Shown: positions 1 through 43,928 of the stretch, one piece after another
Layout: every line of letters starts with the position of its first letter
How positions within the stretch are numbered: position 1 is the stretch's first letter
Source of the DNA: an uncultured archaeon
GTDB lineage: Archaea > Asgardarchaeota > Lokiarchaeia > Sigyniarchaeales > SOKP01
NCBI GenBank assembly: GCA_964525635.1
Contig: CAZGJX010000023.1
Coordinates: 1-43,928 of the forward strand
Direction of reading: 5' to 3'
DNA length: 43,928 bases
Notes under the pieces: generated by a model
What the model was told of the DNA's origin: nothing
The model's input: only the letters and a program-made list of their open reading frames with translations
Databases searched by the model: none
Translations under genes and position numbers: made by a program

Positions 1-2
1 AC

Positions 3-89
3 GCAAAGGAATTTGTTAAAGAACTTGGAACGTTATATAAAGTTGAAAAGAAAGAATATAAAAATAATACTTATGTTTCTATTGCATAA
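3..89 (+). CDS. 3' end of an unknown CDS truncated by the window edge
   Basis: Open frame AKEFVKELGTLYKVEKKEYKNNTYVSIA ending at TAA 87-89; too short to assign. Confidence 0.4.
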   Translation, partial: AKEFVKELGTLYKVEKKEYKNNTYVSIA

Positions 90-227
90 GAAAGATTTAA
101 AAGAAAGTATAAAAAAAGTATGACAAGTCCCAGTCTTCTCCATACTTGTTTTTAATACCCTTTCCCTACCTTTTTATATCAATCATAAAGTAAAATTCTC
201 ATATTTTTAAATTAGCTTATTTTTTAA

Positions 228-503
228 TTAATTTAGTACATTTAAATTATGAAATCTACAGTTTTGATAACCTTTATTGTCCATAGCATCTATTAAGATC
301 TTATCTTCGGTGATTTTAATCTTCCTTACCACTTGGAAAGGATCTAAAGCATTCAAAATTGAAAACTCTTTTACTCCAAATTGTTCTAAATCTCCTAATT
401 TGCCACAGACTACTTTATCGCTGGTTGTTGATCTGAATAATTCAGGGTGATAAATATCTTCTAATGATTGATAATTCATATTAACTTTATTAGGTATATT
501 CAT
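228..503 (-). CDS. hypothetical protein (91 aa)
   Basis: ATG directly abuts the stop of the upstream 190-aa ORF, suggesting coupling; no motif recognised. Confidence 0.55.
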   Translation of the reverse strand: MNIPNKVNMNYQSLEDIYHPELFRSTTSDKVVCGKLGDLEQFGVKEFSILNALDPFQVVRKIKITEDKILIDAMDNKGYQNCRFHNLNVLN

Positions 504-1076
504 TTAAATCCCCCAATTTAATTCAATTGAATCTGGTGAATCATATTCCATGATAATATCTTGCCAATATTTCAACCTCTCTTCAAGTGTGAGCTTTTCA
601 AAGAATTTAGGATCATTCCAAGACTTTAACCAATCTTTTCGCTTGTCTTCAATCCAAATTTTAGCATCTTTTTCATTAAAATGAATACTAAATAATGACT
701 CATAGAGGTCTTGTTCATTATATCCATAATTATATAAAAAGCGTACACGTACTGCAAACACCTTTATGGATTGCTTCCAAATTCGAATATGAAATCTATC
801 ATCTTCCTCATCGAATTCTAACAATAGAAAGGAATCCTTATCTAAGGTTAATTCAAAATACCTATCAATGAGATCCATATCAGAGCCATAACATTCTATT
901 AATTCTGTAATTGTATCCTCTTTAGAATCTGGATCAAAAGGTTTTCTAAGATAATTAGCACAATCTGTTATCATTCGTTTTAGACCTTCATTATCGGATG
1001 AGAAGAATTCATAAGCAGAGGCTACAGAATAATCTTCAATTAGTTCATTTTCAAAAATTTTATAGAATTCGAACAA
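504..1076 (-). CDS. hypothetical acidic protein (190 aa)
   Basis: Long ORF; TTG start preceded by GAGG on the minus strand; no motif recognised. Confidence 0.7.
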   Translation of the reverse strand: MFEFYKIFENELIEDYSVASAYEFFSSDNEGLKRMITDCANYLRKPFDPDSKEDTITELIECYGSDMDLIDRYFELTLDKDSFLLLEFDEEDDRFHIRIWKQSIKVFAVRVRFLYNYGYNEQDLYESLFSIHFNEKDAKIWIEDKRKDWLKSWNDPKFFEKLTLEERLKYWQDIIMEYDSPDSIELNWGI

Positions 1077-1145
1077 CTAACCTCTACTACTAAAAATACA
1101 CTTATAGAAATATTAAATGTTCTAGGGCAATATGATAATCTTTTC

Positions 1146-3047
1146 TTGCCTAGAATAGGCGATCAAAAAGTTTTAGGATATGATACTATTTCACCGTTAA
1201 TTATATCAAAAAATTTCTTTGATAAAGATATTGTACAAGTTATGTCTCTCTTTAATGAGTTAAATCCGACCTCAGACCAGCTTGCTGACTTATCATATTC
1301 GCGCCAAAAATTGTTTTACAGTACTTTTCATGAAATTTTGAAAAACTATCAGGGAGAAGATAAATTAATAAATAATTATTTATCTGCGACATTAGACGAT
1401 AAAGAGACAGAATATCAACTTTTCTCATTTTCAGATATTCATTCAGAGAAATATACAAAGTCAGAATTTAAAGTTATTCAGGATTTAGAAAATATTTTAC
1501 CATCCTTGCTTGGTTATAGGTTCTATACTCTTCTAAAATTAGGAATGAATTCCTTATATAAAGAAGAGAACTCTGTGAAATACCAACCACTTATATTTCA
1601 TCATTCTGAATTGTGGGAGATCATGAATAGGCGGAAAATTAAATCAATCAATACTCAAAACATAGATTCTTTCTATTCAGATAATGAATTTCGTGATCAT
1701 ATTAAATCAATCCTATCTTGTGTTTTAGTTTTTGGACATCTTAATTTCTTTGAGGTTGAAGGGATAGGAAATGAAATAATATATTCTAAAGCAGGTAGTG
1801 CATTCATATCTAGATTAATAGATGGAGTTTATATTGCACCAACTTTTCAGACAAGGTATTTTGCACAATATGGATTTTTAAATGCTCAGTTCCTCAAAAA
1901 ATTCTTCAATGACCAATTTTCTGATGATATTATAATCCAAAAAAATATCATTGGAAAGACGGCTATTATGAAAGGATTTGCAGAATTATTGAAAATTTTA
2001 ATGAGTCCTGAGTTCATAGAGACCGCAGGGAATGATTTAGGAATTGAAGCTTTTGCTGAAAATCCAGAGGTATGGAGCCAAAAAAACTTCATTTATGCAT
2101 TCTATGAGATCTTCGATCGGTTAATAAAGCCTGAAACTAGGATAGGTTCGACAAATAATCCAAGAGACCCAACAGATGTTCTGCTTCAAATATTTACTGG
2201 TAATAAAGAAGTTGGTGTGCATAGAATTGCAACCAATAACCTCCGAGGAGTAACTTCAACCTTCTGGAGAAATAGTAATTATGGGTCCATAGCAATTGAT
2301 TATCCCACCCTTGTTCAGTTCTTTGGCACTAATTTTCATAAAATACAACCAGCCCTGTTTTATACCCGAACTAATCTGCTGAAACATCCTCAACCTTTAA
2401 GTGTAGAAAAATTGCTGACACCAGAATTTAAAGAGAAAATTAAGCATATATATAATAATTTGTATAAAATTATATCTGAAAATTATGATGATGGGCAAGA
2501 TATTACCGCCATATTTCATAAGGATAGTTCAATAGGATTGCATCGATATTCAACACTTCGTGAGGTCCTACCATTTGCCACAGAACAGAAGTTCAATGAT
2601 TTATTTGGAAAGACAGGTACATCATTAACATTTAAGATTGAAAAGAAGGAAGGTAAGATATCGAATCCTAACGAATTTAACAGATTCATCACAAGCATAA
2701 CGTTCTATATAATTGCTTTTAATTCTATCGTCTTAATAAAGGAAGGAAAAAAGGGGACTTTTTCTAATTATAATTATGGTTTTTTTGCGTCTCAAAATCA
2801 GTTGTTTGGCAATGAATACATTACTGGTTTGGGGGCTAATGCACTCTCCGATAGACTTGCTCTTAGCCCAATAGGAGTCAATATTTATAATACATGGAGA
2901 GACTCTTGGAATCTAAAAGATGGAAGGACAGTATGGAATTATGAAGATTGTTGGCCAATCCACTTGTTTGACGATGCGAGAGCTTTAATTGATTGGTTTA
3001 TTGATAAATATAATTTAGGACAAAATGGTATTGATAAGCTAATTTAA
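1146..3047 (+). CDS. hypothetical protein (633 aa), start uncertain and possibly 5'-truncated
   Basis: A 1.9-kb ORF in very AT-rich DNA is unlikely by chance. The frame stays open upstream to 1044; no recognisable motif. Confidence 0.7.
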   Translation: MPRIGDQKVLGYDTISPLIISKNFFDKDIVQVMSLFNELNPTSDQLADLSYSRQKLFYSTFHEILKNYQGEDKLINNYLSATLDDKETEYQLFSFSDIHSEKYTKSEFKVIQDLENILPSLLGYRFYTLLKLGMNSLYKEENSVKYQPLIFHHSELWEIMNRRKIKSINTQNIDSFYSDNEFRDHIKSILSCVLVFGHLNFFEVEGIGNEIIYSKAGSAFISRLIDGVYIAPTFQTRYFAQYGFLNAQFLKKFFNDQFSDDIIIQKNIIGKTAIMKGFAELLKILMSPEFIETAGNDLGIEAFAENPEVWSQKNFIYAFYEIFDRLIKPETRIGSTNNPRDPTDVLLQIFTGNKEVGVHRIATNNLRGVTSTFWRNSNYGSIAIDYPTLVQFFGTNFHKIQPALFYTRTNLLKHPQPLSVEKLLTPEFKEKIKHIYNNLYKIISENYDDGQDITAIFHKDSSIGLHRYSTLREVLPFATEQKFNDLFGKTGTSLTFKIEKKEGKISNPNEFNRFITSITFYIIAFNSIVLIKEGKKGTFSNYNYGFFASQNQLFGNEYITGLGANALSDRLALSPIGVNIYNTWRDSWNLKDGRTVWNYEDCWPIHLFDDARALIDWFIDKYNLGQNGIDKLI

Positions 3048-4739
3048 GTTCTCTGGTCTAATATCAATTGAAGGTCTTCTAAGAGTAAATAATAAATTTA
3101 ATGACTCTGGATATTTTTTAAATAAATTCCCTTTAAGATGCAAAAATTTAAGATTTTTTATTTTATATATTCCTTCTGGAAAGTCTGTCAATTTATTTCC
3201 GTCAAGAGATAAGATTTCCAATGAAGTAAGATCGCATAATGATTCAGGAATCTTCTCTATCTGATTATGCGGTAATCTTAATTTCTCTAAATTTTCTAGA
3301 TGATTTATTGAATATGGTATAGATTTAAGATTATTCTCTCCTAAAGAAAGAATTTTTAATTTGGAAAGATTGCATATCTCATCAGGAAAGATATTTAATC
3401 GATTACAAGATAAGTATAGTTCAGTTAAATTCTTTAGATAATTAATTTCTTTAGGAATTTTTCTCAATTGATTGTTATGTAGATCTAGAGATTCTAAGGA
3501 TGTAAGATTTAACAATGTCATTGGAAATTCATTAATTTCTAATTCCTTTAAATTAATTCCTATGATTTTTCCATCCTTAATCGTAATCTTAAATAATAAT
3601 TCTTCAAGTGGAAATGAAATTTCTTTTGAAAAATTTGTTAATATATCAAGTTCCGCCTCATCTAATTTGAGCTTCTTCATTTTTATAAGTACTTCAGGTA
3701 CCCCTTGAAAATTATTATCTCTTATATCTAAATCATTTAGATTTTTCAGCCGTATTAGACAATCGGGCAATATTGTTAATCTATTATCATAAAGGGATAA
3801 TTTTCGTAATGACGTGATTTCACAGATTGATTTTGGTAGCCTCCGTATCCGATTTCCTACCAAACTTAATTTTTCCAAGTTCTTCAATTTACCAATTCGT
3901 CTGGGTAGAGTTCGAAGCCTATTTACTGATAATAATAATTTCTTTAAAGATTTCAAGAGGCAAATCGATGAAGGAATATAGAAAATCTCATTACTTCCCA
4001 ATTCTAATTTTCTTAGTTTTCTTAACTTAAATATCCTCAGTGGGATTTTCTTAATATAATTATTCCGAAGGTTAAGAACTTCAAGAAATTCGAACTTTAG
4101 CACTGATTTCGGAAATTCCTCCAATTCAAACCGAGAGAGATCAAGCTCAACCACCCTTTTATTCTTTATTTCCGTCGTGCCCACTAGATCTTCCAGTGGA
4201 AAAGATATTTCCTCAGCCAGCTCGATGAGAACGTTAATATCATCGATATCAAAGATCATCGTCAACCATTCGTCAAAAGGGATTAACTTTAAAAATCTCT
4301 CTCTATACAGGAATTCCCTCGTTGAAGCATTGCCGTCCTTATATCGCTTTTTGACTTCTTCTGTCAACACCTCCTTTGCTAATGGATCTCCTACCTCTAT
4401 TAATCTCCTTAATAAAGGAAAAGAAAGATTACTGTGAAGCAGATTCGGGTTATAATCATGCTCTACCCATGCCTGCAAGTTCGAACAGTGCCCCCAGAAT
4501 TCGGCCTCTGGAGGAATATCAATCTCTTTTGTCTCTTCGTGCTCTTGAGACTTATCTAAAAGCTCGGCTGCCTCATCAATCGATTCGACATGTGCGAATC
4601 TGTCCAGCTCGTCAACGGGAATAGGTAAGAGAAGGTATTTACATTGCCTAAATGGACTACCTCCTACAAAGATTATGGTGTCCTTGTCATACAGGCGAAC
4701 CTCTATATACTCATTCACGTGAAAGATTTTTTTGAGCAT
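3039..4739 (-). CDS. leucine-rich repeat protein with Lokiarchaeia-type N-terminal domain
   Basis: Many LxxLxLxxNxLxxLP repeats; N-terminal FRQCKYLLL..EFWGHCSNLQAW..LLHSNLSFPLL domain typical of the expanded Loki LRR family; GGAG precedes the ATG at 4739. Confidence 0.92.
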   Translation of the reverse strand: MLKKIFHVNEYIEVRLYDKDTIIFVGGSPFRQCKYLLLPIPVDELDRFAHVESIDEAAELLDKSQEHEETKEIDIPPEAEFWGHCSNLQAWVEHDYNPNLLHSNLSFPLLRRLIEVGDPLAKEVLTEEVKKRYKDGNASTREFLYRERFLKLIPFDEWLTMIFDIDDINVLIELAEEISFPLEDLVGTTEIKNKRVVELDLSRFELEEFPKSVLKFEFLEVLNLRNNYIKKIPLRIFKLRKLRKLELGSNEIFYIPSSICLLKSLKKLLLSVNRLRTLPRRIGKLKNLEKLSLVGNRIRRLPKSICEITSLRKLSLYDNRLTILPDCLIRLKNLNDLDIRDNNFQGVPEVLIKMKKLKLDEAELDILTNFSKEISFPLEELLFKITIKDGKIIGINLKELEINEFPMTLLNLTSLESLDLHNNQLRKIPKEINYLKNLTELYLSCNRLNIFPDEICNLSKLKILSLGENNLKSIPYSINHLENLEKLRLPHNQIEKIPESLCDLTSLEILSLDGNKLTDFPEGIYKIKNLKFLHLKGNLFKKYPESLNLLFTLRRPSIDIRPENLN

Positions 4740-4991
4740 TTTCACTCCTAAATTAATGTGATCAAGGTTAGTATGTATCCAATACTATTTAAATTCAACC
4801 TATAGGATATCTGAAAAAATATAAATATAAAATTTTTGGCATTAACACCTTTTAGGTGATAACCTATTTTTTTTTCTTTTAATTATTTAGTAAAAACTTA
4901 GATTGATATCATTTAGACTCTTGTAATTATTATTTAATTCTCTAAAAAGTTATAAATTTTTGTGCTGTATCGTGCCCTATCTTTAAGGATT

Positions 4992-5463
4992 TTTGCTGTT
5001 GCTAATGCATATAAACATTGGTATGATATTTGAATATTTCTTTATTGAAGATTTGTCTTTTATAAAATTGTTCTAAATTTTGAGTTTTATTATATAGTTT
5101 TAATCTCTCTTTTATTTCGTTTTTAGTCAATGAAATACTATTTTCAACTTGTTCCTTACTTAAATTAATATAGTTTAATAAGGATTCATTAATTAAAATT
5201 GAACCATCTGTAGTAATTGAGCCAAAGCCTGCTTCTGTATTGAAAGGAATTTTAATTTTACGGACAATTATTAAATCATAATTGATATTAAGAGCATAAC
5301 AAAACCCTTCAGCAACAGGGATTCCACCATTTGGTATTGCAAAACATAAAAATCTGTCAGAAAAATCTTTTATTTGCTTTTTCAGTTCTTCATTATCATT
5401 ACTTACTAATTTTGCTAATAGTTCACCAGCTTGAAATCTAGATTCATATCTAATAAATGTCAT
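4992..5463 (-). pseudogene. phosphoribosyltransferase (YESRFQAG/PNGG type), truncated and rearranged
   Basis: N-terminal motifs SRFQAG, AIPNGGIPVA and VRKIKIPFNTEAGFGS are present. The ORF stops before the PRPP-binding DDG motif. A C-terminal-like peptide FAVANAYKHWYDI lies on the opposite strand at 4992-5030. Confidence 0.8.
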
Positions 5464-5673
5464 ACCATTAATTAAAAAAGATAACTTAGAATTTTAAGTT
5501 TATAAAAAAAAAGATATTATTACATCAAATAGTTAATTATTAAATAATCTCACATTATTAAATCATGTTCAACTATGTCTCGATTTTATTTAACCATTGA
5601 TACCTATTTTGACTATCTTAATAAATTGTAATTCTCTTTTTCTTTAAATAAACAAAAATTAAATACTATAATC

Positions 5674-6153
5674 ATGACAAATTCACATTCTTATTCATTT
5701 TTTGGGAAAGAAACAGCTATTATTCTCCAAACTAATTCAAGAAAGGAGTCTTATATTTTTTTAAGATGTATTAGAAAAAAGCAGAATACCTCTTGGGAAA
5801 AATGGTCTAAAAATGAGGGAAAAACAATAAAATTCTCAATAGAAGAGATAGTGATGATATTAAGAGTTCTCCAAGGAAAACAGGAATCTTGGTCGATTTA
5901 CCATAGATTTAATAGTAAACAAACCCAAATCTCATTCAAAATGCATAATAAAGAACAATTATTTATTTCTATTGATTCTTATAAGAAGATGCTAACAATT
6001 GCTCAAATTGAAATCCTTAGGATGTTATTGGAACATATTTTAGAGGAAAAAATTAGGTATGCAACAAGTCTTGAATCATCCTTTAAAGAACAATCAAAAA
6101 GAGTTCATGAAGATAGAGAATCTCTCATTATAGAAGAAGAAATTCTTTCATAA
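5674..6153 (+). CDS. hypothetical protein, possible Whirly/PC4-like ssDNA-binding fold
   Basis: ORF is clear; the residue pattern resembles the duplicated beta-strand/helix unit of Whirly proteins (by eye only). Confidence 0.6.
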   Translation: MTNSHSYSFFGKETAIILQTNSRKESYIFLRCIRKKQNTSWEKWSKNEGKTIKFSIEEIVMILRVLQGKQESWSIYHRFNSKQTQISFKMHNKEQLFISIDSYKKMLTIAQIEILRMLLEHILEEKIRYATSLESSFKEQSKRVHEDRESLIIEEEILS

Positions 6154-6399
6154 TTAATTATTTTATTTCTTTATCATTGCTTATTAAAATTAAAATATTT
6201 ATAAAAGATTTTAAATTTTCTTGACTTAATATTTTTCGAAATATATCTGAAAATGCTCCAATATTAAAAAGATAATAGAAATAATTATGAAACAAAAAAA
6301 CATATTATTAGAAAAATAGCAATATTTGAACAAATATATGATTTATAAAAACTTTAAGATAATTCTATATTAAGATTAATAATCTAGGTGTTTTTTTAC

Positions 6400-7527
6400 A
6401 TGAGTTTTGAAAGAATTGAAAGAATAAGAAAACATGAAAAATTTGATAGTATTGATGCATTATTTATAAGAAAACCAGAAAATATAGTATATATTCTTGG
6501 ATTTAAAATAGAAAGTGAAACCTCAATTTTAATTCCTAATAATAATTCTAGATTTGTTGAGCAAAATATAATAGTATTTCTAAATACATTGGAATATGAT
6601 CAAGTACAAGAAAAAATATTGCAAGATGATGAATTAGCTAATAAATTAGAGTTGGTAAAAATTCCTCAAAATAATTTAGCTTGTATCCAAAATAAAATAA
6701 AAGAATTAAAATTAAAAACACTTGGATTTGAAGATAATTATATAACAGTAAAAAGTCTTAAAGATTGGCAACATAAATTTGAGGAACTCAAATTATTAGG
6801 CGTTTCCGAAATAATTTCTGACGCAAGATTAATTAAAACGAAAAATGAAATTGAAAAAATGAAAAAAGCAGCGGAATTAGGAATAATTGGATTTAATACA
6901 ATTTATAATAGCATTGAAGAAGGAAAAACAGAAAAAGAATTAGCCGCAGAAGCAGAATATATGATGAGAAAAGCAGGATCAGATGGTACTTCATTTGATA
7001 CTATTGTTGCTTCTGGGAAGAATTCTGCATTTCCACATGCCAAAACTTCAGAAAAACAAATAAAAAAGGGAGATATTATAATTGTAGATATTGGTGCAAG
7101 ATATAATGGGTATTGCTCTGATATGACTCGAACATTTATATATAATGGAAAAAATACAGAAGATTTTCGGAAAAAGGCAGAATTAATCAATATTGTTAAT
7201 GAAAGCCAGGAAATTGCCTTAAAAATTATAAAAGATGGAGAAAAAGCGGCCGATTTAGATAAATTAGTGAGAGAATTTTTTGATAAAAGAAAAAAAGAAT
7301 GGAGTTTAAGATTTATACATAGTTTGGGGCATGGGGTTGGAATTGATATTCATGAAAATCCTTATTTAACTACTAGTTCAGAAGATATATTAAGGGAAGG
7401 GATGTGTGTTACCATTGAACCTGGTTTATATATTCCTGAAATGGGTGGTGCTCGTACAGAAGATTTAATTATAGTTGAAAAAAATGGTTTTAATAATTTA
7501 ACTAGAATGAAAAAATTCTATTATTAA
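6400..7527 (+). CDS. pepQ: Xaa-Pro aminopeptidase/prolidase (M24B)
   Basis: Motifs FPHA, DIGARYNGYCSDMTRT, HSLGHGVGIDIHE, TIEPGLY, GARTED. ATG 6400 is preferred over GTG 6388. Confidence 0.93.
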   Translation: MSFERIERIRKHEKFDSIDALFIRKPENIVYILGFKIESETSILIPNNNSRFVEQNIIVFLNTLEYDQVQEKILQDDELANKLELVKIPQNNLACIQNKIKELKLKTLGFEDNYITVKSLKDWQHKFEELKLLGVSEIISDARLIKTKNEIEKMKKAAELGIIGFNTIYNSIEEGKTEKELAAEAEYMMRKAGSDGTSFDTIVASGKNSAFPHAKTSEKQIKKGDIIIVDIGARYNGYCSDMTRTFIYNGKNTEDFRKKAELINIVNESQEIALKIIKDGEKAADLDKLVREFFDKRKKEWSLRFIHSLGHGVGIDIHENPYLTTSSEDILREGMCVTIEPGLYIPEMGGARTEDLIIVEKNGFNNLTRMKKFYY

Positions 7528-7705
7528 TTAGTATTTAAATAAAAAATAGAAAATCTTTATTTATAATCCATAAAATAAATGATCTATAGAATTGGAAATA
7601 AAAAATTTAGGAAAAATAAAAAAGATAGAGGAAAAAATTTTTTACTGTGAAGTGAATTAATTTATAAATATACTCTTAAATTAAATTAATAATTAACGAT
7701 TTGAA

Positions 7706-8152
7706 ATGGTCGAAAAAATAGAATTAAGTAACGGTATGGAATTAGAATTTGATGAAAAAAATCCAAGTACATTATTCGAAGTTATAATTAGCGATATATT
7801 AATTCCAAAATATAAGGAAACTGATGATTGGAACCTTGCTATCAATATTATTATCGAACAGATGAATCAATTAATTAAAAAATATGACCTTAATCCAAAA
7901 TTAAAAATAGGATTATTAAATCAGGTTGAAGAACATTTAGATAAAGATATTGAAGAATTAACAGGAGTTGCCAAAATTGAGATATTATTTTTAAATATGG
8001 GTGATTATGAAGAAGACATTAGGAAATTAATTATAGCAGGACTCGATAAACAAGAACTTCGAAATAAAATGGCTCAATTAATCCAACCTTTAACAGTGTT
8101 TGAATTAGGAGAATTATTTATTTTTCTCGGAAAACGAACATTTTTAAAATAA
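7706..8152 (+). CDS. hypothetical protein (148 aa, helical)
   Basis: Clean ORF with coding-like composition; no motif recognised. Confidence 0.75.
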   Translation: MVEKIELSNGMELEFDEKNPSTLFEVIISDILIPKYKETDDWNLAINIIIEQMNQLIKKYDLNPKLKIGLLNQVEEHLDKDIEELTGVAKIEILFLNMGDYEEDIRKLIIAGLDKQELRNKMAQLIQPLTVFELGELFIFLGKRTFLK

Positions 8153-8242
8153 TTATATAAAACTCTCATTTTATTTTTATCATATATACTAATCATCAAA
8201 TAAGAAAACAAAATAATAATAATTATAATAAAGAATTTTTGA

Positions 8243-9040
8243 TTATTTTAATTTGACAATTTCTGCCGTATCGTATAAATAATTGAAATAATAGTTTGCT
8301 GCAGGACCAAAGGCTAAATGATCCGTTATAGCTCCAAAATAAGAACGCTTTTTGAAAAATTTTTGTGATAAAATAATAAATGCATCTTCACCTTCATCAA
8401 TTATTATAGATGTTCCAAATAATTGATCTCTAGACTTAATTTCAGATATTTTCTGATATTTGATTAGGAGATCTTTAAATTTCTCATCATTTAAAGATTC
8501 TTCTTCAATTAAAAGCCTAATATTAGTTACTCCTCTTGCTCTTGCTTTTTTAATATCTTGATAAAAAATTTCAAGAAACTCATAATTCATAGATACTAAA
8601 AAGATTGCAGTCTTTGCAACATGTACAAGAGAAATAGCTCTATTTAAACAAACATCTCTTCCTCTATGAATATATAATGCAACTTTTATAGGTGTATCAT
8701 GACTTTGATATATTGAGGTCAAGTTGTGAATAATTAAATTTGAATGCTCATCAAACATGTCATTGTATTGTTTCTTTGCAATAACTAATGCTTCATCAGG
8801 AGATTTAGCAAAATATCTAGAAGGGCGAGATTCTTCCTCTTTAATAATCCATTTTTTTTCTTTTTCAAGTTGCGTTAGGATATTATAAATCCGAGAATAT
8901 GGTACTCCTGAAGCGTCTGATAATTCTCTAGCATCCATTGGACCTCGCGAGATCAGAGTTAAATAAATAGATATCTCATAATCTGTTAAACCAATTGATT
9001 TTAAACTTTCCTTAACACTTTCAGGGGTCTCACTAGACAT
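8243..9040 (-). CDS. TrmB-family transcriptional regulator
   Basis: LKSIGLTDYE..YLTL..A.ELS..SGVPYSRIYNIL winged HTH followed by an effector domain. Confidence 0.93.
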   Translation of the reverse strand: MSSETPESVKESLKSIGLTDYEISIYLTLISRGPMDARELSDASGVPYSRIYNILTQLEKEKKWIIKEEESRPSRYFAKSPDEALVIAKKQYNDMFDEHSNLIIHNLTSIYQSHDTPIKVALYIHRGRDVCLNRAISLVHVAKTAIFLVSMNYEFLEIFYQDIKKARARGVTNIRLLIEEESLNDEKFKDLLIKYQKISEIKSRDQLFGTSIIIDEGEDAFIILSQKFFKKRSYFGAITDHLAFGPAANYYFNYLYDTAEIVKLK

Positions 9041-9483
9041 TTTAAATCTTTTATTTATCTTATTGTTTATAAAATAAAAAAGATAAGTAAATACTAGAAT
9101 ATAATTTTTATTTTAAATAATAATATCAATAATAAATGTATTAAAAATATATTTTTTTAAGCGTAAATTTAATAATAACTATGATATATTTTAATAATTA
9201 GAAATTAACTCGATTATTTCTTAATTATCTAGTATTATAATTCTTTTTTCATAAAAAACAGATATATTAACAAAAAAAAAAATATAAATAAGCTTTTTTT
9301 AATAAATTTTTCAGTTTTCTCTATGAACCATATTTTTTTCGAAATAAAAAATACATTTTAAATCAATAAATGAAAAATTTTAATATTTTTTTTTAATATT
9401 CTAATAATAAGAATATCGTTTTTTTTAATTTAGAAAAACCTAAAATAACTCTTTGTAAAAAGATAAGAAAGGAGTAATAAATA

Positions 9484-9903
9484 TTGGATGTTATAGATCT
9501 TAAGATTTTAGAAGAATTAAAGGAAGATGGCAGAAAATCATATAATGAAATTTCTACAAATATTGGAAAAACTGAAGCTACGGTTCGTAGGAGAGTAAAT
9601 AGATTACTTAAAAATGGTATCATCAAAAAATTCACTATTGAATATGAGGTAGATTCCAAACCAAAAACAAAAGCTACTGTTAAAATCGAGCCTGATTTTA
9701 AAGAGATGAAAAATATATTAAAAGAACTGATAAATATCTCTGAAATTACAGATATTTGGAGATTAAGTGGGGATTGTGGTCTTTTTATAAAAGTGGAAAT
9801 CCCTTCAATAGAAGATTTTAATCCATTAATAGAAGATAAAATATCTCCCATAAAAGGAGTAAAGATTATGGAAACATGTTTCATAACTGATGTAATTAAA
9901 TAA
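9484..9903 (+). CDS. Lrp/AsnC-family transcriptional regulator
   Basis: DLKILEELKEDGRKSYNEI..TVRRRVNRL..GII HTH plus RAM domain; AGGAG upstream of the TTG start. Confidence 0.95.
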   Translation: MDVIDLKILEELKEDGRKSYNEISTNIGKTEATVRRRVNRLLKNGIIKKFTIEYEVDSKPKTKATVKIEPDFKEMKNILKELINISEITDIWRLSGDCGLFIKVEIPSIEDFNPLIEDKISPIKGVKIMETCFITDVIK

Positions 9904-10016
9904 AAAATCTATTTTATAATAAATAAAATTCCCTCTTCGAATGTATAATTTCTTAAATTTAAAAAAACATAATTTAGTTTATTTACAGTCAATTATTTTT
10001 ATAGTAATTAATTTGG

Positions 10017-11372
10017 ATGGGTATTAAATCTAAAATGTCTTACAAATTCAGTAAAGAGGAATTAAATCATTTATTAGTTGATCATAATAAAACAGCTTTG
10101 AAAAAATTTAAATTACCTACTCAAGTATTCATTTGGGATGAAACTCTTAGAGATGGAGAACAAAGTCCGACGGTTAATTTAACTATGGATGAAAAAATCC
10201 ATTTGGTAAAATTAATGGACGAAATCGGTGTTAATATTATTGCTGTTGGATTTCCAGCGGTGTCTGAATCAGAAAGAGATATAGTTAAAACAATAGTTAA
10301 TGAAGGAACTAAAAACGCATCAATAATAGGGATTGCCCGTCCAAAAAAGGAAGATATTGATGCTTGTATTAATGCAAATCTCAAGGAGATCGTGATTTTT
10401 ATGCCTATTTCTCCTATCTTTATGAAAACATTAAAACTTACAGAAAAAGATGAATTGCATCAAATAACATCTGCTATTCATTATGCTAAAGATAATGGAT
10501 TTAAAGTAAATTGGGTTTCAGAAGATGGCACCAGGGCGGAGCTAAAACATTTAAAAAATGTATTTAAAACCGCTATAAATGCAGGAGCAGAAAGGATTGT
10601 TTTAGGGGATACTGTTGGAGTTCTCACACCTCAATCAACTAGTTATTTAATTAGAGAAATAAGAGATGAGGTTATTAAACCACTGAAAAAAAAGATTTCA
10701 ATGGGTATTCATACTCATAATGATTTTGGCTTAGCAGTGGCTAATACTATTACTGGTGTATTTGAGGGTTGTGAGTTTCCACATACATGTATTAATGGAT
10801 ACGGAGAGAGAGCAGGAAATGCTGCTTTAGAGGAAGTTACAACTATTTTAGAACGTATGGGAATCAATACAGGAATTAATTTAAAAAAGTTACCTGAACT
10901 AAGTAGAGTTTGTGAACAATATTTTTGTATGCCTATTTCGCAAAATAAACCTATTGTGGGAGATTATTCATTTAGTCATGAAAGTGGGCTTCATATAGCC
11001 GCTATTCTAGCTCATCCCCTAACATATGAACCAATTAATCCAAAAATGGTTGGAAGGAAAAGAAAATTTTATATTGGAAAATTTTCTGGGTCCTCATCCA
11101 TAATGTATGCATTGAAAGAAAGGTTAAAAGTTTTGGATCTAGAATGTATCCCTGATGAGGTCATAAAAGAAATTGTTTTCCAAGTTAAAAAAGCATATGA
11201 ATCTAGATCAAAGGAAGAAATCAGAAAATCATTCCAATTTATTAAACAAGAATTAAAAAAAATCACTCAAGGATTTAGCGATACTGATTTCTTTAATATA
11301 GCAAAAAAATATGCTCTACCTTATGTTCCTAAAGAATTTAAATTAAAAACTGAAAAAATAAAAAAAAAATAA
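10017..11372 (+). CDS. DRE-TIM acyl-CoA condensing enzyme (homocitrate/citramalate/isopropylmalate synthase family)
   Basis: DETLRDGEQ, HTHND, GYGERAGN and HESGLH motifs. No obvious LeuA allosteric domain, which favours a homocitrate-synthase-like enzyme. Confidence 0.88.
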   Translation: MGIKSKMSYKFSKEELNHLLVDHNKTALKKFKLPTQVFIWDETLRDGEQSPTVNLTMDEKIHLVKLMDEIGVNIIAVGFPAVSESERDIVKTIVNEGTKNASIIGIARPKKEDIDACINANLKEIVIFMPISPIFMKTLKLTEKDELHQITSAIHYAKDNGFKVNWVSEDGTRAELKHLKNVFKTAINAGAERIVLGDTVGVLTPQSTSYLIREIRDEVIKPLKKKISMGIHTHNDFGLAVANTITGVFEGCEFPHTCINGYGERAGNAALEEVTTILERMGINTGINLKKLPELSRVCEQYFCMPISQNKPIVGDYSFSHESGLHIAAILAHPLTYEPINPKMVGRKRKFYIGKFSGSSSIMYALKERLKVLDLECIPDEVIKEIVFQVKKAYESRSKEEIRKSFQFIKQELKKITQGFSDTDFFNIAKKYALPYVPKEFKLKTEKIKKK

Positions 11373-11502
11373 GTTCTGAAATCATATAATTATTCTTCTA
11401 TGAATAAAAAATTCAAATTAAAACTTTGAAGAATTAGAATATTCAGCAAAATTTTAAAATATATTATTTACCCAAATTAATAATTCATGGACAAACAATA
11501 AA

Positions 11503-12375
11503 ATGATTGATTTACATCTACATTCTAATGCATCTGATGGGAATGATACTCCTACACAAATAATAAAAAAAGCTTTAGCCTTAGATTTAAGAGCTATTGC
11601 AATTACTGACCATGATACTGTAGATGGTGTTGGAGAATTCATGTCATTTGGTGAAGATAAGAAAATTATTACGATCCCTGGAATTGAATTCTCAATAAGA
11701 CATGAACCAGAAAGAGAGATAAAGGATGTTCATATAATTGGATTAAATATTGATTATAAAGCAAATGAGTTAAGTAAAATTCTTAATCTTCAAAAAGCTG
11801 GAAGAATTCAACAAAAAAAAGAAATTTGTGATAGATTGAGAAATGAATTGAGTTATAATATAACATTTGATGAAGTAAAATTAATAGCGGATTCCATTTC
11901 AGTCGGGCGACCTCACATTGTTGAAGTATTAATTAAAAATAATCCAGATAAAATAAAAAAAAAGACAAAAAATGATCTTTTTAAAATGATCAGTTTAGGA
12001 GGAGAAGCTTATGTTGATAGAGAATTTGAAGTTACTCTTGAAGAATCAGTTGAATTAATAAATGCTATTGGAGGGATTCCTATATTAGCTCATCCAGGGA
12101 TTTATGAAATATCTAATAAACATAAATTCATTGAAATGTGTATTCTTGCAGGTATTAGAGGGATTGAAGTAGAATATACATATGATAAAAATCGCCCCTA
12201 TATTAATACTGATAAAGCTGAATGGGCATTAAAAGCACTTCCAGAATTCTTTCGGAAAATAGCTAATGATTATAAATTAATTAAATCTGGTGGATCTGAT
12301 TATCATGGAAATAAAAAGAATATTAAGATTGGAGAGGCTAAAGTTCCTGATGAATATTTATTAGATATAATCTAA
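11503..12375 (+). CDS. PHP-domain phosphoesterase (TrpH/YciV-like)
   Basis: DLHLHSNASDG, AITDHDT, GRPH, LAHP and GGSDYHG motifs. Confidence 0.93.
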   Translation: MIDLHLHSNASDGNDTPTQIIKKALALDLRAIAITDHDTVDGVGEFMSFGEDKKIITIPGIEFSIRHEPEREIKDVHIIGLNIDYKANELSKILNLQKAGRIQQKKEICDRLRNELSYNITFDEVKLIADSISVGRPHIVEVLIKNNPDKIKKKTKNDLFKMISLGGEAYVDREFEVTLEESVELINAIGGIPILAHPGIYEISNKHKFIEMCILAGIRGIEVEYTYDKNRPYINTDKAEWALKALPEFFRKIANDYKLIKSGGSDYHGNKKNIKIGEAKVPDEYLLDII

Positions 12376-12409
12376 TTCATTTAAATCATAATCCTATTAA
12401 AAAGATTTG

Positions 12410-14098
12410 TTATTGATTTGTAAGTTTCTCTAAATCCTCAATTTGTTGGTTTATTTGTTTTTTTAGGCTTTCAAATCGCGTCTTTTTTTCATGTAATTCT
12501 TCTGATGATATTTCTCCAGATAATTCTTTAATTTCGAAATCCAATTCAATCTTTAATATCTGAGCTTTCTTAATTCTAAGATCCATCAATTCTTTTTTTA
12601 ATATTTCCACCGATTTCTGTTCTGTTTCTGGAACATCTATGGCGCTCTCTTCTTTATCAGAAGATAGTTCTTCTGATGATTTGATTTCTGACTCGGTTTC
12701 TTCGATTACTTTTACTTCAGATGGCTTTGATTCCAAAGGCTTAGAGTTAGTCGGATTGATTACATGGCCATATGCAGAAGTTTTTAATTTAGTTTTTGCA
12801 TCTTTTGGAACATTAATAACCTGTTTTGGGCGTTCTTTTACCATGAAATCTTCAGGATTTAAGTTTATACCAGGTGATTCCTTATCTACACTTAATTTAA
12901 TAGGTTTTTCTGTTTCTGATTCTTGAGGTTTTATTGGGAGAGGTTTAACTAATGGTTTTGGAGCTTTTTCTGATATAACTTCTTTTTTTTCTTCAAACTC
13001 CTCAATTTTCTTTTCCTCAATTATTTGTTCTTCTAATACTTTTACTTCCTTCTTTCCTACTTTCCCTAACATACCTTTAATCTTCTGAGCTTTTTCGTAA
13101 AATTCTTTACTTAAAGAATCATCGCCTAGATCAATACAAAGATCACTAATTTCTTCAAATAATCTAATAGCTTTATCAATTTGAGCGTCTTCTAGAGCCT
13201 TCTGGGCTTCTATAATTTTATTATCTCTCTCCAATAAAGGTTTTAAAAGTGGAGAAATTTCTGTGTTCATCTCCAAGACATCTGCAATTATTTTAATCAT
13301 TTTATCTCTATTATTTTCCTCTATTGCAATCATTGAATATGCCTTTAAACCTAAAACTTGCTCAATTTGTTCAGGAGTCATTGATTTTTTTAAATCTTGT
13401 TTATTTGCTATTGCAGCAGAATGGGCATGAGGAGCTTGTTCACTTATTAAATCTAAAAAGAATTTACTTTTTTCTACATTTTCCATTGATGAATCTGTTA
13501 TAAGAAGTACAGCATCACTTCCTTTGATAAAGTTTGACCATAAATAACTAAACTGTTCTTGTCCAGCAAAATCCCATAAATGAAAATGAAGTTTCCCTAT
13601 TTTAATTGTAGCAATATCCCCTGTTATTGTGGGTACATGTTGCATAGGGATTTCTTCTGCTTTTATTAATTTTGTAATCGTAGTTTTCCCTACACCAGAA
13701 AATCCAATGAGTGATATTTTTGGTCGAAGACTTCTATGAATCGCATCTATAGTTGGATCAAAGACTTCAAATGTTTTTGTATCAAATTTATGTTGGAGAA
13801 TATCTTCAAATAAATTTAGAAATTCTTTTTTACACTTCTTCAATTCTTTCTTTATACTATCAGAATTATCAGTTAAACCAGTAATAAATAAAAACATTAC
13901 ATTTAAATTATTATCTACAAGGTATGATATCCTAAATTTATAATAATCATGATATGTAATTTTTTCACTAACCTGTTGAGGAATTTCTTTATAAATATCT
14001 TCTAAAATTGTTTTAAAAGCTTCTTCTTTTATAGCTTTGCCAAAATGTCTATGATAAACAAGTTCATCTCCCTTATAAATAAATACTTGTCTTAAAAT
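12410..14098 (-). CDS. longin-domain plus Arf-like small GTPase fusion with helical/coiled-coil C-terminus
   Basis: G1 GFSGVGKT, G2 VPTI, G3 WDFAGQ, G4 NKQD. The frame is open 67 codons upstream of the called ATG (ILRQVFIYKGDELVYHRHFG..., longin-like), up to an ATT 6 nt after a GGTGA SD. Confidence 0.85.
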   Translation of the reverse strand: MLRQVFIYKGDELVYHRHFGKAIKEEAFKTILEDIYKEIPQQVSEKITYHDYYKFRISYLVDNNLNVMFLFITGLTDNSDSIKKELKKCKKEFLNLFEDILQHKFDTKTFEVFDPTIDAIHRSLRPKISLIGFSGVGKTTITKLIKAEEIPMQHVPTITGDIATIKIGKLHFHLWDFAGQEQFSYLWSNFIKGSDAVLLITDSSMENVEKSKFFLDLISEQAPHAHSAAIANKQDLKKSMTPEQIEQVLGLKAYSMIAIEENNRDKMIKIIADVLEMNTEISPLLKPLLERDNKIIEAQKALEDAQIDKAIRLFEEISDLCIDLGDDSLSKEFYEKAQKIKGMLGKVGKKEVKVLEEQIIEEKKIEEFEEKKEVISEKAPKPLVKPLPIKPQESETEKPIKLSVDKESPGINLNPEDFMVKERPKQVINVPKDAKTKLKTSAYGHVINPTNSKPLESKPSEVKVIEETESEIKSSEELSSDKEESAIDVPETEQKSVEILKKELMDLRIKKAQILKIELDFEIKELSGEISSEELHEKKTRFESLKKQINQQIEDLEKLTNQ

Positions 14099-14104
14099 TA
14101 TATC

Positions 14105-14109
14105 TCACC
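14105..14109 (-). promoter_or_regulatory. Shine-Dalgarno GGTGA for the GTPase gene
   Basis: Minus strand reads TAA TGGTGA GATATA ATT TTA AGA, immediately after the upstream stop codon. Confidence 0.65.
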
Positions 14110-14110
14110 A

Positions 14111-14602
14111 TTAATCTGACATTTCTTTTATTAATATTTTAATAATTGAATACTTATCAGTATTCAATTTATCTTTATTCAAACTTTCTTTTAGATTTTT
14201 TAATTCTTTTGAGAAGTTAAAAGTTGAAAACTCTAGTTCTTCTGGTTTTTTTAATCTTGTACTAAAATTTTTAAGAAATGAGCGAACACCGGGCATAAAC
14301 TGTGCTAAATTAATATCCAAACCTAATTTTGATACTAAAATGAATTCCTCAGTAAAAGTAAATAAATAATTATTCTCCTTAGCTTCAAGGGCAAAAGAGG
14401 TTATATTATCAAGATTAAGCACTGTAGCAATGTCATTCCTATCAGAAATTAATTCTAATATTTTTTGAGGTATAACTTTTCCAATTGAAAACTCTTTAAT
14501 AGCCGAGCCTAAGATGATTCCATATTTATTAGCAATAGCACACTTAGCATTAAGTTCATCTTCTAATTTTGAGATAATATCATCATAATTTGAATCAATC
14601 AT
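14111..14602 (-). CDS. roadblock/LC7 (profilin-like) domain protein
   Basis: Helix followed by CAIANKYGIILGS, a roadblock-like pattern; operonic with the GTPase. Confidence 0.6.
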   Translation of the reverse strand: MIDSNYDDIISKLEDELNAKCAIANKYGIILGSAIKEFSIGKVIPQKILELISDRNDIATVLNLDNITSFALEAKENNYLFTFTEEFILVSKLGLDINLAQFMPGVRSFLKNFSTRLKKPEELEFSTFNFSKELKNLKESLNKDKLNTDKYSIIKILIKEMSD

Positions 14603-14704
14603 AAATTATAAGTGTTAAGTTTTTAATAATTTAATAATAAATTGTTTATTTATATTTTATCTTATAGGATTTTATCAAAAAATAGGAGCTAAATTATCAT
14701 AAGA

Positions 14705-15472
14705 TTGAAAGCTAATAGATTACATTTTAGGGAAAAAGAATCAGATGTTACTATTATTTCTGACTCAGATTTAGCGATTTTAAGAGCTAAACATGCATTT
14801 TATTACCATAGAGGTATTTTAGAACAATTTATCTCTCAAAATAACGAATTTCTTACTTCATTTTCTCCTATAAGTGTAGATAGCAAAGAGAAAGTTATAA
14901 AATTAATGATAGAAGCTTCATATTTATGTGATGTAGGTCCAATGGCTGCCGTTGCAGGAGCTATTGCGGATTTAATGTTAGAAGTTATGAAAAATGATAA
15001 AGATGATGATATAATACCTGCAAAAATCGCTCTTGTAGAGAATGGAGGGGAAATTGCTATTAATTCGGAAAAACCAATGAAAGTTGCGTTATATGCAGGA
15101 CATAACGAATTAAATCTTAATCTTGGATTTATAATTGAAAAAAAGGATTGTCCTATTGGAATTGGCACTAGTTCAGCAACTATAGGTCATGCGTTTAGTT
15201 TTGGACAAGCTGATGCAGTAACTATTTTTGCTGAGAATGCTACTATAGCAGATGCTGTTGCTACAATGGTTGCAAATCTAGTTAAAGGAGATGATATTGA
15301 ACAATCTATTAAAAACGGATTGGATATGGTTGATGATTTAGTTGGAGTAAAAGGAGTAATCATAAGTCGTGAAAATAAAATTGGTAAAACGGGTATAATT
15401 CCAAAAATGATAAAGATTGAGGGAAATAAAGATTTAATCTTAAAACAAAAAGAATTTGAAATTATAGAATAA
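14705..15472 (+). CDS. UPF0280 / ApbE-superfamily protein
   Basis: VGPMAAVAGAIAD, VENGGEI, TSSATIGH.FSFG.ADAV motifs. Confidence 0.92.
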   Translation: MKANRLHFREKESDVTIISDSDLAILRAKHAFYYHRGILEQFISQNNEFLTSFSPISVDSKEKVIKLMIEASYLCDVGPMAAVAGAIADLMLEVMKNDKDDDIIPAKIALVENGGEIAINSEKPMKVALYAGHNELNLNLGFIIEKKDCPIGIGTSSATIGHAFSFGQADAVTIFAENATIADAVATMVANLVKGDDIEQSIKNGLDMVDDLVGVKGVIISRENKIGKTGIIPKMIKIEGNKDLILKQKEFEIIE

Positions 15473-15522
15473 TTTTTTTTGCTTAATTTAAATATGGGGA
15501 TATTATTGGAATATAATGCTAC

Positions 15523-16284
15523 TTATTTAAATTTTTGAAACATATAAAATGCTATACAAAGTAGAACTGATTTTATTAATTTAATTAACTTCACACGAGA
15601 GATTCCATGCTTTCTTGGTTCTACTGTTATAGGTATTTCACATATTTTTAAATTATTGAAACTAGATCTAAATAAAATTTCAGTTGTAAAACCCATCCCT
15701 GTAAATTTAGTATGTTTAAGTAGTTTAATACTTTTCTTGTTAAAAGCACGATATCCACTTTGGTTATTTTTTATTTTCTTTCCAAAAAATATCCATAAAA
15801 CATTAGCTATAAATATTTCTCCTGTTCTAACGTGGAGTGGTATTTTATAAGTACATTCACCCAAATACCGTGATCCAATGACTACATCTGCTTCATTTTT
15901 TATAATTGGTTTAATTATTTTAGATATTTCCTCAGGATTATGTTGACCATCAGAATCAAGAGTTACAATAATATCTCCTTTAGAATGTTTAAATCCTGTT
16001 AAAATTGCATTTCCATATCCTCTATTTATTTTATGTTTAATGATCTTTATTCTTGAATCATTAATTTTTTTTATTTTCTCTATACTATTATCTGTTGAAC
16101 CATCATCAACAATTATAATTTCGGTAGGATGATGATTTGGAATCTTATATAAAACATTTTGAATTGATTTTTCTTCGTTATATAAAGGGATAACAATTGA
16201 AACTAAAAAATTATCATTTTTAAAATAACTTTTTGGTTCAAATTCTTTACAATTAGTTTCAGATATTAGATTTTTTATGGTCAT
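15523..16284 (-). CDS. GT2 glycosyltransferase, DPM1/polyprenol-phosphate type
   Basis: VIPLYNEE, VDDGSTD, NRGYG, LDSDGQH, GSR and QSGYRA motifs. Confidence 0.92.
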   Translation of the reverse strand: MTIKNLISETNCKEFEPKSYFKNDNFLVSIVIPLYNEEKSIQNVLYKIPNHHPTEIIIVDDGSTDNSIEKIKKINDSRIKIIKHKINRGYGNAILTGFKHSKGDIIVTLDSDGQHNPEEISKIIKPIIKNEADVVIGSRYLGECTYKIPLHVRTGEIFIANVLWIFFGKKIKNNQSGYRAFNKKSIKLLKHTKFTGMGFTTEILFRSSFNNLKICEIPITVEPRKHGISRVKLIKLIKSVLLCIAFYMFQKFK

Positions 16285-16552
16285 ATATTTATAATCCTTT
16301 TTAGAAACTATTTTTTAATTATCTTAATAAGATAAAACAATGTTTTTAATAAACTGAAACAATAAAATTATTTTAATATAATATATGTTTGATTTTATTT
16401 ATATTAAGCTATTAAAAACAAATAATATTTTAATAAAAAATTATTAAGCTAGATCTTATTATTAATTTAAGATAACAATTATTCACAAAATTTAATTGTT
16501 TTTCCTTTTAAAAAAAAAAAATTTAGAAAAAAATAATTTTGTTATTTAATTC

Positions 16553-18808
16553 CTAAATAACCCAATATATTGGTTCAATTATACCAGTTGTGCTTTTAGA
16601 GGAGAAAACTTTATTTAAATATGGTAATTCATAATATTGATGAACTTCTGTGGAATTTAATCCACTATAGAATGTCCATCCACCATAGACTAAAAAGTAA
16701 TCAGTAAAAAAAATGTAAACCTCTGTATTATAATCATTCTTTAATTTTTGTAGAATATTTACATTATCAGAGATATGTTCATCTGGTTTTAAAAGGCTAT
16801 TATTCACTTTTATGAAATAAAAAGATGAATCTAATTCAAGTAAAATATTATCTTCGTCAAAAGGATAAGAATAATACATAATAGGATAATGCCATCCAAA
16901 CTCAGTAATAATTACATTCTTATTTGATGTGTATTTACTATACCCCTGAATCATACTTAATTCTCGTCTTTCTAAACTGAAATTCCTAAAAGTAACATTA
17001 TTATAAGAAAAAGAAGCGATTAATGAAAAGATAATAATGAAAGATAATATAAATGTAAATTTTTTATATTCGATTGCTCTAATTTTTATTAATTTATAAA
17101 TATAAGAAATAAATCCAATTATTATACAGGGAGAACTGATATGTATAATTCTTAACCAAAATCCTTTAACAATAAAAATCATATCATATATTAACGCAAA
17201 GAGTATTAATAATCCAAAGCCTATTGCCCATATATACAATATTTCACCTTTTGAAGTTTTTTGAAACATAATCAAACCCCATCCTGCAAAGAATGCATAA
17301 AGAAACATTTCTGTTGATGTTATTGCACTTATAATATCTAGATTAAGCGTAAAGATGTTCCCGATCATGAAGATCGTCGTTAGAAGAGAAACGATAATGA
17401 TTGCTGATGGAATAATAATTTTACTCTCTATATTTTGATGCTTCTTGAATTCATGTGAATCTATTTTAAAAAAATCATTTTGACCAAATTTTATTGCCTT
17501 GACAAATTTTCTAATAATTGGAATAAAGATTACTAAAAGTCCTAAAACTAAAAGAAAATAATAAAAAATTGGAAGCTGACCTAAACCCGAAAAAACTATG
17601 AAATGACTAGTTCCAATATCTAATAAATAAAATATAAAAAAAATCCCCATTAAAATACAAAGAATGATAAAATCGATACCCCTTCTATAGTCTTTCAAGA
17701 AATAAATTAAAAATATCCATAAAAAGGAAATCAATAAAATCATAGTTACTAAAGAATGTGTTAATAATGCACTTAGAAAAAGCAGGATGATTAGAGTATA
17801 AGATATTATCATATTAGTTAAAAAATGATGTTTTTGAATAGTTTTAAGCTCTACGTACTCACTGATTCGAAGATATAATATAAAAAAAATCATTAATCCT
17901 TGTAAATATGCTAAACTTTCTGGCCAGAATAAATGCATAATTCCTCCGAATCCTAAAGATGAAAAACTTAAAATAAATACTCCAAAAATCGCTAAATTTC
18001 GATTTTTAAATATTCTTTTAAAAATTATGTAAAGTATCATTGCTGATGTAGGAAATGTATAAAAGACATAAAATTTAGGAATTAATATGATATCCATACC
18101 CGAAAAAAAATGAAAGGCTGAACTAAATATATGCAATCCCATTGCTCCAAAATATTCATGTGAAGGAACAACATTAATTTCAACAATATATTTAATAATA
18201 GAAATATGAAGCCATGAATCAGTTCCTAAAAAAAGACTGACAGAAAAAATATTAAATAAACATATCAAAATCAAAAATACAATTAATAAAAAAATATTCA
18301 AAGAAAGTTTTTGTTTTAAAAAATTCAACAAAGAAAAATTATTACAAAATTCAGTATAATTCTTTGAGTTTTTTTCAAAAATTAAAAATCCTTGATTTCC
18401 TGATTTATTAAGTTCTATAATAGAATAAAGAAAAGTTATTAAATACGTAATTAAAGTAATAAAGTAGAAATAATAAGCATTAATAAGAAAATCAGCTAAA
18501 GAACCAAAATATCCAATTAATATATAAAAAGATAAATTTAAAATAATGGTAAAAATTAGTCTCTCTATAAAATTGATTTTCATTCTTCTTAATATTATAA
18601 AGAAAAGTGGGTATGAGGGTATAAATAATATTATAAAAAGCGAGAAAAAATAAGATATAATATTATCAATATTTACATTATTAATTTGTAAAAAAATCAT
18701 CATTAATGAAATCATTGAAACTATAAAACTAATTAAAATCCGATTATTAAAAATAGAAATCATTATTTTATTTCGATTATTTCTTGTCATTCTCATTTTC
18801 TTATTCAA
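16553..18808 (-). CDS. polytopic membrane protein, probable GT-C-fold glycosyltransferase
   Basis: Many TM segments, a GTDSWLH loop after the early helices and a soluble C-terminal domain; lies in a glycan locus. Confidence 0.6.
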   Translation of the reverse strand: MNKKMRMTRNNRNKIMISIFNNRILISFIVSMISLMMIFLQINNVNIDNIISYFFSLFIILFIPSYPLFFIILRRMKINFIERLIFTIILNLSFYILIGYFGSLADFLINAYYFYFITLITYLITFLYSIIELNKSGNQGFLIFEKNSKNYTEFCNNFSLLNFLKQKLSLNIFLLIVFLILICLFNIFSVSLFLGTDSWLHISIIKYIVEINVVPSHEYFGAMGLHIFSSAFHFFSGMDIILIPKFYVFYTFPTSAMILYIIFKRIFKNRNLAIFGVFILSFSSLGFGGIMHLFWPESLAYLQGLMIFFILYLRISEYVELKTIQKHHFLTNMIISYTLIILLFLSALLTHSLVTMILLISFLWIFLIYFLKDYRRGIDFIILCILMGIFFIFYLLDIGTSHFIVFSGLGQLPIFYYFLLVLGLLVIFIPIIRKFVKAIKFGQNDFFKIDSHEFKKHQNIESKIIIPSAIIIVSLLTTIFMIGNIFTLNLDIISAITSTEMFLYAFFAGWGLIMFQKTSKGEILYIWAIGFGLLILFALIYDMIFIVKGFWLRIIHISSPCIIIGFISYIYKLIKIRAIEYKKFTFILSFIIIFSLIASFSYNNVTFRNFSLERRELSMIQGYSKYTSNKNVIITEFGWHYPIMYYSYPFDEDNILLELDSSFYFIKVNNSLLKPDEHISDNVNILQKLKNDYNTEVYIFFTDYFLVYGGWTFYSGLNSTEVHQYYELPYLNKVFSSKSTTGIIEPIYWVI

Positions 18809-18818
18809 TTTTTTATTA

Positions 18819-19796
18819 TTAGAAATTCATCTTTATATTATAATTATCTATATACCATTTAAAATAATCTTTTAATCCTTCTTCGTGATTATATATGGGT
18901 TCAAAACCAAGAAGATTCTTTGCTTTATTAATATCACTATAACTATGCAATATATCCCCAGATCTAGGTTTTTCAAATTTTATCTTTATATTTTCCTTAT
19001 TAGTTATTTTTAACATCAGTTTTGCAATTTTATTTAAACTAATAGGAGTTCCTAAGCCAATATTAAAGACTTCCCCATATTTATTACATTCAGTAGCTAA
19101 TAAATTTGCGTTGATGATATCTTTTATATAAATAAAATCTCTAGATTGGGTACCATCTCCAAATATTAATAAACTTTCATTTTTGATAATATTTCTAGAC
19201 CAAATAGCAATCACTCCACTATAGGCAGAATCATTTTGCCTTGGACCAAAAACATTAAAATATCGTAAGGAAGTTGTTTTTAAACCATATATATGATAAA
19301 ATGAATGCATATAACCTTCGCATGCTAATTTTGAAACACCATAAGGAGAAATAGGAATATTTTTCATGTTCTCTTTTTTTGGTAAGCAAGGATCATCCCC
19401 ATAGACAGCAGAACTAGAAGCAAAAATAATTTTTTCAATATTTTTCTTTCTAGCAGCATTTAAAATATTTAAGATCCCATTTACATTGATATCATTACAT
19501 AAAGTTGGCATTTTAATTGATTGGGGAACACTTGTAAATGCTGCTTCATGAAAAATTATATCTATATCTTGGAAAATGTCTAAAAGAAAATCTAAATCCC
19601 TTATATCCCCTCTGTAAAACTTAAAATCTTTATTTTTTATAGCTTTATTTAAATTTTCCATTGTACCTGTATAGAGATTATCAATTCCAATAACTTCAGC
19701 TCCAAGTTCTAAGAGTTTATCTGCTAAATTACTTCCTATAAACCCAGCAACCCCAGTCACAATAATTCTTTTGGATTGTAAATTCATAAAACACAT
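18819..19796 (-). CDS. NDP-sugar 4-epimerase (WbpP/GalE-like extended SDR)
   Basis: TGVAGFIGS, HEAA, SSSAVYG, YGVSK and RYFNVFGPRQ motifs. Confidence 0.92.
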   Translation of the reverse strand: MCFMNLQSKRIIVTGVAGFIGSNLADKLLELGAEVIGIDNLYTGTMENLNKAIKNKDFKFYRGDIRDLDFLLDIFQDIDIIFHEAAFTSVPQSIKMPTLCNDINVNGILNILNAARKKNIEKIIFASSSAVYGDDPCLPKKENMKNIPISPYGVSKLACEGYMHSFYHIYGLKTTSLRYFNVFGPRQNDSAYSGVIAIWSRNIIKNESLLIFGDGTQSRDFIYIKDIINANLLATECNKYGEVFNIGLGTPISLNKIAKLMLKITNKENIKIKFEKPRSGDILHSYSDINKAKNLLGFEPIYNHEEGLKDYFKWYIDNYNIKMNF

Positions 19797-19819
19797 CTCT
19801 CTAAATTTTTAAATAGTCA

Positions 19820-20791
19820 TTAAATCCCTTTGTTTAGATATTTTATTTGCCACTTATATGTTTTTTCTAAACCTTCATCAATATTAAATTTAGGATTAAA
19901 ATCTAATATTTTTTGAGCCTTTTCTATTTTAGAAAAAGTAATATTTACATCTCCTTGTTTTTTTTCAACATATTGTACATTTTTTGGTTTGTTTGCAATC
20001 TTATACATTTTATTAACTAATTCATTTACAGAAACCGTATTTGAGGTCCCTAAATTAAATACCTCACCATTAGAATTTTTATTTTCAGCAGCTAGAATTA
20101 AACCATCTACAATATCTCCAACATAAGTAAAATCTCTTAATTGCTCCCCATTTCCAAAGATCTTTATCTTTTTATTTTGTATAATAAAATTAAAGAATTT
20201 TCCAATTGCCATATCAGTTCTTCCATGAGGTCCATAAACAGTATAAAATCTTAAAGAGGTTATTGGTAGATTATACTCACGATAATAATAATCAGCATAT
20301 AATTCACAACATAACTTCGAAATTCCATATGGTGAAATAGGATTTTTTGGATGATCTTCATCTACAGGTGTATACAATGGATTTCCATATACAGATGATG
20401 ATGATGAATAAATAATTTTATCAAGATTTAAATTTAAAGCTAGTTCAAGAATATTTATTGTGCTTATAATATTATTATTTGAAAACGTATTCGCATGATT
20501 TATCGAATAGCGAACATTTGCGTGAGCAGCTAAGTGAAAAATAATATCTAATTCATGACTTACTTTTTTTAAAATATTATTATCTACAAGATTTCCCTTT
20601 ATGATATCATAATCTTCCTTGATTGTATAAGATTCTAAAATTTTATGAAGTCGTGCCTCCTTTTCATAAGAATTATTCATAAAAGAATCAATTATTAGGA
20701 CATAGTTATCTTCCTTTAATAATTTCTTCAGAAGATTTACACCTATAAATCCTGCTCCACCAGTTATTAAAATATTTTTATTTTTTATCAT
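19820..20791 (-). CDS. UDP-glucuronate 4-epimerase-like extended SDR
   Basis: TGGAGFIG, HLAA.ANVRYS, SSSSVYG, YGISK and LRFYTVYGP.GR.DMA motifs. Confidence 0.88.
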   Translation of the reverse strand: MIKNKNILITGGAGFIGVNLLKKLLKEDNYVLIIDSFMNNSYEKEARLHKILESYTIKEDYDIIKGNLVDNNILKKVSHELDIIFHLAAHANVRYSINHANTFSNNNIISTINILELALNLNLDKIIYSSSSSVYGNPLYTPVDEDHPKNPISPYGISKLCCELYADYYYREYNLPITSLRFYTVYGPHGRTDMAIGKFFNFIIQNKKIKIFGNGEQLRDFTYVGDIVDGLILAAENKNSNGEVFNLGTSNTVSVNELVNKMYKIANKPKNVQYVEKKQGDVNITFSKIEKAQKILDFNPKFNIDEGLEKTYKWQIKYLNKGI

Positions 20792-21011
20792 AAAGAAATA
20801 TAATTTCTTATCTATTTCGATAATTCCTTATGTATCATTGAAATCTTAGATCCTTATTTAATACTTCTATTCACAATTCCAATACCAATTCAAGCAAAGA
20901 ATATATCATATTTTAATAAAAAATTGATGAATCTTGATGTTATTACTATTAAATAATTTATTTTTTGAACCCTAAAAAAAAACTCCTAATATTGCTTTAT
21001 ATTTACTATTT

Positions 21012-21845
21012 TCAATAAACTGAAAAATATTTGATATATATTTTATAAATTATATATGCTAATCTTGGGAATAAAATAAGCAATCTTAAAAATCCTCTAT
21101 TTAATCCAGAAAAGAGAGAATCTCTATATCCATATTCTCTAATTGCTTTTTTTTTAATCCTATAGGTATTTATTAATGTTTCTTTGAGAAATTTATTCTT
21201 TACCTGATTTGAATTTAGTCTATATTTTATTAGTGGTTCTGAGAGATTTTTTAATTTCCACTTTCTTCCTACTCTCAACCAATAATCATAATCTTGACAT
21301 ACAAACCATTTTTTATCATAAAGACCAATCTTATTAATTACTTTCTTTCTTAGTGTGACACTAGATTGTGTAAATGGATTTATGTTTCCAATTTTCTTTT
21401 TAATCTCTTCATTTTCTAATGGATAATTTCTTTTTCCTATTATTTTAGACTCCTCATTAATTATAACAGCATTAGAGCCCACCATACCATAATCAGGGTT
21501 ATTTTCAAGGAAATTAATTTGTTTCTCTAGTCTATTAAGAATTGCAACATCATCACTATCAATAATTGAATAATATTTAGCTTCTGGTGAACTACGTTTG
21601 AAACCTCTATTTCTTGTCTCGACTATTTTTAAATTTGTTTTATTTCTATAACATTTAATCCTCTTATCGATTTTGGAATAACTTTGAATTATATCCCAAC
21701 TATCATCTGTGGAACAATCATCAATTATGATATATTCAAAATTTTCATAAGTTTGATTGATTATGCTTTCGATTGTTTCAGAAATATATTTTGAATTATT
21801 ATAATTTGGAGTGAAAACTGACACTAATGGTTTATTTTTTTCCAT
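21012..21845 (-). CDS. GT2 glycosyltransferase
   Basis: PNYN, IIDDCSTD, DSDD and QDYDYWLR motifs. Confidence 0.92.
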   Translation of the reverse strand: MEKNKPLVSVFTPNYNNSKYISETIESIINQTYENFEYIIIDDCSTDDSWDIIQSYSKIDKRIKCYRNKTNLKIVETRNRGFKRSSPEAKYYSIIDSDDVAILNRLEKQINFLENNPDYGMVGSNAVIINEESKIIGKRNYPLENEEIKKKIGNINPFTQSSVTLRKKVINKIGLYDKKWFVCQDYDYWLRVGRKWKLKNLSEPLIKYRLNSNQVKNKFLKETLINTYRIKKKAIREYGYRDSLFSGLNRGFLRLLILFPRLAYIIYKIYIKYFSVY

Positions 21846-22043
21846 TTTTCAAACTAGTTATAAACTTATTATTAATTCATGAGTTCAATTCTCAATATAT
21901 CAAATATAAATCCTTGATTATTATAAAAATTACTTGAATGAAATTATTTTATTTAGATTTTATTGATTTTATAACTTCAATTATCTTTTATTTTAATGAT
22001 ATACACAATAAGTAGGTTAGATCTGATATATATTTTTAATGGG

Positions 22044-22919
22044 TCAATCTTTCAGTTTTTTATTACTTTTTATTTGAGCAAATTTTGAAAATAACTGATG
22101 TAATATATTAAAAATACCTCCTTTCTCTTCCTTTTGACCTAATTGAAGATAATAATAATATTTCAATAATAAGAATTTAAATCTAAACCAGTTATAAATG
22201 TAAGAATTTATACCAAAATTCAGAAATTCTCTTCTATATTTCTGAAATAGTGATTTAGTTCCATTAATTTTCTTAATATAATTATAACTTATTTGATTAT
22301 CAGAGGTATGTTGTATTGCTAAACATTTTGGAACAAAATCAAAATTACATCTCTTTGCTAATCTTAAAGCTAAATCATATTCTTGATTTGAAGAAAGATT
22401 GATATCGAACTTAACAATAAATTCTGTTTTTATCAACATACTACATGTTCCATAAATACAATAACTCTTAAATAAATTCTTGAGAATGTTACCCCTAATA
22501 TGATTTCTCTTTATACCTGAGATATCAACTCTTTTATACTCTATATCACATACAACAACCCCTAGATTTTTAATTCTAGAGGTTTGAAATTTATTTAATT
22601 GAATTTCTATCTTTTTTGGTAATAATTCGTCATCATCATCTAAAAAATTAATATAACTTCCTTTTGAAAGAATGATACCTTTATTTCTGCTAAATGTTGG
22701 ACCTTTATTTTCTTTATTACGATAATATCTTATTCGATTATCCTTGAAAGCCTTAATAGTTGGTAAAAGATTAGTCATTGAATTATCATCAATAATAATC
22801 ACTTCGATATTTCTATATGATTGATTTAAAACAGAATGAATAGCTCTTTGGAGGTATTTTGGTCGATTATACGTTGGAATTATTATAGAAACTAAGGGAT
22901 TATTCATATTATAAGACAT
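22044..22919 (-). CDS. GT2 glycosyltransferase
   Basis: IIPTYNR, IIDDNS, FLDDDD and QEYDL motifs. Confidence 0.92.
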   Translation of the reverse strand: MSYNMNNPLVSIIIPTYNRPKYLQRAIHSVLNQSYRNIEVIIIDDNSMTNLLPTIKAFKDNRIRYYRNKENKGPTFSRNKGIILSKGSYINFLDDDDELLPKKIEIQLNKFQTSRIKNLGVVVCDIEYKRVDISGIKRNHIRGNILKNLFKSYCIYGTCSMLIKTEFIVKFDINLSSNQEYDLALRLAKRCNFDFVPKCLAIQHTSDNQISYNYIKKINGTKSLFQKYRREFLNFGINSYIYNWFRFKFLLLKYYYYLQLGQKEEKGGIFNILHQLFSKFAQIKSNKKLKD

Positions 22920-23064
22920 TATATTTAATGATTTTAATTAAATACATTATAAAAATTTCTCGAATTTTTAACATTATTTAAGGTTATATCAAACTTACAT
23001 ACTTTCTAATGTGGTTAGTCTACTTTTTTTTTACCCTAATTAAAGCAGAAAGCCATGTCCTTTA

Positions 23065-24378
23065 CAGTAGTTCGTAATTTTATAATCTTACATTTCTATC
23101 ACCTTTTCCTTTTCAAAATGTTATCAAGAGAAAATATTGAGTAACAATTTGAGTCTTAGGGTTCTGGATTGCATGAAGGGCACTCCAAATGCACCATTCA
23201 TGAATTCAAGCAATCTTTCTTGATATCTGAATACCTGCCAAATATTCCAAAGATATATAGCAATAAGAAAAAGAAATAGGCGCGTGCTTAAATTTACAGA
23301 ACAGGTTCGAGGTTGAAATAGATGCTTATCTCTATATCCCGTCTCTATGTTAAATCTAAGCTTGTAAAGCTTATCTGCCTGCTTGGGAGTGATGTCTAGG
23401 AAGGGAGTTTTCATGAGTGCTTTGACTTTACCATTTAAAAGCTGTGTTGTCACCTCAATTGGAACAGTGAGCTTTCTGATCCAAGTATCTCTTAAATCTA
23501 CTCTATGCCATCTTCTCTGCCAATTGCGTGGTTCTACCATTTTATAATGAGCAAGTGAAGTTTTAACCCGTCGAGTCATGATTTTTCGAGCAATACATGG
23601 AACATTCATTTCTGTTAGCTTGCGTAAAACGCGTACTGTTGGGAACTCACCATCCATTATTATAAGATTTGGTTTTAAGAGGTGTGATACTCTTTCATAG
23701 AGTTGAAGAAAGAGATCGTAGATCTTTGCACCAGGAGGACGATGGATGACCGCTATAGTAAAATTAAATTTATCAAGATGGATATCAGCAGTGAGAAAGG
23801 TATACCCTTTATTAGTACTATGCTTTAATGGTCCTTTTTTAATATCTGGATTATCATTATTCCCATAATATGGATCTACATGAAAATCAAGGATGAATAT
23901 TCCTTTTTTCTCTATATCATTCCTAAGTTTATTTGAAAGATTGTTATAAGAAGATTTTAATAAGTTATTAATAAAATCCTCCATGATCGCTGGAGATACA
24001 TCCCTTAAGCACTTGAGAATGAGTTCAGACGAAGGATAGCCTGTTCTACATTCTCTTAGGAGTCGTGTTGCACTTGAGATCGACCAATCATGAGTGGCTG
24101 CTAACTCAATAGGTGAAATGAAGCTACCTGGCATGTATCGCTGAGTATTAAATCCAGGAAATGCATGTGCTGGATGCAAGTCCTGCCATGAATGTCGAAG
24201 GTTTAAAAAGGAACGTGACTTTCTTATACCTAAGAAAACCTTCCGTTTTTTCTGATTTTGAGTGATCATGAAAAAACGAATGTTTTCTTCTATTTCAAGC
24301 TTTGGTTACCTGTCTATTATTTTGCAATTTCAACTAAATCAAAATTTTGGGTATGCCTTTATTTTTTACGAAGTACTG
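23065..24378 (-). mobile_element. ISH3-family (IS4-like) insertion sequence, 1314 bp
   Basis: Terminal IRs CAGTAGTTCGTAA / CAGTACTTCGTAA (12/13 match), 4-bp TSD TTTA (23061-64 and 24379-82), DDE transposase, higher GC than the flanks. Confidence 0.9.
23124..24269 (-). CDS. ISH3/IS4-like DDE transposase, apparently intact
   Basis: ILDFHVDPYYG, MDGEF and YKLRFNIETGYR (Y-2-R-3-E signature). Confidence 0.9.
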   Translation of the reverse strand: MITQNQKKRKVFLGIRKSRSFLNLRHSWQDLHPAHAFPGFNTQRYMPGSFISPIELAATHDWSISSATRLLRECRTGYPSSELILKCLRDVSPAIMEDFINNLLKSSYNNLSNKLRNDIEKKGIFILDFHVDPYYGNNDNPDIKKGPLKHSTNKGYTFLTADIHLDKFNFTIAVIHRPPGAKIYDLFLQLYERVSHLLKPNLIIMDGEFPTVRVLRKLTEMNVPCIARKIMTRRVKTSLAHYKMVEPRNWQRRWHRVDLRDTWIRKLTVPIEVTTQLLNGKVKALMKTPFLDITPKQADKLYKLRFNIETGYRDKHLFQPRTCSVNLSTRLFLFLIAIYLWNIWQVFRYQERLLEFMNGAFGVPFMQSRTLRLKLLLNIFS

Positions 24379-24469
24379 TTTAGGGCATGGATGAATGCTT
24401 TTAAATGAAGATTTTATTAAATTTTCTCTGAGCTCATTTTTAAATAAAAATATATCTTTCTTTCTTAAA

Positions 24470-25720
24470 ATGCTTCGAACTAACATCTTGGAACTGAAAC
24501 CTACAAAACAACAAGAAAAAATTTTAAAAGAGATGTTAGTAAGAAGTAGTGCTCTATGGAATGTGGGCAATTTTCAAAAACGACAGGCCTTTTTTGGAAA
24601 AAATGCCCCAATTCCTTCATTTTTTAAACAATGTGAGGAATTGAAAACTCACGAACTCTATATATCCTTAGGGAGTGCATATTCTCAACAAATTTTAAAG
24701 AAATTAGATACCTCATGGCAATCATTTTGGAACTCACTTACTTCTGAAAAAGTAGATCACAGAGTTTCTATTCCCTCTTATTTTAAGAATTATAAGACCA
24801 ATCAAACACTCCCTAAATTATTGATTTGCAGGAATGATTGCTATCGAATTGATCCTAACCATATCTATATCCCTTGCTCTAAAGATTTAAAAAAAACAAA
24901 TGGAATCAAAGGATTATTAAAGATATCATATAATGAAATACGGAAATGGAAAGGTCTTAAGAAATCTATGGAAATTAAATATTTTACTTATAATAAGAAA
25001 TTCTATGCATATCAAATCGAAGACGTAGCCCCTTCCCCTATCCAATCTAAGGAACAAAATATATGTTCTATTGATATGGGAATTAAAAGATATATAGCAG
25101 CATATATTAAGAATTCTAACGATTTTTGTATAGTTTATGAATCAGAACACATTTTTAAGAACTATCTCACTATTTCAAAAAAGATCGCTTACTATCAAGC
25201 AATCGCAAAATTAGAAAACAACCGATAAAGTACCCATAGAATAAGACGACTTTATCTTAAACGAAAAAGAGCTCTTGCCAATTACCTTAATAATATTCTT
25301 GCTCATTTATTTAGGAAATTACAGAACTATCATGTTTCTGCAATTATTCTTGGAGATTTAAAGGGAATCAGAACTTCCCAAATTCCTCACATTTATTCTG
25401 TAGTTTCTTAAGAAAAAGATGATAAGACCAGTAGTTTTGTATCATCTTATTTATCTTCTTCTTATTGCGATAATAAGGAGGAATTTGGAATTAAACTCAT
25501 CCAAATAAATGAATCATATACTTCATCTACATGTCCTATCTGTAAGGAGAGGATTGTTCCAAACGATAGAGTCTTTCGATGTCCCTATTGTGGTTATAAG
25601 CAAAATAGAGATGTAGTAGGGTGTATTAATATATTAGAGATACATATTCACGATTATCATAGAAATGATATAAGGCTAGAGACCTATCCTGTAGTGTCTA
25701 AGATTCTGATTGAGTCTTAG
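24470..25720 (+). pseudogene. tnpB: TnpB RNA-guided endonuclease pseudogene
   Basis: LKPTKQQE HTH, RuvC-I SIDMG, ILGDL, ESYTSSTCPIC..CPYCG zinc finger, RuvC-III NRDVVGCINI. In-frame TAA at 25226 and an inverted segment at 25389-25477. Confidence 0.93.
25378..25488. repeat. 11-bp inverted repeat flanking an 89-bp inversion
   Basis: CCAAATTCCTC at 25378-25388 and GAGGAATTTGG at 25478-25488. Confidence 0.9.
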
Positions 25721-25779
25721 GGACTACGAATCCATCCCCTTCTGGGAATGGTAGTTCAATTCATATTTTTAATTAAAAA
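25560..25779 (+). ncRNA. putative TnpB reRNA/omegaRNA scaffold plus flank-derived guide (5' boundary approximate)
   Basis: By analogy to characterised TnpB systems, the scaffold overlaps the tnpB 3' end and right-end hairpin, and the guide follows TCAA. Expression is not shown. Confidence 0.4.
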
Positions 25780-25897
25780 TTTTCGGTAAATTTGAATTTT
25801 GATTATCTTTTTTAGCTCATCTTAAAATTTATTTTATTTGATATTTTTTAAAAGTTAACTAATTTGTATTCTTCTTAAAAATAAAGTTGTAGTTAAA

Positions 25898-27541
25898 GTG
25901 GAAGATAAAAAGATAAAAGATCAGAAATATTCAGATGATAAAATTCTTATTCAAAATTCATTTTATTCTTTTCTGAATACCTACGGAAATTTTTTTTTTT
26001 TTTTAATCATAACAGTTTTAATAGCGAGATTAGTAGGTGAGGAAGAATGGGACCACTTCATTATTATTAATTCATATATCCTAATAATAACAATTATATT
26101 ATCATTCTTCCCGCCAGGATTACAAAGAACTCTACATTATTATCTTCCAAAATATATATCCCTAAAAGATAATAATAATTTAAAGATTCTAATAAAAACA
26201 TCTCTTGTTTCAAAATTTATTTTTCTTTTGCCAATTTTCTTTATAAGCTTATTAGTTTTTTATTTTTTCCAAGATTCATTTACAATCATTTTGCAAAAAG
26301 AAAATGTAAATCTTTTATTTCTAATATCCCCATTAATTATAATAATCAGTATGGAACTTGTTCTAAATTCAATCAATGAAGGCTTTAATAAATACCATAT
26401 ACTTTTCTTTCTTTTACTTATAAAATATTTCCTTTATATTGGATCATTACTTTTAGTTTTCCTTTATGTTGGTGATTTAGATTTAGAACTTATTGTTATC
26501 ATAAATGTTCTAACCTTTTCTATTCCTTTTATGATTAATTTTCTCTATGTGTTAAGTCTATATTTTAAGATTAAAAAATCAACTCAAATTCCAATATTAC
26601 ATAGTGAACAGTTTAAAAATATTTTAAAATATGGTATTCCTGTTAGAGGAGCTAGATTTTTATCTGAAATTTGGGGAGAAATCCAAACGATATCAATTGC
26701 AGCATTCGATCGTGATTATGTATCTGGATTTTATATAGCGAAGACTTATCTTTCAGTAACAAGTAATGCTATTAACACATTTACTTCACCTCTAACAGTT
26801 AGTTTTTCAAGTTTGATCGCGAAAAACCAGAAAGAAAAAGTCATATCGATTTATAAATTGATAGTTAAATATTCATTACTCTTCTTTCTACTCTTAACAG
26901 GACTTATGTTCATAGCAACAGATTGTATATTATATATTTTTGGAGAAGAATACCGTCAATACTCTTTTATAGTTAAAATTTATCTTTTTTCTTTTCTATT
27001 TTTATCCTTTGCTTCTCCTTTTGATTCTTTAATGTTGGCGGAGAATAAAGGGACTATTATTTTATATTTACGAATAATTGGATTAATTTTAAGATTACCA
27101 CTATTTCTAATTCTACTGATTTCTTATGGAACAATTCCCGCTATATGTGGAGTTATTCTTAGTAATCTGATCTTTGGTATTATTTATTTAATATTCAATA
27201 AAAAAGTGGGAAAAATAGATTTGAATATAAAGCAAATAATTCTCCAATACTTGATATTCTTTATCTCACTTACTTTAATTTATATTCTAAAAATATTAAT
27301 TTTGGATGATATTGAATTATATATTTTTAAATCTTCAAACCTCAAGCTTTTTTATCATTTATCTCCATTATCATTATTGTTGTTTTTTTGTATATTTCTT
27401 TTCCTAAATATTATCTTGAAAGTTATTTTAATAGAAGATATCGAAAAATTAAAAAAAATTTTTCAAAAACAACCTCTCATTAATAAGATTTTGGCAGTCA
27501 TTTTAAAAATTCTTAGAGTTATCACTAGACAGAAAAAATAA
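25898..27541 (+). CDS. oligosaccharide flippase (Wzx/MOP superfamily)
   Basis: About 14 TM segments, IARLVGEEEW and ILKYGIP patterns, located in a glycan locus. Confidence 0.85.
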   Translation: MEDKKIKDQKYSDDKILIQNSFYSFLNTYGNFFFFLIITVLIARLVGEEEWDHFIIINSYILIITIILSFFPPGLQRTLHYYLPKYISLKDNNNLKILIKTSLVSKFIFLLPIFFISLLVFYFFQDSFTIILQKENVNLLFLISPLIIIISMELVLNSINEGFNKYHILFFLLLIKYFLYIGSLLLVFLYVGDLDLELIVIINVLTFSIPFMINFLYVLSLYFKIKKSTQIPILHSEQFKNILKYGIPVRGARFLSEIWGEIQTISIAAFDRDYVSGFYIAKTYLSVTSNAINTFTSPLTVSFSSLIAKNQKEKVISIYKLIVKYSLLFFLLLTGLMFIATDCILYIFGEEYRQYSFIVKIYLFSFLFLSFASPFDSLMLAENKGTIILYLRIIGLILRLPLFLILLISYGTIPAICGVILSNLIFGIIYLIFNKKVGKIDLNIKQIILQYLIFFISLTLIYILKILILDDIELYIFKSSNLKLFYHLSPLSLLLFFCIFLFLNIILKVILIEDIEKLKKIFQKQPLINKILAVILKILRVITRQKK

Positions 27542-27571
27542 ACTTCAATGTTATTAAATTATTGTTATTTC

Positions 27572-28804
27572 TTATTTTAAAAGTAATTTTAAGGATTTAA
27601 GGATTTTAATAATATAAAACTCAAAGATAATTAAAAACTTACATTTTCTACCAATTTTTCTAAATAAATTTGCTTTAAACAATTTTATTCTAATCTTTAA
27701 CAAGGAGACAAGTCCTATTTTTTTATAAGAATGATATAAGTAATTATTATAGGTTAATATCTTATTTTTCAACGAGATTTTTTGAGATTTTACAATATTA
27801 TTAAAATCTTCAGCTTTAGATTGGAATAAATAACTATATTCTTGGAAAATTCTCTTTCCTTTTTCTGTTCTTATTATTATATTAGATTTTCCTTTTATAT
27901 CATAACCATCTTTTATATAACAATCCCCAAATGAAACATCTGCTAAATGGTTTAGCTTATCGTAGCAATATAAACATCTATTTAGTCTGAAATATTTTTT
28001 ACATAAAAGACGAAATCCCCTACTTAGTAAATACTTTTTTCCTTCTTCTGATAATATTTTAGAATTGCCCGGCCATCCATATTTTTCCTTACTTCTATAA
28101 TAAAATGCTTTTATTTTTATATCTTTATTCTCATAAATTCTCTTTATAAAATTAAGAAAATCATAGTTCATAGTTGAATCACAAAATAAACCTAAATATA
28201 GCAGGTCAAGTTTCTTGTTTTTATTAATTCCTTTAAGATAATTTATAATGGTATATATTTGACAAGGAGTTCCGACAATAATATAACTTTTTTTTTCTTT
28301 AATTTTCTTAATTTGATCCAAGATGTTGAAAATAGAAGCTGGTAAATATTTAGAACCTGTTGAGCTTTTAATATCCCTATTATCTATAATTAATTTAATA
28401 TAAGCAGGATAATTATTAATATCCTTATAATCTAAGACAAATGCGCCATCATATTTCTTATCTTTTAATAATTCACTTACCAGAGTGGTTATAATACCTC
28501 CACTAGTTGAAATTTTACGTACTTGTTCATCTTTACTGTACATTTCATAACATTGAATTATTCCATTTTTTTCAATATCCAAATATGATTTAAAATTGAA
28601 TAATTTTAAAGGATCAAGATTTATTCCAGGACATATTTTTAAACAAAGACTACAATTTGTACATTTGTCTGATATAATTTCAGGTAAAAATTGTCCTTTA
28701 TGAAACATCATCTCGATTGCATTAACAGGACAAATAAATCTACATGCTTCACATGAAAGACATAAATTCCGTCTTACCGTTTCTCTAATATCTTTATTTG
28801 CCAT
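27572..28804 (-). CDS. FrhB/FdhB-like (F420 dehydrogenase beta) protein with 2x[4Fe-4S]
   Basis: CLSCEACRFICP, CTNCSLCLKICP, STSGG, GSKY, VGTPCQ, GLFC and CLYC..ADVSFGD motifs. Confidence 0.9.
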   Translation of the reverse strand: MANKDIRETVRRNLCLSCEACRFICPVNAIEMMFHKGQFLPEIISDKCTNCSLCLKICPGINLDPLKLFNFKSYLDIEKNGIIQCYEMYSKDEQVRKISTSGGIITTLVSELLKDKKYDGAFVLDYKDINNYPAYIKLIIDNRDIKSSTGSKYLPASIFNILDQIKKIKEKKSYIIVGTPCQIYTIINYLKGINKNKKLDLLYLGLFCDSTMNYDFLNFIKRIYENKDIKIKAFYYRSKEKYGWPGNSKILSEEGKKYLLSRGFRLLCKKYFRLNRCLYCYDKLNHLADVSFGDCYIKDGYDIKGKSNIIIRTEKGKRIFQEYSYLFQSKAEDFNNIVKSQKISLKNKILTYNNYLYHSYKKIGLVSLLKIRIKLFKANLFRKIGRKCKFLIIFEFYIIKILKSLKLLLK

Positions 28805-28836
28805 AATTAATTAAGGATTATGTTTTGAATTTATGA

Positions 28837-30135
28837 TTAGATATACATAAATGGTGTTTTTGATGTTTTATGAATATAATCCATTTTCCTTATTATCTTT
28901 TCTTTTTCTTTAAAACAATTATCTATCATAAAATTTATTTTTTCTTCTATTTCCTTTTTTTCAAATTTGTTTCTAATATCAAAATAATATTCCAATTGAT
29001 CAAATTCTTTCATTAATTCTTGGTATTTATTAGCCCAACTGATAACAATAGCAGGAGTTCCTAGTTTATATGAAGTGACAATAGAATGATAGCGAGAGGC
29101 AACCATGAATTCAAATTGTGTTATGAGTTTTTCAAGTTTTAATATGGTAAAGTCTTGCCTAAGTAAGATAACTCTCTCATTTTCTGAAAATATCTTCTTT
29201 AATCTTTCACAAATATATAAATCTTCTTCAGAATGTGAGAGTAAATAAACATTTTTATCGTTTTGAATTAATTTATTTATCAAAATATGATATAATTCAT
29301 AGAATTCTTTTTCGTTTATTCTTTGAATTATTCTAATATTTGGTATTATCCCAATAGAATCAGATTTTATTTTAATTATATTAATATTTTTCTTCTCTTG
29401 ATATATATTTTTTAAGTTGTATTCTTTATTTGTAAGAACAATATCCCAAGATTTAATAACATCTTTTTTCCTCAAACGCAAAACATATTTTAACCCATCA
29501 AACTCTCTCACAAATACAATATTTGGATATTTTAAATAATATTTTGATAATGTAAAAAAGATCAATTTAGTAAACACTGAAAAATCAAATGGACCTATTG
29601 ATTGAGGAAAAATGTAATAATCAATATTGTATTTTTGTGCAATCATTATATCTAAAATGGATGAAATCCAGAGTTGACCCATCTGAGAGGTAATTCTATA
29701 TCCACTAATATCAACTATTAATTGTGTTTTTTTGAGTATTTTTTTGATTTTTCTTTCTAATTTAGAATATTCTCTGTAATAAAAAAATAAATATCGATTG
29801 AGGAGATTTGTTAGTCTAATTCTTAATTCATTAGACCATGGTAGAGTTTTAAATTTGAAGAGTTTGTCATTAACTTTTTTGTAATCTCTGTCCAAAAGCA
29901 CGTAGATATTCTTGTTTGGGTATTTTTCCTTAATGATATTTATTGATGTAAAAATCATTGCTTGAGCTCCTTTATTGAAGAAATTAGCTCCTATAATAAG
30001 AATATTTTCTTTGCTCGAAGGTTGTTGTTTGTTTTTTTTAAAGATTTTAATAAAAGGAGTTTCCAGTAATAATAAAAGAGGTAAGACATGTTGACCAATG
30101 TTATTTAATATATTTTGTACCTTTAGATTCATCAT
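28837..30135 (-). CDS. polysaccharide pyruvyl transferase (WcaK-like)
   Basis: NKGAQAM, PQSIGPF, FVRE, ASRYHS and ISWANK motifs. Confidence 0.9.
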   Translation of the reverse strand: MMNLKVQNILNNIGQHVLPLLLLLETPFIKIFKKNKQQPSSKENILIIGANFFNKGAQAMIFTSINIIKEKYPNKNIYVLLDRDYKKVNDKLFKFKTLPWSNELRIRLTNLLNRYLFFYYREYSKLERKIKKILKKTQLIVDISGYRITSQMGQLWISSILDIMIAQKYNIDYYIFPQSIGPFDFSVFTKLIFFTLSKYYLKYPNIVFVREFDGLKYVLRLRKKDVIKSWDIVLTNKEYNLKNIYQEKKNINIIKIKSDSIGIIPNIRIIQRINEKEFYELYHILINKLIQNDKNVYLLSHSEEDLYICERLKKIFSENERVILLRQDFTILKLEKLITQFEFMVASRYHSIVTSYKLGTPAIVISWANKYQELMKEFDQLEYYFDIRNKFEKKEIEEKINFMIDNCFKEKEKIIRKMDYIHKTSKTPFMYI

Positions 30136-30271
30136 TATTCAAAAATTAATTTATATATTATTAATTGTAGATAAAATTTATTTTTTTTTTTATATAGTCT
30201 TGAATTCAAAAACATTTTTAGGATGAAATTTTATTTGCTTATTATAAAAATAATAAATCAATAAAAAATAA

Positions 30272-31930
30272 ATGCAAAAACAACAAATACTTAAAGAAGC
30301 TCAAAAAATTGCTTCAAAATATTCTTTTTGGATGGTTTCGGGGGATATATCCCACTTATATGGATATGTTTATGAAACACCAGAGAATAAATATGAACTT
30401 GAAATTAAATTTAATGATAATTTCCCTAATGAACCTCCAGAGTTTATTTATCATGAAAAAATTAAAAGATTATTAGGAGATATTCAACTAAATAGTCTTA
30501 ATAATTGGAATATAAATCAAAGCGTTGTTAATCTTATTGATGAACTTTATGAAAAAATCCAAACTAAGTTAAACCCTCAACCGATAACTAGCGAAAATCA
30601 AGAAGATGAATATATAACTCCTGACCTAGGACTTTATCCAGCAGAAATGGAAATAGATGAATATATAACCCCCTCTACATCTGGAGTTGATCTATTTTAT
30701 TCAGGAGAAGATGAAAAAAATCAAAGATTGGAATCAACTTTAGAATTAAATAATAATGAGAATATTCCTGAAAATATCATAACTTCACCAAAAGAATTAT
30801 TTGTGGACTCAGATACTACCTCTCTGGATATTAATACAGAATTAAGTTTAGTCCAACAAGAATTTGCTTTTGATCATCAAGGAGATGAACTTGCAAATAT
30901 TATTGTTTATCTTACAATAACCTTAACAAAAACATTTTTAATACAAATCAATTTTTCAAATTATCCTAATAAACCAATTATCAATTTTCCTAATGAGGTA
31001 AAAACAATTCTAGGAGATTCCAACAAATCATTGGATATATTAAAAAATTGGAATAAAAAAAATCCTTCTCATATTATAGATTTAATTCATGAAATTGAAA
31101 AGAAACTATATTCAGTAAAAAAAATTGAAACGGAATTAAATAAAATATCTCAAGAATTCCAATATGAAATGCTTTCGGGAAGTATATGTAATATTCAAGT
31201 AAAATTATTAACATATGGATTTAAAGAATATCATGTTATTATTGATTTAGAACCGTATCCTAAACTTCCTATAGTAGAATTGACTTCAGAAACAAGAGAC
31301 ATAATCTGGAAACCTATAAATGAATTGGATTCTATTAAAAATTGGAAAGAAAATGAATCAGAATCTGTTGAAATAATTAGAGAAATATCGTGGTTAATAG
31401 ATAAAAATTCTCGAATCAATTTTGAAATAGATTTATTGAAAGAACATTATAAAAATATCAAATATGATATTCTTAGTAACACAATAAATATAGATATGAA
31501 AGGGAAAATGAAATCAGAAGATCTAACTTTTGAATTTCAAATAGAATTACCAAAAGAATATCCCTTAACAATTCCAAAAATATCTGTTTTGAATGAATTT
31601 GAATTAGAGACTCATGAAAAAATTAAAAATGATCTTAATGATTCCTTTAAAGACTTTTATAATGACTGGAATCCATATCATTATTTAGTTGATCTTTTTA
31701 ATTTGATTTCTAAGAAAATATTCGAAGTGTCTGTTGTTTCATGTGTAATATGTCATAAGATTGAATGTCCAACTTGTACTGTAAGAATAGCGGGTTCTGA
31801 TGGAGATGCATGTTATATGGAATGTCCATATTGTGAACGACCCTACCATAAACATTGTTGGGAACAAACAATCTCCTCTTTCCGAAAGTGCGGCTTTTGT
31901 TTGAAGACCCCTCCCCCAGACTTTTTTTAA
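30272..31930 (+). CDS. protein with four UBC/UEV/RWD-like domains and a C-terminal C4HC3 RING; candidate E3 ubiquitin ligase
   Basis: Four (Y/F)PxxxP/YPxxP turns (FPNEPP, YPNKP, YPKLP, YPLTIP), each followed by a W-helix; CPTC..CPYC-x4-H-x2-C..CGFC. Confidence 0.75.
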   Translation: MQKQQILKEAQKIASKYSFWMVSGDISHLYGYVYETPENKYELEIKFNDNFPNEPPEFIYHEKIKRLLGDIQLNSLNNWNINQSVVNLIDELYEKIQTKLNPQPITSENQEDEYITPDLGLYPAEMEIDEYITPSTSGVDLFYSGEDEKNQRLESTLELNNNENIPENIITSPKELFVDSDTTSLDINTELSLVQQEFAFDHQGDELANIIVYLTITLTKTFLIQINFSNYPNKPIINFPNEVKTILGDSNKSLDILKNWNKKNPSHIIDLIHEIEKKLYSVKKIETELNKISQEFQYEMLSGSICNIQVKLLTYGFKEYHVIIDLEPYPKLPIVELTSETRDIIWKPINELDSIKNWKENESESVEIIREISWLIDKNSRINFEIDLLKEHYKNIKYDILSNTINIDMKGKMKSEDLTFEFQIELPKEYPLTIPKISVLNEFELETHEKIKNDLNDSFKDFYNDWNPYHYLVDLFNLISKKIFEVSVVSCVICHKIECPTCTVRIAGSDGDACYMECPYCERPYHKHCWEQTISSFRKCGFCLKTPPPDFF

Positions 31931-32075
31931 GTAAAATAAAATAGATATTTTCAATATTATATTGCTTTTGTAAAAAATATAAACTCTTTTAAATTATTGC
32001 TACGTAAGATTTGATTAAATTTTTTAATTTTTCCATATTATTTTAAATAATTATATATAAATATTTGATAATATC

Positions 32076-35000
32076 GTGGAACCATTAAATAAAAACTTAG
32101 ATCTATTGAAAATAGAAGAAAATATATTAAAATTTTGGCTTGATAAAGATATTTATTCCAAAATTAAAGCCAGAGAAGAAGGAAAGGAAGTATGGCGGTT
32201 TATAGATGGTCCTCCTTATACAACAGGTTCAATCCATCTCGGTACTGCATGGAATAAAATTATGAAAGATTATCTTATACGATATAAAAGAATGCAGGGA
32301 TATAAAGTAACAGATACTCCTGGATATGATACACATGGCTTACCAATTGAAGTACAAATGGAAAAAATCTTAAAAATTAAGAATAAGCAGGAAATTTTGA
32401 ATTATGGGATAGATAAATTCATAAAGAAATGCAAAGAATTTGCCCAAGAAAATCTCAAAGTTATGAATGAACAATTTAAACGACTAGGAGTTTACTTTTG
32501 GGACTGGGAAAATCCATATATCACATTTAAAAATAGCTATATTGAAGGGATTTGGTGGACTCTTAAAAAAGCATGGGATAAAGGATTATTATATCAATTT
32601 TATAGACCATTAAATTGCTGTCCAAGATGTGCTACGGCTCTTGCCAAACATGAGCATGAATATTTAAATGTTAAAGATACTAGTATTTTTGTTAAATTCA
32701 AATCTACTGAACTTGAAAAAACATATTTTATTATTTGGACAACCACTCCTTGGACACTTGTAGCGAATACAGCAATAATGGTAAATCCAATAGCAGAATA
32801 TGCTAAAGTCTATATTAAAGATTTAGATGAATATTGGATTTTATCTAAGAATTCTATTACCTTCTTTATTTCAGGGCAATTAGGATATAAATATAAAATT
32901 GAAAAAGATTATTATGGTGAAGAATTAGAAGGTATGAAATATGAACATCCATTGTTGACAGAAGTACCATATCAAATAGAATTAGCGAAAAAAGATGAAA
33001 AAGTACATTCAATACTTCTATCAGAAGAATATGTCTCTGCTTCTGAGGGGGTTGGGCTAGTTCACACAGCACCTGGACATGGTCCAGAAGATTTTGAAGT
33101 AGGTGTAAAATATGGATTACCAATATTCAATCCCGTTGAGATCACAGGTCTTTATAATGAAAAAGGAGGCAAGTTTCAAGGAAAAAATGTTTTTGATACA
33201 AATCAGGAAATTATTGATATTTTACAAAAAAAAGGTACTCTGATAGATTCTGATGAAATTGAACATGAATATGCTCATTGCTGGAGATGTAAATCTAAAT
33301 TAGTATATAGAGCTACAGATCAATGGTTTTTCAAAACGGAAAGTCTTATCTCGAAATTACTTGAAAAAAATGAAGAAATTTATTGGGTTCCACAATGGGC
33401 AGGAGATAAATGGTTTAAAAGTTGGTTATCTACATTAAAAGATTGGTGTATTTCTAGACAACGTTTTTGGGGAATCCCCCTAAGTGTATGGATCTGTGAT
33501 AATAAAGAATGTCGTGATATTGAAGTAATAGGATCAGCTAAAGAATTAAAGAAATTAGCTGGAGAGTGTCCTGATGATTTACATCGGCCTTGGGTAGATG
33601 AGTTAACTTGGAAATGCAAAAAATGTAATAAAGGTATTAAAAAAAGAATTCCAGATATTTTAGATGTTTGGTTGGATTCTGGTTCAGTGATGTGGGCAGC
33701 CCAAGAAGTTTATGATGGAAAAAGTCATTATGATTCATGGATACCTGCGAATTTTATAATTGAAGGAAAAGACCAAATAAGAGGATGGTTTAATAGTCTT
33801 TTATGTAGTGCTATGGTCTCTTCTGATCGAAAAAATTATGAAGCTTGCTTTATGCATGGTTGGGTCTTAAGAGAAGGTCAGAAAATGAGTAAATCTATTG
33901 GTAATTTTATTAAACCAGAAGATTTAATTAATGGTAGTCTTAAAGATCTCCAGAAGAATAAGGCCTATTCCAAAATTAAGGGTGCAGAACCATTTCGTTT
34001 TTATTGCATTGGAGCTACTCAAGCGGGTAGAGATTTGAATTTTGGTATAAAGGAATATGCTGATACATTTAGAGTAATAAATACTATTTGGAACAGTTAT
34101 GTATATGCTAATGAAAAATTTAGATTAGCTAAATTTAATCCTTCTAACCATAAGTATGAATTAAAAAAATTGAATAAAACGGATAAATGGCTTCTTTCAA
34201 GGCTAAATTCAACAATAAAAGAGATCACAGAATTATCAAATGATTATAAACTTCCTTTAATACCTGATAAATTAAGGGATTTAATTGTTAATGATATAAG
34301 TAGATGGTATATTATTTTAATTCGTGATAAAATAGATGTATATTCTGAAGATTCTGAAAAATATCAGATAATGGCTTTATTATTTGACGTTTTATATAAG
34401 GTCCTATTATTATTAGCACCAATTAATCCGATGATGTCTGAAGAAATATATCATAAAATGTTTAAGCCCTGTTTAAAATCAATGAATTTGGAAGAGACTG
34501 AGAGTATTCATTTACAAAATTGGCCAAAAATAGAGGAGAATTTGATTGATTTGGAATTAGAGAATCAGATGGTAATCGCTCAAGAAATAATTGAAGTAGC
34601 TCGATCTTTAAAAGATGAAAATAGAATCAGACTAAGATGGCCAAATACAAAAATTGTAATAGAATCAAAAGATAAATTATCTAAAATAGAGTTCACAGAA
34701 ATTATAGAAAAAATGGTAAATGTTAAAAAATTAGAAATTGTCAAATCATTTAAAGCAGATGATAATTATGTTCAAACAGAGTCAAAATATGGTACTATTT
34801 ATTTGGATACCAGTGTTAATGATGATATTCTTACGGAACGAGTCATTAATGATTTAATCAGAAATATTCAGTTTTCAAGGAAAAAAAATAATTTTAAAGT
34901 TGGTGAAGAAATTTCTCTTAAAATTGGAGTCAATACAGACTATTTAAAAAAATATATTGATAATTTAGATACTTTTATTTCTGATAAGGTTTCAGCAAGT

Positions 35001-35216
35001 GATCTTGAAATTATTGAAGGAGATTTGATAGAGAAAGATAATATTGTGATTAAGGAATTAATAGTATGTCCCAATAAAGTGTGTTCTGCTTCGTTGAAAG
35101 ATAATACTATTAACAAAATGGATAAAAAATCAGATATAAAATGCCCCCATTGTAAATCTGTATTAACACACGATAATATAAAAAAGATTAAATTTATGTT
35201 TGAGAGGAAAAAATAA
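32076..35216 (+). CDS. ileS: isoleucyl-tRNA synthetase (archaeal/eukaryotic type)
   Basis: DGPPY, HLGT (HIGH), GYDTHGLPIE, WTTTPWTL, DWCISRQRFWG, EGKDQIRGWF and KMSKS motifs. Confidence 0.97.
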   Translation: MEPLNKNLDLLKIEENILKFWLDKDIYSKIKAREEGKEVWRFIDGPPYTTGSIHLGTAWNKIMKDYLIRYKRMQGYKVTDTPGYDTHGLPIEVQMEKILKIKNKQEILNYGIDKFIKKCKEFAQENLKVMNEQFKRLGVYFWDWENPYITFKNSYIEGIWWTLKKAWDKGLLYQFYRPLNCCPRCATALAKHEHEYLNVKDTSIFVKFKSTELEKTYFIIWTTTPWTLVANTAIMVNPIAEYAKVYIKDLDEYWILSKNSITFFISGQLGYKYKIEKDYYGEELEGMKYEHPLLTEVPYQIELAKKDEKVHSILLSEEYVSASEGVGLVHTAPGHGPEDFEVGVKYGLPIFNPVEITGLYNEKGGKFQGKNVFDTNQEIIDILQKKGTLIDSDEIEHEYAHCWRCKSKLVYRATDQWFFKTESLISKLLEKNEEIYWVPQWAGDKWFKSWLSTLKDWCISRQRFWGIPLSVWICDNKECRDIEVIGSAKELKKLAGECPDDLHRPWVDELTWKCKKCNKGIKKRIPDILDVWLDSGSVMWAAQEVYDGKSHYDSWIPANFIIEGKDQIRGWFNSLLCSAMVSSDRKNYEACFMHGWVLREGQKMSKSIGNFIKPEDLINGSLKDLQKNKAYSKIKGAEPFRFYCIGATQAGRDLNFGIKEYADTFRVINTIWNSYVYANEKFRLAKFNPSNHKYELKKLNKTDKWLLSRLNSTIKEITELSNDYKLPLIPDKLRDLIVNDISRWYIILIRDKIDVYSEDSEKYQIMALLFDVLYKVLLLLAPINPMMSEEIYHKMFKPCLKSMNLEETESIHLQNWPKIEENLIDLELENQMVIAQEIIEVARSLKDENRIRLRWPNTKIVIESKDKLSKIEFTEIIEKMVNVKKLEIVKSFKADDNYVQTESKYGTIYLDTSVNDDILTERVINDLIRNIQFSRKKNNFKVGEEISLKIGVNTDYLKKYIDNLDTFISDKVSASDLEIIEGDLIEKDNIVIKELIVCPNKVCSASLKDNTINKMDKKSDIKCPHCKSVLTHDNIKKIKFMFERKK

Positions 35217-35218
35217 AT

Positions 35219-36298
35219 TTAAGATACATTAATAAAATATCTTTTATTTTGGATTATTTTTTTTTTAGAATGATATTCTATCCAATAATCAAACATCTCT
35301 TTCAAGAGGACTTCAATTGATTGAGTTATTTTAAATCCTAATTCTGTTTTTATTTTTGTATTATCTCCTAAGATGATATCTTCATCATTTTTTCTTAATT
35401 TATTAGGAGTATTTTCTTTGATTTGAATATTCTTTGAACAAAAACTCAAACAAATTTCTAATATTTTTCTAATTTGAATTTTTCTATTGGAGCATATATT
35501 GTAAGTTTCACCTGATTTTCCCTTTTTAGTTGCCAACCAAATCGCTTGAATTGAATCTTTATAACTTGTTATATCCCTATATGAATTTAGATTTCCTACT
35601 TCTATAATGGGTTCTCCTAAATTTAATTCAGTTTGAACTATTTTTTGAATGAAATCAGAACAAGCATCATTTAATTTCCTTGGTCCTGTTTGATTAAAAA
35701 ATCTAAGATTAATAATATCAATACCAAAATTTAGAAAATATTGTTTAGCAAGGAGTTCAGTTGAGATTTTACTTATTCCATAAGGATGAATTGCTTTTAA
35801 GGGATCTGATTCTTTTAATGCTCTATTAATTTCCTTAGCAGTAATACCATATTCTGCACTAGAACATGCTACAATTACTCTACATTCAATATTATGTTTT
35901 TTTAAAGGTTCAAATATATTAATTGTACCTATAACGTTTGTTTGAATTGTCTCTCGAGGATTATCCCACGATTGTATGACATATGGTTGAGCTGCAAAAT
36001 GATAAATAAGATCTGGTTTGATTTCAATTATTATTTTTTCTAATAATTCTGAATCATTCATATCACACTCAAAAATCTTTAATTTATTTTCTGTGGTAGG
36101 AATCTCAATATTTTTCAATAAATATTCTAATTTTTCATTCTTTGAGAATTTTCTTTTATTGTTTGTATAATGGAATAAATTTTCAATTATACCATTGGAT
36201 CTTTTTAAAGCAAAAATAGAATATCCTTTATTTATAAGAAAATCAGTCAAATGAGAACCTAAAAATCCATCAGAACCCGTTATTAAAATAGTCTTCAT
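35219..36298 (-). CDS. GDP-mannose/heptose 4,6-dehydratase or reductase family SDR
   Basis: TGSDGFLGS, HFAAQ, SSAEYG, YGISK, FNQTGP and VGNL.S.RD motifs. Confidence 0.88.
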   Translation of the reverse strand: MKTILITGSDGFLGSHLTDFLINKGYSIFALKRSNGIIENLFHYTNNKRKFSKNEKLEYLLKNIEIPTTENKLKIFECDMNDSELLEKIIIEIKPDLIYHFAAQPYVIQSWDNPRETIQTNVIGTINIFEPLKKHNIECRVIVACSSAEYGITAKEINRALKESDPLKAIHPYGISKISTELLAKQYFLNFGIDIINLRFFNQTGPRKLNDACSDFIQKIVQTELNLGEPIIEVGNLNSYRDITSYKDSIQAIWLATKKGKSGETYNICSNRKIQIRKILEICLSFCSKNIQIKENTPNKLRKNDEDIILGDNTKIKTELGFKITQSIEVLLKEMFDYWIEYHSKKKIIQNKRYFINVS

Positions 36299-36520
36299 TT
36301 ATTATGTCATATAATTTTTTTTTGTTTAATCTAATTATTCATGAAATCCTTCTGATAGATAGAATGTGATTTTAATCATTAAATTTATGGAATTATTTTT
36401 GATATGATAAATACGTTAAAACTACACGTAAACATTTCTGTTAAAATTTCTGAATATTGAATCATAATATTGATAAAATTGATAAAACATCAATAATTAG
36501 TTCATAAACAGATATAAAGA

Positions 36521-37543
36521 GTGAATATTATGATTATTAGGTCAAAAGCTCCTTTTAGAGTAAGTTTTGGAGGAGGTGGCACAGATATGCCTCCTTATTG
36601 TGTTAATCATGGTGGTTGTGTTATAAGTACTACAATAGATCGTCATGTTTTTGTTACAATTGAACCAAGGAATGACAATAAGATCAATATTATGGCACTT
36701 AATTTTAATGAGGAATTAAGTTTTGAAATAGGTGATAATGATTATTCTGGAAAGTATGAAATAATTAAGGGTGTCGTTAATGTTCTAGATGTAAATGATG
36801 GATTTAATATCACTATATATTCTGAAATGCCCGCTGGATCTGGTATGGGAGGATCCTCATCTTTAGCAGTAGCTTTAATCGGTGCTTTTAATGAATATTA
36901 TAATTTAGGATATAATCGACATGAAATTAGTCAAAATGCTTATAATATTGAAAGAATTGAATTAAAACAGAAGGGAGGGTATCAAGATCAATTTGCTGCA
37001 ACATATGGGAGCTTTAATTATATTGAATTTACTAATGAAGTGAAAGTTTTACCAATTAACACAACAGATGATATAATAAACGAATTACAATATTGTATGA
37101 TATTGTGTTATATTGGAGGTTCACATTTTTCTTCAGAGATTCAAGATGAGGTTTTAAAAGGTTATACAATAGAAAAGAAGTCATATATGGAATCTATGGA
37201 TGATTTAAAAAAAGTAGCTCTCGGAATGAAGGAAATAGTAGAATCAAAAAAATTAAATGAGATTTATAAATTCGGTGAATTTTTACATCAAGGATGGTTA
37301 GCTAAAAAAAGTCTAAGTGATAAAATATCCAATAAAAATATTGAGAATTTTTATATAACTTCAAGGAAATTTGGAGTAATAGGGGGTAAACTATTGGGAG
37401 CTGGAGGTGGAGGACATCTTTTATTGTTTTCAAATCCAATACACAAATCTAAAGTAATTCAAGAATTAGAAAAGATAGGGGGAAAAATAATAAATTTTCA
37501 TTTTAATCCAAAAGGTTTAGAGGTTTGGAACATTAAAGATTGA
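36521..37543 (+). CDS. hddA: D-glycero-alpha-D-manno-heptose-7-phosphate kinase (GHMP family)
   Basis: APFRVSFGGGGTD, PAGSGMGGSS, GGYQDQ and GGKLLGAGGGG motifs; adjacent to gmhA. Confidence 0.88.
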   Translation: MNIMIIRSKAPFRVSFGGGGTDMPPYCVNHGGCVISTTIDRHVFVTIEPRNDNKINIMALNFNEELSFEIGDNDYSGKYEIIKGVVNVLDVNDGFNITIYSEMPAGSGMGGSSSLAVALIGAFNEYYNLGYNRHEISQNAYNIERIELKQKGGYQDQFAATYGSFNYIEFTNEVKVLPINTTDDIINELQYCMILCYIGGSHFSSEIQDEVLKGYTIEKKSYMESMDDLKKVALGMKEIVESKKLNEIYKFGEFLHQGWLAKKSLSDKISNKNIENFYITSRKFGVIGGKLLGAGGGGHLLLFSNPIHKSKVIQELEKIGGKIINFHFNPKGLEVWNIKD

Positions 37544-37637
37544 TTATTTTTTATTATATTAGAGATATCTTTTTTATTTTTTCCTTATTTATCTAATTAA
37601 ATCTATAAAAAAATAATAAATAAACAAAGTAGATCTT

Positions 37638-38204
37638 ATGGAAAATGAAATCATTGCGATTTTAAGCGAATCAATAAGAATAAAAGAAGAATTAAAGAAG
37701 TATGTTACTATAATATCAAATATAGCAAGGGAAATAATTGAAGCTTACAGAAGGAAAAATAAAGTTGTATTATTTGGGAATGGAGGAAGTGCTGCTGATG
37801 CTCAACACATTGCCACTGAATTTGTGGGGAAATTTTATTTGGAAAGGGATTCTCTACCAGCTTTAGCATTAACTACTAACACCTCAAGTATAACCGCAAC
37901 AGCTAATGATTTTGGATACGTAAATGTGTTTGAGAGACAAGTTTCTTCACTTGTTAGTCAAGGAGATGTTGTATTAGGTATTAGTACCTCTGGTAATTCC
38001 CCAAATGTAATAAAAGGTTTGGAAAAAGCAAAAGAATTAGGAGCAATTACCATTGGATTTACAGGAGAGAAAGAAAATAAGATAGAAAAGATTGTTGATT
38101 ATTGCTTAAAAGTACCTTCAACAGATACACCCCGAATTCAAGAAGGTCATATTACTGTAGGTCATATTATTTGTTTTTTAGTCGAGAAAGAGCTTTTTAA
38201 TTAA
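37638..38204 (+). CDS. gmhA: sedoheptulose-7-phosphate isomerase
   Basis: GNGGSAADAQH, TANDFGY, ISTSGNS and RIQEGH motifs. Confidence 0.96.
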   Translation: MENEIIAILSESIRIKEELKKYVTIISNIAREIIEAYRRKNKVVLFGNGGSAADAQHIATEFVGKFYLERDSLPALALTTNTSSITATANDFGYVNVFERQVSSLVSQGDVVLGISTSGNSPNVIKGLEKAKELGAITIGFTGEKENKIEKIVDYCLKVPSTDTPRIQEGHITVGHIICFLVEKELFN

Positions 38205-38215
38205 AGGGATTATTT

Positions 38216-38839
38216 ATGAAAAAAGTAGCAGTTGCACTGCATGCTAAAGATGATTTTAAAATTGAAATAATATCAAATCTGTGTAATTTGGACTTCATAC
38301 ATGTAGATGTTATGGATGGTATTTTTGTGAATAATATCATGCTTAATCTAGATATATTCAAGGTATTAAAAAAACATGTAAACATTCCGATAATAGCACA
38401 TTTAATGGTTGTAAACCCGATTGATTATATAAGCAAAATATTTAATTATATTGATGCTGTCTTCTTTCATTTCGAAGTAAAACATGATAAACTTTTAATT
38501 ATTAAGAAAATAAAACATCTGGGTAAAAAAATTGGATTAGTTCTTAATCCTCCAACACCTATTTCTAATATAATTCCATTACTTAAAGTCTTAGACTATA
38601 TTTTAATTATGGGTGTGAATCCTGGATGGTCAGGTCAGAAATTTATTCCTGAAATAGTAGATAAAGTTAATTTATTAGCTAATTATAAGAAGAATTATCA
38701 TTTCTTAATTGATGTTGACGGTGGTGTAAATATCGAAAATGCAAAATTACTAAAAAATGCAGATATTTTAAGCAGTTCAAGTACGATATTAAAAGCTGAT
38801 AATCCAAATAAAGTGATAAATTTACTTAAACAAATCTGA
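38216..38839 (+). CDS. rpe: ribulose-phosphate 3-epimerase
   Basis: HVDVMDG.FV.N, HLMV, MGVNPGWSGQ and VDGG motifs. Confidence 0.93.
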   Translation: MKKVAVALHAKDDFKIEIISNLCNLDFIHVDVMDGIFVNNIMLNLDIFKVLKKHVNIPIIAHLMVVNPIDYISKIFNYIDAVFFHFEVKHDKLLIIKKIKHLGKKIGLVLNPPTPISNIIPLLKVLDYILIMGVNPGWSGQKFIPEIVDKVNLLANYKKNYHFLIDVDGGVNIENAKLLKNADILSSSSTILKADNPNKVINLLKQI

Positions 38840-38844
38840 TTTAA

Positions 38845-39393
38845 ATGAAAAATAAAACAAAAGCAATATTTTTAGATAGAGATGGAGTAATCAATAAAGA
38901 AGTGAGTTATCTTTCAAATCCAAATGAATTTATTTTATTAGAGGGAACAATAGAAGCTCTTAATATTTTAAAAAAGAAAGGATTTTTACTTATTATAATT
39001 ACAAATCAAGCAGGAATCGCACGAGGTTATTTTACAGAAGAAACATTAAATGATATACATAAAAAAATGGTTCAAATTCTAAAAAAAAATGGTATTAGTA
39101 TAGATGATATTTTCTATTGTCCTCATCATCCTAAATTTAGTGGTTCATGTGAATGTAGAAAACCAAATCCAGGAATGATTTTAAAAGCAAAAATAAGATA
39201 TAATATAAATCTCGAGAATTCTTATATGATTGGAGATACTCTAAATGATATTAAAACTGGAAAAAACGCAGGTTGTAAGACCATTTTAGTTTTAACTGGA
39301 TATGGTTTGTTGGAAAGGGAAAAAATTAATGATATAAAACCTGATTATATTTACAAAAACTTATTAGAGTTTGCCGAAAAAATAAAATTATAA
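38845..39393 (+). CDS. gmhB: heptose-1,7-bisphosphate phosphatase (HAD)
   Basis: FLDRDGVIN, TNQAGI, CPHHP..C.CRKP and MIGD motifs. Confidence 0.94.
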   Translation: MKNKTKAIFLDRDGVINKEVSYLSNPNEFILLEGTIEALNILKKKGFLLIIITNQAGIARGYFTEETLNDIHKKMVQILKKNGISIDDIFYCPHHPKFSGSCECRKPNPGMILKAKIRYNINLENSYMIGDTLNDIKTGKNAGCKTILVLTGYGLLEREKINDIKPDYIYKNLLEFAEKIKL

Positions 39394-39436
39394 TTAATAT
39401 TATAAACAATAAAAAAATAAAACCTAGTGAATTTAG

Positions 39437-40096
39437 ATGAAATTTTTTATAGATACAGCAAATTTAAACCAAATTAGAGAATACCAAGAATTAGGTATAT
39501 TAGATGGAGTTACAACTAACCCAAGCCTTCTCGCTAAAGAAGGTGCAGATCCAATAGAGCAATTAAAGAAAATATGTGAGATTGTAGATGGTCCCATTAG
39601 TGCTGAGGTTATTGGATTAACAACGGATGATATGGTAAAAGAAGCTAAAGAATTAATGAAAATTGCTCCCAATATTGTAATTAAAATACCATTCACTAAA
39701 GAGGGAATTAAAGCAGTTAAATTATTAGAACCAGAAGGAATTAGGACAAATGTAACTTTAATTTTTTCTCAAAATCAAGTATTAATTGCAGCAAAGGCAG
39801 GAGCTTCTTTTATAAGTCCTTTTATTGGAAGATTGATGGATAATGGTCAAAATGAAATTGATATGTTAAAAGAATCAATGAATATAATTAACGCTTATGG
39901 TTTTAAATCTGAAATAATTGCAGCATCAATTAGAAATGCTAGACATGTAATTGAAGCAGCAAAAATGGGTGTTCATATTTCTACTATCCCATTTGATGTA
40001 TTAGAAAAAATGTTTAAACACCCAAGAACAGATGAAGGATTAAAGGCATTTCTTAAAGATTGGGAAAAATTACAAAAAGAATTAAAAACAAAATAA
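39437..40096 (+). CDS. tal: transaldolase (short TalC/FSA type)
   Basis: [25 protein letters not shown] (Phe favours transaldolase over FSA) and AASIR motifs. Confidence 0.92.
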
Positions 40097-40109
40097 TTCT
40101 ATTTTTAAT

Positions 40110-41093
40110 ATGAGTTTAATTGAAGAGATTAAGAGCTGGAATGCAAAAAAAGTATTGGTAATTGGAGAAGCATTAATAGATAAATATATAACAGGTCAAG
40201 CAGATAGAATTTCTCCTGATGCTCCAGTACCAAGTATAAAAGTAGAAAATAACTCCATATATTTAGGTGGTATTGGACTTGTTTTAAAAATAATTAAAAC
40301 TTTAGGTGGAAGTCCTGAGATTTGTACTTTAGTAGGAGAAGATTACGAGGGTGAATATTTCTTAAAAAGAATAAAAGAACTTTCAGTAGAATCATCTGGA
40401 ATCGTAATTGATAAATCTATAAGCACTCCACAAGTGACTAGAATAAAAGCAATGAATCAACACGTACTCCGATTAGAGACCGATTATAGGACAGATATTC
40501 CTAAGTCAACTATCAATAAATTTTTTGAAATTTTATCTTCAAGGTCCTCCGATTTTGACTCTATTTTAATTTTAGATTATGGAATAGGAGGATTATTTCA
40601 AAATAAATTTATATACAATTTATTACAAAAAATTAGAGAAAATTTTAAAGCACCCATTATCGCTCGTCCTAATTTTAACAATTATTATCTTTATGAAAAA
40701 ATAGATATGATCAGATTAAATCTTCAAAAGGCTCTTCATGCTTTATCTATTGAATGTTGCAATGATACTAGTGTTTCAATAATTGGAAAAAGAATTATTA
40801 ATGGCACTAAATGTAATAATGTTTTATTAAATTATATAGAGTCTAAATCCTTTCTATTTGAAAAAACTAAAGAGAATTTTAAAGTTCTACAATCATCTAT
40901 GGATGTACCTATTAGGAGTTTTGTTGCTGTAGGAAGTGTTATTATGGCAATTTTAGGATTATCCTATGCTTCTGATTTTCCTGTATTAGAAACTACAAGA
41001 TTAGCTTTAAAAGCAGCTTGCCTTTCTGCTTCCTTACCTCCTATTGAATTTTTTAATCAAGAAAAACTTATAAAACACATTTCAAGTGATTAA
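40110..41093 (+). CDS. HldE/RfaE domain-I (PfkB) heptose kinase homolog with degenerate active site
   Basis: VLVIGE..ID.Y..G...RISPDAPVP is retained; the PfkB GAGD motif is replaced by AVGS. Confidence 0.82.
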   Translation: MSLIEEIKSWNAKKVLVIGEALIDKYITGQADRISPDAPVPSIKVENNSIYLGGIGLVLKIIKTLGGSPEICTLVGEDYEGEYFLKRIKELSVESSGIVIDKSISTPQVTRIKAMNQHVLRLETDYRTDIPKSTINKFFEILSSRSSDFDSILILDYGIGGLFQNKFIYNLLQKIRENFKAPIIARPNFNNYYLYEKIDMIRLNLQKALHALSIECCNDTSVSIIGKRIINGTKCNNVLLNYIESKSFLFEKTKENFKVLQSSMDVPIRSFVAVGSVIMAILGLSYASDFPVLETTRLALKAACLSASLPPIEFFNQEKLIKHISSD

Positions 41094-41110
41094 ATAGTAG
41101 GTATTAAAAA

Positions 41111-41962
41111 ATGGAAACACCAATCTCTGAGGAAAAGGAATTTTTAACAGAAATCTTAGAAATTAAGAAAGATATCCTAAAGATGATTTGGCTTGCACAA
41201 TCAGGGCATCCCGGGGGGTCTCTCTCGTGTGTAAATTTGATTTATATTTTATATAAAAAGCTTATGAATATAGATTTTAAAAATCCAAATTGGAAAAATC
41301 GAGATATTTTTATTTTAAGTAAAGGACATGCTGCCCCAGCATATTATGCTGTTTTATCAAAAATAGGATATATTAAAAGAGAAGATCTGTTTTCTTTACG
41401 AAAATTTGGATCAATTCTTCAAGGACATCCTGTAAAGAATGAAAAAATAGGAATTGAAATATCAACAGGGGCCTTAGGAATGGGATTATCGATAGGAGTG
41501 GGGTGTGCTCTAGCTAGCAAATTAAAAGAGAAAAATAATCATATATATGTAATCCTTGGTGATGGAGAATTAAATGAAGGGGCCATATGGGAGGCTGCTA
41601 TGGCAGCAAGTCACTATAAATTAGATAATCTTATTGCAATTGTTGATCGTAATGGAATTCAAAGTGATGGGTCAACTGAAGAAATTATGGCTTTAGAACC
41701 ACTAGCAGATAAATGGAAAGCATTTGGTTGGGAAGTTATTGAGATAGATGGATCAAATATTATTGAAATTATAAATGGAATTAAAAAATCAAAAGAGATT
41801 ATACGTAAACCTACGGTAATTATATCATATCTAATAAAAGGAAGTGATGTTTCATTCATGGAACATACACAGAAATATCATGGAAGACCTCCAAATAAAG
41901 ATGAGTATGATATAGCCATTAATGAAATTGATAAACAAATAAATAAACTTCTTGGAGAATGA
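41111..41962 (+). CDS. tkt: transketolase N-terminal (TPP-binding) subunit
   Basis: SGHPGGSLS, LSKGHA, LQGHP, STGALGMG and GDGELNEG motifs. Confidence 0.95.
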   Translation: METPISEEKEFLTEILEIKKDILKMIWLAQSGHPGGSLSCVNLIYILYKKLMNIDFKNPNWKNRDIFILSKGHAAPAYYAVLSKIGYIKREDLFSLRKFGSILQGHPVKNEKIGIEISTGALGMGLSIGVGCALASKLKEKNNHIYVILGDGELNEGAIWEAAMAASHYKLDNLIAIVDRNGIQSDGSTEEIMALEPLADKWKAFGWEVIEIDGSNIIEIINGIKKSKEIIRKPTVIISYLIKGSDVSFMEHTQKYHGRPPNKDEYDIAINEIDKQINKLLGE

Positions 41963-41969
41963 AGAATAT

Positions 41970-42905
41970 ATGTCTGAAATACCTATGCGTGATATTTTCG
42001 GTAATTTTTTAGTAGAAAATGCTGAAAATTATAAGAATATGGTTGTTTTAAATTCAGATTTATCATTATCAACCAAAACGGATATTTTTGCTCAAAAATA
42101 CCCAAAACGTTTTTTTAATTTTGGAATTGCAGAACAAAATATGGTCGGTGCAGCTATGGGATTTGCAATTTCGGGGATAATACCAATTGTTAGCGGATTT
42201 TCATTATTTACCACTGGTAGAGCATGGGATTTTATTAGATTAGCTTGTCATGATAATTTAAATATTAAAATTATTACAACTCATGGGGGTTTAGTAGGAG
42301 GAGATGGAAGTACACATAGTGCTTTAGAAGATTTAAGCTTAATGTCTTCACTTCCAAATATGAAAATAATTATACCCGCTGATAATATTGAATTAATTGA
42401 AGTTTTAAAATACACTTTAAACATTGAGGGGCCTTTCTATATAAGATTACCTCGAGGTGTATTCCAAAAAATACATAAACCTAATTATAAATTTCATCCT
42501 GATAAAATAGATATAATTAAAGATGGAAACGATATTTGTATTATTGGAATTGGATATGGATCTAATCTTGCTTATCAATCCGTATTAAATTTAGAAAGAA
42601 AATTTGATATTTCTATTAAAATTATCAATTTATCATCGATAAAACCAATTCATATTGAAAATTTCATATCAGAAATAAAACAACATAAAGGCCTTATTAT
42701 AATTGAAGAACATAATATTTATTGTGGAATTGGAAGTATTATCGCTAGAATCGTTTCGGAGATATACCCCAAACCTATAAGAATTTTAGGAATTAAAGAT
42801 GATTTTGGACAATCAGGTCGGAGGGATGTTCTTTTGAACTATTTTGGAATAAATAATGTTAATATTGAAAATAAAATTAAGGAAATATTAAATATATCAA
42901 AATGA
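41970..42905 (+). CDS. tkt: transketolase C-terminal subunit
   Basis: GIAEQNM, DGSTH, YIRL and EEH motifs. ATG 41970 is preferred over TTG 41952. Confidence 0.94.
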   Translation: MSEIPMRDIFGNFLVENAENYKNMVVLNSDLSLSTKTDIFAQKYPKRFFNFGIAEQNMVGAAMGFAISGIIPIVSGFSLFTTGRAWDFIRLACHDNLNIKIITTHGGLVGGDGSTHSALEDLSLMSSLPNMKIIIPADNIELIEVLKYTLNIEGPFYIRLPRGVFQKIHKPNYKFHPDKIDIIKDGNDICIIGIGYGSNLAYQSVLNLERKFDISIKIINLSSIKPIHIENFISEIKQHKGLIIIEEHNIYCGIGSIIARIVSEIYPKPIRILGIKDDFGQSGRRDVLLNYFGINNVNIENKIKEILNISK

Positions 42906-43038
42906 AAATAATCTTTTACTATAATTAAAATAGCTAAGAAAGCGTTACTAAACTATTGACTATGTAAATTAAATTTATTTAATTTATATTTAAATCTCGA
43001 TATCCTATTTATAATTTAGAAGGATTGTTAATTTTGTT

Positions 43039-43764
43039 TTATTTTGTACAAAAATATATAAGATCTTTTTTATTTAGTCCATATCTATTTATCGTATTTT
43101 CCTTAAAATTCTCAATAAATCTCTCAACCTTAACTTTAAATCCTCCTTGTTTGAGTCTATCCTTAAAATCTCTTCCATATATCCTTACATGACCTTTTGC
43201 TCCAAATAAACGTTTTTGTTCTTCTGGTGTGACAATATTGAAATCCTCATATGTTTTTTCTAACTCTAAATCTATAGGACATTGAATAATTGCCCATCCT
43301 TTTGGTTTTAAAATCCTATAAAGTTCCATTATAGCTTTACGATCATTTTTTATATGTTCAAGGACATGAAGACATATTATAACATCAAAAAAATTATTTT
43401 TAAAATCAATATTTGTGATATCTATTTTATATTTAGCTTCATGAGATGATAAATCTGCAGTATAATATTCTAAATTCGGATTTTTATTAAATTTTTTTTG
43501 GAAACAATATTCTGGAGCAAAGTGTAGGACTTTACCCTGATATTTGAAAAAATTTGTATTATTTTTTAAATAAATATAAACAGCTCTATGTCTTTCCATA
43601 GAACCACAACCGGGACAACAAACGGAAATCCTACCTCTTGCTGGGAGAAATTTACGATATCCTTTATCACAGCAAGGACAATATTTAGTATTTCCTCTAT
43701 ATAGAAGAGATTTTAAATACAAGTATACTGCTTTAATTATCTTATTCTTTTTTATTAATATCAT
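43039..43764 (-). CDS. class I SAM-dependent methyltransferase with N-terminal Zn ribbon
   Basis: CPCC..CPGCGSMERHR, LHFAPE, HVLEH, RILKPKG and HVRIYG motifs. Confidence 0.9.
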   Translation of the reverse strand: MILIKKNKIIKAVYLYLKSLLYRGNTKYCPCCDKGYRKFLPARGRISVCCPGCGSMERHRAVYIYLKNNTNFFKYQGKVLHFAPEYCFQKKFNKNPNLEYYTADLSSHEAKYKIDITNIDFKNNFFDVIICLHVLEHIKNDRKAIMELYRILKPKGWAIIQCPIDLELEKTYEDFNIVTPEEQKRLFGAKGHVRIYGRDFKDRLKQGGFKVKVERFIENFKENTINRYGLNKKDLIYFCTK

Positions 43765-43928
43765 GATTTTATTATATTGTTAAGGAAATGACTTTTATTC
43801 ATATAATTTATCGTTATTTTTATGATTTAAGTTTTTAAGGATTATATAAATAAAAAAAAAGAATTTATTAAAGTGAGGGTATTTTAGAATTTAGGTAATG
43901 AATCTAAAATTAAAAATCATTCAAATAA

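Follow-up and report, generated by a model that had tools for sequence, protein, structure and literature searches.

The tnpB gene of the window (the whole 43,928-nucleotide stretch of DNA analysed here) would be annotated as two seemingly unrelated gene fragments, and the question raised by this locus is what separated them. The sequence-only reading of the window had proposed an exact inversion of a short segment inside the gene and had offered three origins for it: inactivation by template switching, an on/off inverton, or an artefact. Our analysis indicates that one flipped segment explains the break between the fragments. This is a known kind of mutation in a new instance, and most probably a one-off copying accident rather than a genetic switch. 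The features of the gene that bear on this question are as follows.

24470-25720, plus strand: pseudogene of tnpB, with 416 codons and a stop after flipping of the segment; Pfam OrfB_IS605 and Cas12f1-like TNB; 81-83% nucleotide identity to the paralog C93
25226-25228, plus strand: nonsense codon 253 (TAA), where both paralogs have a Tyr codon (TAT), by alignment and translation
25378-25388, plus strand: left arm of the inverted repeat, CCAAATTCCTC, encoding part of S-Q-I-P-P
25389-25477, minus strand: inverted 89-nt segment, whose minus-strand reading gives codons 307-336
25409-25411, plus strand: in-frame TAA created by the inversion, seen on translation of the as-assembled frame
25478-25488, plus strand: right arm of the inverted repeat, GAGGAATTTGG, encoding part of C-E-E-F-G

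The inverted segment and its arms

The segment at 25389-25477 comprises 89 nt between 11-nt inverted repeats whose arms are 100% complementary, which bears out both the coordinates and the 11-bp inverted repeats reported in the sequence-only reading. Both arms adjoin the segment directly, so that the breakpoints lie within the flanking inverted repeats. As assembled, the tnpB frame stops at the TAA at 25409-25411, and reverse-complementing 25389-25477 takes this stop away. The result, confirmed by translation, is the reading frame that had been predicted: 1251 nt, or 416 codons plus a stop, with one internal TAA left (25226-25228, codon 253). The two repeats had also been placed within the coding sequence, and indeed the left arm encodes part of S-Q-I-P-P and the right arm part of C-E-E-F-G.

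At the protein level, the inversion puts antisense sequence in place of 30 codons, those for the helix that follows RuvC-II and precedes the zinc-finger/TNB domain. The residues of the paralog C93 that are homologous to the flipped segment align with a conserved helix in chains of solved Cas12f structures, where this helix is followed by a strand with the YTSQ motif at its end and by the zinc finger.

A second, longer repeat is found across the left inversion junction, where 24630-24642 and 25381-25393 form a perfect 13-nt inverted repeat, AATGTGAGGAATT. In the uninverted state this pair would be a 13-nt direct repeat with both copies encoding C-E-E. The inverted arrangement results from the flip and is no feature in its own right.

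Repeats and restored frames expected by chance

An 11-nt repeat by itself is at chance level in this genome. Across its 4.45 Mb (26.8% GC) there are 3717 repeat pairs with arms of at least 11 nt and spacers of at most 400 nt, a density of 0.83 per kb compared with 0.62 per kb in block shuffles, which amounts to about one pair per tnpB-sized gene.

The restoration of a reading frame was assessed in a flip screen of 34,150 repeat pairs with arms of at least 9 nt, in which a hit was a pair with no open frame as assembled and with one that opens once the spacer is flipped. The screen returned 40 such pairs, whereas 36 were expected from random flips at repeat-free sites (0.105%), and the hits that we inspected were gene junctions or genes on the opposite strand. 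There is thus no genome-wide excess of frame-restoring flips among the 34,150 pairs, and because they occur at chance level, a frame restored by a flip does not by itself count as evidence where the genome is AT-rich. Codon usage did not discriminate for tnpB: the flipped spacer scored -0.22 per codon and its flanks scored near 0. Judged from these sequence comparisons, the proof of the inversion lies in homology, that is, in nested matches on the opposite strand, and neither in the repeat nor in the frame.

Comparison with other copies of the element

Two paralogs of the window tnpB were found in the same genome, C93:8823-10171 (81% identity) and C9:9014-10300 (76%). The C93 copy encodes an intact protein of 416 amino acids and is the only intact copy in the genome. 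The C9 copy carries single-base deletions, has its match to the C93 protein spread over three frames and is a pseudogene too. In blastn comparisons, positions 25379-25488 of the window match both paralogs on the strand opposite to the rest of the gene, with 90% identity to C93 and 80% to C9; in tblastn, residues 304-339 of C93 match positions 25487-25380 on the minus strand (91.7% over 36 amino acids, E 7e-15). The same nested opposite-strand pattern was obtained against all seven homologs in three congeneric genomes (G003:C434, G003:C128, G002:C169, G002:C286, G002:C113, G002:C177 and G001:C132), and three homologs from metagenomes keep their collinearity with C93 throughout the segment. Once flipped, the window gene and C93 can be aligned over 1349 nt with 83.3% identity, 0 gaps and no change of length, and the segment itself is 90% identical to C93, compared with 81-83% overall.

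The opposite-strand homology sits precisely inside the gap that the collinear alignment leaves, as an exact inversion within tnpB, the central claim of the sequence-only reading, would have it. That reading had also suggested that other copies of the element be compared. All of those that cover the segment (12 of 12 copies or fragments) are uninverted, namely two in the genome itself, seven in the three congeneric genomes and three in metagenomes. Since the window copy alone is inverted, the inversion is the derived state.

It could nevertheless be that the organism carries the uninverted sequence and that the flip arose during amplification, library preparation or assembly. Template switching by polymerases at short inverted repeats also occurs in vitro, and the window copy is held by one assembly only, with no independent record found. 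An exact-protein look-up found the same copy in no other assembly, and a junction pattern covering both orientations had no match in metagenome contigs, where the closest relatives of the window copy share 65-71% protein identity with it. Likewise, a survey of the genus with one genome per species gave matches at paralog level only (at most 81%) and no further genome of the same species.

Several observations argue against such an artefact. An inversion in place requires two precise junctions, each of which must be dominant among the reads to enter the consensus, and a repeat of 11 nt is shorter than the usual assembler k-mers, so it should not create a false path by itself. Completeness of the assembly, which consists of 245 contigs, is rated at 100% and contamination at 3%, and the congeneric genomes are bins of Promethearchaeia (Lokiarchaeial Asgard archaea) recovered from metagenomes; such completeness, together with binned congeners, is typical of unamplified shotgun data and not of amplified single cells. 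Chimeras of amplification usually take the form of inverted duplications, and a self-comparison of the 4.45 Mb revealed no inverted duplications on the same contig at 98% identity or above. The chance-level number of frame-restoring flips (40 versus 36 expected) speaks in the same direction. We consider it unlikely that the inversion is an artefact.

The element and its three lesions

Outside the coding sequence, the ends of the element could be delimited by alignment with the two paralogs.

23035-23064, plus strand: outer left end, up to the loop of a subterminal hairpin (CATGTCC TTTA); alignable to the left ends of both paralogs after deletion of 23065-24378
23065-24378, minus strand: DDE (IS4/ISH3-like) insertion sequence of 1314 bp in the loop of the left-end hairpin; Pfam DDE_Tnp_1, E 5.8e-6
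24379-24469, plus strand: inner left end and leader upstream of tnpB, conserved with C93 and C9
25721-25759, plus strand: right end, finishing in TCAA; conservation with C93 and C9 stops after TAGTTCAA

The DDE insertion sequence, whose transposase ORF occupies 23124-24269, sits exactly in the 4-nt TTTA loop, and TTTA is duplicated on its two sides (23061-23064 and 24379-24382). Its excision restores the hairpin CATGTCC-TTTA-GGGCATG as it is found in C93, and with the insertion removed the left end is again collinear with both paralogs. The window copy thus bears three independent lesions: the inversion, the TAT>TAA change at codon 253 and the DDE insertion in the left-end hairpin. An alternative genetic code in which this TAA is read through was rejected, as both paralogs have TAT at the position and the 416 codons of C93 form one open frame under translation table 11.

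By Pfam, the domain pair of TnpB (the OrfB_IS605 RuvC domain followed by the zinc-ribbon/TNB domain) is present. In the window, the tnpB fragments fall below the cutoff for PF01385 (22.6 and 24.3 bits against 30.5) and pass for PF07282 (63.9 bits), whereas in the intact paralog C93 both domains pass, at residues 186-300 and 325-388, respectively. The RuvC-I motif SIDMG and the RuvC-III motif NRDVVG are present in the window gene. At the position of RuvC-II (window 25340-25372, C93 residues ~290-300), LGDL or LGNL was read by eye, the HMMER alignment being offset there, and this places Gly where the catalytic Glu is expected. A candidate alternative Glu lies in INE or IDE immediately ahead of the YTS motif. 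In having Gly at RuvC-II, the family of the window tnpB and C93 resembles TnpB branches with a rearranged catalytic site (PMC10691335).

The element is a decaying, non-autonomous element of the IS200/IS605 type with tnpB as its only gene. Its closest likeness is to the IS1341-like non-autonomous tnpB elements of the IS200/IS605 family, in the branch with Gly for Glu (PMC10691335), with which it shares the domain content, the subterminal hairpin of the left end, a conserved 3' block that runs into the right end and the TTAC...TCAA boundary. It differs from them in that the window copy is triply disabled. The right end and the 3' part of tnpB form the conserved block in which the guide (omega) RNA is expected to lie.

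A stretch of ~100 nt that closes the element (window ~25665-25760) and comprises the 3' end of tnpB and the right end also occurs as stand-alone copies with 71-91% identity in congeneric or related genomes (G001:C210, G001:C127, G002:C218, G002:C286:43611-43707, G003:C96, G003:C678, G006:C18 and G006:C24), which may represent either right ends left behind on their own or miniature derivatives. For the inner left end (24380-24405), a 26-nt match of 96% identity was seen on nine contigs of G017, a genome of a related genus, often 82-107 from the contig end. This suggests that an element present in several copies and sharing this hairpin end interrupts that assembly.

Timing and mechanism of the inversion

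The substitutions within the segment indicate when it was flipped. When the flipped window gene is compared with C93, dN/dS is 0.18 for the whole gene; for codons 307-336, read in the flipped frame, it is 0.07, with 6.5 synonymous differences against 3.5 non-synonymous ones. A ratio this low in the flipped frame means that nearly all of the divergence arose while the segment was translated uninverted. The divergence being mostly older than the inversion, the latter is recent relative to the split of the paralogs (dS ~0.6).

At every position, both arms of the window copy have the majority base of the homologs, and from this comparison it appears that the perfect repeat probably pre-dates the inversion. 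Homogenisation of the arms by the event itself was rejected as an unnecessary assumption, given that the arms match the majority base of the homologs. A perfect repeat that was already in place may be the reason why this copy, and not others, was hit.

We put the probability at roughly three in four that the segment is a recent micro-inversion in a decaying tnpB, produced by a spontaneous, repeat-mediated error of replication or repair. In such an error, the nascent strand would leave its template at one arm, the spacer would then be copied from the opposite strand, and the strand would return to its original template at the other arm; microhomology-mediated break-induced replication at the same arms would be a closely related route. 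We infer both the template-switching mechanism and a cellular, as opposed to in vitro, origin. The inversion serves no function, and a pseudogene such as this one tolerates changes that selection elsewhere would purge. Among the three origins offered by the sequence-only reading, inactivation by template switching fits best, in that the inversion is unique to this copy, its perfect repeat is absent from the homologs and the gene has two other lesions; nothing points to an artefact, and the on/off inverton fares poorly for the reasons given below.

In coding DNA, spacers are known to be inverted when the template is switched between short inverted repeats, mostly where the arms are already perfect and longer than 9 bp (PMC8604942). 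The Ripley-type spacer inversions of quasipalindromes described in coding genes of yeast (PMC8604942), for which a four-point model exists (PMC5453318), resemble the window in the exact reverse complement of the spacer without change of length and in breakpoints that lie inside perfect arms of more than 9 bp in coding DNA. They differ from it in the spacer, which is of only a few bp in the yeast genes (3-5 nt versus 89 nt; PMC8604942), and also in that the window product is a null allele of a gene that was already decaying, with a mechanism that is inferred. Micro-inversions are consistently bounded by inverted repeats, with microhomology-mediated break-induced replication as an alternative route (PMC8755829). 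The cases described between human and chimpanzee are like the window in being clean inversions whose flanking repeats abut the breakpoints, and unlike it in size and setting, since they measure 17-33 nt in primate genomes and the present one measures 89 nt in an archaeal insertion sequence. The length of the spacer is only weak evidence against our reading, because the published surveys are limited by selection or by their criteria.

Taken as a case, the locus is a clean and well-controlled example of an inverted-repeat-mediated micro-inversion in an archaeal pseudogene, with an unusually long spacer. It carries little biological weight. Its chief value is a methodological caution, namely that the valid test for such inversions is nested opposite-strand homology and not the restoration of a frame.

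Evidence on a reversible switch

An intragenic inverton would require a recombinase that reversibly flips the segment and so turns tnpB on and off, with the assembly having caught the off state. Short perfect repeats inside a gene, with a stop in one orientation, have the geometry of reported intragenic invertons (bioRxiv 10.1101/2023.03.11.532203), and homologs of serine and tyrosine recombinases are present elsewhere in the genome, as three matches to the Resolvase domain and two to the Phage_integrase domain, all of them on other contigs. Intragenic invertons have been reported in bacteria, with one archaeal case; by definition, both orientations of such a segment occur in reads, and invertases are believed to drive the flipping (bioRxiv 10.1101/2023.03.11.532203). 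The window segment is like them in lying wholly within a gene, in being bounded by inverted repeats and in producing a premature stop in one orientation. It departs from them in that it has no conserved repeats and no nearby invertase, and in that its host gene is dead regardless.

Complementarity of the arms is 11/11 in the window copy, compared with 9, 8, 6, 6, 5, 4 and 4 of 11 in seven homologs; the arms are therefore not conserved as a pair and vary as coding sequence does. The 11-mer of the arm occurs five further times in the genome and is never paired there. Repeats that are not conserved among homologs had been named in the sequence-only reading as part of what would count against a switch, and that is what we observed; its proposal of an on/off inverton finds no support. 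Every other copy is in the on orientation. The window tnpB itself would stay off whichever way the segment lay, owing to the TAA in codon 253, and the left end of this copy is disrupted as well, so that a switch would have nothing to control. In view of all this, we regard a recombinase-driven inverton as highly improbable. A variant of the idea is that the segment still flips in the population, either in a programmed manner or spontaneously but recurrently, and that it originally toggled the RNA-guided nuclease of the transposon before being caught in the off state and decaying; to this we give marginally less credence still.

Genomic surroundings

The ten large ORFs within ~10 kb of the element include no recombinase by Pfam, which likewise speaks against an inverton. 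They match glycosyltransferases, epimerases, a MatE-like membrane protein, a pyruvyl transferase, an FrhB-like protein and a class I tRNA synthetase, and one has no Pfam match. Both insertion sequences, the tnpB element and the DDE element within it, lie inside a glycan-biosynthesis cluster (window 15500-30200) that contains three GT2 glycosyltransferases and two NAD-dependent epimerases/dehydratases in addition to the MatE-like protein, the pyruvyl transferase and the FrhB-like protein. The MatE-like membrane protein, which gave a weak match, is possibly a flippase.
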